From: Microcoleus sp.
GTDB lineage: Bacteria > Cyanobacteriota > Cyanobacteriia > Cyanobacteriales > Microcoleaceae
Direction of reading: 5' to 3'
DNA: 64,000 bases
Assembly: GCA_042408215.1 (NCBI GenBank)
Contig: JAYFMW010000017.1
Span: forward strand, 576,001-640,000
In this document: positions 1 through 64,000 of the stretch, in pieces
Layout: each line of letters starts with the position of its first letter
Numbering within the stretch: position 1 is the stretch's first letter
The notes under the pieces: generated by a model
What the model was told of the DNA's origin: nothing
Seen by the model: the letters and a program-made list of their open reading frames with translations, nothing else
The model's database searches: none
Made by a program: the position numbers and the translations under genes

Positions 1-415
1 ACCCAGGTTAGGGTTGTTTCGACACGATGTTGCAAGCTGGGAGCCAGCCACCCTTTAGGGCGATCCCTATTTAGGAACCTCGCTTGACGATAACGAGTAT
101 GACGATTTCTCCGATTCCGACGCAATGAGCGACGAGATTCTAAAGACGATTTAATTGTTTGACCCCGATGGGTTAATTCAGCACCAAAAATTACGTCCTC
201 TCCTTGCACTAATGCGATTCGACTGGTTTGAGAACCCGGATCTATTTTAAGAGTGATTGGTTTTTGGGTTGCTGTCACCTCTACTTTCAGAATTAGCGTG
301 AACGGATACCTTTTTAAAACAGCAGCTTTGCCATTGTTTAGCAATTTACGAGCCAATCCCGGATTGGATTGAGCGGTTGTTTTCTGGTATCAAGTACAAA
401 AACAAAATTAGACAT
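1..415 (-). pseudogene. iscB: IscB (RNA-guided endonuclease), 5' part; continues beyond window edge; frameshifted in PLMP region
   Basis: Minus strand reads MSNFVFVLDTRKQPLNPI / LARKLLNNGKAAV...KIDPGSQTSRIALV...RRSLRRNRRNRHTRYRQARFLNR...GWLAPSLQHRV; near-identical inverted copy of 1535-1950; same frameshift at AATCCAATCCGGGATTGG. Confidence 0.85.
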
Positions 416-419
416 TTAA

Positions 420-663
420 GTCCTCCCTTACGGGGTAATGTTTGCTTCGTCAATGTTTAAGGTCGGTAACTATATTAAAAGCACTGGCTTAACCCTTACA
501 CCTGTTTAACTTTTAATTTCTAGAGCAGAAAACTAGCACGCATTTTCTGGTAGGTACTTTAACGCTTACCTTAAACGTAGTGGGCGAACCACTGAGACTG
601 GTCAACTTGGCGAATTTCTTGCCCCCACTAGATCGGTACTCCGATTAGTGGTGGGTGGTTGAC
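420..663 (-). ncRNA. IscB omegaRNA (HEARO-like) scaffold, copy 1
   Basis: Starts GTCAACCACCC, lies directly upstream of iscB ATG; near-identical to 1287-1530. Confidence 0.8.
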
Positions 664-873
664 CGATTGCTGAGTGCTGCTTTCCTGTGCCGTTTTTTAG
701 CTTTGCTTCTCTTACTATCATTATGGAATGATACCACACTTAATCACTTTTTATCCGATCTAATTCCCAATAAAGAGAGTGTGGCTAAAGCCGTGGAATC
801 GCTTATAGGCGACTAAAGCCACAGCCACGTTCATCCCCATGCCTGAAGTCAGGGGCTGTCCGCTCGTCTTTCG
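664..873 (-). mobile_element. tnpB: IS605-family left end plus first 19 codons of a tnpB, interrupted by the IscB element
   Basis: Minus strand: TTAC (874-877), then hairpin CAGCCCCTGACTTCAGGCATGGGGATG; ATG at 721 gives MIVREAKLKNGTGKQHSAI, a cyanobacterial TnpB-type N-terminus, cut at GTCAAC. Confidence 0.65.
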
Positions 874-1286
874 GTAAGTGTATTTTGGCACCAGCCTGTG
901 CTACAGCCTGGTAAAGACCACTGGTATTGTTACACAAACTCCATTATTTTAATGTAGCAGCACGCCAGCTAGCCGCCATGAGATAAGTCTGTTAAAATAA
1001 GATTACATATATTATAAAACTTGATGTAAGCGATCGCCATATATTTTTGAAAGGTGCTTCTGACCCACAAGGGCTTTGATCTCCGCTGCGCGGAAGGTAC
1101 TCAAAAGCATTGGCAACAAGAATTATAATTTCTACAATCTGAACTCGGCGGTGATCTAACTCCCACAAGTCAAAAGTTTCAAGGTCAGTCAAGACTAGGG
1201 CGTCTGAACTCGACGCCAGCAGCCTTTAGGCGACTTGAGTCCCAGTCTCCCCTTTCCAAAATTCAAAGCTACTGCTTTTCCCAGGT

Positions 1287-1530
1287 GTCAACCACCCACC
1301 ACTAATCGGAGTACCGATCTAGTGGGGGCAAGAAATTCGCCAAGTTGACCAGTCTGAGTGGTTCGCCCACTACGTTTAAGGTAAGCGTTAAAGTACCTAC
1401 CAGAAAATGCGTGCTAGTTTTCTGCTCTAGAAATTAAAAGTTAAACAGGTGTAAGGGTTAAGCCAGTGCTTTTAATATAGTTACCGACCTTAAACATTGA
1501 CGAAGCAAACATTACCCCGTAAGGGAGGAC
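1287..1530 (+). ncRNA. IscB omegaRNA scaffold, copy 2
   Basis: GTCAAC...GTTGACCAG pairing, CTACGTT and AACATTGACGAAG motifs typical of HEARO/omegaRNA, immediately 5' of iscB. Confidence 0.8.
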
Positions 1531-1534
1531 TTAA

Positions 1535-2803
1535 ATGTCTAATTTTGTTTTTGTACTTGATACCAGAAAACAACCGCTCAATCCAATCCGGGATTGGCTC
1601 GTAAATTGCTAAACAATGGCAAAGCTGCTGTTTTAAAAAGGTATCCGTTCACGCTAATTCTGAAAGTAGAGGTGACAGCAACCCAAAAATCAATCACTCT
1701 TAAAATAGACCCAGGCTCTAAGACTACAGGAATCGCATTAGTGCAAGGAGAGAACTTAATCTTTGGTGCAGAACTAACTCACCCCCGGTCAAACAATTAA
1801 AGCCAGTTTGGAGTCTCGCCGTTCATTGCGTCGGAATCGGAGAAATCGTCATACTCGCTATCGTCAAGGGAGGTTCCTAAATAGGGATCGCCCTAAAGGG
1901 TGGCTGGCTCCCAGCTTGCAACATCGTGTCGAAACAACCCTAACCTGGGTAACTAAATTGATGAAGCTCGCCCCCATTGCCTCGATTGTTCAAGAACTTG
2001 TACGGTTCGACTTACAACAATTAGAAAACCCAGAAATTTCGGGAATCGAGTACCAGCAAGGCGTTTTGTGTGGCTATGAGGTTCGGGAATACTTGCTCAA
2101 CAAGTGGGATAGAAAGTGCGCGTATTGTGGTGTTACAAATACACCGCTACAAGTCGAACATATTCATCCTAAAGCTAAGGGTGGTTCTAATCGCATTTCT
2201 AATCTTTGCCTTGCTTGTGAAAGATGCAATAAAAAGAAAGGTACTCAAGGTATTGAGCAATTCTTAGTCAAGAAACCAGACGTTCTGAAGCGCATTCTTG
2301 CACAAGCTAAACGTCCTCTCAAGGATGCAGCAGCCGTCTACTCTACCAGATGGGCATTGTTCAATCGCCTTAAAGAAACGGGATTGCCTGTTTCGAATGG
2401 TTCGGGTGGATTAACTAAGTTCAACCGTACTCGATTGAAACTACCTAAAACCCATTGGCTTGATGCAGCTTGTGTTGGTCAAGTTGAGGAATTGTCCGTG
2501 TTAACAAACAAGCCGTTGTTGATTAAGGCGACGGGACACGGTACTCGACAAATGTGTCGCACGGATAAATTTGGTTTCCCATCTCGCTATGTGCCACGAC
2601 TTAAGTTTGTCAAAGGTTTTCAAACGGGAGATATCGTTAAAGCGATTGTAATCTCCGGCAAGAAAATTGGTAAATACGTTGGACGTGTTGCCGTTAGAAC
2701 GAGTGGTTCATTCAATATTTCCCCATCCGAATTGGTGTCAGGAATTAGTCACAAATATTGTTCAGTTGTTCACCGAAAGGATGGTTATTCGTATGCAGCA
2801 TAA
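1535..2803 (+). pseudogene. iscB: IscB endonuclease with two frameshifts (~1588 and ~1785)
   Basis: PLMP-like N-terminus, RuvC-I IDPGSKTTG, Arg-rich bridge helix, RuvC-II QELVRFD, HNH EHIHPKAKGGSNRISNL..C..CN, RuvC-III HWLDAAC; split over three frames. Confidence 0.9.
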
Positions 2804-2908
2804 ACCTTGCCCCCCTTTTCCTCTCGCCACTGACCTGAGTACAAGCACAGTGCGAGTCTCCAAAGGGGAAAACAGATGACAGTTAGCAACTAGACGGGTA
2901 GTTAATAC

Positions 2909-5900
2909 ATGAAAGCACCCTTGCCTCTTATTAGTAAAAAAGTGTTTAACCTCCACGACATTGACCTGTATCGGCTCCTCGGCTCAGATAAGGAGGCTTG
3001 CTTCGACGATTTGGTGAGCTTGGCTGCTCAGATAAGTCTCACTCCGATCGCCTTTGTCAGCTTGATTGACTCTAACGGCCACCATTGGTTGAAGTCGCAG
3101 ATAGGTGTCGATCGAACTTTTGCTCGTCGCTACCTGAATTTTTGCGCGGCAGCGATCTGCAAAACTGCTGAAGAGTCCGCCCGCGACTGGGACTCAAATT
3201 CCGAATTTGACCTCACATCTTGCATGGTCAGTTTGACTTCAGAGTCGGAATTTCTTGAGACAACATTGGCCGACAGTTGCCTTGAAAAAGACGAAATAGA
3301 AGCAAATTTGAGTTTGATCTCCGATCGAAATATCCGCTTAAGAGACTCGGGGAAAGTCACCGAAAACTCCCCATCTCAAATCAGCATTCCCCCGCAAACA
3401 TCGGTTGCGAGCTCCGGGCCGATCGAGTCTGGATCGCACCGCAAGCCACCGTCGCTGGTCGCGATCGTCCGAGACGCTTCCACAGAAGGGCGATTTGCCA
3501 CTCATCCTCTGGCTTTGAGCCACCCTTTCGTCAAATTTTACGCCGGAATGCCGATCGTCACATCGGACGGGCAGATTCTGGGAGTGATCTCCGTGATGGA
3601 CTGCGTGGCGAGAGACTTGACAAAAGAAGCGCTCAATGCTATGGAAACTTTGAGTCGGCAAGTTTCTAGCTTGATCGAGCTGCGCTGGCAATTATTCAAA
3701 GCCCAGAAAGATACCGCAGAGGTAGAAAAGGCGGCTAGCGACGGGCTGCAAATCTCGGAGTTAGCTCGATCGAACCGGGCAGACTTCTGCGCGGTACAGA
3801 CGCCCAAGGGCGGCAGGAGAATATTTCCGCTGCCGGCCTTGGGCGAGAGCAAATCGCCTGGGTGGGAAACTAATCCAGGTGCGATCGACCGCCTAGTTGC
3901 GGAAACAGGACTGCAACAAAGCGAGCAGCGATATCGGCTGCTGGCAGAGAACTCAACAGATTTAATTTGCAGGCACGCCCCAGACGGCAAGTATCTCTAC
4001 GCTTCCCCAGCGAGCCTGCAATTACTGGGATATGGGCCAGAAGAATTAATCGGATACCGGGCCTCTGAGTTTTGCCACCCCGAAGATCGACTCGCCTTAG
4101 ACAGAGCCCACAAAAATATCCTGAAGGGGTGTGCAGTTCGCGCCCTGAGCTACCGCATCCGCCGGAAAGACGGCAGCTACATCTGGTTTGAAACCACAGC
4201 GCGCCCGATTCGCGACCCCGATACTAAACAAGTCCGAGAAATAGTCGCCGTTTCGCGGGACATCACAGAGCGCAAACAAACGGAAGCCTCGCAGCAGGAG
4301 CGATCGCACCTGTCCACCTTACAAGCTCAAGTCGGTGCAGCCCTGGGACAAGGAGGCACAATCCCGGCAATCCTCAAGCGCTGCACCGAGGCAATGGTAC
4401 AGCACCTTGACGCCACAGGGGCGAGCATCTGGACGTTGAATCCGCAGACAGAGCAGTTAGAGTTGCAGGCTGTTTCAGGCATCAGCAAGGTCGGCTGGGA
4501 AATCACAATACAGCCTTGGATGCTCGGAGAACCAGGAAAACTCCAAACAGCCCCCTTGTCGCCCCTGCCACCTCCCTTCCCCTCTCCCGTCGCCTATCCG
4601 CTGATTGTGGAGGAGCGGTTGGTGGGAGTAATGGCTCTGAGCAGTAGCCACGCTGCAACTCCGGGGGCGCTAGAAGTTCTGGGGTGGATGGCTAACGCGA
4701 TTGCGGTGGCGATCGATCGGGTCAAGGCCAGGGAAGAATTGTTGAGCCGCCGGGAAGGCTTGCTGTTTGGCTTAGCCAGCCAGATGCGGAATTCCCTCGA
4801 CCTCGACAAAATTTTAGATACGGCTGTTAACGAGATTCGCAGCTTGTTGCAGATTGACCAGTGCTACTTTTTATGGTACTCAGTCTCACCCCACAACCAG
4901 CACAGCTTGGCGATGACCCACGAGGCGGTAAATCCAGATTTGAAGCAGCGGCTCGTAGATTATCCGATCGAACAAGTAACGCTGCTGGCAGAGAAAATTT
5001 GTAATCGCCAAACGCTCAGGATCGACGACGTGGGAACAGCATCCTGCATAGAACCGGCAACGCGAGCTTTTTTGACCAGTGTCGGGATTGTTTCTAAGCT
5101 GCTGCTGCCGCTCAAGACTCGCGCCGGTCAAATGGGCGCGGTAGTTTGCAACCATTACAGCGGGTGCCGGGAGTGGGCGGGGAGCGAAGTGGAATTGCTA
5201 CAAGCGGTGGTGGATCAACTGGCGATCGCGATCGACCAAGCTGAACTTTACGCCCAAACCCGCGCGGCCGCCTTGGCAGCTCAAGCTCAAGCCCGCCAGC
5301 TAACGGAAACTTTGCAGCAGTTGCAGCAGAAAGAAGCTCAACTCATCCAAAACGAAAAAATGTCTTCTCTCGGTCAAATGGTCGCCGGTGTCGCCCACGA
5401 AATTAACAATCCAGTTAATTTTATTTACGGCAATTTGACCTACTGCGAGGAATACATGAAGGATCTGCTCGCTCTGCTGCGCCTTTACCAAAAGCACTAT
5501 CCTGAGCCTTGCCAGGAAATTCTAGACAAGTCCGAAGAAGTCGATGTTGATTTCCTAGTCCCGGATTTACTGAAAATTTTGGATTCAATGGAGATGGGAG
5601 CCGAACGCATCCGCCAAATAGTCCTGTCTCTGCGGAACTTCTCGCGACATGACGAAGCCGAGATGAAGCAGGTTGACATTCACGAAGGGATAGACAGCAC
5701 GCTGCTGATTTTGCACAGCCGCTTAAAGTCCAATGGGGCGATTCCGGGAATTGAGCTGATTAAAGACTACGGCGACTTGCCGAAGGTAGAGTGCTACCCC
5801 GGACAGCTCAACCAAGTATTTATGAATGTGATCGGCAACGCGATCGATGCTTTGGAAGGTCAGCCCGCACCCAAGACGATCGAAATTTCGACGACGGTGG

Positions 5901-6190
5901 TAAGCCGAGACTCTCCCTATGGGGTCGAGTCCAAGTCGAGCTGTCAATTTGTGCAGATTCGGATTCGCGACAACGGGTCGGGATTGAGTGAAAAAGCTAA
6001 ATGTCGGTTGTTTGACCCATTTTTTACTACTAAGCCTGTGGGCAAGGGTACGGGGCTGGGCTTGTCCATCAGCTATCAGATTGTGGTGGAAAAACACGGA
6101 GGGAGCTTGAAATGTATCTCGGAACCCGGACAGGGAGCGGAGTTTTGGATTGAAATCCCGATCGCTCCCCCCGCTGCGGCGAAACAGTAA
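2909..6190 (+). CDS. Multi-sensor histidine kinase (GAF-PAS/PAC-GAF-GAF-HisKA-HATPase)
   Basis: GAF (FYAGMPIVTSDG), PAS/PAC (YRIRRKDGSYIWFET, RDITERK), H-box VAHEINNP, G-boxes DNGSG and GKGTGLGL. Confidence 0.9.
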   Translation: MKAPLPLISKKVFNLHDIDLYRLLGSDKEACFDDLVSLAAQISLTPIAFVSLIDSNGHHWLKSQIGVDRTFARRYLNFCAAAICKTAEESARDWDSNSEFDLTSCMVSLTSESEFLETTLADSCLEKDEIEANLSLISDRNIRLRDSGKVTENSPSQISIPPQTSVASSGPIESGSHRKPPSLVAIVRDASTEGRFATHPLALSHPFVKFYAGMPIVTSDGQILGVISVMDCVARDLTKEALNAMETLSRQVSSLIELRWQLFKAQKDTAEVEKAASDGLQISELARSNRADFCAVQTPKGGRRIFPLPALGESKSPGWETNPGAIDRLVAETGLQQSEQRYRLLAENSTDLICRHAPDGKYLYASPASLQLLGYGPEELIGYRASEFCHPEDRLALDRAHKNILKGCAVRALSYRIRRKDGSYIWFETTARPIRDPDTKQVREIVAVSRDITERKQTEASQQERSHLSTLQAQVGAALGQGGTIPAILKRCTEAMVQHLDATGASIWTLNPQTEQLELQAVSGISKVGWEITIQPWMLGEPGKLQTAPLSPLPPPFPSPVAYPLIVEERLVGVMALSSSHAATPGALEVLGWMANAIAVAIDRVKAREELLSRREGLLFGLASQMRNSLDLDKILDTAVNEIRSLLQIDQCYFLWYSVSPHNQHSLAMTHEAVNPDLKQRLVDYPIEQVTLLAEKICNRQTLRIDDVGTASCIEPATRAFLTSVGIVSKLLLPLKTRAGQMGAVVCNHYSGCREWAGSEVELLQAVVDQLAIAIDQAELYAQTRAAALAAQAQARQLTETLQQLQQKEAQLIQNEKMSSLGQMVAGVAHEINNPVNFIYGNLTYCEEYMKDLLALLRLYQKHYPEPCQEILDKSEEVDVDFLVPDLLKILDSMEMGAERIRQIVLSLRNFSRHDEAEMKQVDIHEGIDSTLLILHSRLKSNGAIPGIELIKDYGDLPKVECYPGQLNQVFMNVIGNAIDALEGQPAPKTIEISTTVVSRDSPYGVESKSSCQFVQIRIRDNGSGLSEKAKCRLFDPFFTTKPVGKGTGLGLSISYQIVVEKHGGSLKCISEPGQGAEFWIEIPIAPPAAAKQ

Positions 6191-6292
6191 AATTGCGGGC
6201 GATCGGGCGCGATCGCCATTTTTAAAATTTTATTGTCAAACTACTTGACAAACTACCATGTGGGAATGTTAGTATAGTAAATGTTGAGACGT

Positions 6293-6364
6293 TGGGGCGT
6301 CGCCAAGTGGTAAGGCAGCTGGTTTTGGTCCAGCCATTCAGAGGTTCGAATCCTTTCGCCCCAG
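6293..6364 (+). tRNA. trnQ: tRNA-Gln(TTG)
   Basis: Acceptor stem TGGGGCG/CGCCCCA, anticodon arm GCTGG-TTTTGGT-CCAGC, T-loop GGTTCGAATCC. Confidence 0.95.
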
Positions 6365-6410
6365 TTATAGAGATAAGTTACAGGCTGGAGATCACCTACA
6401 CAATACATCT

Positions 6411-6604
6411 GTAGGGGCGGGTTTTACCGCAAATATATAACTACCGCAAACAATACATATAAACTAGCCCCGACACAAGGGAGTACCCGCATTAAGCTGG
6501 ATTTGTATCAAATGCGAAAAATGTGGATCGCGATTTACCCTTGGGCGGAGGCGGGTTTACTAGGCGATCGATTTTCGGCGATTGTCGGTGAAACCCGCCC
6601 CTAC
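6411..6604. repeat. REP-like GTAG palindromic elements
   Basis: GTAGGGGCGGGTTT... and ...AAACCCGCCCCTAC inverted pairs. Confidence 0.55.
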
Positions 6605-6637
6605 AATCTTGCGACAAATGTATGCGGGGGCGGGTTG

Positions 6638-7849
6638 CTAACGACTTGGCTCGCGAGCATTTAGCCGATCGAAAACATATCGGGAAATCGCAGGAAATAT
6701 CGTTTCGTCCTTGGCATAAGCTGGATCGTCTGCAAAAACTACTAAGATATAAATGGCTTTGTCATCTAAAGTTCTGACAAATGCTGCTTCGCTACGGGAT
6801 TTGGAAGTATAGCCTACTTTAGAACCAAAATAAATATTACTTGGTAAAGATTCGCCGAGAAATCCTTTGATCGGATTCGTAGGGTCTTTTTTCCAGGCTT
6901 TGGGGTCTAAATCTCTGGTAAGCAAGTAAGCCATTTTGCGGCTGGCGATGCTTGAAACGGCTTGTCTGGTATAAATTTCGTAGATTAATCTGGCGGCTTG
7001 GTCAGTAGTTACTTGATTCCGCATGGGCTGGGAAGGATCGCCCTTTAATTGCAAGTCCCGGCCTGCTGGCTGTTCTTGTCTTAAATAGTGTATCGGATAG
7101 TTTTTGGTGGAAAGCATAATATTTGTGTAGCCTGCTGATTGGAAAAACTGATTAATTTGACGACGCTTTGTCAGCCAGGTTTCTAACTCTGTTCCTGTGA
7201 GCTGTCCCCCGGATTTTGTATCTGTAATTGTATCTAAAATGCGGCTGGCTGCGTCGTTGTTGGAAAAGCGGATCATTTGCTCCAAGTCGGAAGTAAAGGC
7301 CGATTCTTTTTGTGTAATTATGCCTTTTTCTAGGGCTGAGTAAAAGGCCGCCATCCAAAAGAATTTGGCAACGCTGGCGGGAAATCTCAGGGTTTGATTT
7401 TGATATCCGGCGAAGGTATGGTTTTGGGAATTGCTGACATCAATTAAACTAATTGATAGGGTTTCTACGGGCAGTTCTTTGGTGGTAGCAATGTTGGCAG
7501 CTTCGTTAACAATCTGTTGTAATTCTTGAGAGTAAATTGGATTGGGAGGTGTTTTGATGTTGTAGGTAAAGGTGCGATCTTCTTGGGCTGCGACCAAATT
7601 TGCCGATGTTTCAGTTGTTGGTGGCGCGATCGTCTCTTGAGGTGAGATAACTGGTGGTTCGGTCGGACGGCGAGATCTGAATGGTATAGTGATGATCCAA
7701 CCGATCGCGATCGCCCCAGCAATTAAGCACAGGATATTACGGTATTTTAACCTAGAGAATTTCGTCCTGACTCGGCGACGGGATTTGACTGGAGGCTTCT
7801 TGCTTTGGTGTCGGGGGTGTATCTGTCGGCGTCGGTTGTCTACTTGCAT
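6638..7849 (-). CDS. Serine hydrolase, class A beta-lactamase-like, N-terminal membrane anchor
   Basis: SxxK (PASVAK), SNN (MIRFSNNDA), KVG triad, TM helix. Confidence 0.8.
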   Translation of the reverse strand: MQVDNRRRQIHPRHQSKKPPVKSRRRVRTKFSRLKYRNILCLIAGAIAIGWIITIPFRSRRPTEPPVISPQETIAPPTTETSANLVAAQEDRTFTYNIKTPPNPIYSQELQQIVNEAANIATTKELPVETLSISLIDVSNSQNHTFAGYQNQTLRFPASVAKFFWMAAFYSALEKGIITQKESAFTSDLEQMIRFSNNDAASRILDTITDTKSGGQLTGTELETWLTKRRQINQFFQSAGYTNIMLSTKNYPIHYLRQEQPAGRDLQLKGDPSQPMRNQVTTDQAARLIYEIYTRQAVSSIASRKMAYLLTRDLDPKAWKKDPTNPIKGFLGESLPSNIYFGSKVGYTSKSRSEAAFVRTLDDKAIYILVVFADDPAYAKDETIFPAISRYVFDRLNAREPSR

Positions 7850-8007
7850 TACAGTGGTGTGGTATCAATCTCGCATGATTAGTTTATAATAAGGCGGCGT
7901 CTAAATGACAACTGCGCCGATCGTCAAGTCCGATACAGCAAGTTTTATATGTCTGCTGGGCGGATTGATGCTTCCAATAAGGGTAAAAATTTTAGGATAG
8001 CACTGAG

Positions 8008-9162
8008 TTGAAGCAACATCCGTTGAAAAACATGAGAATTTTTTTGGGGCTGGCTGTTTTCGGATTGGCGATGAACAGCATTAATAACTTTTCGATGCCT
8101 CTTTTTTCGGTATTTTCATCTCAATCTGTTACTGCTGGGGTTTTGGTCGATCGCAGTTTGAGCGATCGACCAATAGCAGAACACAATGGTAACATCGAGA
8201 CAAATTTGAATCGAGACAGCAGAAAGCTGGAATCAACAAACAACGAAACAGTTCCCACTTTCCCAAGTCTGTTTTGGAACTTTAACAATTTACCTCCAAT
8301 TTCCTATTCCCAATTGCTTGAGGTGCTAACCGGACGATATGAGCAAAATAATATTGCTAGAGAAACCGCTGCACTGCCTGAAGATATAGCACGTTTTGAA
8401 CGAGTTGTACAGTATGCAAAACAACAAAATTTGCCCGATCGCCCGATCGGGGAAATCCTCCAGGCGATCGCCGATAACTTCCTGGGTAAACCCTACGCTG
8501 AGGGCTTGTTGGATAAATCCGGTACAGAAAAATTAGTCATAACTTTAGATCGGTTTGATTGCGTTTTATTCGTAGAAACTGTACTGGCGATCGCCCGGGG
8601 AGTCGCAGTCAAAGATTACGACTACCAAAATTTTGTCGATCGGATAGAATCCCAGCGCTATTTAAACGGTAAACTGAACGGTTATTGCAGTCGCTTACAC
8701 TATTTTTCCGAATGGATTAACGACAATCATAAACGGCAGACTGTAGACAATATTACGGCTCAATTAGGCGGTGTCCCGATGGATAAAAAGCTGAATTTTA
8801 TGAGTCAGCACCGCAGCAGTTACCCGCAAATGAACCAGGATGAAACAACTTATCAGTGCATTGTTGGGGTGGAAACAGATTTAGCAAAATCTACTGTTAA
8901 TTATCTCCCAACAAATCAGATTAAAAGTGTTTATTCTCAGTTAAAACCTGGGGATATTGTGGCGGTAGCTACCGATGTTAAAGGATTGGATGTCACCCAC
9001 ACTGGTTTGGTTTATCGGAATGCTGACGGGAATATTGGTTTGATTCACGCTTCGCCGGCTGGGGAGGTGACGGTTGCTTACGATTTGCACAGGTATATTA
9101 GCAGGGTGGAAAGTGCGATCGGCATTGTGGTAGCTAGGCCGATCGATCCCCGACCAAAATAA
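8008..9162 (+). CDS. DUF1460 / NlpC-P60-like N-acetylmuramoyl-L-alanine amidase
   Basis: FLGKPY, FDCVLFVE catalytic Cys, RLHYFSEW, HTG and IHAS motifs; exact start uncertain. Confidence 0.8.
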   Translation: MKQHPLKNMRIFLGLAVFGLAMNSINNFSMPLFSVFSSQSVTAGVLVDRSLSDRPIAEHNGNIETNLNRDSRKLESTNNETVPTFPSLFWNFNNLPPISYSQLLEVLTGRYEQNNIARETAALPEDIARFERVVQYAKQQNLPDRPIGEILQAIADNFLGKPYAEGLLDKSGTEKLVITLDRFDCVLFVETVLAIARGVAVKDYDYQNFVDRIESQRYLNGKLNGYCSRLHYFSEWINDNHKRQTVDNITAQLGGVPMDKKLNFMSQHRSSYPQMNQDETTYQCIVGVETDLAKSTVNYLPTNQIKSVYSQLKPGDIVAVATDVKGLDVTHTGLVYRNADGNIGLIHASPAGEVTVAYDLHRYISRVESAIGIVVARPIDPRPK

Positions 9163-9220
9163 TCTCTTATATCCGCTATAGACAGGACTTATACCAATTT
9201 TTTATGAGGCTGCATAGAAT

Positions 9221-9303
9221 CTGATCCCCCCTAACCCCCCTTAATAAGGGGGGACAAGATTCCGATCAAAGTCCCCCTTCTTAAGGGGGATTTAGGGGGA
9301 TCG
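9221..9303. repeat. Dispersed palindromic element (CCCCCTTAAGAAGGGGG family)
   Basis: GATCCCCCCTAACCCCCCTTAATAAGGGGGGAC...GTCCCCCTTCTTAAGGGGGATTTAGGGGGATC; related copies near 12810, 36585 and 58612. Confidence 0.75.
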
Positions 9304-9449
9304 AGATATGTGCAACTTCACCTTAAATTGGTATTACGCATCTAAGCAAAGAAACCGGGTTTTTTGCCAGGTGCACCGGGATGTAACGCCTCTTCTCACC
9401 AAAAAAAACCGGTTTCTGACCACCCGTGCGTCCAGGACTAAATCTCAAA

Positions 9450-10787
9450 TCAATTGACAATTTCGCTGCGAGATACCTTACTAATTCTAGCAGGATTTGC
9501 GGTTAATTCGGGCGGTGAGGCTTGAACAGCCCCCCATTGATTCAAAAAGCCTTTCAACAAAACCTCTTGCTGAGTGCGAAATTCCTCGACATTAGCGCCT
9601 CCATTCATAATCACAAACCACACTGTTTGTTGTTTCTGAGTTGGGAGTGCTCCTCCCAAAGCACTGACATTATCTAAGGTTCCTGATTTGATTACGGCTA
9701 ATTTTGGCAAGGGCCGTTCTGAGAGTATGCCTTTGTCTTTTCCAACTACAGTTAAGACATCGGCAACTGTCATATTATAAGGTTGGAGATAGCGTTCTAG
9801 CGCTAAAAATAAAGCGCAGGCGGCGCGGGGAGAAATGCGGTTTTCTTCGCTTAAGCCGGAACCGTTGACAAGTTGTATTTCTGCGGGTGGAACTCCGGTT
9901 GCTGCTGCTGCTTTTTGGGCGACAACTTTTGCGCCACCGACGGTATCAGCTAACATATCTGCCATCAAATTGTTGCTGTACTGATTCATTTTTTTGATCA
10001 GTTCAGCTAGCGGCAAAGAATAATGTTTAACTAAAGGTTGTCGGCTGTCGGGAACTGCTGGCAAAACTTGGACAGTGCCTTCTATTGTTACTTGGGGTTT
10101 GGGGGTGTTTGGAGGTAGTGTTTGATACTGGGCTGCTGCTTCGGCAGACCATATTTGACTGTTCAATCCTTGTTTGAGTAATTCTCCTGATTTGAGGGGG
10201 TCTAATTCAAAGTTCATGTAAAATTTATCGGCAATTATTAAATTTCCAGTTACTCGTTTGATGCCTTTTTGGTTTAAGGCGTTGCCGAGGGCGATCGCCT
10301 CTTCCCACACAAAAAATGGATCTTCGCTTCCTTGAATAATTAAGTCGCCTTTTAAGACTCCGTTTTCGATTTTGCCGTTGGTGCTAATTAAGGTGATAAA
10401 TTGATGTTCGGGGCCGAAGGTTTGCAGGGCTACCAAAGAGGTTGCTACTTTGGTAATTGAAGCGGCTGGCAGAGGAGTTGTGCCTTGATGATTTGCTAGT
10501 AAAGTATTGCCTGATTGCATCCAAATGCCTTGATTTTCTTTGGCAAAACCTTGTGATGTCAACTCGTTGATGTATGCTTGGATTTTGGTGTTTGTGGCGG
10601 TTTCTGGATTGGTGGTAGAAACTGTTAATGGGCTTGTTAATGGCTGATTTACTGGAATCGGTGACGGAGAAGCTTCAGCCACAGGGGAGGGAGATGACAG
10701 TTCGGGGGATGGAGTAGCGGCGCATCCGTTAATCAGCGCGATCAGGGCGATCGAACTTGCAGTATTCCAGTATTGGGTTTTCAGCAT
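9450..10787 (-). CDS. dacB: D-alanyl-D-alanine carboxypeptidase/endopeptidase (PBP4, peptidase S13), lipoprotein
   Basis: AASITK, YSNN, NGSGLS, KSGTL motifs; lipobox-like INGC. Confidence 0.85.
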   Translation of the reverse strand: MLKTQYWNTASSIALIALINGCAATPSPELSSPSPVAEASPSPIPVNQPLTSPLTVSTTNPETATNTKIQAYINELTSQGFAKENQGIWMQSGNTLLANHQGTTPLPAASITKVATSLVALQTFGPEHQFITLISTNGKIENGVLKGDLIIQGSEDPFFVWEEAIALGNALNQKGIKRVTGNLIIADKFYMNFELDPLKSGELLKQGLNSQIWSAEAAAQYQTLPPNTPKPQVTIEGTVQVLPAVPDSRQPLVKHYSLPLAELIKKMNQYSNNLMADMLADTVGGAKVVAQKAAAATGVPPAEIQLVNGSGLSEENRISPRAACALFLALERYLQPYNMTVADVLTVVGKDKGILSERPLPKLAVIKSGTLDNVSALGGALPTQKQQTVWFVIMNGGANVEEFRTQQEVLLKGFLNQWGAVQASPPELTANPARISKVSRSEIVN

Positions 10788-10992
10788 TCCTTTAATTTTT
10801 ATCTAATTTAACATCAAGTCGGCATGGCCGATGAAAACTCTATCATTGACCTGCACATTTTGGGAGCAATTCTTCAATCTCAAATCTCAAATCGGATGCC
10901 CCATTCCATCACTTTTCTAATATTCTTGTTCATTCGGGGCAACTACGGGGGATGCCCCTACAAAAATCTGTGAAAATTCTCGATCAACTGGT

Positions 10993-11328
10993 TTATCCAG
11001 CTAAACTCCCGATACTCAACGGCACCATCTCGCCGTGCATCGTCAATCCTAATAACATCGGCTCGTTCGGTCGGATCAACTGTCCTGTAAGGGCGCAGCG
11101 TTCCTCTTGCCTCGCTATGGTATCAATGCTGGCTCGAATATCCGATCGCGTAAACATCTGCCGGTACTCTCCCGACTTCTGCTGCACATAATTCCAGAGC
11201 AAATCTCGAATCAAAGCTTGATAGCCCTGATTACCCGCTAATTCTTTCAATCTCTCTTTGAGCTCCCGTTCCAGCCGAATGCTGGTGACTTCCATTTCGG
11301 TGGTTGAGGTTCTGGGTAGGGTATGCAT
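10993..11328 (-). CDS. Ribbon-helix-helix (CopG-like) DNA-binding protein
   Basis: VTSIRLERELKERLKELA..GYQALIRDLLWNYV RHH pattern. Confidence 0.75.
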   Translation of the reverse strand: MHTLPRTSTTEMEVTSIRLERELKERLKELAGNQGYQALIRDLLWNYVQQKSGEYRQMFTRSDIRASIDTIARQEERCALTGQLIRPNEPMLLGLTMHGEMVPLSIGSLAG

Positions 11329-11423
11329 AATATTTTCTCCATGAAAGGGTGGACCTATGTGTAATATCAGTGTAGTATGTTTACAGCTAGATTTAAAATT
11401 CTCTTTACCACGCGCTCCCTGCT

Positions 11424-11678
11424 GTGAAATTTCTCCCCACCTACTCTACCTATCAACTCGATCGCGTCCGCCCCATAAGTCCTACAGAGTCATCGTGCCA
11501 AGTCTTCAGGACGGGCTTTGGGATGGTAACAGAGACATTTTGGGCGATCGGGCGGAATTCTTGGTGCTCAAACTTTGGCTCGAAACTCAAGCTGCTGCTT
11601 CTGTTGTTGAGGAAGTCGGCGAATAACAGACAATTGGACAAATATGTATTGTCTGCGATCGGCGGATTAATTGGGTGA
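11424..11678 (+). CDS. Small hypothetical protein divergent from the RHH gene
   Basis: 84-aa ORF with GTG start; overlapping alternative ORFs make the call uncertain. Confidence 0.35.
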   Translation: MKFLPTYSTYQLDRVRPISPTESSCQVFRTGFGMVTETFWAIGRNSWCSNFGSKLKLLLLLLRKSANNRQLDKYVLSAIGGLIG

Positions 11679-11773
11679 GAAACTGCCATCACCCAAATCA
11701 CTTAATTTATCTCCACTTATCTGCTTCGTTTGTGGTATAATAGACTCGATTATTCATCTTGTTGATTTTTTTT

Positions 11774-12211
11774 ATGGCTAGTTTCAATCAAATCCTTGTC
11801 ATGAGTGCCGTCACCCTTCTAGCTTTGGCTGGTTGCGACAGCGCTAAGGAAGCTTCCACCCCCCAAACCTCATCCCCAGCAATTCCTGCTGCTACTGCTG
11901 TAAGCACATCTGAGAAAGTAGCAGCATCTCAGGGGAATTATCCAGGGTTGAGCACAGTTGTCTCCGATACCAGAGCAGCAGTTCAAACTGGAAACTTTGC
12001 CAAAGCCAAAACGGAATTTGACAAATTCGAGAGTGCCTGGAAGAAAGTTGAAGACGGCATCAAATCTAAAGCTCCAAAAAGCTACGATGCAGTTGAGGAG
12101 GGCGCAGAAAAAGTGATGACTGAACTCAAAAAGTCTCAGCCAAGTAAAGACAACGTGCTTGCAGCATTGCAGTCGCTGGAAAAGACGATAAATAGCATTC
12201 CCAAGTCCTAA
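11774..12211 (+). CDS. Helical-bundle lipoprotein, unknown function
   Basis: Signal peptide with lipobox LAGC. Confidence 0.7.
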   Translation: MASFNQILVMSAVTLLALAGCDSAKEASTPQTSSPAIPAATAVSTSEKVAASQGNYPGLSTVVSDTRAAVQTGNFAKAKTEFDKFESAWKKVEDGIKSKAPKSYDAVEEGAEKVMTELKKSQPSKDNVLAALQSLEKTINSIPKS

Positions 12212-12322
12212 AATTCAGTGCTGAGTGCTTGGTTATAGTTATAATTTTAGAATTCTCAGAAACAAGCACTCAACACTTTCTCCTAACATAACTTCAGGAT
12301 TATACTCAAATTTTTAACCATT

Positions 12323-12607
12323 ATGAAAAAAGCATTTCGCAAATACCACCGCATTCTAGCCATGATTATTGCTTTGCCAATCATCCTCACTGTGTTGACT
12401 GGAATGGCAACAACAATTGTTAGAGAATGGCCGATAAATACAGAAATTTCATCGAGATTATTGTTGAAGATTCATACAGGTGAAATATTTCACCTTCAAG
12501 CAATTTACCCAATTTTGAACGGCTTGGGAATGATTGGCTTGCTAGTGACTGGTTTAAGTATGTCAGGTTTGTTTGACAGAAGAAAGAAGCCGACTTCCAA
12601 GGCTTAA
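12323..12607 (+). CDS. PepSY-associated TM helix protein
   Basis: FRKYHRILA..P...LTG and LLKIHTGE motifs, two TM helices. Confidence 0.75.
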   Translation: MKKAFRKYHRILAMIIALPIILTVLTGMATTIVREWPINTEISSRLLLKIHTGEIFHLQAIYPILNGLGMIGLLVTGLSMSGLFDRRKKPTSKA

Positions 12608-12688
12608 AAATGCTGAGAGTTCAACGGTCAAACTCACTACATTTACAGCAGATTGCAGGTTTATGAAGTACACCCCAGATCGATCCCC

Positions 12689-12995
12689 GTAGGGACGCTC
12701 CGTGCCCTTCTTCGTGTCAACTTAACGTCATTCGTAATTCGTAATTCGTAATTCGTAATTCGTAATTCGTAAAACGTAGTACCAGTCTGCTGTCTGACGA
12801 TTAGGGTTCGATCCCCCCGCATTCTTGCCCCCTACTCAACCCCTACTCCCCTTAAGAAGGGGGGGGACAGGAGTTTGCTCAAAGTCCCCCTTGTTAAGGG
12901 GGATTTAGGGGGATCGAAACTCGGCGATCAACTAAAGATACAAAGGTTTTCAGGCGATTGTTGACACGAAGAAGGGCAAGGAGCCATGTCCCTAC
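12689..12995. mobile_element. Composite palindromic MITE/REP element containing (TTCGTAA)n
   Basis: Outer GTAGGGAC...GTCCCTAC, inner GTGTCAAC...GTTGACAC, central CCCCTTAAGAAGGGG palindrome. Confidence 0.7.
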
Positions 12996-13087
12996 TACTT
13001 GATAAACCTGGGATACGCTGTATTTAAAAGTACGTAGTACAGTCCAGGACGCAAAAACTCAAGAGCAACACTATTGATAGCGGTAAG

Positions 13088-13192
13088 GTTTGGCAAAAAT
13101 CCCAGACCAAATTAACCCCTGGTCGAGTTGCTCAGGCGATGCCTGGAGTTTTAGCTAGGATTGGTACACCAGCTTGTTCTCCCAAACTCCGT
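13088..13192 (+). pseudogene. C-terminal remnant of a DDE transposase (IS4/IS701-like)
   Basis: Translates WQKSQTKLTPGRVAQAMPGVLARIGTPACSPK, a motif recognised from cyanobacterial transposase C-termini. Confidence 0.5.
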
Positions 13193-13381
13193 AACCTTGG
13201 TTCTCAAAATCCCAACATCGGTAATTTCTTTGGCTACGGGTAGTTGGCGCATAAGCTAAGACGCATCTAATTTTTGAAGCTGAACACCGCACGGTAAGGT
13301 TTTAATGCTCCAAAAAGTACAATTTAGATGCGTAGCAGCCGATCGCTTTTGAAGCATAGTTGTCGCCCCCTGAAGGGGGTC

Positions 13382-13431
13382 AAACAAAAGGTGAGACTCA
13401 ACAAATCAATCAAGAATGTTGGGTCTCACCT
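13382..13431 (-). terminator. Rho-independent terminator of giant LamG gene B
   Basis: AGGTGAGACCCAACA-loop-TGTTGAGTCTCACCT-TTTG on minus strand; homologous to 21928-21975. Confidence 0.7.
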
Positions 13432-13476
13432 CTCAGAAATCGGGTATCTCGTTATGACTAAACTCGCTCCAACTGA

Positions 13477-16400
13477 TTATGGTTGTGAGCTAATCCATTC
13501 CAGAATTTGATCGACCTTCTGTTGTAAATTGGCAACATCAACGATGACCTTACCAATACCCACATTTTCATCCCGAACCTTAAACTGACGCACATCACGC
13601 CCAAAGCCCATCAGAGACGGACGTTCCACATAAGTCACCCGGTGCAACACCCGCCAAGTTTTATTGGGTTTACCCGCTTGAGTTTGACGCAAAGCCCGGG
13701 CTTCCTCATCATTACTGCGTAACCATTCCGGGTCAACCACATAATTAAAGAAGTCTTGGAAATGTTGGGTACTGCCTTCGAGATAGAAACTCATAAACCG
13801 ATAACGATCGACCTTTTCCCCTGGAATAATGGGATTATCGTTGTAGTCCGTCACCCCTTTATTTTCCATCCCACTCAAATCAATATTCAACTCAAAACCC
13901 TTGCTACGAGTTTCAGTTTTACTCATGGTTTGAGTCAGGTTAACGGTAGCTTGGGTCGTTAGTTCTACATCAAAGCCCATCTGAAATTCATTCTCAGCAC
14001 CTAACGCCGAAGCCATAGCAAAAGAGCCACCAATAGTATGTTCTACGGTATTAGCAAAGCTTTGAGCTTCGGTTCGCAGTCCACCGTCAGCATCCCAAAC
14101 GTAGGTATTGACAATGTTACGTTTCCCCGCCCGAATTTGGATATTTTCCATTTTCTTCTGCCAACCATCAAAACTTGCCATCGCGTGTACTTGTTTCTCT
14201 TGGTCGGTAATTTTACTTTGGATTTCCGCCTGTTTAGCCTGAGCCGCAGAACTGGTTCCCTGAGCAGCCGCAGCAGTTTCAGCTTTGAATTGTTCAGCCT
14301 GTGCCGTTTGTTCCTCCGTCGTCGCTCCGGTAGTCGGTTTGTCTTCTTCCCGTTGTACGCCAATGGTGGCAGGGCCATCACCACTGTCGATGTTCCGGTT
14401 CAAAGAAGCTTCATCTAGGGAACGCACATTAAAGTTAGAGAAGTAAGATTCCCGTCGCTTGTCCTCTGCTTCGATTTGACGTTTGAGATTGTAGGCTTCT
14501 TGCAAACGATAGTAACTGGCGGGATAGAGCGAACCATACTGCGCTCGCATTTCGGGAACGTGCTTAAAGAAGCGATTGCTGGTAGCACTACTTCCGGTCA
14601 TCCCATCTAAACTACCATTCATGGTGTAAGCCGGATTCATCAAGAAAGTGATGGTGTTGACATCCGGGGGAATGCCATCAACGGGTTGCACTTGATAGCC
14701 GACCATTTTCTTACTTCGGGCTAACCGGGTGACAAACACATCTGCCATATGCGGAGACCACCAAAGCATAGCCGATATTTTTGGGAATAAAGCGGTTGCC
14801 TAAATGGGGGAATTTGGGATCGTCTTCAAATGTACCGCGCAATTCCAGTTTATCGGTCATACTCAGGGAGGAGCTAGAGGTGATACTGCTCTCATTCTGG
14901 AAGTTGGTAGCTGAAGTCCAACTCACCTTTGAAACCATGCTCGAGCTAGCCCCATACTTCGGGTTTCTAGACTCCGACACCCGCTAGACATGACTTCTCA
15001 CATCGCCACCCATGAACGTCTCCGCCGCAGAATCCCAAGCCGCTATCTTGCGATCGCGTCCAATTAAACTCCACATCTTCAGTCATGGTTAATTCCACTG
15101 AAGTTGCACAGTTATAATCGTCGGCTAAGGTGAGGTTTTCACTGGGTACAGGGGGCGCACCTTCGATATAACCGAGCAAAGTGGGAGCAAATTGGGCATT
15201 ACCAATCCATTTTAATTCCAAGGTTTCCAGGGGTTTATCAGATAATAGGTTGACCCCGTTGAGAGTCGGAGCCGCAAACAACCGTCGCATCATCGCCGTT
15301 TTTTGCCCCGTCGTTTGGTCGATGGTCAATCGTGCTATATTCTGCACTCACCACAGAACTGCCAATGCCTCCCCAGGGGGCATTCACTTTCTTCGACGAT
15401 CGTAGCTTCGGTGACAGTGCCATCATTAGCGCCAACGTAGTCTAAGACTTTGTTGGTCGAAATTATGCCATCTAAAGGCAAATAGATTGCCAAACCCGAC
15501 TCTTGACCCATCAGACGTTTATTCAGATCGGCTTTAATTTCTGCTTCAGTACGAGCTTTGTTCCACAAGCGGAATTCAGCCATTTGCCCATCAAAATAGG
15601 CATCAGTAGCCCAGTTACTCCGTCCGATGTAATTAATCGTGCGGTTTACGGTATTAGGCGTTTGACAAGTGCCTGATTGGATTAGCTGACCATTCTTGTA
15701 AATTTTTGTACTACCAGAAGGCTCTTGGGTGACAGCAATGTGTGTCCATTTTCCGAGTTCTAGGAAACCAGCAACTGGTATATTCTGTGCAGCAGTTCCC
15801 CGATGGATCTGGAACAGCAGTGTATTACTCGTGCCTGGATTAAGCAAGAGAATGTTATCAGAAGGCGCTCCATTCCCGAAATCAATAGATTCTCGACCAA
15901 TTTTTAAAGCTGTTGTAACGCACCCAGACTTCTATGCTCAATCCTTGGGAGTAGTTGATGTTCATCGCAGGTAACGAGATGTGACCGTTGACTCCATCAA
16001 ACTTCGTCACCAGATTACTGGGTTTGAGACTAACTCGGTTCACCAATGGGAGCCGCACAAGCCCACCAAATCGGATTAGTCAGCGTCCCGTGTTTACCAT
16101 TACCGGAATTGTCACGGATTTCAGTTCCGGTGGCTTCATTCAGGGGATAGTAAGCCAACAAACCGGATTCATTACCACTAATCAGGGTTCGACTATTGGC
16201 TTCAATCTCCTCATCATTGAGAGCCATTCCCCAAATACGGACTTCTGCAACTTTGCCAAATTGTTCGCCTTGCATCACGGGGGTAAGTGCTAGGTTAGAA
16301 GTAACGTTTGTGGCATTTACTACAGTCCCAGAATTCCCACTCACCAGGTCTAAGACTTTTCCTGTTTCCACCAAATTCAGGGGAAAATAAGCAACTAAGT

Positions 16401-19400
16401 TCGCTTCTTTTCCTGTCAGTCGCTTATTCATATTCGCCTGAATTTCTGCCTGAGTCCGGGCTTTGTTCCAGATGCGAACTTCGGCAATTTGACCATTGGT
16501 AAACTCTGAACCACCGTTGTAACAGCCGATAAAAACACTGGCGTTCATCGCAGGTAGGGCGTTGTTGCCACTGGTTCTTTGGGTGACAAGCACTCCGTCC
16601 AAATAGCTGACAAATCCGTTAGTGGTGTTCCGTTTCCAAGTCATCGCAATGTGATGCCAACTGCCATTTGTGGCAGCATCTCCCACCTTAATTCCTCCAC
16701 CCGTATTCCCATCGGTCGAAATAATATGTAGACCACTCCAGCCAGCAACAATAAAATTTGAAGCATCTTGTTGTCGGACAGCCGATTGTAAACTGGTACC
16801 CTTGAACCAGTATTCGATCGTGATTTCGTCACCCGTGGGCAGTTTAGCGACAGTCTGAATATAATCGCCGTTCCCATCAAAATTCACCACACCATAGTCA
16901 ACGGGTTTGCTAGCCGCGAGATGATTATTACCGATCGCATAAACATCGCCGATGGGTTTCAAGATGGCTTGTTTGATATCTTCTAGCTTTTGCTTGAAGG
17001 TGGCGTTATTGGGGTCAACACTGAGATTAACCTGAGCATCGACTAAAGCTTTGGCTTTGGTATCACCCACTTCCTTACCATCAATGTAGAAACGGGTGGT
17101 GTTTCCATCACCGACAACGGTGAGATGATGCCAACCAGAAGATAATGCTCCCATACTGAAACCACAGTCGTAAAAATATTGTTTCAGGGGGTCATTGGTC
17201 AGATAAATCCCTAATTTTTTGTCCTTGCTAACGACAATGTGCTGATCGGCATTTTGCCCCCGGATGAGAGTATTCCATTGTGCCGTTTGTTGTAAGGGAT
17301 AACAGAACCAAGCTTCGATACTCCAGTCTGGTGTTAAAGACAGAGGTTGATTCAATTTAACAATGCTATTGTCATTGCTAAAATTCAAACAGGGGCGTAG
17401 AGCATTGGGAATCCACTGCTCAAAAGCGGTATTCAGACTATCCGCAGTGGCATCATAGTTAGTACGCCGCATCCGCCCTTGTTTGTCAAAGTAACTCAAT
17501 TGCACATTCCCTTCGCAGGTTTCAAGGGCATTGAGTCCACTAGCAGGACGCACAAAGCCTAATAATGCTCCTTGTGTCACCAAACCCTTAGCATCTTTGG
17601 CAATTTGAGGCATAGTTTGGGGAGTTTGCTGGATCGCTCTGACACCATTGAGAAAGTCAGTGTTTAAGGTGTTGATCTCAGTTTGAATGGCATTGAGTAG
17701 AGCGATAACTTGTTGGAGACGAGTTTGTAGTGCGGTTTTTTGCGCCGCGAGATCAGTGGTAGGAGTTTGTAGGATTTTCAGTTCATTTTGCAACTGAGTT
17801 AATTTTTCTTGCGCTCGTTGTAGCTCAATTGCTTTATTGTTTAAGGCGACTTGGGCATTGGCAATATTATTATTGCTAGGTTTGCCCAGACTGACAATCA
17901 TCCACTGTTGATAAAATTCCCCAGTGAGTTCGTAAACCCCAACATAGCGATCGGCAGTACCGTACATCTCCCATAGATTATCGCCAATACGACTCTTAAT
18001 AATCCAGTAACCGCTAGAATTTTTCTCCACTTTCCAATGGTAACTCGGAGAGCTAGGGTCAGCATTAAGATCCCATATTAGGGGTTGTTGGCGGGAAGGA
18101 GGAACTTTTGCGGTGCGATTATTGGCGGCACCAATAATCCGATAATAACCGGAGTCAGCAGGTTCAAATTTGAAGTCAATGGACTTACCGCTAATATTAG
18201 TAGTCCCCAACAACTTTTCAGTTTGATAATCCCAATAGGTTGTCGATTGTTCACTCCACCGAGAGGTAAATTTACACCAGTAGTTAAACAAGTTGTTAAC
18301 TTCAGTTTGGTAATTCGTCTGGCATTGATTCAGTTGACTTTGGAGACTATTGATCAGACTTTGTTGGTTACTGATTTCTGTTTGTTTGGCACTAATTAAT
18401 TGAGGAATTTGGGTGGAGGAAATTTGTTCTTGAGCTACAATAGCTGCTATTTTGCTTTCTAAATCCCGTTTTTCGACCAGTAAACTTCCTTCTTGTTGCT
18501 CTTTGACTTCTAATAGGGTTAACTTCCCTTCTAAGGATGATTGATTATCGGCCAAAGTTGTTAGATTAACTGTATCGGTGTATCGGGCTTCGGTAATCAC
18601 ATCCGAGATTAACTGAATGCTTTGTTTGCGAATATCTAAAGTCGTCCAAGTCCCTTTGAGATTACCAATCCCAAAAGAGCGGACTAAAGACACACCATCA
18701 GGAACAACAAAACGACATTTGGCCTGATACCATCCGCCACCAATATCGGTAAATTCGGTAGCATTGGGCGTAATATTAATCCAGTCTAAAGAACTGCGAT
18801 TATTTTTGCCTTTGTAGGTAATCGCAAAAATTTTGCCATTGGCTCCATCAACATTATTCGGGTTTAGTGTCGGAGTCACTTTAAACTCAAATTCTTCTGT
18901 GTAAGTCGCACCTTCAGAAACCGCAAAAAGTTCCTCATTTTCGTATTTAATCGCCGGAGTTGTTGTCCCCGGAATGTTACGGGATAAAGAAACAGCACTA
19001 ACATAAGCACCGCCATAAACAATGCCATCATTGTTATTAACGGAAAAATCGAGGACTTGACGCTCTTTCCCTTCTTCAACCACCGCACCCAATCGCCAGT
19101 AACTCATTAAACCGACTTCTTTACCCGTCATTTGCAGGTACATGGTATCTCGGATCTGGGCTTCTGTGCGAGCAACTTTCCAGATGCAGAGTTCCGATAC
19201 TGTACCATCGTAACCACTTCCTAAATCCAATCTCACGGTTTTGGGCAGAGGTCTTTTGTAGCCAGTCCCACTATGCCATAGTGTGCCATTGCGATAGACT
19301 TTCATTTCTCCGGTTGTGGCATTTTTGGTAAAAGCCCAGTGCCCCCATTGCCCTTTATACTCAGTAGGTTGGGCAGCTTTATTGATCCGGTCAAAATCAC

Positions 19401-21195
19401 TGCTATCCCCTCCACAATCAAAGTAAATTACGCCATCACTCCAGGGGAAATGAATGTTCAAAACTCGCTCATTATTAGCACCAGTGGCATAAATAATCGA
19501 ATTCTGTTTCGGTAGGGAATTGCCTCCTTTAGCCCAAAAACTAACCGTAATTTCATTGCCAACTGGCATACTTTCTGGCGGAAGTTTCACCCGATCGTCT
19601 CCCCCATCAAACACTAAACCTCGCCGTTTCATCGATTCCATTTTCAGGTTAACGGCGGTTCCAGTTTGCCATTTAATATCTTCTAGGCTGAAGGTTTTAT
19701 CATCAATTTTCTTGACAATGTAAGTGCCGTTGTAATCGCGGGTATCGACAACTTGTACCGATTCTCCACTATTTAACCCGTGATTAACGGCGGTAATTCT
19801 TAATTTCCCGGTACTGGTAATTTCACAACCCGTAACCGCACCATTAAAGATTAACCCTGTTTGTTCTTCGGGTATAACTTCCCAGTTTCCTAATACTGGA
19901 CTTGGGGGAGTGACTTCAAAGACATTATTATCAATTTTGGTGATACCTTGCTGGAAACTATTGTAATTGCGAGTGCCACTAATTTTAACTTGGTTGATTT
20001 TCGTGGCATCCAGATTAGTCACCGTTGAGGAAACGACATTGACAGCATCTTCGTCTCCCTGTTCTAAACGAGTAATTTGTCCTTGGGGAGGGGGAGCCGT
20101 TGTGCCAATAATTTTGACGTTATCTAAGGTGTTTAAGGGTAATAACACTTGACGAGCAGTGTTACGCCAAATTTTTTGGGTTGCGGTAGGAGCAATTTGC
20201 GATAATGTACCATCTCCGGCGATCGCGAAACTGAAAGCGGCTACATTCCCTGTATTGGTGGGAATAGCTAACATGACTTTGGTACTATCGCGTAATAACT
20301 GCATCCCGTCCTCGGTTTGCTGTTCCCGTTGTACGTCGTATTTCGTAGCACTTAAACCGTTAACAACAGTCAGAGTTCCTAACTCTAAGGTGCGTTTAAT
20401 AATACCCGGAACGTTACGAGGAATCCGATTATCATTTGATTCTTCAAAAACGGTGTAATCTTGCACATCAAACAGCCCTTCATCGGACATCAAAAGTGTG
20501 GTTAATTCCACTTTCTTAGTTTGGCTGTTGTAGGCAAAAATATGCCAGCGATGGACATCATTTTCAATGGTGGGAACTAAGACAACGGAAAACCACCCGC
20601 TTTGCAGGTTATTAATTAAACTTAATTCGGTGGTGGGTTCGTAGAAAAAGTTACCATTGATGTCGCGGAAGTCCAGGGTGTCTATATTAGTGAGTCCACT
20701 GGCTCCTTTTTTCATGTTTTTACTGGCTTCGTGTTTCTGGCGACTGCGCTTAAACCGCACTTCTAGTTTACGGTTCAGTTTATTGGTCATTCCATCTAAC
20801 ACAAAGCGATCGCACAGGAGGGTATTGCTTTTGGATTGACGAAACACATACACATGACCCAAAGCAGAAATCAATTGCACGGGAGCAACAACAGTTTGGT
20901 CAAAAGTTTTGTAGCAAGAACGCAGCACAAAACTACTGGGATTGGTCACATCGGTCAATTCTGCGGTTTCTTGGTCGATGACTGACCGATCGTCAGCTTC
21001 ATTGGGTAATTCTAATTGTTGCCAAGTTTCCCAACCGGTTCTTTGATCTGGTGGGGTGTTGAGGTAGCTGTCTTCAAAGCCGTCTTGTTTGACGCTATAC
21101 CAAATTTTCCCATCGGCATCGGTAGCCACAATGACCACTTTGCCTTCGTGGGAGATGGTATTAATATGTTGGAGTTTTTCTTTGGTTAGGTACAT
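13477..21195 (-). CDS. Giant (~2500 aa) multi-LamG / ricin-B-like lectin / coiled-coil protein, copy B; apparent frameshifts at ~14750-16050
   Basis: ORFs 16030-21195, 15335-15847, 14967-15347, 14711-14980 and 13477-14769 are colinear with copy A; LamG motifs (FDG..D, W.H.A.T, E.RIW..ART..EI). Confidence 0.8.
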
Positions 21196-21660
21196 AGGTT
21201 CTGGTTGTTTGGAATATCGGCTAATGCCGCATTTCTAAGGAATGGAAATTAAATAACTTGAGCATTTGGTTTTTCGGGAAGCCCTTGAGATCCCAAGCAG
21301 GCGGTCAGCCTGCACTACTTTATTAAATTTTCATTCCTAACAAAGATCGCGATCGCTCAAGGTTGCCCTGGGTGCGATCTTGATATTTATCTATCTATAA
21401 ATGCTGATTTCACCAGATATTATCGGTCTCCATCACTGGCTCGTGAGCAATGCTCGACAGATGAGAATCTGACCATAATTATTATTATCGGCTTAAAGTT
21501 ATCAATTCCCTAAATTCTTTACATTTTTTAATAAAGTAAAGCTAAACTAAGAATTTAGGCAACCATCCCGTTTTGATACATTAAATCCCCCTTTTGTCAA
21601 AATAATAAACCAGATATCTTGACCAGGTTTTCCGCCGTTAAATCAAAGTGGTGACATAGA

Positions 21661-21803
21661 TTTTTACCACAAAGACACAGAGAACACAAAGAGATTTTTA
21701 CCTCTTCTGCGTGTCCTCTGTTGTTTGAGGTAGGTAGGGACAAGGCAGTGCCGTGTCCCTACGGTTTCATGTAGTCCACCCAAGTGTCTCTGTGGTGAAA
21801 AAT
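21661..21803. repeat. MITE-like inverted repeat with nested GTAG REP
   Basis: TTTTACCACAAAGACAC...GTGTCTCTGTGGTGAAAAA enclosing GTAGGGACAAGGCAGTGCCGTGTCCCTAC. Confidence 0.6.
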
Positions 21804-21927
21804 TATATTTTGTATTTTTAAATTCGCCAATATGCCGCAGATACTTGTTGATTGGAGAATCAGATATTTTTAAATGTTCTTGGTCGGATGAGGGGAAAAA
21901 AACGCAGCCATTTGTCGGTGGGGTCAC

Positions 21928-21975
21928 AAAAAAGGTGAGACTCAACAAATCAATCAAGAATGTTGAATCTCACCT
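21928..21975 (-). terminator. Rho-independent terminator of giant LamG gene A
   Basis: AGGTGAGATTCAACA-loop-TGTTGAGTCTCACCT-TTTTT on minus strand. Confidence 0.75.
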
Positions 21976-22020
21976 CTAAGAAATCAGGGATATCGTTATG
22001 GCTAAAATAGCCCGAACTGA

Positions 22021-25000
22021 TTAGGAATTTGGCGGCGTTTGCGAGTTATTCTGTTCCAGAAGTTGATCTACCTTCTTCTGCAACTCCGCGAGTTGAACGA
22101 GTACCTTCCCAATACCCACATTTTCGTCACGAACATTGAACTGACGAACATCCCGACCAAAACCCATGAGTGCTGGACGTTCCACATAAGTAACACGGTG
22201 CAACACCCGCCAAGTTTTGTTAGGTTTACCTGCTTGAGCTTGACGCAAAGCTCGTGCTTCTTCATCATTGCTGGCTAACCATTCTGGGTCAACCACATAG
22301 TTAAAGAAATCTTGGAAGTGTTGGGTACTCGATTCGAGATAGAAACTCATAAACCGATAACGATCGACTTTTTCCCCGGGCATGATGGGGTTATCTTTGT
22401 AGTCCGTCACGCCTTTATTTTCCATCCCACTCAAGTCTATATTCAACTCGAAACCCTTACTACGAGTTTCTGTTTTACTCATAGTTTGAGTCATGTTAAC
22501 GGTAGCTTGGGCGGTTAGTTCTACAACCAGACCTCCCTCGTATTCAAATCCACCGCCTAACCCGGCACTCATGCTAAAAGAGCCACCAATTGTATGTTCC
22601 ACTGTATTGGCAAAGCTTTGAGCTTCAGTTCGCAGTCCACCATCAGCATCCCAGACGTAGGTATTGACAATGTTACGCTTGCCAGCTTTGATTTGGATGT
22701 TTTCCATCCGTTTCTGCCAGCCAGCAAAACTTTCTGTGGCGTGTACTTGTTTCTCTTGGTCGCTAATTTTACTTTTGATTTCCGCCTGTTTAGCCTTGGC
22801 GGCAGCACTTGTTTTCTCAGATTCAGCCTTACTTTCTGTTTGAAATTGTTCAACCTGTTGGCTTCGGGATGCAGATTGTTCCTCCGCAGTCATCTTGGTG
22901 CTGGGTTTGTCTTCTTCCCGTTGTACTCCAATGGTGCTGGGTGCATCACCACTATCAATGTTCCGGTTCAAAGAAGCTTCATCAATTGTACGCACATTAA
23001 AGTTAGAGAAGTAAGATTCCCGGCGCTTGTCCTCCGCTTCGATTTGGCGTTTGAGATTGTATGCTTCTTGCAAGCGATAGTAACTGGCGGGATAGAGAGA
23101 ACCGTACTGCGATCGCATTTCGGGAACGTGCTTGAAGAAGCGATCGCTGGTAGCACTGCTTCCGGTCATCCCATCCAAACTACCATTCATGGTGTAAGCC
23201 GGATTCATTAAGAAGGTGATGGTGTTGACATCAGGAGGAATACCATCCACAGGTTGAACTTGGTAGCCCACCATTTTACCACTGCGGGCAAGTCGGGTGA
23301 TAAATACATCTGCTATTGCCGAGACAACCAAAGCATAGCCGATATTTTTAGGAATAAATCGGTTGCCCAAATGGGGGAATTTAGGATCTTCTTCCGGCGT
23401 GCCGCGCAATTCCAGTTTATCCGTCATACTTAGGGAGGAACTAGAGGTGATACTGCTCTCATTCTGGAATTGGTAGCTAAAGTCCAAGTTGCCTTTGTAA
23501 AAAGCTTTAGCAGTTGTCTCTACTTCCGCGACAATTCCAGCAGAAACTGTTCCTCCCATACCACCTAATGCCTCAACCGTCGCACCTAAGCCAAAATCTT
23601 GCGATCGCGTCCAATTAAACTCCACATCTTCAGACATAACCAATTCTACGGAAGTTGCACCGTTATAATCGTCCGCTAAAGTGAGATTTTCACTCGGTAC
23701 AGGTGGAGGCCCTTCAATGTAACCGAGCAAAGTGGGAGCAAATTGGGCATTACCAATCCATTTGAGTTCTAAGGTTTCGATCCGCTTGTCCGGTAATAGG
23801 TTCACACCATTGAGAGCAGGAGCCGCAAACAACCGGCGCATCAGTGCCGTTTTTTGTCCCGTTGTTGGGTCTATGTTAATCGTGCTGTATTCTGCACTCA
23901 CCAAAGAACTGCCAATCACCATCAAGGGACTAGAATTATCTTGGGCGATCGCCGCTTCGGTGATGGTGCCATGATTAGTCCCAACCAAATCAAAGACTTT
24001 TTTGGTCGAGCCTTCAAATTTAATTTCATCTAAAGGCAAATAGATTGCCAAACCAGACTCTTTACCCGTCAGCCGTTGATTCAGATCGGTCTTAATTTCT
24101 GCTTCAGTACGCACTCGATTCCACAAACGGAATTCAGCCATTTGTCCGTCAAAATAGGCATCAGGCCAGTTACTCCGTCCGATGTAATTCAGCGTGCGGT
24201 TCACGCTATTGGGGAGTTGAGAAGTTCCCGACTGAATTAGCTGACCGTTCTTGTAAACTTTGCAACTACCAGAAGGCTCAACGGTGACGGCAATGTGCAT
24301 CCATTTTTGCAGTTCTAGGAAATTAGCAACTTCTACACCCAGAGAAGTTGTTCCCCGATAGACGTGGAATCCCAGTGTATTAGTCGTGCCTTTATTGGCT
24401 AAGAGAATGTTATCTGTACCAGCGCCAATCCCGAAATCGAAGATTCTCGACCAACTTTTCAAGCTGTTGTAACGCACCCAGACTTCTAGGCTAAATCCTT
24501 GGGAGTAATTAATGTTCATCGCCGGAAAGGTGATGTGATCGTTGACCCCATCAAACTTCATTACCTTATTAGCAGCCTTGTCCTGACTTCCAATGGATGC
24601 AGCACAAGCCCACCAAACGGGATTAGTCATCGTCCCTTGGTTGCCCTTACCCGTATGGTCACGGACTTCAGTGCCGGTGGCTTCATTCATAGGATAGTAA
24701 GCCAACAAACCGGATTCATTACCAGTAATCAGGGTTTTGCTATTAACTTCAACTTCCTCATTACTGAGGGCAACTCCCCAAATGCGAACTTCTACGACTT
24801 TGCCAAATTGCTCGCCTTGCATCACGGGGGTAAGTGCTAGGTTAGAAGTAACTTTCGTGGCATTCACTACAGTCCCAGAATTTCCACTCACCAGGTCTAA
24901 GACTTTTCCTGTTTCCACCAAATTCAGGGGAAAATAAGCAACTAAGTTCGCTTCTTTTCCTGTAAGTCGCTTATTCATATTCGCCTGAATTTCTGCCTGA

Positions 25001-28000
25001 GTCCGGGCTTTTTTCCAGATGCGGACTTCGGCCATTTGACCATTGGTAAACTCTGAACCACCGTTGTAACAGCCGATAAAAACACTGGCGTTCATCGCAG
25101 GTAGGGCGACGTTGGCACTGGTTTTCTGGGCGACAAGCACTCCGTCCAAATAGCTGACAAATCCGTTGGGAGTGTTCCGTTTCCAAGTCATCGCAATATG
25201 ATGCCAACTGCCATTGGTGGCATTAGCTCCCACGCTGATGCCTGTAGTACCCCCATCCACAGAAATAATATGTTGATTACTCCAGCCAGCAACAATATAG
25301 TTGCTTCCGTCTTGTTGTCTGACAGCCGATTGTAAACTGGTGCCCTTGAACCAGTATTCGATGGTGATTTCGTCACCAGTGGGCAGTTTAGCGACAGTCT
25401 GAATATAATCGCCGCTTCCATCAAAATTCATCACCCCATAGTCAACAGGCTGATTAGCACAGAGATGATTATTCCCGATCGCATAAACATCGTTAGAGAC
25501 TTTCAAGTTTGCTTTCTTGACATCTTCCACCTTTTGTTTGGCTGCCGCATCGGTGGGGTTAAGATTCAGACTCGCTTCGGCATCCTTTACGGCTTTCGCT
25601 TTAATATCACCCACTTGCTTCCCGTCAATGTAGAAGCGGGTGGTATCTCCTTCGCCTACGGCAGTGAGATGATGCCAGCCGGTCGATAACGACTCCATAT
25701 TGAAGCCACAATCGTAAAAGTATTGTTTCAGTGAATCATTAGTCAGGTAAATCCCTAACTTTTGATCGCGACTGACGATAATGTGACTATCTCCATTTTG
25801 TCCCCGGATCAGAGTATTCCATTGTGCTGTTTCTGGTAACGGATAGCAGAACCAAGCTTCAATACTCCAGTCCGTAGAAAGGTAAACTTGTTGACTCAAT
25901 TTAACAACACTATTAGCATTGCTAAAGTTTAAGCAGGCGCGTTGAGCATCGGGAATCCATTGCTCAAAAGCAGTATTACTACTGTCGGAAGTGGCATCAT
26001 AATTGGTTAGCCGCATCCGCCCTTGGCTGTCGAAATAACTCAGTTGTACGTTACCTTCGCAGGTTTCAATGGCATTCAAGCGACTGGCGGAATTCACAAA
26101 ACCAAGAAATGCCCCTTGGGTAATTAAACCCTTGTCATCTTTGGCAATTTGAGGCATCGCTTGGGGCGGGAGTTGGGTGCTTTTTACTCCATTAATGAAA
26201 TTAGTATTTAAGGTGTTCAACTCAGTCTGAATTGTGACTATTTCTGCTTTCACCACATCCAAACGACTTAAAAGTGCCGCCTTCTTCGCGGATTGATCTC
26301 CACTGGCTAATTGTAAGAGGCTCATTTCATTTTTAAGCTGGCTCAACATTTGTTGTGCGGTGGCCAACTGGCTCTTTTTGTTATTCCAAGCGGAGTAAGC
26401 GTTGGTAATGTTGTTATTGGTTTCTCCGCCAATGGGAATGAATTTTCCATGTTGATTTACCCCTCCGTGTTGGACCAAACACAAGTGCCATATTCGACTA
26501 CCACCGACGATCTAATACTTGCTGACTTTGCCGATGACGAATTAAATAATAGTCACCGGAAAATTTTTCAGGTTTCCACTCAAAGACATCGCCCGTAACA
26601 ACCACTAGGATATCCACAGGACTGGGAGAGCTGTACCGCCTCCGAAATTTCCCACAATACTTTGTTTCATCCTGACAGACAATCTGATAATACCCGTCAG
26701 TGGTTGCCACAAACTTGAAGTAATTATTCGAGTAGTAAGGATTGCCATTAGCCCCCACATCAGCATAAAGAAGTTCCGAGGTTTGGTATAAATACGAGCA
26801 ATCCAACCTCATTAACTCGGCACACCAGTTTACACCAGTAGTTTAATGGACTCTGTTTTTCGGCTTCATAAGTCGTTTGACATTGAGTTACTTCAGTTTG
26901 CAGGTTGTTAATGATTGTCTGTTGTTTGCTAATTTCAGTATTTTTAGCGGTTATGGCTGCTTGTTTGTCCGTGTCAGAAAGACTCAAACTAGCAATCTCT
27001 AGTTCTAGCTTCCGTTTTTCAATCAGTAGAAGTGCTTCCTGTTGCTCCTTCAATTCTATCTGCTTCAGGGCTACAGCTAACTGTGAATGATTGTCGGCTA
27101 AAGTTGCCAAAGTTACGCGATCGGTGTAATTAGCCTCCGTAATACTGTCAGACAACAAGCAAGTCAGATGTTTGCGAATTTCTAAAGTAGTCCAAGTGCC
27201 TTTAACATTACCAATCCCAAAAGAGCGCACTAAAGACACACCATCGGGTACATTAAAGCGGCATTTCGCTTTATACCATCCCCCACCAATATCGATAAAT
27301 TCGGTGGCATTTGCTGGAATATTCAGCCAATCTATAGCACTACGGTTGTTTTTGCCTTTATAGATGATCTGAAAAATCTTGCCACTCTGCCCATCGACAT
27401 TATTCGGATCGACAGCCGGATTCACTTTGAACTCAAATTCTTCTTCGTAGGTCGCATTTTCCGAGACGGCAAAGAGTTCTTCATTTTCGTATTTAATGGC
27501 TGGGGTAGTTGTACTATCAAGGTTGCGAGATAGAGTAGCTGCGCTCACATAAGCACCGCCATAAACTACGCCATCATTGCCATTCACTGAAAAATCGATG
27601 ACTTTTCGTTCTTTCCCTTCTTCAGCCACTGCACCGAGTCGCCAGTAACCCACTAAACCTAATTCTTTGCCAGTAAGTTGCAGATACATGGAATTTCTGA
27701 TCTGTTCTTCTTTACGGGCGACTTTCCAGAGACGAACATCGGCTATAGATCCTTTGAAGAAACTACTCGGAGGATTGGCAAATGCTCCAATGAAAATGTT
27801 GCGATCGGTGGTACTAACAAGAGGAACACTTGTTGCTGACTTGATTAGTTGACCATTCTTATAAAGTTTCATCGTTTGAGTGGAACTATCATAAGTCAGA
27901 GCAACATGAATCCAAGTATTTGCCGTGAGAGGAACTGTGTCTTGAACATAAGACCAATTACCATTATGTCCTGCTGATAGGATGCCATTAGGTAGGTAAA

Positions 28001-29711
28001 AAGCATGGCTACTATAACCAGAGATAATGTTGTTGTAAGGAGCCCCCGACTCCCATTTGATCCAAGCTTCTTTGGTGTAGGAATCAGCTAGAATACCACT
28101 TCCACAATCAACATAATCATTCACCCCATCAAACACCAAACCCCGCCGTTTCATCGATTCCAGTTTTAGATTAACTGCGGTTCCGGCTTGCCACTTAATA
28201 TCATCAAGGGTGAAGGTTTTATCGTCAATTTTCTTAACGGTGTAAGTCCCGTTATAATCTCTGGTGTCAAGAATCTGTAGAGATTCGCCATCATTTAACC
28301 CGTGATTTTTGGCGGTAATTTTGATGTTACTTGTGTCCGTGATTTCGTAAGCGGCGATCATACCGTTAAATACTAACCCGCTTTCCTCTTCTGGTATTAC
28401 TTCCCAGTTTCCTAATACGGTGGTAGGAGAGGCAATTTCAAAGCTATCATCATCAATTTTGGTGATGGACTGTTGAAAAATGTTGTAATTTTGCGTCCCA
28501 CTAAGCTTAACTTGGTTAGTGGTCTCAAGATTAGTATCAGTTGACGAAACGACATTGACGCCATCATCTTCTCCCTGTTGTAAGGCAGTAATTTGTCCTT
28601 GGGGAGGTGGGTTTGTTGTCCCGATCGCTTTAACGTTATCTAAGGTATTTAACGGCAGCAAGATTTGACGGATGGTATTACGCCAAATTTTTGAGGTGGG
28701 ATTCTCTGAAATTTGGGATAATATCCCATCACTGGCGATCGCGAAACTAAAGGCGGCAACATTACCGTTACTCGTGGGAATGGCTAACATAACTTTGGTA
28801 CTATCGCGCAGGAGTTGCATTCCGTCTTCGGTTTGCTTTTCCCGTTGAATGTCGTATTTAGTGGCGGTTAACCCGTTGACTACACTCACATTCCCTAAAT
28901 CTAAGGTGCGTTTGATAATCCCCGCAATGCTACGGGGAATCAGACTATCGTTAGATTCTTCAAAAATGGTGTAATCTTGAACATCAAACAGCCCTTCGTC
29001 AGAGACGCGCATTGTCGTCAATTCGACTTTCTGGGTTTGGCTATTGTAGGCAAAAATATGCCAGCGATAAACGTCATTTTCGATCGTGGGTACTAAGACA
29101 ACAGAAAACCACCCGTTTTGCAGGTTATGAATTAAACATAATTCTGTGGTGGGTTCGTGGAAAAAGTTACCGTTGGCATCGCGGAAGTCTAAGGAGTCAA
29201 TATTAGTGAGTCCAGTGGCTCCCTTCTTCATGTTTTTACTGGCTTCGTACTTCTGTTTACTGCGCTTAAACCGCACTTCCAGTTTCCGGTTGAGCTTATT
29301 GGTCATCCCATCTAACACAAAGCGATCGCACAGTAGGGTATTAGTTTTAGACTGACGGAAAACATAGATGTGACCCAAGGCCGAAACCAGTTGCACTGGT
29401 GCGATCGCCGTTTGGTCTAGGGTTTTGTAGCAAGAACGGAGAACAAAGCTGCTGGGATTGGTCGCATCAGTCAATTCTGCGGTTTCTTGGTCAATTACAG
29501 ACTGATCGTCAGCTTCATTCGGTAATTCTAACTGTTGCCAACCTTCCCAGCCTGTTCTTTGATCTGCGGGTGTGTTGAGGTAGCTGTCTTCAAAGCCGTC
29601 CTGTTTGACGGTGTACCAGATTTTACCATCGGCATCGGTAGCAATGACTACCACTTTGCCTTCGTGGGCAATGGTATTGATATGTTGGAGTTTTTCTTTT
29701 TGTAAGTACAT
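22021..29711 (-). CDS. Giant (~2500 aa) multi-LamG / ricin-B-like lectin / coiled-coil protein, copy A; apparent frameshifts at ~26430-26820
   Basis: ORFs 26760-29711, 26498-26812 and 22021-26484 join into a paralogue of copy B (MYL.KEKLQHINTI.HEGKVV... to ...KPNKTWRVLHRVTYVERP). Confidence 0.8.
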
Positions 29712-30186
29712 CGGGTTGCCTCTAAATTTAATAATCCCACAGCAAATTGAGCTGACACCACGCTGATGCAGTAGTTATCCAGCTTTCTCAAAAAAGTAGA
29801 CAAGCGAAATCCGATCGCATTTCTCGCCTTTAACTTGCATATTGGTGGAGACTGGTCAGGGATTATGGGTGATGAAAATCGGGAATCTTGACAGGGTAAA
29901 GATGCTCACCATCACCGACTAGCTATAACCAACTACCAGCCCCAAATTTGCAATTTATTAAGCACAACAGATTATGAAATTGGGATGCCTATCACAATTT
30001 CTTTTCGTTAAAGTCTGCGGTTACACAAGCAAAGCTTTTTTCCACAGGTTCAAGATGCACCTTATTTCTTGGTTGATTAACTTTGAAGTCTAAAAAAATC
30101 ATCATTCTTAAGATAGATTCTTTGTCTTCCTTGTGTCAAGGTATGTAATATATTGTTTTGTAACACAAGCGAACTCGACCTGGATC

Positions 30187-30325
30187 TGGGAAACCCAGAT
30201 GCAGCGACAACTAGGGCATTTGCTGTCAGATATGGGAGTACGCCGGCAGTCGGAAATGGATGAGTTGCGGAGACCGATCGATCGCTTGGAAGGCCCCGAT
30301 CGAGATTGGGAAAATACCCGGCGCA
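30187..30325 (+). pseudogene. C-terminal fragment of a cyanobacterial phasin-like protein
   Basis: WETQMQRQLGHLLSDMGVRRQSEMDELRRPIDRLE resembles the phasin-family C-terminus (DLGV.RQSE.DELRGRIDRLE); N-terminal part absent. Confidence 0.5.
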
Positions 30326-30615
30326 GCGCTGAGGTTGATTGGGTGGGGTTGACGATCGCCCCTCACATTCCCTCCATCCCCCGCAGATCAAACAATACTT
30401 ACAAGACTTACGCATGGGGGGCAAAAAACCCCGTTTCTGCCTGAATACTTATCGCAAAAGTGACTATTTTTGGAAGAAACCGGGTTTTTTGCGTAAGCCC
30501 TAACTTAATAAAAACTTGATAAAACTTACCATGTTGTCAAGTACAGGTTAGAGTTATCCTAGGAAATCCAGCAATCCTGCTACACTCAACATTCCGTCAC
30601 TTATCCAGTGGTTCG

Positions 30616-31746
30616 ATGACTCACACCTCTACCGCAACCAAAACCGCAACAGCAATATTCTCCTTGACAATTGCACCCGCCTGTGTATTGCGGGGCCAAA
30701 ATGCCCTAGGGCGATCGACAGATGCGATCGCCCGTCTCGGAAAACGCCCCCTAATCGTCGGCGGCAAAAACTCCCTCGTCGCCATCCAACCCTACCTACA
30801 AAATCAGCAGCTACAAGCCGCCCAAGCCACCTACGGCAAAGATTGTAGCGAAAATAGCCTCAAAACCCTCCACGAAGCCGCGATCGCCCACAAAGCCGAT
30901 TTCATCCTCGGAGTTGGTGGCGGCAAAGCCCTAGATGCAGCCAAACTCCTCGCCCATCAGTGCCTTCTCCCGATCGCCACAATTCCCACATCAGCAGCCA
31001 CCTGCGCCGCTTGGACAGCCCTTTCTAACATTTATTCAGAACAAGGTGCATTCCAATACGACGTCACATTAGCCAAATGTCCCGACTTGCTAATACTCGA
31101 CTACGGCTTGATTCAAACCGCACCACAGCGGACATTAGTTGCAGGAATTGGAGATGCGATCGCCAAATGGTACGAAGCATCAGTCAGCAGCGGACATTCC
31201 GAACAAACCCTGATCGTTTCCGCCGTTCAACAAGCTAGAATATTGCGAGATATCCTATTTCAAAAATCTGCGATCGCCCTCAAAGAACCCGGTAGCGAAA
31301 CCTGGCAAGAAGTCGTAGACGCTACCACCCTCCTAGCAGGAGTAATCGGCGGAATTGGCGGAGCCCAATGTCGCACAGTAGCCGCCCACGCCGTCCACAA
31401 CGGCCTAACTCATCTATTAGCAAGTCACGGCACTTTACACGGCGAAAAAGTCGCCTACGGCATTTTAGTGCAACTGCGATTAGAAGAAATGTTGCAAAAC
31501 AATCAACTGGCGGCCACAGCCAGACAACAACTATTAAAATTCTACGGCGAGATTGGATTACCCCAAACTTTAGCCAATCTAGGACTCGGAGACATTACCC
31601 TAACAGAATTGCAGCGCGCCGCCGAAATAGCTTGCAATCCCAATTCCGACATCCACAGACTGCCATTTAAAGTCGTTCCCGAACAATTAATGGCCGCGAT
31701 GGTTTCTACGACTGCACCTGTGGGAGAATTAAAAGTTAAGAATTAA
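30616..31746 (+). CDS. gldA: Glycerol dehydrogenase-like iron-containing alcohol dehydrogenase
   Basis: GVGGGKALD, IPTSAATCA, AHAVHNGL, HGEKVAYG. Confidence 0.85.
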   Translation: MTHTSTATKTATAIFSLTIAPACVLRGQNALGRSTDAIARLGKRPLIVGGKNSLVAIQPYLQNQQLQAAQATYGKDCSENSLKTLHEAAIAHKADFILGVGGGKALDAAKLLAHQCLLPIATIPTSAATCAAWTALSNIYSEQGAFQYDVTLAKCPDLLILDYGLIQTAPQRTLVAGIGDAIAKWYEASVSSGHSEQTLIVSAVQQARILRDILFQKSAIALKEPGSETWQEVVDATTLLAGVIGGIGGAQCRTVAAHAVHNGLTHLLASHGTLHGEKVAYGILVQLRLEEMLQNNQLAATARQQLLKFYGEIGLPQTLANLGLGDITLTELQRAAEIACNPNSDIHRLPFKVVPEQLMAAMVSTTAPVGELKVKN

Positions 31747-31922
31747 CACCGTTCTTAGTCAGGACTTTAGTCCTTGATGAAGTTGATTTTTCAGGACGGT
31801 CGTCCTGACTACAAACCGGGAAAAATAACAACTGTTTGTAGCAAAGACTTTAGTCCTTGATGAAGTAAACTTTTAAGGAGTGAAGTTTTTGCTACAAACA
31901 ACTAACAACTGATAACAAACTA

Positions 31923-33104
31923 ATGACCTTGGATTGGATTACCACTGCTGACAGGTTGCAAACACTACCGCCCTATGTATTTGCCCGTCTCGACGAACTC
32001 AAAGCCCGCGCCCGCGAACAAGGACTAGACCTGATAGACTTGGGAATGGGAAACCCAGATGGTGCGACTCCTCAACCAGTAGTAGAAGCCGCCGTCGCAG
32101 CCATCCAAAATCCCGCAAATCATGGCTATCCACCCTTTGAAGGAACTGCCAGTTTTCGTCGCACAATTACCAAATGGTACAGCCGCCACTACAACGTTGA
32201 ACTAGATCCAGAAAGCGAAGCATTGCCTTTATTGGGTTCTAAAGAAGGTTTAGCACATTTTGCGATCGCCTATATCAATCCAGGCGACGTCATATTAGTA
32301 CCAAGTCCCGCTTATCCCGTATTATTTCGCGGCCCGATTATCGCCGGTGCAAAAGTTCACAACATCATCCTCAAACCGGAAAACGACTGGGTAATTGACT
32401 TAGGGACTATTCCCGACAGCGTAGCCGAAAAAGCCAAAATATTCTACTTCAATTATCCCAGCAATCCCACTGGAGCAACAGCACCCCGCGAATTTTTCAA
32501 AGATATTGTGGCCTTCGCGCACAAACATCAAATCTTGCTAGTTCACGACTTGTGTTATGCCGAATTAGCCTTTGATGGCTATCAACCAACAAGTTTATTA
32601 GAAATTCCCGGCGGTAAAGAAATCGGCATCGAATTTCATACTATGTCAAAAACCTATAATATGGCTGGCTGGCGAGTCGGTTTTGTAGTAGGAAATAGCA
32701 AGATTATCCAAGGTTTGCGGACTTTAAAAACTAACCTAGATTACGGTATATTTGCCGCCTTGCAAACAGCGGCGGAAACAGCACTACAATTGCCGGATAG
32801 TTACTTGCAAGAAGTGCAGAATCGTTACAGAACTCGCCGGGATTTTATGGTTGAAGGATTGGCAGAATTAGGGTGGAATATTCCTAAACCTCTGGCTGCA
32901 ATGTATCTTTGGGTGCCCTGTACTCGCGGCATGAGTTCGACTGATTTTGCCCTGAATGTTTTGCAGCAAACTGGTGTTGTGGTGACTCCTGGCAATGCTT
33001 TTGGGCCTGGTGGTGAAGGATATGTGAGAATTAGTTTGATTGCAGATTGCGATCGGCTGGGAGAAGCTCTGCGGCGCTTGAAACAAGCTAATATTCGATA
33101 TTAG
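31923..33104 (+). CDS. Class I PLP aminotransferase (aspartate / LL-diaminopimelate aminotransferase family)
   Basis: DLGMGNPD, NYPSNPTG, HDLCY, SKTYNMAGWRVG (PLP Lys). Confidence 0.9.
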   Translation: MTLDWITTADRLQTLPPYVFARLDELKARAREQGLDLIDLGMGNPDGATPQPVVEAAVAAIQNPANHGYPPFEGTASFRRTITKWYSRHYNVELDPESEALPLLGSKEGLAHFAIAYINPGDVILVPSPAYPVLFRGPIIAGAKVHNIILKPENDWVIDLGTIPDSVAEKAKIFYFNYPSNPTGATAPREFFKDIVAFAHKHQILLVHDLCYAELAFDGYQPTSLLEIPGGKEIGIEFHTMSKTYNMAGWRVGFVVGNSKIIQGLRTLKTNLDYGIFAALQTAAETALQLPDSYLQEVQNRYRTRRDFMVEGLAELGWNIPKPLAAMYLWVPCTRGMSSTDFALNVLQQTGVVVTPGNAFGPGGEGYVRISLIADCDRLGEALRRLKQANIRY

Positions 33105-33197
33105 TTATTGGGAATTGGGAATTGGGCGAAGCGAATCGGAGGGATGGGGAATGGGGCATGGGGCATTGAATTTTAAGTACAATGTTGACGCAATTGA

Positions 33198-33578
33198 CTA
33201 ATTAATTAAATTCAACCTATCCTCATAACCCAGCATTATCTTCTGCAAGGTGTTCTGCAACTTCTTAAATTCTGAATCATTTACAGAAAAAGCAATTCTT
33301 GCCTCATCACAATCTTTATGAGCGTTGGGTCTTGAAGGATCAAAATGAACAATTAATTGCTCGCGGTTTAAAGTAACTTCTTTAATTCCTCCATATTCTC
33401 CCCAAGACCGATCGTCTATCTCCCAGTAAACACTCCCTACGTTGGGAAGAGCATCTTCTTTATGAAATTCATGTCTTTGCATAACAAAATAATGTTCGTT
33501 ATCCTCCCCGGACGAAAAACCAATATAAAATGACTCTTCAATTCCCACAAGTTTTGCAAAAAGTTCAAACACCATCAT
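33198..33578 (-). CDS. Imm10-like polymorphic-toxin immunity protein (orphan)
   Basis: Pattern YF.MQR...VYWEIDD...G.YGGIKEVTL.R..L...I.F...D.EF..L...L..I..GY recognised as Imm10-like; AT-rich. Confidence 0.6.
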   Translation of the reverse strand: MMVFELFAKLVGIEESFYIGFSSGEDNEHYFVMQRHEFHKEDALPNVGSVYWEIDDRSWGEYGGIKEVTLNREQLIVHFDPSRPNAHKDCDEARIAFSVNDSEFKKLQNTLQKIMLGYEDRLNLIN

Positions 33579-33850
33579 AAACTTAATCCACTTGTTTTGG
33601 TGAGCTATTTTAACCGGAACTTCCCCTGCTACGCTCTTAACTTTCCTCTGAAACCATTTATAGCGGTTCTCAAGAAAGTCAAGTAAGTAGGTGCGAATAA
33701 ACCAGTTCACATAAAAGAATGTAAAGCGACCCTAATCCCTGCGTTGGCGAAGCCTGCCCGAAGGGCTTATGCTTCGCTTGACTTCGTTTCGCTCGCAATG
33801 ACATACTTGTGTGTTTTCAGACTCATCTACTCACGTAGGCAAGTCCCATA

Positions 33851-33905
33851 CCCTATGCCCTATGCCCTATGCCCTATGCCCTATGCCCTATGCCCAATGC
33901 CCAAT
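33851..33905. repeat. STRR heptamer (CCCTATG)n
   Basis: Direct reading. Confidence 0.9.
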
Positions 33906-33921
33906 GTCCAATTCCCAATAA

Positions 33922-35067
33922 CTATAACCTTTTAATTTCCTCAATCACCCAGCCAAAAGTTTCGATAACTTGCTTGAGGGCCGATTCATCTTGTAAGGTA
34001 AACAAAGCCAAACTCGGCGACCTTCTTTCCCCTGGTTCCGTAGGTAGCGATAGCCCGATCGAACTTAGCTTATTTCTCAATTCCAGCCACTTTTCTTCCG
34101 CACTAAACGGAGGATGCGAACCGTAATTGTGAGCAGAAATCTCCATTTTGCCAGCAATATCAACGGTAAATAACTGATAGGGTTTTTTGCCTTTTCGATG
34201 CAAGTGAGCAGCAAAGCCTCCGTAGGTGTCCCCCGTACCCCACTGAATATCTATTTCCGGTGCTTGATTTTTCACCCAAACGTAAATTGATTTTGCCGTT
34301 TGCGCCTCTTCTGCGCCCCGTCTAGCCTTAAGTTCGGCAAAAAATGAAGATTCATCCCAGCGTCTTCTTTCGCGCGTTGCACTGGATTTTTTCTGCTGTG
34401 CTTCGGCGGTCTGACCGATGACTCTGGGAACCAAAGTTCTGAGGCCATCTTCACTTACATATTGCTTAATTTCCAGGGCGAAAACTTCAACTGGGTCCAT
34501 CTGTTCGTTGAGAAATTCCACCACCCGGCGCATTTCAGCGGAAATCTCGTCAGCTACAAAAACTAAGCGAATTTTACCAGCTTGTAAATTAGTTTTAACT
34601 TTCTGCCAAAACTGGTCTTCATTAGCATCCGCACCGAGAAAATCTTCAAAAATCTGTTCGGGATCGCGGCCCCGATCGCGACAATTAGCTTCAAACAGAG
34701 CAATAATTGAATCGATCGGCCAATAAACTACAGCATTAGCAGCATAGTCGATCGACTGACCTAAAACTTTTTGTCGGAGAGCAGCATTAGGAGTGCGTCT
34801 GACATCCACCAAAGTAGGAATTGCATTTTGGTCGAGAAACAAATGATCCAGGGACCACTGGACGGCTGTTTCCTCATCGTTAGCCACTGTCGCTTCCCGC
34901 GAAATTAACAGCCACTTCCGGGCTGTGGCCCGATCTATTTGGTCTCCCGCGATCAGATTCGGATAAGTTACAAGCAAGTCTTGTAACTGATCTTCCGAGT
35001 CGTAGGGCTGTTCCATCATTTCCACCAGCCTGTCGTCGTCCTGAATCAGATAAATACCTCCAGCCAT
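33922..35067 (-). CDS. NucS/PD-(D/E)xK-fold domain protein
   Basis: Y.SEDQLQ.L, SLDHLFLDQNAIPTLVDVRR, GQ.IDYA motifs. Confidence 0.65.
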   Translation of the reverse strand: MAGGIYLIQDDDRLVEMMEQPYDSEDQLQDLLVTYPNLIAGDQIDRATARKWLLISREATVANDEETAVQWSLDHLFLDQNAIPTLVDVRRTPNAALRQKVLGQSIDYAANAVVYWPIDSIIALFEANCRDRGRDPEQIFEDFLGADANEDQFWQKVKTNLQAGKIRLVFVADEISAEMRRVVEFLNEQMDPVEVFALEIKQYVSEDGLRTLVPRVIGQTAEAQQKKSSATRERRRWDESSFFAELKARRGAEEAQTAKSIYVWVKNQAPEIDIQWGTGDTYGGFAAHLHRKGKKPYQLFTVDIAGKMEISAHNYGSHPPFSAEEKWLELRNKLSSIGLSLPTEPGERRSPSLALFTLQDESALKQVIETFGWVIEEIKRL

Positions 35068-35156
35068 ACAAATCCACCTACTTAATTTTAGATTTTCGAT
35101 TTTCGATTTTAGATTTGATCCTTAGTTATTAGTCCTCAGTCTTCAGTTCCCAGCCA

Positions 35157-35228
35157 ATGACTAATAACTAATAACTAATGACTAATGACTAATAACTAAT
35201 AACTAATGACTAACGACTACTGACTAAT
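35157..35228. repeat. STRR heptamers (ACTAATA/ACTAATG)n
   Basis: Direct reading. Confidence 0.85.
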
Positions 35229-36056
35229 ACCAGTAAATACTCGTTGTGCCGGCCCGGTCATGTAAATCCGCTGGGAGACTTCTGACCATTCGATTTGCAA
35301 AACGCCACCGGGGAGCTCAACCGCAGTTGTCCGATCGCACTTACCGGTCAACACCCCAGCCACCACAGTCGCACAAGCACCAGTCCCACAAGCTAGAGTA
35401 ACACCAGCGCCTCTTTCCCACACCCGCATTTTTACATAGTCCGAACGTATCACTTGAATAAATTCTGTATTTGTACGCTGGGGGAATGCTGGGTGGTGTT
35501 CAAATTGAGGCCCGACAGTTTCTAAATCAATAGCCGAAACATCATCTACAAAAGTAATGCAGTGAGGATTACCCATACTGACACAAGTAACAGACCAAGA
35601 TTTATCGGCTACGGCGATCGCCACATCTATAACTTTGGCATCTGGTGGGGCCAAAGTTGTCGGAATTTCCGCAGCCAGCAGTCGGGGAACTCCCATATCG
35701 ACTTTAACCTGACCATCCGATCGCAATTCCGGGCTAATCACACCAGCAGCGGTATGAATCCGGTAGAGAGTTTTCGCCTCTGAACCTTCCAAATCGGCGA
35801 TAAACTTAGCCAAACAGCGAATTCCATTGCCGCACATTTCCGGTTCCGAACCGTCGGAGTTAAAAATCCGCATCGTATAGTCAGTGCCATTTTGCCCAGC
35901 CAGAGCAAAAATTACGCCATCTGCACCGATGCCAAAATGTCGATCGCACAACACCACAGCCTGTTCTGGTGTTACCACAGGTTCACAGGAGTGGCGGTTA
36001 TCAACCAGAATAAAATCATTGCCCAGTCCGTGATACTTAGTAAACTCGATCGGCAT
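35217..36056 (-). CDS. dapF: Diaminopimelate epimerase
   Basis: [35 protein letters not shown]. Confidence 0.97.
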
Positions 36057-36066
36057 AAAACCCCTC

Positions 36067-36258
36067 TGTTGATAGTTGACAGTTGACAGTTGACAGTTGA
36101 TAGTTGTTAGTTGTTAGTTGTCAGTTGGCAGTTGTCAGTTGGCAGTTGACAGTTGACAGTTGACAGTTGACAGTTGATAGCGAAAAAATTACCAATGACT
36201 ACTGACTAATGACCAATAACTACTGACTAATGACTACTGACCAATGACTAATGACTAA
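36067..36258. repeat. STRR heptamer blocks (GTTGACA)n and (ACTAATG)n
   Basis: Direct reading. Confidence 0.85.
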
Positions 36259-36275
36259 ATTACCCATTTCCTAGT

Positions 36276-36488
36276 ATGTCTGAATTTGAGACCGGATTGC
36301 CCAGCACTCGCCTAATACAAAGCTACATCAAAGAAAAACAACAGGTAGAACTAAAACTCCTTACCAACGACTTGCTAGTGGGCCGAATTTTTTGGCAGGA
36401 CAATAACTGCATTTGCGTCCTCGATCCCTCAGAAAAACAAATTCTGATTTCGCGACAAGCCATTGCTTATATCAAAAGCAACGGGTGA
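36276..36488 (+). CDS. hfq: Cyanobacterial Hfq-like protein
   Basis: FETGLPSTRLIQ..IK..VELKL.T.D...G...WQD...I.R.AIAYIK; position beside dapF. Confidence 0.9.
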   Translation: MSEFETGLPSTRLIQSYIKEKQQVELKLLTNDLLVGRIFWQDNNCICVLDPSEKQILISRQAIAYIKSNG

Positions 36489-36735
36489 GAGTGGGAGAGA
36501 CTGAGAGTGGGAGAGACTGAGAGTGCCGTTGGTGTCAACTTAAGACTAAAACCCTCTGTCTCTCTCGCTTGTAGCCGAGTCTCGATCCCCCTCGCATCCC
36601 CCTTAAGAAGGGGGACTGAATGCTCTTCCCCTTTTTAAAGGGGAGCTAGGGGGGAACGAGATCCCCTCTTCCTTCTTCCTTCAATCCGTTACATCCGTTA
36701 CATCCGTTACAGAATCCGTTGCCGAACTTCCCTCC

Positions 36736-39051
36736 CTAATCGCTAAACAGCTTTTCGCTCACCGGCGCGGTGACAAAAGGCAGTTTCGCTACAGGTTGCA
36801 GAACCGGCGGGGAAGCCGTCCGCTGCATTAAGCCGAGTTCGTAGAAGCCACCGCAGAGCAACAAGCGATCGCCCTCTTGCAAATCGGTACTTCCATCCGG
36901 CCACCGAGTAAACTTCCCTTCCCGCCGGAGCGCCCGCACCTGCACCCCGTACTGACTCAGCAACTCCACCTCCGACAGTTTTTGGCCCGCCCAAGGACTG
37001 TTTGCTGGCAATCTCAGCCACTGACAAGAACTGTCGCCGGGGGGCACGCCAATTTCCCCCTTCGCCAGCAACTCAAAACTCACGAGTTCTTCGGGATCTC
37101 CGACTACCAACACGCGATCGCCCGACTCCAAAGCTGTCTTACCATTGGGATAGTCAATTTCCTCGCCCTCTTTACGGACGATCGCCATAACGCTGACCCC
37201 TGTCAACTGTCGCAAGTTAGTTTCTTCCAGAGTCATGCTGGCGATCGGAGAACCCTCCGGTAGATTGTACCAATCGCTATTCATATCTCGAACAGCCACT
37301 TTCAAAGCCCGCGAAATAGCCGCATTTCCTCGCGCCGGCCGCAATTCCAGATAGCGGCTGCTGCGAATTTGCTGGACTTCCCGCCCAATAGCCATTGGCG
37401 ACAAACCCATACCAGCCAGCAAGTGAGATGATAGTTCTAAACTAGCCTCGAACTCAGGCTGAACGACTTCCCAAGCCCCCAGTTGGTAAAGCAATTCGAT
37501 ATCTTTATCTTGAGTCGCCCGCACGACAACATCTAAATCCGGGACTAATTCCAAAGCTCGCTTGAGACACAAGCGAGTGCTCATGGGATCGGGAAGGGCG
37601 ATCGCCATTGCTTTTGCTCGTTCCACCCCCGCAGCTTCCAATACGTGCCAACTGGCCGCATTACCATAAATATAGGGAATTCCCTGGGTTCTACACTCTT
37701 GAATTCTGCTTTCCGACTCGTCAATTACCACAACTGAACAGTTGCGACTTTGCAGCATTTTGACTAAATTTCGGCCAACTCGCCCGTAGCCACAAATCAC
37801 AATATGATTTTGCTCCGGCAAAGTTTCAGCTATTTCGACAGGTTGAGATGTTTCGTCAAAATAGCGCTGAATTGGCCCAAAGTTTTCCGCCCAATTCAAC
37901 AACTGCGGCACGCTTCTCAATACAAACGGTGTCAGCACCAGAGTAACTGCTGTTGTTCCCAAAATTAACAGGTAAACGTTTCGCGAAACCAGTCCTAATG
38001 CTTGACCGGAACTGGCGAGAACAAAGGAGAATTCTCCAATTTGAGCTAAGCCCAAACCTGCGATTAATGCTGTTTTTAGTGGATAGCCAAACAGTCGGAC
38101 GATCGGCGTTACGATCGAGAATTTGCCAACAAATACTAAAAATACCAGTCCCAGGATTAATTCTAAATGGTTCCAGAGAAACACCGGGTCAATTAACATT
38201 CCGATGGTGACAAAAAATAGGGATGCAAAAATATCTCGCAAAGGCTCAACATAAGTTAGAGTTTGGTCAGCGTATTCCACCTCCGAAATCATTAAACCCG
38301 CCACAAATGCGCCCATCTCGATGGAGAAACCCAAATATTCAGTCAGCAGCGCAATCCCCAAAGCCAAAACCACAACTCCCAGCAAGAACAGTTCCCGACT
38401 CTCTGTTCTAGCCAGATAGCGCAGCAACTGCGGTACAACCCAAATTCCCGCAACTACAGCACCCGCAGCAAATAAACTAATCCGCAGCAGGGCTAAGGCG
38501 ATCGTCATACCAATGGCTTCTACCGGCTGATTGAGGGCCGGCAAAACAGCTAGCATGAGCCCCAATGCTAAATCCTGAACTACCAATATTCCCAGCATCA
38601 CTTGACCGTGGGAAGTACCCCCTTCATTGCGTTCCATCAAGCACTTCAGTACCACTGCGGTGGAGGAAAGCGACAGAATTGCTCCTAAAAACACGCCTTG
38701 GGGCGGTGATTCTACCCAGCCCATAGCCAAGGAAGTGAAAGTAGTAATGGCGATCGTCAGGACAATTTGCAAGCCCCCACCGCCCAGACTAATTGCTTTC
38801 ACTTTCTGGAGTTCGGCGAAAGAAAATTCCACTCCCAGAGCAAATAACAGAAAAGCAACACCGAATTCAGCCAGGGTGTCTACCTGAATTAATTCTTTAA
38901 TCAGTCCCAAACCAGCAGGCCCAACCACCATCCCTCCCAGGAGATAGCCGAGAATTACCGGCTGTCGCAAAAGCGATGCGAACAGTCCTCCTGCTGCGGC
39001 AGCAGCGAGAACTAGAACTAAGTCAACGATCAGTCGGAAGTCTTCTTGCAC
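36736..39051 (-). CDS. CPA2 cation:proton antiporter with TrkA-N and TrkA-C domains (KefB/C-like)
   Basis: LSSTAVV, VQDL, QIGEFSFVL, ICGYGRVG; GTG start at VQEDFRL inferred. Confidence 0.9.
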   Translation of the reverse strand: MQEDFRLIVDLVLVLAAAAAGGLFASLLRQPVILGYLLGGMVVGPAGLGLIKELIQVDTLAEFGVAFLLFALGVEFSFAELQKVKAISLGGGGLQIVLTIAITTFTSLAMGWVESPPQGVFLGAILSLSSTAVVLKCLMERNEGGTSHGQVMLGILVVQDLALGLMLAVLPALNQPVEAIGMTIALALLRISLFAAGAVVAGIWVVPQLLRYLARTESRELFLLGVVVLALGIALLTEYLGFSIEMGAFVAGLMISEVEYADQTLTYVEPLRDIFASLFFVTIGMLIDPVFLWNHLELILGLVFLVFVGKFSIVTPIVRLFGYPLKTALIAGLGLAQIGEFSFVLASSGQALGLVSRNVYLLILGTTAVTLVLTPFVLRSVPQLLNWAENFGPIQRYFDETSQPVEIAETLPEQNHIVICGYGRVGRNLVKMLQSRNCSVVVIDESESRIQECRTQGIPYIYGNAASWHVLEAAGVERAKAMAIALPDPMSTRLCLKRALELVPDLDVVVRATQDKDIELLYQLGAWEVVQPEFEASLELSSHLLAGMGLSPMAIGREVQQIRSSRYLELRPARGNAAISRALKVAVRDMNSDWYNLPEGSPIASMTLEETNLRQLTGVSVMAIVRKEGEEIDYPNGKTALESGDRVLVVGDPEELVSFELLAKGEIGVPPGDSSCQWLRLPANSPWAGQKLSEVELLSQYGVQVRALRREGKFTRWPDGSTDLQEGDRLLLCGGFYELGLMQRTASPPVLQPVAKLPFVTAPVSEKLFSD

Positions 39052-39340
39052 AACTTTATGAAAAAAGTGTAAAGTTATATTATAGTGTTTAATGTGTGGA
39101 CTGTGTTTGGCGCGTTGACGATAGTTAAGGAGCCAGCGGAACTGCAACTCTCGAACCAGGTATTTTTTGATGGTCAAGAGTTCAAATCCTCACAAAAAGC
39201 TTAACCTCTGGCAAGTTTATCGAGGCATTGCAGCTTTATTGGTGGTGCTATTTCATCTGAACCAGATGAGCATAGAAATGTTAAAACAAGTAACTTTTTT
39301 TAATCTGTTTGAAGGGGCGTAAAATCAATAATCTCATAAA

Positions 39341-40550
39341 GAATCAGAAACCGGGTTTTTTCCCAAAATATTTAATTCCAATCTTTAATCTCGGTGAAAA
39401 ACCCGGTTTCTTTAATCCCCGCGCGAGAATCAGAAACCGGGTTTTTTACCAAAATATTTAATTCCAATCTTTAATCTCGGTGAAAAACCCGGTTTCTTTA
39501 ATCCCCGCGCGAGAATCAGAAACCGGGTTTTTTACCAACTATTTACTTCAAACCTTAGATTTCGCGGAAAAACCCGGTTTCTTTAATCCCCGCGCGAGAA
39601 TCAGAAACCAGGTTTTTTACCAAAATATTTAATTCCAATCTTTAATCTCGGTGAAAAACCCGGTTTCTTTAATCCCCGCGCGAGAATCAGAAACCGGATT
39701 TTTTACCAAAATATTTAATTCCAATCTTTAATCTCGGTGAAAAACCCGGTTTCTTTAATCCCCGCGCGAGAATCAGAAACCGGGTTTTTTACCAAATATT
39801 TGGTTCTCACCTTTAATCTCGGTGAAAAACCCGGTTTCTTTAATCCCCGCGCGAGAATCAGAAACCGGGTTTTTTACCAACTATTTACTTCAAACCTTAG
39901 ATTTCGCGGAAAAACCCGGTTTCTTTAATCCCCGCGCGAGAATCAGAAACCGGGTTTTTTCCCAAAATATTTAATTCCAATCTTTAATCTCGGTGAAAAA
40001 CCCGGTTTCTTTAATCCCCGCGCGAGAATCAGAAACCGGGTTTTTTCCCAAAATATTTAATTCCAATCTTTAATCTCGGTGAAAAACCCGGTTTCTTTAA
40101 TCCCCGCGCGAGAATCAGAAACCGGGTTTTTTACCAAATATTTGGTTCTCACCTTTAATCTCGGTGAAAAACCCGGTTTCTTTAATCCCCGCGCGAGAAT
40201 CAGAAACCGGGTTTTTTACCAAAATATTTAATTCCAATCTTTAATCTCGGTGAAAAACCCGGTTTCTTTAATCCCCGCGCCCAAACCAGAAACCGGGTTT
40301 TTTCCCAAATATTTGGTTCTCACCTTTAATCTCGGTGAAAAACCCGGTTTCTTTAATCCCCGCGCGAGAATCAGAAACCGGGTTTTTTACCAAAATATTT
40401 AATTCCAATCTTTAATCTCGGTGAAAAACCCGGTTTCTTTAATCCCCGCGCGAGAATCAGAAACCGGGTTTTTTACCAAAATATTTAATTCCAATCTTTA
40501 ATCTCGGTGAAAAACCCGGTTTCTTTAATCCCCGCGCGAGAATCAGAAAC
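39341..40550. repeat. Tandem array of 14 x 85-86 bp hairpin units plus a partial unit
   Basis: Unit GAATCAGAAACCGGGTTTTTT-[loop]-AAAAACCCGGTTTCTTTAATCCCCGCGCGA; unit starts 39341, 39427, 39513, 39598, 39684, 39770, 39855, 39940, 40026, 40112, 40197, 40283, 40368, 40454. Confidence 0.95.
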
Positions 40551-43500
40551 TACCCAGAAACCAGAGCTACGCGAAAATCGAAGAACGAGCCGCGGAGGCC
40601 CGCCGAAACCCTGCTACGAAGGGCACTGTGACAAAGGACTGCAACGTTGAGCCAGGAACCACCACGCAGCACACGGCGATCGTCTGTACCAGTTTCCCAA
40701 GAACTTCCGTCAGTCGGTGCGCCATTGTAGTTATCATGCCAGCGATCGCTACACCATTCCCAAACATTGCCGTGCATATCATAAAGTCCAAACGCATTCG
40801 GCGGAAAACTCCCCACATCCGTTGTTTGTTGGCGGTAAAGTCCCGATTGTGCAGAACCGTAGGGATAATTGCCGTCATAATTAACTAAATCCGGGGTAAT
40901 TGTTTCGCCAAAATGGAAAAGTGTTGACGTTCGGGCGCGACAAGCATATTCCCATTCCGCTTCCGCAGGTAAGCGATAAGTCTTGCCTGTTTTTTGAGAA
41001 AGTTTCTGGCAGAATTTCACAGCATCATCCCAGCTTACTTGTTCTACAGGACGTTTCGCGCCTTTAAACTCAGAAGGGTTATTTCCCATCACCGCTTCCC
41101 ACTGTTCTTGAGTAATGGGATATTTGCCCAGATAAAAAGGTTTAACAGTTACTTGGCGTAGCGGTTGTTCCGAACTAGATTCAGATGAACCCATCTGGAA
41201 TGTACCACCGGGAATATAAACCATTTCCAAATTCACCCAATTGCCCAATTTTTCGACTTTTTGACTGGCCTTTCCAGGTTGGCGACTAACTTCTTGCCCT
41301 CGATTGTTAACTGTAATAATCTCGAAATGGAATTCTTTAACCTTAGCTTCCTCTTCAGCGTCGCGTTGGCGTTCCTTTTCTAATTTCCGCTGACGTTCTT
41401 GTTCATCACGACGTTGCTGTTCCTCCTCTTCTAATTTCCGCTGACGTTCTTGTTCATCACGACGTTGCTGTTCCTCTTCTTCTAATTTCCGCTGACGTTC
41501 TTGTTCATCACGACGTTGCTGTTCCTCCTCTTCTAGTTTCCGCTGACGTTCTTGTTCAGCACGACGTTGCTGTTCCTCCTCTTCTAATCGCTGTTGGCGT
41601 TTTTTCTCATCCCAAACACCTTGAGCGACATCGCGGTTGTGTACGACTCCCGGCAAAATCGGATTAAGATTTAATGCTTGAGTGTAATCAGATATTGCCT
41701 GTTCGTAGGCTCCCAATTTGTAACAAGCATTGCCTCGATTGTTCCAAGCATCAGCATGATTGGGTTCTAGCCGCAAAACTTGAGTGTAATCTTCAATAGC
41801 AGCTCGATACTGCTCCAACTTAGCATAGGCAAATCCCCGATTGAAATTAGCATTTGCCAAATTAGCATTGAGTTGAAGGACTTGATTGAAATCAACAATC
41901 GCTGCTGCATATTTTTCCTCTTGGCAGCGCCTAATAGCTCGCTTGTAACAAGATTCAATCACACTCAGTTGGTGACTTTTGCCAACAGCAGCAAAACAGC
42001 TATTCAGTTTTCCAACATATTTCAAATCATCGATTGTCAAAACCGCATCCAAGGCATCTAGGATTTCCTTGTTTCCTGACGGTACCGACAAACCGCGCAA
42101 TTTTAGCCAAGCTTTTACCGACTCAAAAATTTGCGCTGTGGCCCAACGCTGATCGGGCAAATCCAGCAAACCTTCAGCTAAATCTAACTTAAGTTCAGGA
42201 ATCCATGCCGATTCAGATTCTGCAATCACATTATACAACATGTCGTAGAAATTAATCGCTATTTCTACTAATTGTTCCTGTTCCTCTGAGGGAATATCTT
42301 GCAGCAAATCAGGGAGTAACTGAGGCAATAGGGGCCGCTGCCGAACTTCCGGGGAGACGTGCAGGAAAAAGTATTCATCGGCCAGCAATCCGGCAATTAA
42401 ACAGTGACAAATACCGATAAACTGCTGAAATCTTTGATAATCTTTCTTGTGAATGCTGTAGGGACGTGGGATTTCTGCGGGATCGGTTCCAATTGCTTCG
42501 CACTTCCGTTCTTTCTCAATGATTTTTAGGTTGTGCAAGAAACTATTAACAGCTTCAGTGCCATAAAGTTCATCAAATTCTTCAACACTATTGCCCTCAG
42601 CAATGTAGGCAACCCGCTGAGCTTGCCACTGCAATGCCCTGTCTTTAGCGAAATCAAACAGTACCTCTCGCCAAGGTAGCATAGGAATAGGTGATTTGTA
42701 GCGGTAAGTTGCCCAATTTAAACCCCAATAACCAAAACTGAGGTTAAAAATATCGCCTTCGGCAGCGGATTCTAAAATTAATGTCGGCTCAGTTTTTAAG
42801 CCGCGAAACATTGATTGTGTTGCTGCTTGACTGTGAAAAAGCTTACTTGTCCAAGCACCTGATAAGAATTCCACAGGTCGTCCTTGGGTTAAATATTTTT
42901 CAAAGAATTGTTGCAGGTAAATTCCCAGAGTTTTTTCCATCTCTGGAAAGCCTTTTGCGGCATCATTTCCATCCCCAGAACGGTCAAATTGCAAAGTAGG
43001 TGGCGATAGGAAAACTCGCAGGGGAATAGGATTTTGAGCCGGATTAGATTTAACAATATCTTCGGCAATCAACCAAATGGGAGAGTTGCCTTGTCTTTTC
43101 TGTTCTTGAATGGCTTCAATGGCAGTTTTTCTGTCATAAATTCGGAGTTCGCGGGCCTGTTGAGCCTCGATGTTTTTTAGTTGTAATTGCAGTTCTTTTT
43201 GCTGTTCGATGCACCATTTTTGCAGGTGCGATCTCAAGATTTCTAATTCTATTTGGTGTTCGCGGCTGAGTTGATTTTCCTTGGCTTGAAATTCGCGGTT
43301 GAGTTTTGCAATTTGTTCTTGTAGTTGGCGGTTTAGCAGTCCTTCTTGGGTTTGGGATTCGCGGTTGAGTCTTGCTAATTCTGACTGTAAGGAGCGGTTT
43401 AGATGGCCTTCTTCGGCTTTAAATTCGAGGTTAGCTTGTCGTTGAAATTCTTGTAATACGAGTTCTTTTTTGCGGATTTCTTGCCAGCTTGCTTCGATTT

Positions 43501-43648
43501 CATTGTTGGTTTGTAGTGTTAAGTCTGTGTTTCTGGCTTGAGTTTCGGAAATGCGATCGGCATTATAAACTGTAGGCAGGAATGCAGCTTTTATAAGATT
43601 ACCCGCTTTGGCTCCCCATCCTTCGTTTCCTGGTAGTGCTTTTGTCAT
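40550..43648 (-). CDS. Coiled-coil + TPR + FGE-sulfatase (CLec-fold) protein; putative DGR target
   Basis: TPRs (NRGFAYAKLEQY..AIEDY), FGE motifs IPGGTFQMGS, RLP.EAEWEYACRA, NAFGLYDMHGNVWEWC, RVLRGGSW...FRV. Confidence 0.9.
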   Translation of the reverse strand: MTKALPGNEGWGAKAGNLIKAAFLPTVYNADRISETQARNTDLTLQTNNEIEASWQEIRKKELVLQEFQRQANLEFKAEEGHLNRSLQSELARLNRESQTQEGLLNRQLQEQIAKLNREFQAKENQLSREHQIELEILRSHLQKWCIEQQKELQLQLKNIEAQQARELRIYDRKTAIEAIQEQKRQGNSPIWLIAEDIVKSNPAQNPIPLRVFLSPPTLQFDRSGDGNDAAKGFPEMEKTLGIYLQQFFEKYLTQGRPVEFLSGAWTSKLFHSQAATQSMFRGLKTEPTLILESAAEGDIFNLSFGYWGLNWATYRYKSPIPMLPWREVLFDFAKDRALQWQAQRVAYIAEGNSVEEFDELYGTEAVNSFLHNLKIIEKERKCEAIGTDPAEIPRPYSIHKKDYQRFQQFIGICHCLIAGLLADEYFFLHVSPEVRQRPLLPQLLPDLLQDIPSEEQEQLVEIAINFYDMLYNVIAESESAWIPELKLDLAEGLLDLPDQRWATAQIFESVKAWLKLRGLSVPSGNKEILDALDAVLTIDDLKYVGKLNSCFAAVGKSHQLSVIESCYKRAIRRCQEEKYAAAIVDFNQVLQLNANLANANFNRGFAYAKLEQYRAAIEDYTQVLRLEPNHADAWNNRGNACYKLGAYEQAISDYTQALNLNPILPGVVHNRDVAQGVWDEKKRQQRLEEEEQQRRAEQERQRKLEEEEQQRRDEQERQRKLEEEEQQRRDEQERQRKLEEEEQQRRDEQERQRKLEKERQRDAEEEAKVKEFHFEIITVNNRGQEVSRQPGKASQKVEKLGNWVNLEMVYIPGGTFQMGSSESSSEQPLRQVTVKPFYLGKYPITQEQWEAVMGNNPSEFKGAKRPVEQVSWDDAVKFCQKLSQKTGKTYRLPAEAEWEYACRARTSTLFHFGETITPDLVNYDGNYPYGSAQSGLYRQQTTDVGSFPPNAFGLYDMHGNVWEWCSDRWHDNYNGAPTDGSSWETGTDDRRVLRGGSWLNVAVLCHSALRSRVSAGLRGSFFDFRVALVSG
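41380..41586 (-). repeat. Intragenic 51-bp repeat x4 (EEEEQQRRDEQERQRKL)
   Basis: Direct reading of DNA and protein. Confidence 0.9.
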
Positions 43649-44030
43649 TTTTGTGTTCCTTTGGGTATGTGAATGTGTAAGTCTTAGTCAATCAAGCTGT
43701 GGGGAAAGTTCAGCAATAACCCTTTCTGTGAAGCCCAGACAAGGGGATGCAGAGCCTCTAGATCTGGATTTCCAGGCTCTGACTGGGAACCAGTTAAAGG
43801 GCTTTTTTGTGGGTGGGGCGGGTTTATTTAACCTGTCTGCACCCTTTAAAGCTTTTGGTAAACCTGTCCCTACAGGCTTTTTAGAATGGTACAAGATATG
43901 AGTTAAAACCGACTAAAAATTTGGGATAAAAAGGTTTTTAGTCCTCATAGCGAAGACTTTCGCTATGAGGGGTTTTAACCCCAGGTGGTCATTGCCACTG
44001 GTCAAGTATTCCTGAAACTTGTTTTTTTCC

Positions 44031-44816
44031 CTAATAAGTCCCGCCGCGATCGGTAAATAACATATGTGCCACACCTTCTAAATCAGTATCGGCTCGACCG
44101 ACTTCTTTACCATTTTCTCTATAAATGTAACCTGATTCTACTCGTCCTACAAAAGAATCATCAGCCCACCGACAAATCTGTCCGTTTTTACTAAGATATC
44201 GGATATGGTCAGATGTTGAGTTGTAAAAATCTCGCCCATGCACATGACAGACTATTTGTGTGGTTCCGTCGAGTTTGTGTAGGTGCAGGTCGCCAGTGCG
44301 ATCGATAGGAATGAATGGGCCGTCTCCAGAACTAGAATGGGAGGAGTTAAGGATGTGTGGCGCTGCATTTGTGTGGTTTTCGTGGTGATTTGTTGCGGAT
44401 GCAAACCCGGTTGCGGAATTGTGCTGGTGAGTATCTTGGTGGTAAGTGTCGTGGCTGTGAGTCCAATCTGTTTGGGGATGTTGCTGGTTGAAATTGTGCG
44501 ACGTATCAGTCCAATCGCTGTGAGTTGCTGATGTTTCTGTTGCGAATCCGTGTTCGGGATTTTGCCACTGATTATCTGCGTTGTGAGTGTCGTGGCTGTG
44601 AGTCCAGTCGCTTTGGGGATGTTGTTGGTTGAAATTGTGGGAATTATCGGCCTAATCGCTGTGGGTGATGTCTGATGTTGCTGGGTGGTTGAGGTTGTGG
44701 TCGTTGAGGTGTAAGTTGTTGTGGGAATGATCCAGATTGTTTGGTTGATGGGCGTCGAGACCGAGGGATTGCATGCAATCGTCTAACGGGGAGTTGCTGT
44801 CAGAGGTGTGATTCAT
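44031..44816 (-). pseudogene. His/Asn/Asp-rich repeat protein with one in-frame TAG (44652-44654)
   Basis: 262-codon frame MNHTSDSNSPLDD...THSD*ADNSHNFNQQHPQSDWTHSHD...GRADTDLEGVAHMLFTDRGGTY; the duplicated repeat has W at the stop position. Confidence 0.65.
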
Positions 44817-45198
44817 GGGTTTGGGGAATGCTGGGGAGTTTTCTCTATTTTGACAAATTACTTTGTACTTTGCCTCCAGGGCGATTCCCTACGGGATAGC
44901 TTCGCTCGCGCGGACTTTTTGTGGCGATCGCGCCCTAGATTTTAGAGGCTTTGTGTAATATTAGGGAGACAAAAATTAACTAACAGCCGAGAAGTCCCTC
45001 GGTATATTTAGAGGGGAGATATCGGAGCGCTTGCGCTCAGTACCCCGAATAAATTACCGCAGGGATGAAAGGCGCGTCGGTCATCGCCCCCGGAGCCCGA
45101 CAATTAGACTTCGGGAGTACCTTAATTTTTGATGTACGTTCTAAATATTGTAGTAGGAAAATGGTATATTAAAGTAGGTCGAAAAAAGGAAGCTTCCA

Positions 45199-46599
45199 AT
45201 GCAACTGACATATAAATACCGCCTCAAACCCACAAAAGCCCAACTAATAACCATCGCAACCCACCTAGAACTCTGTCCTAGGCAGTACAACTATCGACTG
45301 GGTGAAAGATTTAGATGGTGGAAATCAACAAGAACGCCTATTAACGCCTGTCCTTTAACTGCTTCTATAGTTCCTGTCGAGGAAATCTATCAAAACATTC
45401 CCTTGCTCAGAACGCAAACTAGGAATGGCAAAAAAAAGATGATTCAGGCAATCCTTTAACTAGGAAAGGTGATATTTTCTCAAATATTGAAGGTGGTTAT
45501 GTGCAATGGCAAACCATACAGTTAGCCGACCTGAATAAAACTAAAAAGCTATTTCCTGAATACAAACTCTTGGATTCCCAGGTTTTACAAGATGTAGTTA
45601 ACAGAGTAGAAACTTCCTTTTCAAACTTTACTACACCTGACAAAAACGGGAATCGTAGAGGTAAACCCAAGTTCAAAGGTTTTCACTACTACAATTTTTT
45701 TACTTATCCTCAATTAGATAATTTAGATATTATCAAGGATGTGCCAAACAGGATTTGTATTGACCTTGCAAAAATAGGTCAAGTGCCGAGGGTTTTCCAT
45801 CGCCCAATACCGACAGGATTTAAGGTTAAGACGGGAACAGTTATCAGAGAAGCAGATAGGTGGCATATCTCCCTAACGCTAGAAGATAAAACAGTTCCCA
45901 TAACGGTTGCAGAAATTCAACCGACCTCAGAAAACAGTCTCGGTATTGATTTGGGAATCACCAATTATGTCTATATGTCCAATGGTGAAAGAATTGAAAA
46001 CCCTAGATTCTTGAGGAAGTCTGCTGAGAAATTAGCAAGACTTCAAGCGAAACTAGCTAAAAGAGATAGGGGTTCTAAACGTTGGCAGATTATTAAAGGC
46101 AAGATTTCTAAGCTTCACCAGTTTCTAGCCAGAGCGAGAGTTGATTTTCAGTTTAAAACGGCACAGGAGCTATTTGGCAAGTGTGATGTTTTGATTGTTG
46201 AAGATTTGAGTATCAAGAATCTAACCAGACGTGCCAAGGTCAAGACCGACATTGAGAATGGCAACTTAGTTTATTTGCCAAATGGTCAAGCGGCTAAGAG
46301 TGGCTTGAATAAATCAATGCTTGATGCTGATAATGGTCAATTCGCTACTGTTCTCAAATACGTTGCTTGGAAGTTAGGAAAGAGCGTTTTATTTGTTGAC
46401 CCCAAGGGGACTTCTCAACACTGTTGGAATTGCCTCAATAAAGTACCGAAAGAGTTATCGGAGCGATGGCATTCTTGTCAATGTGGGGAGTCCTTAGATA
46501 GAGATGAAAATTCAGCCAAACTTATAAAGAAGATTGGTCTAAATTACGAAAGTGGCGAGGGAACTTCGTCACTCAAAAAAGCCCTTGCAAAAAGGGAAA
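45199..46599 (+). pseudogene. tnpB: TnpB (frameshift at A8 run 45430-45437; last codons lie after the intron, 49079-49110)
   Basis: MQLTYKYRLKPT HTH, RuvC GIDLG / VEDL / DRDENSA, Zn finger CWNC..CQC. Confidence 0.85.
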
Positions 46600-49078
46600 G
46601 TGCGATTCGTTTAACCTAAAGTAAACTGAAAAGCTTTACGAGACGGTTAGCCCAGTTGATGAGACTGGTGATAACTGATTACATTTGTAGGTGAGACTCC
46701 GTGAGTCAAGTCCTACCCTCCAAGTGCAGGAGTGAAAGCATAGCCCCTAGTATACTGGGTAGCAACCATTAGGCTAAAGCGGGGTTAAAAGGTAGAACTA
46801 CTAGAAGCTGAATCTGGTAACTATCGAGCCAGAGTCCATGCGTAGCGAAAGCAGTGATGTATCTGAACCATCGTAATTTGCAATGGTGTAATAGCTGAAT
46901 CAGGATAAATCCGTTGAGAAACACGGTAAAGACTGATTAACACGCCCGCCAAAAGGCAAGGATAGGGCATAAGCGGTTTTTCCTCCGACTTATAAGCACC
47001 GCCCAAAAAACCCGGTGGATAGCATCGCGCTAAAGACTTAATCAATATGTAATCGGAACGAAGTAACTCTCTTAAATCTCTGGATAGGTCGATATTCAGT
47101 AAGTAGCTAACGAATGATGTAAGGGAGAGGGATTGTATCAAAAGCGAATGCCTCACTGTAATGGTGTGGATATGCTGACAGGTACACGGTAATTCCAATG
47201 GAGTAGAACAAGTAGCAATGAATATATCTAAAACGCTGAACAATCAGACGGTGGAGTGGAAAGACATCAAATGGCGAAAGTTAGAAAAGGTGGCTTTTAA
47301 GTTGCAAAAGCGCATATTCCAAGCGAGTGAACGTGGTGATGTTAAAGCAGTTCGCAAACTTCAGAAGACCCTGATTAGGTCTTGGTCTGCAAAATGTATT
47401 GCGGTGCGTAGGGTAACACAAGATAACCAAGGCAAAAATACGGCTGGTGTGGATGGCGTGAAATCCCTGACACAAAAGCAACGTACTAACCTTGTTGGTA
47501 AGTTAAAGTTGGAAGGCAAGGCAAAACCCACTCGTAGGGTTAATATTCCTAAACCTGGAACAACCGAAACTAGACCACTAGGAATCCCTACAATAAGCGA
47601 CCGCGCATTGCAGGCGCTATGTAAGATGGCGTTAGAACCAGAGTGGGAGGCAAAGTTTGAACCTAACTCTTATGGTTTTAGACCAGGGCGTTCCTGTCAC
47701 GATGCGATTGTGGCAATTCATACCAATATCAACCAAAAAGCCAAATATGTGCTGGATGCTGATATTGCTAAATGCTTTGATCGTATAGACCATAAAGTAT
47801 TACTCTCCAAAATATATACATACCCCACTCTAAGCCGTCAACTTAAGACATGGCTCAAAGCAGGGTACTGTGTGCAGGGTGAATTATTCCCTACTAATGA
47901 AGGTACACCACAGGGCGGGGTTATTTCTCCGCTACTGGCAAATATTGCCTTACACGGTATGGAAGAAAGAGTTAAACAGTATGCAGAAACCCTGATAATG
48001 CTCTCTCCTGGTGGATTCAAACTAAACAAAAACCAGAGAAAAGACACACTCAGCTTAATCCGCTACCCTGATGACTTCGCGATCATCATCCATGAGGATT
48101 TAAGCGTAGTCAAGAAATGTCAGGAGATAATTGCAGAATGGTTATGTGATATGGGATTGGAATTAAAACCAAGTAAGACAAAATTAACCCACACCCTCAT
48201 TGAGATTGATGGTAATGTTGGGTTTGAGTTCTTAGGATTCCATGTACAGCAGCATGAAGTAGGAAACTACCGTAGTGCCAATACATCACAGGGAACACCA
48301 CTAGGTTTTAAAACACTAATCACACCCTCAAATGCCAAGGTTAAAACCCATCTAGCCAAGATTGCTGAAGTAATAGATTCCCACAAAACCGCCCCACAAG
48401 CTGCTTTAATCAGCAAACTGAATCCAATAATCAGGGGATGGTCAAACTATTATTCAACACAGGTAAGCAAGGATACCTTCTCAAAGGTTGATATGCTGAC
48501 ATGGCAAAAGTTAAGAGCCTGGGCAAGAAAGAGAGGGGAAGGGGACATCAATAAAGACAAATACTGGCGAACAGTAGGCGATAGAAATTGGTGTTTCAGT
48601 ACCGAGGATGGATTAGAACTACTCACCCATGCAAGTACGCCAATCGTAAGGCATATCAAGGTCAAGGGAGAGGCTAGTCCGTTTAATGGAGACTGGGTTT
48701 ACTGGAATAAGCGAAGAGGCGAAAGCCCGGATACCCCAAGCAGAGTATCAAAATTAATCAAGAAACAAAAGGGTATCTGTTCTCACTGCGGTTTGTATTT
48801 TACCAGTACAGACATTGTAGAAGTTGACCATATTAAACCGACCTCGTTAGGTGGAAAAGACACCTATGACAACCTACAACTTTTGCATAAACACTGCCAC
48901 GACACAAAGACAGCAACAGACGGGTCAATGCGCTCCGAAGGAAGTGTTAAAACCTGATAGTTGGTCTTGAATCGTACCTATAACAAAGATGGAATTATCA
49001 AGGAGCGGAATGATGCGAAAGTATCACGTTCCGTTCTGAAGGAGAGGTAGGAGTGGTAACGCTCCTATCGACTCTAAC
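46600..49078 (+). mobile_element. Group II intron (IIB/chloroplast-like class)
   Basis: 5' GTGCG at 46600; domain V GAGCGGAATGATGCGAAAGTATCACGTTCCGTTC (49003-49036); domain VI ending ...CTCTAAC at 49078. Confidence 0.93.
47218..48957 (+). CDS. ltrA: Group II intron reverse transcriptase/maturase with HNH endonuclease domain
   Basis: TAGVDG, RPLGIPT..DRA.Q, SYGFRPGRS.HDA, GTPQGGVISPLLAN, YPDD, NPIIRGW.NYY, EVDHIKP..LGG..NLQLLH..CH. Confidence 0.95.
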   Translation: MNISKTLNNQTVEWKDIKWRKLEKVAFKLQKRIFQASERGDVKAVRKLQKTLIRSWSAKCIAVRRVTQDNQGKNTAGVDGVKSLTQKQRTNLVGKLKLEGKAKPTRRVNIPKPGTTETRPLGIPTISDRALQALCKMALEPEWEAKFEPNSYGFRPGRSCHDAIVAIHTNINQKAKYVLDADIAKCFDRIDHKVLLSKIYTYPTLSRQLKTWLKAGYCVQGELFPTNEGTPQGGVISPLLANIALHGMEERVKQYAETLIMLSPGGFKLNKNQRKDTLSLIRYPDDFAIIIHEDLSVVKKCQEIIAEWLCDMGLELKPSKTKLTHTLIEIDGNVGFEFLGFHVQQHEVGNYRSANTSQGTPLGFKTLITPSNAKVKTHLAKIAEVIDSHKTAPQAALISKLNPIIRGWSNYYSTQVSKDTFSKVDMLTWQKLRAWARKRGEGDINKDKYWRTVGDRNWCFSTEDGLELLTHASTPIVRHIKVKGEASPFNGDWVYWNKRRGESPDTPSRVSKLIKKQKGICSHCGLYFTSTDIVEVDHIKPTSLGGKDTYDNLQLLHKHCHDTKTATDGSMRSEGSVKT

Positions 49079-49228
49079 AAGAAGCCTGCGGTCTAACGGT
49101 ACGACCTTGACCGCCAGGTTCGTTCACGGATATTGGTGATGACAACGACTGTGAATCAAGCCAACTCCGAGTCAAGTGCAAAAATAGTTGTGGGTGCTAT
49201 GTTGGGGTGTAGGCTGTTGAGAACAAAC

Positions 49229-50077
49229 ATGAAGAGGGCTATTTTGAGTGGGGGAATTGTTGCGACAATTCTCAGTCTGGTATCGCCTGTGCAAGCTTTG
49301 CAGGTGAAGGTGATGCCGACAAATCCCGAACTGGGAGATACGCTGTCAGTAATGATTCAGGTAGACGGTAGCGGTGAAACTCCAACGGTTTCAGTACAAC
49401 AAAAAAACTACCCAGCTTTTCCGATGGGGAACAATCGCTTTCGGGCTCTGCTACCTACAACTCCCCTAGAGAAAGCTGGTGCCCGCCAAATTAAAGTCAC
49501 TGGTGACGGAAAGGTCCAAGACTTGAGCGTACAGGTGCGATCGCGCGATTTTCCCACTCAATCCATCTGGTTGCCGCCTGGGAAAGACGGTGAAGGTACT
49601 GATGCGGAATTCGATCGCGTAGACGTATTTAAAGCACTGGTGACACCCCAAAAGTTTTGGAATGGCCCACTTTTGCGTCCCAACTCTGGTGAAATTACTA
49701 CCATTTACGGTGTCCGCCGATACTATAATGGGGTGTTTGCCCAAGACTACTACCATCGAGGCATCGATTACGCCGGTGATTACGGTTCCCCTATCCTTGC
49801 ACCAGCAGCCGGTCGGGTGTCTCTGGTGGGACGCGAATCTCAAGGGTTCAAAATTCACGGCAATGTCGTTGGTATCGACCACGGTCAAGGGGTAGCAAGT
49901 ATTTTGATGCACCTGAGCCGCATTGATGTCAAGGAGGGCGATTTCGTGACAGCCGGTCAAGTAATTGGTGCTCTGGGGTCAACGGGGGCTGCGACAGGCC
50001 CTCACCTACACTGGGGACTTTATGTAAACGGGCAGGCGATCGATCCGGTACCTTGGCGACTTCAGGGAGTTGAGTAG
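49229..50077 (+). CDS. M23 family metallopeptidase
   Basis: HRGIDY (HxxxD) and GPHLHW (HxH); signal peptide. Confidence 0.9.
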   Translation: MKRAILSGGIVATILSLVSPVQALQVKVMPTNPELGDTLSVMIQVDGSGETPTVSVQQKNYPAFPMGNNRFRALLPTTPLEKAGARQIKVTGDGKVQDLSVQVRSRDFPTQSIWLPPGKDGEGTDAEFDRVDVFKALVTPQKFWNGPLLRPNSGEITTIYGVRRYYNGVFAQDYYHRGIDYAGDYGSPILAPAAGRVSLVGRESQGFKIHGNVVGIDHGQGVASILMHLSRIDVKEGDFVTAGQVIGALGSTGAATGPHLHWGLYVNGQAIDPVPWRLQGVE

Positions 50078-50599
50078 GTATTTTCAGGGATTTTGATGAA
50101 TAAAGCCGTCTATTCTGGGGTAAGTTTGTGGCTGGGGTTTAAAACAGTAGCCTAAATTTCTAGAATTATCTAGATTTTTTCAGACTTCTAAAGCAGAGAG
50201 CAACAATCGTGATAAACTCGAAAAACGCTTAATTAGTGCGGGTTGTTAAAGCTTACTTGGCGTGAAAACCAGAGAAACACTTGACACAAACTAATCATCA
50301 AAAAACCAAATATTTCAAGTCCTCTGTTAATTTTAGCAGTCTCTAACTGGGAAGCTCAGGCCAACCTGAGCAATCAGGAAGCTTAGAGCACTCGATCGGG
50401 GCTAAACATAAACCGCTAAGTTTGACTGGGAGATTTCTGCTTGTTTTTAGAAGCGGTAGATAACTGAAATTGGTGATCCGTATTGAGTTTTGATTGGGAA
50501 CAAAATTCTCAACGACAGCCTCAAAACTCCAATCTCAAGACGCAAGTAATCGCGTCTTCACAAAACTCTATTATTGATGCCATTGAGCGGGAAGCCTAT

Positions 50600-51136
50600 A
50601 TGAGTATTGAAAAAATTGTTGAACAAGCTTTGCAGGATGGCTACTTAACGCCGTCTATGGAAGCTGAGGTGGGACGAATTTGCAATACGGCTTCGGAATT
50701 GTCGATCGAAGAGTATATGGCTCTCGATCGTCTGATGGGAGCTTTATTGACTGGGGAAGTTGTGGTTCTTCCTCGCAAACAGTTCATTAACGTGATGGAA
50801 GAGTTGGTGCTCAGTGATGCGATCGCCAGGGTGGCAGAAATTGAGGCTACCAGCGATCGGACTCTGGATGTGGGAGACATTGCCGCTTATGCTTTAAATA
50901 GGCTCCCACCTTTGTACGCTACAACTGAAGAAGGGGCTCTCTTTCAAAGGGCTAGGGCTAAAGAGCAACTTCACGATTTGATTGCCAAAGAAGTCAACGC
51001 AGCGATCGCCCGCAACTTGGATCGACCAGAACCGGTCAACCCCACAGCTTTGGGCAAGTCTTCTGGAAACGAAGTTCTCTCGCAGCTCAGCACTTGGCTA
51101 CAAGCCAACGCCACTAATTTTGAACCGAATCCCTAG
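50600..51136 (+). CDS. ComFB-domain protein (late competence ComFB family)
   Basis: FINVMEELV, DIAAYALNRLPPLYAT motif. Confidence 0.85.
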   Translation: MSIEKIVEQALQDGYLTPSMEAEVGRICNTASELSIEEYMALDRLMGALLTGEVVVLPRKQFINVMEELVLSDAIARVAEIEATSDRTLDVGDIAAYALNRLPPLYATTEEGALFQRARAKEQLHDLIAKEVNAAIARNLDRPEPVNPTALGKSSGNEVLSQLSTWLQANATNFEPNP

Positions 51137-51732
51137 TTTAATCCCTACAGAGTACAGAGCTCTGTAGGTTAAGTCGATCGCCCTCAATTTAGAAGGCGCG
51201 ATTTTTAGTTTTTACTCAACACTCATTTGAAGGCTGAAGGCTGAAGGCTGAAGGCTGAAGGCTGAATTTTTCAAGTCAGAAGGCCTTCGTCAGAATTGCA
51301 GAAAAATTTAAAACTTCAGATTTTTTTGTTCGTTAATAGCTGGTAAAAGTATAGTCATCTATTACAGTGCCATGGGAGGCGTTGAGTCCCTCCCCTTTCG
51401 CTTTCACTTCGAGCGGATTAACCCTTCTAAAGCTGAACTACGCAGCTCTCTATCAAGAGTGCTAAACGCATTTGGGATTGCTTTTCTCAAAATATTGTAA
51501 GACCCGTTAACATCGGCGTTAATCAATCGATCCTTCTGACCATATGATACTACCATTGTCTATTGATGCTTACAATCTTAATGAAGTTTTACAATACCAA
51601 AAAACCTGCTTGCTTCTTGCTTCTTTTTACCCGCTCAGCTTCGCCGCTATAGCCTTCTTGCTGCTTGCTTCTTGCTTCTTTTTACCCGCTCAGCTTCGCC
51701 GCTATAGCCTTCTTCCTTCTGCCTTCCCATGA

Positions 51733-52446
51733 CTAATTGGTGCTGTCTGTCACCTCACCGGAGGGGCTAGCGCTGGCTTGAGTCTCTCGCTTTTCGCGTT
51801 TTTTCCGTTCCGCTTGGATCGCATCTTCCAGCACGATTCGCGCTTGGGCCATTTTTTCCAGATTGCTGCGGTAGAGGTCTAAATCTTTGCTAACTTTATC
51901 GAATGGCAGGTTTAAGGCTGCACAGACTTGTTTGAGGGCTGCGGTTCGGGTTTCTTGGTCTTTTACCAAATCGAGGTCAGCTTTTTCTAGCAGCGAAAAC
52001 AAGCCGATCGCGAACAAGCGGCTGTACTTAAATTGAGGGTTACTGGCGATCGCCCCTAAAGACGCTTGCAAATCCTGAGTATCTGCAAAACTGGTCGATC
52101 GTTCCAGCCACGCCACCAAGTCAGTACCGGAAAGTCGCATTGCCAAGCTTTCTAATCGCTGAGCGTCTTGCTTGTATCGATCGGGATCATCACCGAGAGC
52201 CTGACACAGACCATTAAAAATCGAAATCCGGTCTTTTTCTGGCGCGTACCCCAGCATGAATCGATCGAAAGCTGTCACCACACCCAAAGCATAAATCGGG
52301 TCGTATTGAAAATCGACATTCACCGAAAGCAAGTGCATTTCTACCATCAACTCTTCCACCACACGACGGTAAATTGAGTTAATCGGTCGAGTGTGAATCG
52401 TATAGAAACTTCGCTTAGTATCTGAAACAGTACGGTTCTTGTTCAC
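51733..52446 (-). CDS. thf1: Photosystem II biogenesis protein Thf1/Psb29
   Basis: RTVSDTKR.F...[35 protein letters not shown] start inferred. Confidence 0.95.
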
Positions 52447-52847
52447 CTGAGTTTTATAGATAAATAATTTTGCCACAGCCTTGTGCTGGACAGCGTGAGT
52501 AAAATCGGGCGAGTTGCTCCGCGCGGGGGCTGACAAAAATTGCCAGTTTTTGCAATCGGTGTCGCCAGCAACGGAGCCAAAACTTGATAAATCAGCTACA
52601 GTCGGTGATTTACATATTTTTCCCAATTTTATTAGGGTCTCTCTACAATCATATCTTAGCTGGGATTGTTAAGAAACTTAATCTTCTGATTTACTCAGCT
52701 CATCATGGGCATAACACAATAAAGTTTTATTGTCAAGCTACAACCTCAATTATGCGATCGACATCGCGATCGAGGAATTTGGTCTGGGGCCCCCGGATTC
52801 ATCTGCGAGCTCAAATCTCAAATCTCAAATCTCAAATCTCAAATCCC

Positions 52848-53944
52848 ATGACACCTTCTCCTGAATTAATCGCTTTAGCTGAGTACATGACAGGCGAGTT
52901 TGACAACCGAGAACAAGCACTTGCCGAGCCGGCTTGGTACGTCCACCTTCGCTTGTGGCAAAGACCGCTACCCGTTGCTCTCTTCGACGAACCCAGCATT
53001 GCCCTGTTTGCCGAACAAGCCAACATTCTGGAATTAGACAAGCCCTATCGTCCTCGCATCGTACAACTGAGGCATTCACAGACAGCGGCGGGACTTCTAG
53101 AAGCTCAGTATTATCAGAAAATTGGGCGGAGCGTAGCGGAGGGTTAAAACCCCGTCCTTTTAGGACGGCTTTATTGCCAAAAAGTTCTAAAAGTTTCCCA
53201 AATTTCCCAAATAGTACGGTATACTACAAATAGATACAGGTAGAATAACCGCGGGCATCGAATGGATAACCAACCCCAAAACGACTGGCTAGGAAACAAT
53301 AATGTCTCGTGGGTGGCGAAAACCACAAAAACATAGCTAGGGTCGCCATCGCGCACCCATACCAGAAAACTCAAAATCTTAGTAGTTAGATGTACCGTAG
53401 GGCATACGGGAACAAAGGGAGTGATCCCTTAACGCTTGGGGAGACAAGCCCTCTGGAGCTATTCAAATTAGGCTCGAAACACAGGTTGAATTGGACGGGT
53501 TTTTGGTTTAAATATTGCCGAAAGGATGAATGGTTTAAAGGTGTGTCAGTGAACCAAGAATCCCCGCGCGTTCACGCCCGGGAGTGTCAAATGTTCAAGG
53601 ACATTGAATCTGTCCGGGGAGCCGGTCGTAACCCCGACTTGCTCGGAAAGCTAACGAGGGAGCAAGTCGAACTACTTCCGGGCTGCACATTGGCAGTTGC
53701 CGTAGAAAATTTAGCCCTAAATCGCTATTGCTTTCGGGCATCTCTGCCAGTTGGCACTCTCTGCGGCTTTGCTTACAGCGGGCAAAATTACCAAGTAGAC
53801 TTGGGATTTGAAGCCAAAGCCGAGGAATTTCTCAGCTATGACAAAGAAATAAGCCCCACGACAGGCAAGGCTATCTGGGGAGCTTTAATGGGCCCTTTTA
53901 AATTCGTCAAGCGTCAGGATTTCGCTTCTGAGGTATTGGTTTAA
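52848..53944 (+). pseudogene. cpcT: CpcT/CpeT-family chromophore lyase split by a 476-bp insertion
   Basis: GEFDNREQA...WYVHLRLWQRP...PYRPR / LPGC..SYDK..WG..GPF; 52848-53114 + 53591-53944 rejoin in frame (206 aa). Confidence 0.85.
53115..53590 (+). mobile_element. Non-autonomous IS605-family element (ends plus omegaRNA-like region, no protein gene)
   Basis: TTAT|CAGAAAATTGGG...AAAACCCCGTCCTTTTAGGACGGC left end; GAATCCCCGCGCGTTCACGCCCGGGAGTGTCAA right end identical to that of 56075-57419; no target duplication. Confidence 0.88.
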
Positions 53945-53946
53945 AG

Positions 53947-54076
53947 GAAGGCAGAAGGCAGAAGGCAGAAGGCAGAAGGCAGAAGGCAGAAGGCAGAAGG
54001 CAGAAGGCAGAAGGCAGAAGGCAGAAGGCAGAAGGCAGAAGGCAGAAGGCAGAAGGCAGAAGGCAGAAGGCAGAAG
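53947..54076. repeat. STRR heptamer (AAGGCAG)n, ~18 copies
   Basis: Direct reading. Confidence 0.95.
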
Positions 54077-54185
54077 GAAGAAGGCAAGAATTTACCATCT
54101 TCCTGTTCTTCCACTGCTATGTTCCTGGGGGGCTGTGACTCTCAATCTTCAGCTTCCCTTACACCGCAACCGATGCCAGATTTCC

Positions 54186-54548
54186 TCAACTGGCGCGAGG
54201 AACCCCCTCTAGAGCTTCTTCTTCCGTGTCAAAAATTTCAAACACAGAATCCATCATGGTGACTTCAAACACCAATTTGGCTTCTGGATGAACATTGCAA
54301 ATGCGGAAACTTCCCTTAACTTTATCTGCATCCCGCATACCTGCTACCAATGAAGTCAGACCAGAGCTATCTATAAAGTTAACCTGACCAAGATTCACTA
54401 CAACATGGCGGCTGAGTTTGGAAATACACTCTTGCAACTTGAGGCGGAATTGCCAAGCTGTTGTGATGTCCAGCCGTCCTGTCGGTGCTAAGACGATAAC
54501 TGTTGTACCGTCTTGAAGCGTGTGGGTTTTTTGATCAATATGAATCAC
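54186..54548 (-). CDS. STAS domain anti-sigma factor antagonist
   Basis: GRLDI..A, V.FIDSSGL..LV motif. Confidence 0.9.
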   Translation of the reverse strand: MIHIDQKTHTLQDGTTVIVLAPTGRLDITTAWQFRLKLQECISKLSRHVVVNLGQVNFIDSSGLTSLVAGMRDADKVKGSFRICNVHPEAKLVFEVTMMDSVFEIFDTEEEALEGVPRAS

Positions 54549-54629
54549 TGACCCTTCCCTCAAAATTATGTTCTATCGCGGTGGTTACTTTTCCAGTAGT
54601 TTAACTCAGGTCGGTAACTACAGAGGCAT

Positions 54630-55649
54630 CTAATTCGCCCAATCTTGCGGTTTTAAGAACTTGGAGTAGAGTTCGGCTTCTGGAGAGTTGGGTTCTGGCT
54701 CGTAACAGTATTCCCAGCGTACCAAAGGTGGTAAGGACATCAGGATTGATTCGGTGCGTCCGTTGGTCTGCAAGCCAAAGGTTGTGCCGCGATCGTACAC
54801 TAAGTTAAATTCGACATAGCGGCCGCGGCGGTAAAGCTGGAAATTGCGCTCGCGATCGCCGTATTCTGTCGATCGACGCTTTTCAATAATTGGGGTATAA
54901 GCCGGCAAAAATGCCCTACCGCAGTCCTGGACAAAGGCAAACAGCGACTCCCAACTTTGATCTTCGGGCTTGCCGATTTCGTTGCTATACGCAGCAGCCT
55001 TCCCTTTGACATTCTGGTCGCGGTAAAGGGGGCCTTGACCATTTTGGTAGTCAAAAAAGATGCCACCGACACCGCGAGTTTCTTGGCGGTGGGGGAGATA
55101 GAAATATTCATCACACCAGAGCTTAAAGGCCGGGTAATATGCGGGATGGTGTTTGTCGCAAGCTGCTTTGATAGTTTTGTGAAAATGAGCTGCATCCTCA
55201 GCAAACGGGTAGTAAGGAGTCAAATCGACACCGCCACCAAACCACCAAATCGGGCCTGCCTCAAAATAGCGGTAATTCAGGTGAACCGTAGGCAAATAGG
55301 GATTGCGGGGGTGTAACACCATCGAAGTGCCAGTGGCATAAAAATCGTGACCAGCCGCTTCTGGGTGCTTGGCCAGCATCAAAGCAGGCAAACTTTCGCC
55401 CCAGACTTCCGAAAAATTGACTCCACCCTGTTCAAAAACATTGCCTTCCCGGATGACGCGAGTACGTCCCCCGCCGCCTTCGGAGCGTTCCCAAGAATCC
55501 TCTTTGAACTTGCCGCTGCCGTCGAGTTGTTCTAGGCCTTGACAAATTTCGTCTTGTATGCCTTTCATAAATTGGCTGACTCTAGCTCTAGAGTCAGCGG
55601 GGGGCACAAACTGAGAAGTGGCGGTTTTAAGTGTGGTAGAAACTGTCAT
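54630..55649 (-). CDS. hemF: Oxygen-dependent coproporphyrinogen III oxidase
   Basis: [46 protein letters not shown]. Confidence 0.97.
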
Positions 55650-55884
55650 AAAAATTTCTGCTTTCAGATTTGAGTTTGAGATTGACTGTGAGTCCCAAAT
55701 CCAGTGGTGATGTAATTATGCCACCCTAGGTCTGCAAATGATCGCAATGAAGATATGTTAAAAAATAGCAACAAAAATATACTTAAAGATAGTCGCTCGC
55801 TGCGATCGAAAATCAGTGGAGTTGGACTAAATCGCCAAATAGTTCGCTAAACTTATACAATGGGCAATTCTGGGCGAAGTCAAG

Positions 55885-56074
55885 ATGCTGTACGTGGTCC
55901 ATAAAGATCGACTGTGCCGATTTGGGTTGGAATTAGTCGAGCAAATTCTACAGTGGAATGGCGGAATAATTCTTGTCGCCAACGCCGAAACCCTTTCACC
56001 GCATGAAGAATTAACTCAAGATTTGCTGTCAATCATCCACTGCTTTTCTTCCCGACTCTACGGATTACGAAAGT
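55885..56074 (+). pseudogene. tnpA: IS607-family serine recombinase TnpA, C-terminal remnant
   Basis: HKDRLCRFGLE...EELTQDLLSIIHCFSSRLYGLRK. Confidence 0.8.
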
Positions 56075-57419
56075 TTGACACTCCCGGGCGTGAACGCGCG
56101 GGGATTCTTTGATCTACGACATGACTTGCTTAGGTAGAATTTCTCCAACCTGAGTAGAGGTCTCATCTCCTAAAGAGTTGCTTGCATAAGCGTGCAAAGG
56201 TGACCGTATCCCTACCGTACCTAATCCTCGACTAAGGATATTTCTAGCAGCGTTGAAATCTCTATCCATCACACAGCCACACTTACAAACATGGGTTCTA
56301 GTGGATAGCGTTTTCTTCACAATTTCACCGCAACTAGAGCATTCTTGACTCGTGTAATGCGGACTGACCGCAACCGTTACTTTCTCAAATACTTTTGCGA
56401 AGTATTCAATCCAGAGCCGGAACTGATACCAAGAAGCATCGTTAATTGACTTAGCTAGACAATGATTTTTCGCCATATTTTTAATCCTCAAATCGACCTA
56501 AGCTATCAAGTCGTTGGACGCTCTCTACGCACCTTGCAAGTTTCACTATGGTGCAATACGATTGCCTACTTATTTTGAGGTGGCGCTTACCTAAAATATG
56601 TCTAGCTTTGCCTCTATTCTTTGAACCTTTAACCTTTCTAGAAACACGACGTTGAGAACGTCTGAGGATTTTTTCACCTGTTCGTAAGAATCTAGGATTT
56701 TCAACCATAATTCCATTTGAATCAGTGTAATATTCTTTCAAACCAACGTCTAAGCCGATGGTATTGCCAGAGGGTTCCGTGTTTTCTTTCCGGTCAACAC
56801 TAATACAGAATTGGACGTACACGCCGTCTGCACGTTTTACCAATCTCACCCGTTTTATTTGGCTAATTTGGTAGAAGTGTAGATCGCGAGTTCCTTTCAG
56901 TTTTAGTTTCCCAATTCCTTTTTTGTCACTGAAAGTGATTGATTTTCGATCGTTGGCTAATTTCCATCCCGATGTCTTGTACTCAACAGAACGACAATCT
57001 TTTTGAAATTGTGGATATCCTTTTTTACCAGGAGTTTTTTTCTTACAGTTGTCGTAGAATCGAGAAATAGAAGTCCATGCTCGTTCCGCACTGGCTTGCC
57101 TAGCTTGAGAGTTGAGTTCATCCGCAAACGGAAAATCACGAGCCTGGACGGCACAGTATTTGTTCAAATCGTACTTGCCCATCTTTTCGTTGTCCATCCA
57201 ATAGCGTATACAGCTATTGCGGACAAACTGAGCGGTACGAATTGCTGAGTCTACCGCTGTGAACTGGTTTGATTTGACCTAGGCTTTGAACTCGAAAACT
57301 AGCATTGTTCAACCTCCTGACCTTATGCTACAAGATCTAGTATAGAATGCTCGGTAAGTTATTGAAACTTTACAATTAAAGCCGTCCTAAAAAGACGGGG
57401 TTTTCAACCCAATTTTCTG
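56075..57419 (-). mobile_element. IS605-family TnpB element (TTAT target)
   Basis: Minus strand TTAT|CAGAAAATTGGGTTGAAAACCCCGTCTTTTAGGACGGC ... GGGAGTGTCAA. Confidence 0.88.
56114..57305 (-). pseudogene. tnpB: TnpB with nonsense codon 9 and a frameshift near 56500
   Basis: MLVFEFKA*VKSNQF..., GLDVGLK, SINDASW.QF, TSQECSSCG, DRDFNAA. Confidence 0.88.
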
Positions 57420-57432
57420 ATAACAGAACACA

Positions 57433-58503
57433 ATGCCCAAGACACTCGATATTAGTTCAGTCCTAGAAATCCTGCGACCAGTCCAAGACCCCGAACTCCA
57501 AAAGAGTTTGGTGGAATTGAACATGATCCGCAACATCAAAATCGACGGCGGAGTCGTCAGCTTTACCTTAGTGCTGACAACGCCAGCTTGTCCGCTGCGA
57601 GAATTTATTGTTGATGATTGCCAAAAAGCGGTCAAACAGTTGCCAGGAGTCGAAAAAGTGGCTGTGGAGGTGACAGCGGAAACACCGCAGCAGAAGGGAG
57701 TAGTCGATCGCCAAGGCATAGAAGGCGTTAAAAATATTATCGCAATTTCCAGTGGCAAAGGCGGAGTCGGCAAAAGTACGGTGGCGGTAAACGTGGCAGT
57801 AGCCCTGGCTCAAACCGGCGCTAAGGTTGGTTTACTGGATGCGGATATCTATGGGCCAAATGACCCGACGATGTTGGGGCTAGCGGACGCTAAAGTGATG
57901 GTTAAGGATGGCAAAAGCGGGGAAAGTCTGGAACCAGCTTTCAATTACGGCGTCAAATTGGTGTCGATGGCGTTTTTAATTGAGAAAGACCAGCCTGTAA
58001 TTTGGCGAGGCCCGATGTTGAACGGGATCATCCGGCAGTTTCTCTACCAGGTGAATTGGGGCGATTTAGACTATCTGATTGTGGATATGCCGCCCGGTAC
58101 TGGAGACGCGCAGTTGACGATGGCCCAAGCGGTGCCGATGGCCGGTGTGGTGATTGTGACGACGCCACAGACGGTGGCATTGTTGGACTCTCGCAAGGGG
58201 TTAAAGATGTTTCAGCAGTTGGGAGTGCCGGTGCTGGGAATTGTCGAAAATATGAGCTATTTCGTGCCGCCGGATATGCCGGACAAGCAATACGATATTT
58301 TTGGTTCTGGTGGCGGGGAAAAGACGGCTGCTGAGTTGGGAGTGCCGCTGTTAGGTCGCATTCCGCTGGAAATTCCGTTGCGGGAAGGTGGCGATTCGGG
58401 TGTGCCGATCGTCGTGGGACAACCGGGTTCGGCTTCGGCGAGGGAGTTGCGGGCGATCGCGGGTCGCATTGCGGGTAAAGTTTCCGTAGCAGCTTTAGCT
58501 TAG
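57433..58503 (+). CDS. mrp: Mrp/NBP35 (ApbC) Fe-S cluster carrier ATPase
   Basis: N-terminal FeS-assembly domain (TPACP), SGKGGVGKST, DADIYGP, DMPPGTGD, ENMS. Confidence 0.95.
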   Translation: MPKTLDISSVLEILRPVQDPELQKSLVELNMIRNIKIDGGVVSFTLVLTTPACPLREFIVDDCQKAVKQLPGVEKVAVEVTAETPQQKGVVDRQGIEGVKNIIAISSGKGGVGKSTVAVNVAVALAQTGAKVGLLDADIYGPNDPTMLGLADAKVMVKDGKSGESLEPAFNYGVKLVSMAFLIEKDQPVIWRGPMLNGIIRQFLYQVNWGDLDYLIVDMPPGTGDAQLTMAQAVPMAGVVIVTTPQTVALLDSRKGLKMFQQLGVPVLGIVENMSYFVPPDMPDKQYDIFGSGGGEKTAAELGVPLLGRIPLEIPLREGGDSGVPIVVGQPGSASARELRAIAGRIAGKVSVAALA

Positions 58504-58532
58504 CTGGAACAGCATTATAGCATTGATATAGG

Positions 58533-58806
58533 GTAGGGACACTCAAGGGTGCCCAAGGAGTGTCAACTTAAGCCTGAAAGCCTTGGTATCTCTCGTTCAT
58601 AGCCAAGTCTAGATCCCCCTAAATCCCCCTTAAGAAGGGGGACTTTGATCGAACTCTTATCCCCCCCTTCTTAAGGGAGTAGGGTGTGAGTAGGGGTTGA
58701 GTAGGGGGCAAGAATGCGGGGGGATCTAGGCTTAATGGTCAAACAGCAATCTGTGACTGGGTTTAACGTTAAGTTGACACCAATGGGCACGCTTGAGTGT
58801 CCCTAC
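58533..58806. mobile_element. Composite palindromic MITE/REP element
   Basis: GTAGGGACACTCAAG..GTGTCAACTTAA ... TTAAGTTGACAC..CTTGAGTGTCCCTAC; same architecture as 12689-12995. Confidence 0.75.
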
Positions 58807-59366
58807 TGCCCTATCCTGTATTTGATCCGATTGAAAACTGCTATAAAAAACAGAATACCCTGATCCTGGATTTCTTTAAGAAGTCGGGGAGGTCAAGCGC
58901 GAGATCATTTTAGGTTGAATTAGAGCCACCTACTTAGAAGCAGTAAAACAGCACATTTTCGATCGTTTATTCACAACGAAAGCCGTAGGAAAAAGCACCG
59001 GGTTAAGATTAGCGATCTCCCGCCAGATTCTAGTCGGAACTAAGGGCGGAACAGAGGCGAATTATATTTGAGAGCGAAGCACTGAATTTGAGATTCCCTC
59101 ACAAGTGATATCAATTCCGGTTGCACCGTCAGGTGATTGTTGACGGTTGACAGTTAACTGTTAACAGTTAACTGTCAACCGTCAACTCAAATTTACTATT
59201 CCGATGAAGAGAGGATTTGATATGACACCTGCATTTGAGCGAGTTCAAAGATGAAAAAGTCATTTATTCTTCTGTGCTAACCTAAGCAAGCAGTAAAGCC
59301 TTGTCACCAAGGCTTTAACCTAATTTAAAACAATTCTTGTTTTTATAGAGGAGTGGTGTATTCCAT

Positions 59367-61007
59367 ATGGCAAACCTGATCGGCACTGACAGCAACGATT
59401 TTCTGCTCGGAACTTCCCAAGGCGATCGAATTCGTGCCTTAGATGGCGATGACACGCTGTTGGGTGTCGGAGGAGATGACACCCTAGAGGGGGACAATGG
59501 GAACGACCAAATCATTGGAGGCGATGGAGCCGATTCACTGATTGGCGGGGAAGGAAATGACGAACTGATTGGCAACCAAGGCCGCGATATTGCGAACGGT
59601 GGGCCCGGCGATGACTCGATTCGTGGCGGTTTGGGCAACGATACCCTGGATGGCAACGATGGTACCGACACCGTGTTTGGAGACGCAGGGGACGACTTAG
59701 TTCGTGGCAATGCAGGTTTTGATGTCATTGCCGGCGGTACTGGCAACGACACCCTCAGAGGGGGTGATGGCGACGATTCCGTGTTTGGAAATGCTGATGA
59801 CGACTTTCTCTACGGGGATGTTGGCGATGATTCTCTCAACGGCGGTAGTGGCGGTGACCAATTGTTCGGCGGTGACGGCAACGACTACTTCAAGGGCGAA
59901 GACGGCGGCGACACTGTTTACGGTGGTGCAGGTAGGGATTCGCTATACGGAGACGGCGGCAATGACCAGATATTCGGCGGCAAGGCTAACGATACAGCCA
60001 TCGGCGGCACGGGTTCCGATACCATTCGTGGCGATGCAGGCGATGACTTGATACAGGGAGGTGAAGATAACGATTTCCTGTTCGGCGGCAAAGGTGCTGA
60101 TGTTCTTGACGGCGGTTTTGGCGATGATTCCTTGGCTGGTGGTCTGGGCGACGATACAATTTTGGGCAGTTTTGGTAATGACAATTTATTTGGGGCTGAG
60201 GGTAATGACTCTTTGATCGGGGGTGAGGGTTCGGATACTTTGACTGGCGGCAGTGGCAGTGATGTATTTGGACTGGGAGCCGGGCCTGGCAGTTTGGCTT
60301 TAATTACTGATTACAATGATGCGGAGGATTTCTTTGGACTGCCGAGCAATTTATCTTTTAGTCAACTGAAAATCACTCAAGGCAATGGTTCTAACTTGAG
60401 AGATACTGTAATTTCGATCGACGGCAAGCTTTTAGCAATTTTGACAGACACTCCGTCTTCGCTGCTCGATCCAACTGATTTTATATCTGTTACTGGGACG
60501 GCTACCCCCAAACCAACTACGACTACAACTACAACTACAGTTACAACCACAACTACAGATCTAACTCTAACTCCGACTCCAACTCCGACACCAACTCCGA
60601 CACCAACTCCGACACCAACTCCGACACCAACTCCGACACCAACTCCGACACCAACTCCGACACCAACTCCGACACCAACTCCGACACCAACTCCGACACC
60701 AACTCCGACACCAACTCCGACACCAACTCCGACGGCGGCGCCGACTCCGACTCCGACGGCGGCGCCGACTCCGACTCCGACTCCGACTCCGACTCCGACT
60801 CCGACTCCAGCGCCGACTCCGACTCCGACAGCTTCGAGGATTCCTTCTGCGCCGACAATTAGCGTGCCCGATTCGCCTCTGCTGAGCATTAGTTCGATCG
60901 CCCCGACGGCGACTCCCGGACTCTTGGCAATTCCCGGCCAGACACCGATGTTCCCCTCGGTGCTGCCGAGTCCGATACCTGTACCTCCTACACCTTTCGG
61001 ATTTTAG
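59367..61007 (+). CDS. RTX/hemolysin-type Ca-binding repeat protein with Thr- and Pro-Thr-rich tail
   Basis: Many GGxGxDxLx nonapeptides; (PT)n tail. Confidence 0.9.
60572..60830 (+). repeat. Intragenic 12-bp/6-bp repeat encoding (PT)n
   Basis: (CCGACACCAACT)n. Confidence 0.95.
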
Positions 61008-61071
61008 ATGCGATCGCGCCGGGAGTTGCGAGTTTTGAGTTAATTTAAAACTCAAAACTCAAAACTCAAAA

Positions 61072-61434
61072 CTATTTAAGACCTTGGGGAGTCTGGGCCG
61101 AGTCGCTCTGTGACTCGGCGGGAGCATCTTCTAGGGGAGATAGTTGTTGAGTGTAGCCCAAGACTTCGCGAAGCTTCATGCGGTGGATGTAAGGCCAGCC
61201 GCCATTGGCCTCAATATTCCTGAGCAGTTTATAAAGTGCTTGGCGGTTTTCGGGAAAAGACGCTTGAAACAAACCGTCCCGAATTTCTCGGTGGGAGCTT
61301 TCCAGTGTCCGCAACAAAGCCAAAAGCAGCACACTGTCTCCCTGACAACTTTCGGCTAAAGTCCGAATCGCCTCTGTCAGGGATTGCAGTTGAGACTGCA
61401 ACTTTCCTGACTCTAAATCTTTGCCGTTGTCCAT
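61072..61434 (-). CDS. Conserved cyanobacterial hypothetical protein
   Basis: LL.LLR.LE..HREIRD.LFQ...P..RQ.LY.LL..IE..GGWPYI.R pattern. Confidence 0.7.
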   Translation of the reverse strand: MDNGKDLESGKLQSQLQSLTEAIRTLAESCQGDSVLLLALLRTLESSHREIRDGLFQASFPENRQALYKLLRNIEANGGWPYIHRMKLREVLGYTQQLSPLEDAPAESQSDSAQTPQGLK

Positions 61435-61793
61435 ACTGCTGCTTCCTTTGAAATCTACAAGGCTTTTGTCCCCTACCTGACTGTCAGCAAACTAATTGAG
61501 CTAGTCGCGATCGCCATGAGGGGCCATAAGCAACGTAACTTAAGTAGGTTGACCTAAGCAATATTAATTTGCTGCCCAAGTCAGGAAAAGAGCACAACCC
61601 GTCGTACCATGTGTATTGGGCTACGATCCGAACGTTTTGAAAAATCCTAAGTTTTTGCTTAATTTCAATGGATTAGCTCGACTTTACGGCTTTCGGACGG
61701 TTGCACTGGCAAGACCTACCAGCGAGCAATGATATTTTGCTCGAAGTAGGGCTTTTTCTTAATATAATCTGATGTTGGATCTTGAGGTTGGCG

Positions 61794-62639
61794 ATGAAGT
61801 ATCGTTCTTTAATTGTGGCACTTTTAGCATTTTGCATGAGTGCGCTGGTGGCTTGTTCTTCTGCTCCTGATACGACGACGGTGGCGACTACCGAGTTACT
61901 CACCTACGACCAGATTAGAGGTACTGGATTGGCAAATAACTGCCCTAGCTTGGCAGAAACTTCTCGGGGATCGATCCCCATCGAAGCGGGCGGCACCTAT
62001 AAACTCACTGGTTTGTGTTTGCAGCCCACCACTTATTTTGTTAAGGAAGAACCAGCAAATAAACGCCAAGAGGCAGAATTTGTGCCTGGAAAATTGCTGA
62101 CGCGGTTCACGTCCAGCATTGACCAAGTTCAAGGTACGCTCAAGGTCGGTACTGACGGAACTCTGACTTTTACAGAAGAGGATGGCTTGGACTTTCAAGC
62201 AATTACGATTCAGTTACCCGGTGGAGAGCAAGTACCTTTCTTGTTTACCATTAAAGAGTTAGTTGCTAGTTCCGATCCTGGAGTGGTTGCGATCAATACT
62301 TCCACGGATTTGCAAGGGATTTTCAACGTTCCCTCTTACCGCAGCGCTGGCTTTTTAGACCCTAAAGGTCGCGGTGTTGCTACTGGCTACGACAATGCTG
62401 TGGCGCTTCCGGCTACTGACAATGCCAAACTGAAACGGTCTAATGTTAAGTTGGCTGACACCAACACCAAAGCTGGCAAAATTTCTCTCCAAGTTGCTAA
62501 GGTGAACAGTAGTACGGGGGAAATTGGCGGTATTTTTGAGAGCACCCAGCCTTCTGATACTGATTTGGGAGCTAGACCTGCTCTAGACGTGAAAATTCGG
62601 GGTTTATTTTACGCTCGGATTGAGCCTTCGGTGTCCTAA
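61794..62639 (+). CDS. psbO: Photosystem II manganese-stabilizing protein
   Basis: LTYDQIRGTGLAN.CP, GLDFQAIT.QLPGGE.VPF, FLDPKGRG..TGYDNAVALP. Confidence 0.98.
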   Translation: MKYRSLIVALLAFCMSALVACSSAPDTTTVATTELLTYDQIRGTGLANNCPSLAETSRGSIPIEAGGTYKLTGLCLQPTTYFVKEEPANKRQEAEFVPGKLLTRFTSSIDQVQGTLKVGTDGTLTFTEEDGLDFQAITIQLPGGEQVPFLFTIKELVASSDPGVVAINTSTDLQGIFNVPSYRSAGFLDPKGRGVATGYDNAVALPATDNAKLKRSNVKLADTNTKAGKISLQVAKVNSSTGEIGGIFESTQPSDTDLGARPALDVKIRGLFYARIEPSVS

Positions 62640-63078
62640 AATTGGACTGGACGGTCGATCGCACCCTTAGTAGTTTCTTGCCCTAAAGATACTACTCGTT
62701 ATTCAATAGCCAACAGTCTTTAGCAATGTAACTGAAGACTGTTGACTAATGAATAAACTTATGATTTACTTGCTATGACTTGCGAGTTGTAAATTTTTAA
62801 TTTTTAATAGATTAAAGTATTGCGTTAAAACAGCTTTTAAATTAAAATATGTGGTGAGAAAATCCAAGTAAAATTCTACTTTTAAAATTATACCTGTAAA
62901 ATTATACCTGCGGATGACCTCACCAAATCAATGCACATTCCCAAAGCTCAAGAGGTGTGTCGGCTGTCACAGATATTCAGTGCTAGGATTACAGCACTTA
63001 AAGATGGATTTTTTAGAATAGATTTAAACTAGATCTAAGGCAAAATCACTCCTCTACTCTACCAACCCTTATGCCACT

Positions 63079-63852
63079 ATGTCTACCACAGTTCCAAACG
63101 AGCTAAAAAACGAAAACTTGCAATTGTTGCGCGAATACCAACATTCTGCATCGAATGAAGTCCGCAATCAGTTAGTTCAACTGAATGTTGGACTGGTGAG
63201 AAAAGAAGTTCACCACTGGATGAACCAGTGCGGGGAAAGCTACGACGACTTGCTCCAAGTGGGGTGCATGGGCTTAATCAGAGCAATTGAGCGGTTTGAT
63301 TTGTCGAAGGGACACGCATTTAGTTCCTTTGCAATTCCCTACATTCGGGGGGAAATTCAGCACTATCTGCGAGATAAAAGCCCTTCGGTGCGAGTTCCGA
63401 GACACTGGTTGTCGCTGGAACGCAAGTCTGTATCAGCGATCAAGGATTTGCAAGTGCAGTTTAACCGCAATCCGTCAGATTCTGAAGTAGCTGCTGTGCT
63501 GGAGATTTCTGTAGAAGAATGGCAAGAAATTAAGCTAGCCCACCTCAACCGCGAACCTCTGAGTTTGGATGCACCAGTGCAGGATGAAGATGAGGGGGCT
63601 ACTTGTTTGGGAGAATTGGTCCCCGATACTAAATATCGCAGTTTTCAGTTAGCCCAAGAAGACCAGATTCGCGTACAGCAAGCTTTGTCTATGTTGGAAA
63701 AACGGACTCGTGAGATATTGGAGTTTGTTTTTCTTTACGATTTGACGCAGAAGGAAACGGCTGAACGCTTGGGGATCAGTGCAGTGACTGTTTCTCGGCG
63801 TGTTAAGAAGGGGCTGGATTTGCTGAAAGAGATTATGACTAAACAGCTTTAG
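63079..63852 (+). CDS. sigF: RNA polymerase sigma factor SigF
   Basis: DLLQVG..GLIRAIERF, AFSSFAIPYIRGEIQHYLRDK, DLTQKETAERLGIS. Confidence 0.93.
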   Translation: MSTTVPNELKNENLQLLREYQHSASNEVRNQLVQLNVGLVRKEVHHWMNQCGESYDDLLQVGCMGLIRAIERFDLSKGHAFSSFAIPYIRGEIQHYLRDKSPSVRVPRHWLSLERKSVSAIKDLQVQFNRNPSDSEVAAVLEISVEEWQEIKLAHLNREPLSLDAPVQDEDEGATCLGELVPDTKYRSFQLAQEDQIRVQQALSMLEKRTREILEFVFLYDLTQKETAERLGISAVTVSRRVKKGLDLLKEIMTKQL

Positions 63853-64000
63853 TCATTAGTCATTAGTCATTAGTCATTGGTTATTAGTCATTAGTCATTA
63901 GTCATTGGTTATTAGTCATTGGTTATTAGTCATTAGTCATTAGTCATTGGTCATTAGTCATTGGTCATTAGTCATTAGTCATTAGTCATTAGTCATTAGT
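63850..64000. repeat. STRR heptamer (TAGTCAT)n running off the window edge
   Basis: Direct reading. Confidence 0.95.

Follow-up and report, generated by a model that had tools for sequence, protein, structure and literature searches.

Does a TnpB element whose guide RNA scaffold is interrupted by a group II intron depend on splicing to make that RNA, and why would an intron settle there? The window analysed here, a 64,000-nt stretch of a Microcoleus sp. contig, raises this question with an intron that lies within an IS605-type element, 49 nt from its right end (Table 1). The answer that we prefer, to which we give a probability of about 65%, is that a cyanobacterial intron is hiding in the ends of multicopy IS elements and that the dependence on splicing is a by-product. 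The parts that the data support directly are the match between intron and site, the position within the omegaRNA scaffold, the repeated independent insertions into such scaffolds, and homing in a relative.

Table 1. Features of the interrupted tnpB element (positions in the window).
Feature	Position	Strand	Evidence or remark
TTAA target tetranucleotide / probable TAM, just outside left end	44976..44979	+	TTAA in aligned copies; empty-site joint
tnpB-only IS200/IS605-family element (IS1341-like layout), intron included, 4148 bp	44980..49127	+	C16/C29 alignment; empty-site joint
tnpB exon 1 (HTH, RuvC D/E/D, Zn finger)	45199..46599	+	PF12323, PF01385, PF07282, NF040570
omegaRNA stem-loop 1; loop GAAC (46561-46564) is the exon-1 pseudoknot half	46551..46573	+	
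omegaRNA stem-loop 2; loop is IBS2 (46587-46591), T46586 is IBS2a, 3' strand overlaps IBS1 (46594-46599)	46582..46596	+	compensatory changes
Group IIB intron, 2479 nt	46600..49078	+	GTGCG start, CTCTAAC end
EBS2a (A46875) and EBS2 (46877-46881)	46875..46881	+	covariation; PMC8643678
EBS1, in 8-nt loop	46979..46984	+	covariation, 81 sites
EBS3 (T), pairs with A49079	47020..47020	+	29/34 Watson-Crick vs 12 expected
Intron-encoded RT/maturase/HNH protein, 579 aa	47218..48957	+	YPDD assembled, YADD in 4/4 runs
Intron domains V-VI	49001..49078	+	Rfam RF00029 (Intron_gpII), 61 bits
Exon 2 (49 nt): last tnpB codons, stop 49108-49110; element end 49127	49079..49127	+	sister alignment
omegaRNA stem-loop 3 / right-end hairpin	49085..49118	+	in exon 2
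Pseudoknot partner GTTC	49122..49125	+	in exon 2
Flank-derived guide of this copy	49128..49143	+	sisters diverge exactly at 49128

The host has the traits of an IS200/IS605 element: a tnpB with the RuvC catalytic residues D/E/D (aligned) and a Zn finger, a fixed 5' tetranucleotide, no target duplication, and a subterminal right-end hairpin. TTAA precedes the left end in 10 of 10 aligned rows (7 distinct copies), and the empty-site joint from 44979 to 49128 was seen in run X14. No tnpA ORF was found inside the element (44980-45198 checked), so it is not classed as autonomous; elsewhere in the same genome (G000), 19 of 20 matches to PF01797 (tnpA) were over the cut-off, irrespective of specificity for this element. 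In the assembly, the tnpB reading frame is shifted within a run of A near 45430, and the RT motif of the intron-encoded protein is YPDD. Four of the 23 public runs listed were compared (X1, X6, X11, and X14). An extra A at 45429 was present in 3 of 3 non-RNA runs (X1, X6, X11; two guessed to be DNA, one of unrecorded kind), and position 48067 was G, giving YADD, in all four. Because the public runs show neither change, both are probably assembly errors and the element is probably intact; the reading of a dead element was dropped.

The sequence-only reading had set the intron limits at GTGCG (46600) and CTCTAAC (49078), and the Rfam match ends at the same 3' limit. As it had also claimed, removal of the intron restores the TnpB C-terminus, and the resulting sequence is collinear with C16, C20, and C29, intron-less sister copies of the kind that it had proposed to look for and that were found in the same genome. 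The hallmarks of subgroup IIB are present, namely the GUGCG start, domains V and VI, the AY end, an RT/maturase ORF with YADD (by 4/4 runs; YPDD in the assembly), and the EBS1/IBS1, EBS2/IBS2, EBS3/IBS3, and EBS2a/IBS2a pairings. A profile search found RVT_N, RVT_1, GIIM, and HNH domains in the encoded protein, which scored 327 bits against TIGR04416 (cut-off 300); its nearest solved RT structure is 6me0_C. Class IIC introns are without EBS2 and insert right after a stem-loop. A hairpin-homing intron of that class was ruled out here, since the bases of EBS2 and EBS2a change together with those of the target.

The pairing registers were set by covariation across 81 related insertion sites. EBS1 pairs with exon positions -1 to -6 by five Watson-Crick pairs and one G-U, in line with the pairing first proposed for this loop, and 56-66 Watson-Crick pairs per position were counted over the 81 distinct sites against about 20-25 expected. 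The proposed EBS2-IBS2 pairing stood as such, but over 5 bp (46877-46881 with 46587-46591) instead of 7. Exon base -14 (T46586) covaries with A46875 at 57 of 81 sites and forms the EBS2a-IBS2a pair, an interaction described for RT-bearing IIB1/IIB2 introns (PMC8643678). With EBS1, EBS2, EBS2a, and EBS3 all pairing here, the intron does match its own site, as had been suggested.

The scaffold shows the hallmarks of an omegaRNA: three stem-loops, and a pseudoknot that joins loop 1 to the 3' end of the scaffold. In 30 sisters, 97.6% of the cells of the predicted structure were paired, with two-sided changes at 7 pairs; none of 500 shuffles equalled it, and slid controls gave 30-51%. The stems, including helix 3, show compensatory changes among sisters, and the four pseudoknot pairs are invariant in 30/30 and thus give no covariation signal within the family. 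The guide length was set from established TnpB biology. Exon 1 holds two stem-loops and the pseudoknot loop, and exon 2 holds stem-loop 3, the pseudoknot partner, and the guide. The sequence-only reading was thus right to place the intron within the omegaRNA scaffold: the pseudoknot halves lie on either side of the insertion. Because the parts of the scaffold are divided between the two exons, a guide RNA made in cis from this copy would need splicing.

It is very improbable that the working omegaRNA has its start downstream of the insertion or comes in trans, which would make the intron irrelevant. Exon 2 does fold a hairpin by itself (z -2.2) and intron-less sisters exist, but those 49 nt contain one of the three stem-loops, the invariant pseudoknot partner lies in exon 1, and the sisters bear other guides. 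A start 3' of the insertion is unlikely because the intron sits inside the scaffold, flanked by the pseudoknot halves; three stem-loops plus pseudoknot are described as universal in omegaRNAs (PMC10690162), and a processed omegaRNA of 126 nt has been reported (PMC10278001).

The joint from 46599 to 49079 was not found in RNA run X14 (one RNA run, contigs only), and an RNA-library contig runs across the unspliced 5' junction. The same joint in X1, X6, and X11 is intron-less sister DNA. A promoter and terminator scan was at chance level (11 vs 7.9, and 4 vs 3.8).

The target overlaps the scaffold closely: the loop of stem-loop 2 coincides exactly with IBS2, and the 3' strand of that stem makes up half of IBS1, so that this fold competes with exon recognition (-6.7 kcal/mol for the hairpin, against -4.6 for EBS1/IBS1 and -2.8 for EBS2/IBS2). 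Such competition would be expected if intron and element were one functional unit, with scaffold folding or TnpB binding competing with splicing to gate the guide RNA. That two further studies, three in all, also show this locus occupied, at about 1-1.5% divergence, and that the three IS copies found in the relative G126 all carry an intron, an open tnpB, and YADD, is consistent with this. We nevertheless regard it as unlikely, given the missing joint in X14, the six differing scaffold positions with no single conserved design, and a majority of sisters without intron. The codons private to the window tnpB also speak against it: 16 are non-synonymous and 9 synonymous, versus 106 and 140 in the pooled sisters (Fisher p=0.057). 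Equally doubtful is the fuller version, a natural cyanobacterial TnpB guide RNA built by group II splicing, with a competition feedback inverse to that of IStrons, in which the intron-bearing element persists as a functioning composite that is moved by TnpA and, where it has been excised, restored by TnpB with the spliced omegaRNA, while the intron travels with it and homes into sisters.

These codon counts, with two changes in a conserved helix (46329-46334), suggest that the window tnpB may be under relaxed selection, as would follow if weak splicing or precursor decay left no useful guide and the intron silenced the homing nuclease. The unspliced contig and the uninvaded C16 point the same way, as do the insertions in G101, G085, and G074, which split the DNA hairpin too, a break that splicing cannot repair. 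TnpA needs this right-end hairpin as DNA. We consider such an effective knockout improbable, however, because the pairings and domains V-VI are all preserved, as is YADD according to the reads; because the homing seen in G126 implies splicing out of a scaffold context; and because Trichodesmium provides a case of group II introns that are spliced in vivo (PMC4143802).

The account that we favour, an intron hiding in multicopy IS ends, would run as follows. A mobile group IIB intron altered its EBS sequences so as to match a multicopy tnpB element at that element's conserved 3' end, and retrohomed there. Its lineage would retarget freely and hit tnpB elements often because these occur in repeated copies, are transcribed, and can be disrupted at little cost; the scaffold, as their most conserved part, would offer many landing sites. 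The tnpB-intron precursor would have to splice before this copy could fold a working omegaRNA, while TnpB protein could arise unspliced with only its last residues swapped. TnpA in trans could still mobilise the 4.1-kb composite, since an insertion at this site does not break the right-end hairpin at the DNA level. The dependence on splicing would probably lower guide output and would not be an evolved switch.

Several known systems resemble this arrangement. Group II introns in IS elements have a precedent in the F4 introns of Thermosynechococcus elongatus ISEL1 (PMC2882425), whose account, in its accessible part, mentions neither TnpB nor guide RNA, whereas the window intron lies inside an omegaRNA scaffold. 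Group II introns that hide in mobile elements are reported to favour transposase genes and other mobile DNA (PMC7306698). Here, in contrast, the target is a non-coding RNA with a defined structure, on which an RNA-guided nuclease depends. RmInt1 in ISRm2011-2 is another group II intron in a mobile element. As described for IS200/IS605 systems (PMC10278001), the tnpB 3' end overlaps a three-stem-loop scaffold with a pseudoknot, followed by the flank guide, but in the window the scaffold is broken by 2479 nt. IStrons likewise combine intron splicing and omegaRNA biogenesis on one transcript; they are described as group I introns enclosing the whole IS, in which splicing severs scaffold from guide (PMC10690162, PMC13565253), whereas a group II retro-element inside the IS would join the scaffold by splicing. 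An IStron identity was ruled out, the intron being of group II and internal to the IS, with ends that do not coincide with those of the IS. In a search of openly accessible main texts, no published case of a TnpB omegaRNA interrupted by a group II intron was found.

Confirmation of splicing would make this a CRISPR-like guide RNA that is produced in nature through intron splicing, by a logic opposite to that of IStrons; weak splicing would leave it a clear example of a mobile element that disables the RNA-guided nuclease of another. Whether TnpB homing is silenced, tolerated, or exploited by introns could be tested directly at this locus, for which the intron-less sister in the same genome and G126, where all three copies found are interrupted, serve as natural controls. 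Splicing-gated genome editors could profit as well, since the locus marks places in the scaffold where a splice junction may be tolerated.

Most relatives of the intron sit at unrelated targets with covarying EBS, and only 4 of about 80 distinct lineage sites are in scaffolds, so that the outcome named beforehand as counting against the proposal, other copies in unrelated targets, is what the wider lineage shows. Scaffold insertions have arisen separately at least four times and are found at six positions (further genomes: G101, G085, G074, G126, G039, and G090); those of G101 and G085, in the same IS family, and that of G074 lie in the loop of stem-loop 3. On the intron tree (7 duplicate or truncated rows left out; bootstrap not fully settled, at 0.980), the scaffold label needs 4 changes and forms one group in 0% of bootstrap trees, by which a single omegaRNA-specialised clade was rejected. 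The other two ORF-bearing close relatives in the window's genome are inside other tnpB genes, near the N-termini.

The three G126 copies found carry near-identical introns (0-3 differences in 2444 nt) in IS bodies that differ at 4-33 of 1384 nt (up to 2.4%), which indicates homing among them and hence, on this sequence comparison, splicing from a scaffold context. Their tnpB frames are open for 412 codons to the junction in 3/3. The earlier suggestion of homing among multicopy IS ends thus found support in the relatives G126 and G085. A roughly 91%-identical intron copy occupies the window's site in another IS allele. Most sister IS copies lack the intron, and C16, although a perfect target within the window's own genome, is empty, which one would not expect of an intron that is actively homing.

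The identical junction, searched in 144 family genomes with up to 3 mismatches, gave 3 matches; the window alone matched exactly, and the other two depart from it where the intron begins. A GTDB pattern scan for the junction gave 2 matches, both without an intron end by eye, and JGI metagenomes gave 0, the site nonetheless being present elsewhere in public reads. Among 47 pattern matches, 11 were scaffold insertions, about 17 were intron ends at other targets by eye, and the remainder were not introns; the reversed-pattern control was frequent in one part of the scan, so that the counts from that part are no statistic. A Pfam scan of junction frames covered 54 of 79 stretches, most without a name assigned. 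The intron as a brake on self-targeting was rejected: although 11 nt of the guide match C3 after a TTAA, a match of this kind occurs at 22% of the genome's TTAA sites.

Scaffold sites were more frequent than random, 3 of 79 (seed excluded) against 0.27-0.42% of G000, with p about 0.001-0.005, or 0.03-0.08 once a threefold margin of safety is applied; the kin among these sites are not independent. This enrichment could reflect selection beyond mere hiding. Together with the open tnpB frames of G126 and G074, it runs against a view of hiding only.

The group II intron interrupts the 3' end of tnpB, as identified by profile matches, in an IS element of the window (Table). Its domains V and VI gave an Rfam match and its RT/maturase/HNH protein scored above the TIGR04416 cut-off, 6me0_C being the nearest solved structure to the RT. 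The best reading, with a probability of about 0.65, is that the intron hides in multicopy IS ends and that a splicing-dependent guide RNA is a consequence. Once the intron is taken out in silico, the sequence is collinear with three relatives from this genome that lack it: an intact one of 477 aa (C16), a partial one (C20) and one of which only the ends are present (C29). TTAA lies 5' of the left end in 7/7 distinct IS copies compared, and the empty-site joint (44979 to 49128) was present in the RNA run X14. No tnpA was found inside the element; outside it, the genome has 19 TnpA matches that exceed the Pfam cut-off. This genome has a very high load, with about 155 tnpB 3' ends and 3% of its sequence matching a TnpB profile.

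Table. Features of the intron, its host element and other matches in the window
Feature	Position	Strand	Observation
IS element	44980-49127		
Group II intron	46600-49078		
Domains V-VI	49001-49078		
RT/maturase/HNH ORF	47218-48957		
EBS2a	46875		covaries with exon -14
EBS2	46877-46881		pairs with exon -9 to -13
EBS1	46979-46984		pairs with exon -1 to -6
Fourth pairing	47020		covaries with exon +1
Guide of this copy	49128 onward		
A run in tnpB	45429		extra A in X1, X6, X11
RT motif position	48067		G in all 4 runs
HEARO match	435-663	-	
HEARO match	1287-1515	+	

The two HEARO (IscB omegaRNA) matches are near-identical and divergently oriented.

To define the target, the 5' 618 nt of the intron were searched against 144 family genomes, of which 126 matched, with only about four candidates scored per genome and a further 236 matches falling outside the listing. 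Among the matches listed, 111 loci were examined (one without a 5' end, seven without a clear GTGCG). Once sites that recurred, exons that were too short and 12 rows that were truncated or duplicated had been set aside, covariation was computed over 81 distinct sites. The EBS1 proposed from the sequence alone was recovered, but the proposed EBS2 of 7 bp was reduced to 5 bp. The -14 pair, EBS2a-IBS2a, is required for mobility according to PMC8643678. All four pairings are satisfied at the window's site, which argues for arrival by retrohoming and not by stray insertion.

Homing among multicopy IS copies, also proposed earlier, was supported in a relative but looks incomplete or slow here. In the complete genome G126 the intron occupies 3/3 copies found of one IS; the flanks of these copies differ, their tnpB frames are open and the RT motif is YADD. 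Between one body of this IS and the others there are 29-33 differences in 1384 nt, against at most 3 in 2444 between the introns, which fits homing into copies already diverged. All pairings could form at C16 of the window's genome, as they could at 14 of the 30 sister ends aligned across the family, yet C16 is intron-free, so homing there is incomplete or slow. TnpA of the IS608/ISDra2 type requires a right-end DNA hairpin. This hairpin is left whole by the window's site and split by sites in stem-loop 3, so that hitch-hiking on the window's element is possible.

This IS end was found in 60/144 genomes, and 30 distinct intron-less ends were aligned. The alignment supports a fold of three stem-loops with a pseudoknot that joins loop 1 to the terminal bases of the element, a layout called universal in PMC10690162. 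Pairing held in 97.6% of cells, with two-sided changes at 7 pairs; 0/500 shuffles reached this value and slid controls gave 30-51%. None of the four pseudoknot pairs varies, which makes them uninformative by themselves; by eye, the corresponding loop and 3' end of three other families read as a complementary pair of different sequence. The insertion point is 49 nt short of the element end, in the linker that separates stem-loop 2 from stem-loop 3. The pseudoknot halves thus fall in different exons, bearing out the claim of an insertion inside the scaffold, and splicing would be needed for a cis omegaRNA that carries the guide of this copy. TnpB protein would not need it, since the unspliced frame changes only a few C-terminal residues outside the profile match. 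Because the loop of stem-loop 2 is IBS2 and its 3' strand overlaps IBS1, scaffold folding could compete with splicing. No spliced joint was seen in X14, the sole RNA run compared (as contigs, which cannot prove absence). We consider a gated, functional intron-element composite unlikely beside an intron hiding in IS ends.

The assembly shows a frameshift within a run of A in tnpB and gives YPDD as the RT motif. Four of the 23 sequencing runs listed were compared (X1, X6, X11 and X14), X1 being near-identical to the window, possibly its source, and not independent. Their reads indicate that both defects are probably assembly errors. The assembly differs from X1 and two other runs at 45429, 45695, 46166 and 48067, and may contain consensus errors that give rise to false pseudogenes. 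X1, X6 and X11 bridge the 3' junction into this same flank, and X11 and X14 bridge the 5' junction, where the X1 and X6 overlap is 30 letters, one below threshold. In X6 and X11, from two other studies, tnpB has diverged by about 1% and the intron by 1.5%, so the arrangement has persisted at this locus. A ~91%-identical X14 contig spans that 5' junction too, but in another allele of the IS. We take the feature to be real, and probably intact. Codon counts point the other way, with 16 non-synonymous (one shared with reads removed) and 9 synonymous private codons in the window's tnpB against 106 and 140 pooled over 13 sisters (p=0.057); that this copy is an effective knockout nevertheless seems improbable to us, and an intron sheltering in IS ends is preferred.

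Hiding in mobile DNA is a general habit of group II introns (PMC7306698). T. elongatus has group II introns at a conserved site of an IS200-family element (PMC2882425), and in Trichodesmium 17 are reported to splice in vivo (PMC4143802). IStrons show the inverse arrangement. The literature searched, which did not extend to supplements and subscription papers, yielded no description of a TnpB omegaRNA that contains a group II intron.

A specialised omegaRNA lineage was rejected: relatives occupy housekeeping genes and intergenic DNA, as well as introns and mobile genes of other kinds. Such unrelated targets, which the sequence-only reading had held against itself, characterize the wider lineage, yet scaffold insertions recur, at six positions in all. 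G101 and G085 (the latter with at least two different flanks) carry an insertion in the window's IS family, 25 nt short of its end and within the stem-loop 3 loop, with EBS2 matching; others lie 24 nt from the end of another IS family (G074) and 61 nt from the end (three in G126). An intron type that is more distantly related accounts for those at ~71 nt (G039) and ~79 nt (G090, 3' side alone assembled). On the ribozyme tree the four near-lineage scaffold sites require 4 changes. Scaffolds hold 3/79 sites (seed excluded) although they cover 0.27-0.42% of the genome; the p value of about 0.001-0.005 is weak evidence, as kin are not independent. Insertions fall in the coding part of the window's IS family as well (G052; two further junctions in X14), and in the window's genome a copy 84% identical (C30) and a 5'-truncated one (C6) each lie near the N-terminus of another tnpB.

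Housekeeping targets (L117 in G130:C70, L158 in G095:C103, L016, L137) include ribonucleotide reductase small chain, DNA polymerase III clamp loader, 6-phosphogluconolactonase and uroporphyrinogen decarboxylase. IscB elements are targeted too: L182 (G100:C35) is an intron stub ~26 nt past a HEARO-like start (by eye; no Rfam match), and L010 (G085:C5) lies in the first codons of an iscB gene, downstream of a HEARO RNA. Two loci are twintron-like: at the 3' end of L080 (G101:C47) another group II start interrupts the scaffold intron's RT ORF, and L007 (G039:C406) lies within domain VI of another intron.

A clade of related IIB introns (L135, L143, L146, L148-L155, L161-L167, L171-L179 and neighbours, starred on the ribozyme tree) is possibly, from its insertion sites, a promoter-homing lineage landing just past transcription starts, for which the literature search returned no report. 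A -10-box-like TAnnnT lies 11-14 nt upstream of the insertion in 17/26 clade rows against 5/56 others (Fisher 2e-7, with kin not independent and the motif picked after seeing the data). The window's genome also has five near-identical ORF-less IIB introns (C30:136.6 kb; C6:102.9, 417.8 and 739.0 kb; C20:318.8 kb), each placed where a small repeated element ends, EBS1 and EBS2 matching, and a related repeat interrupts the C20 tnpB copy.
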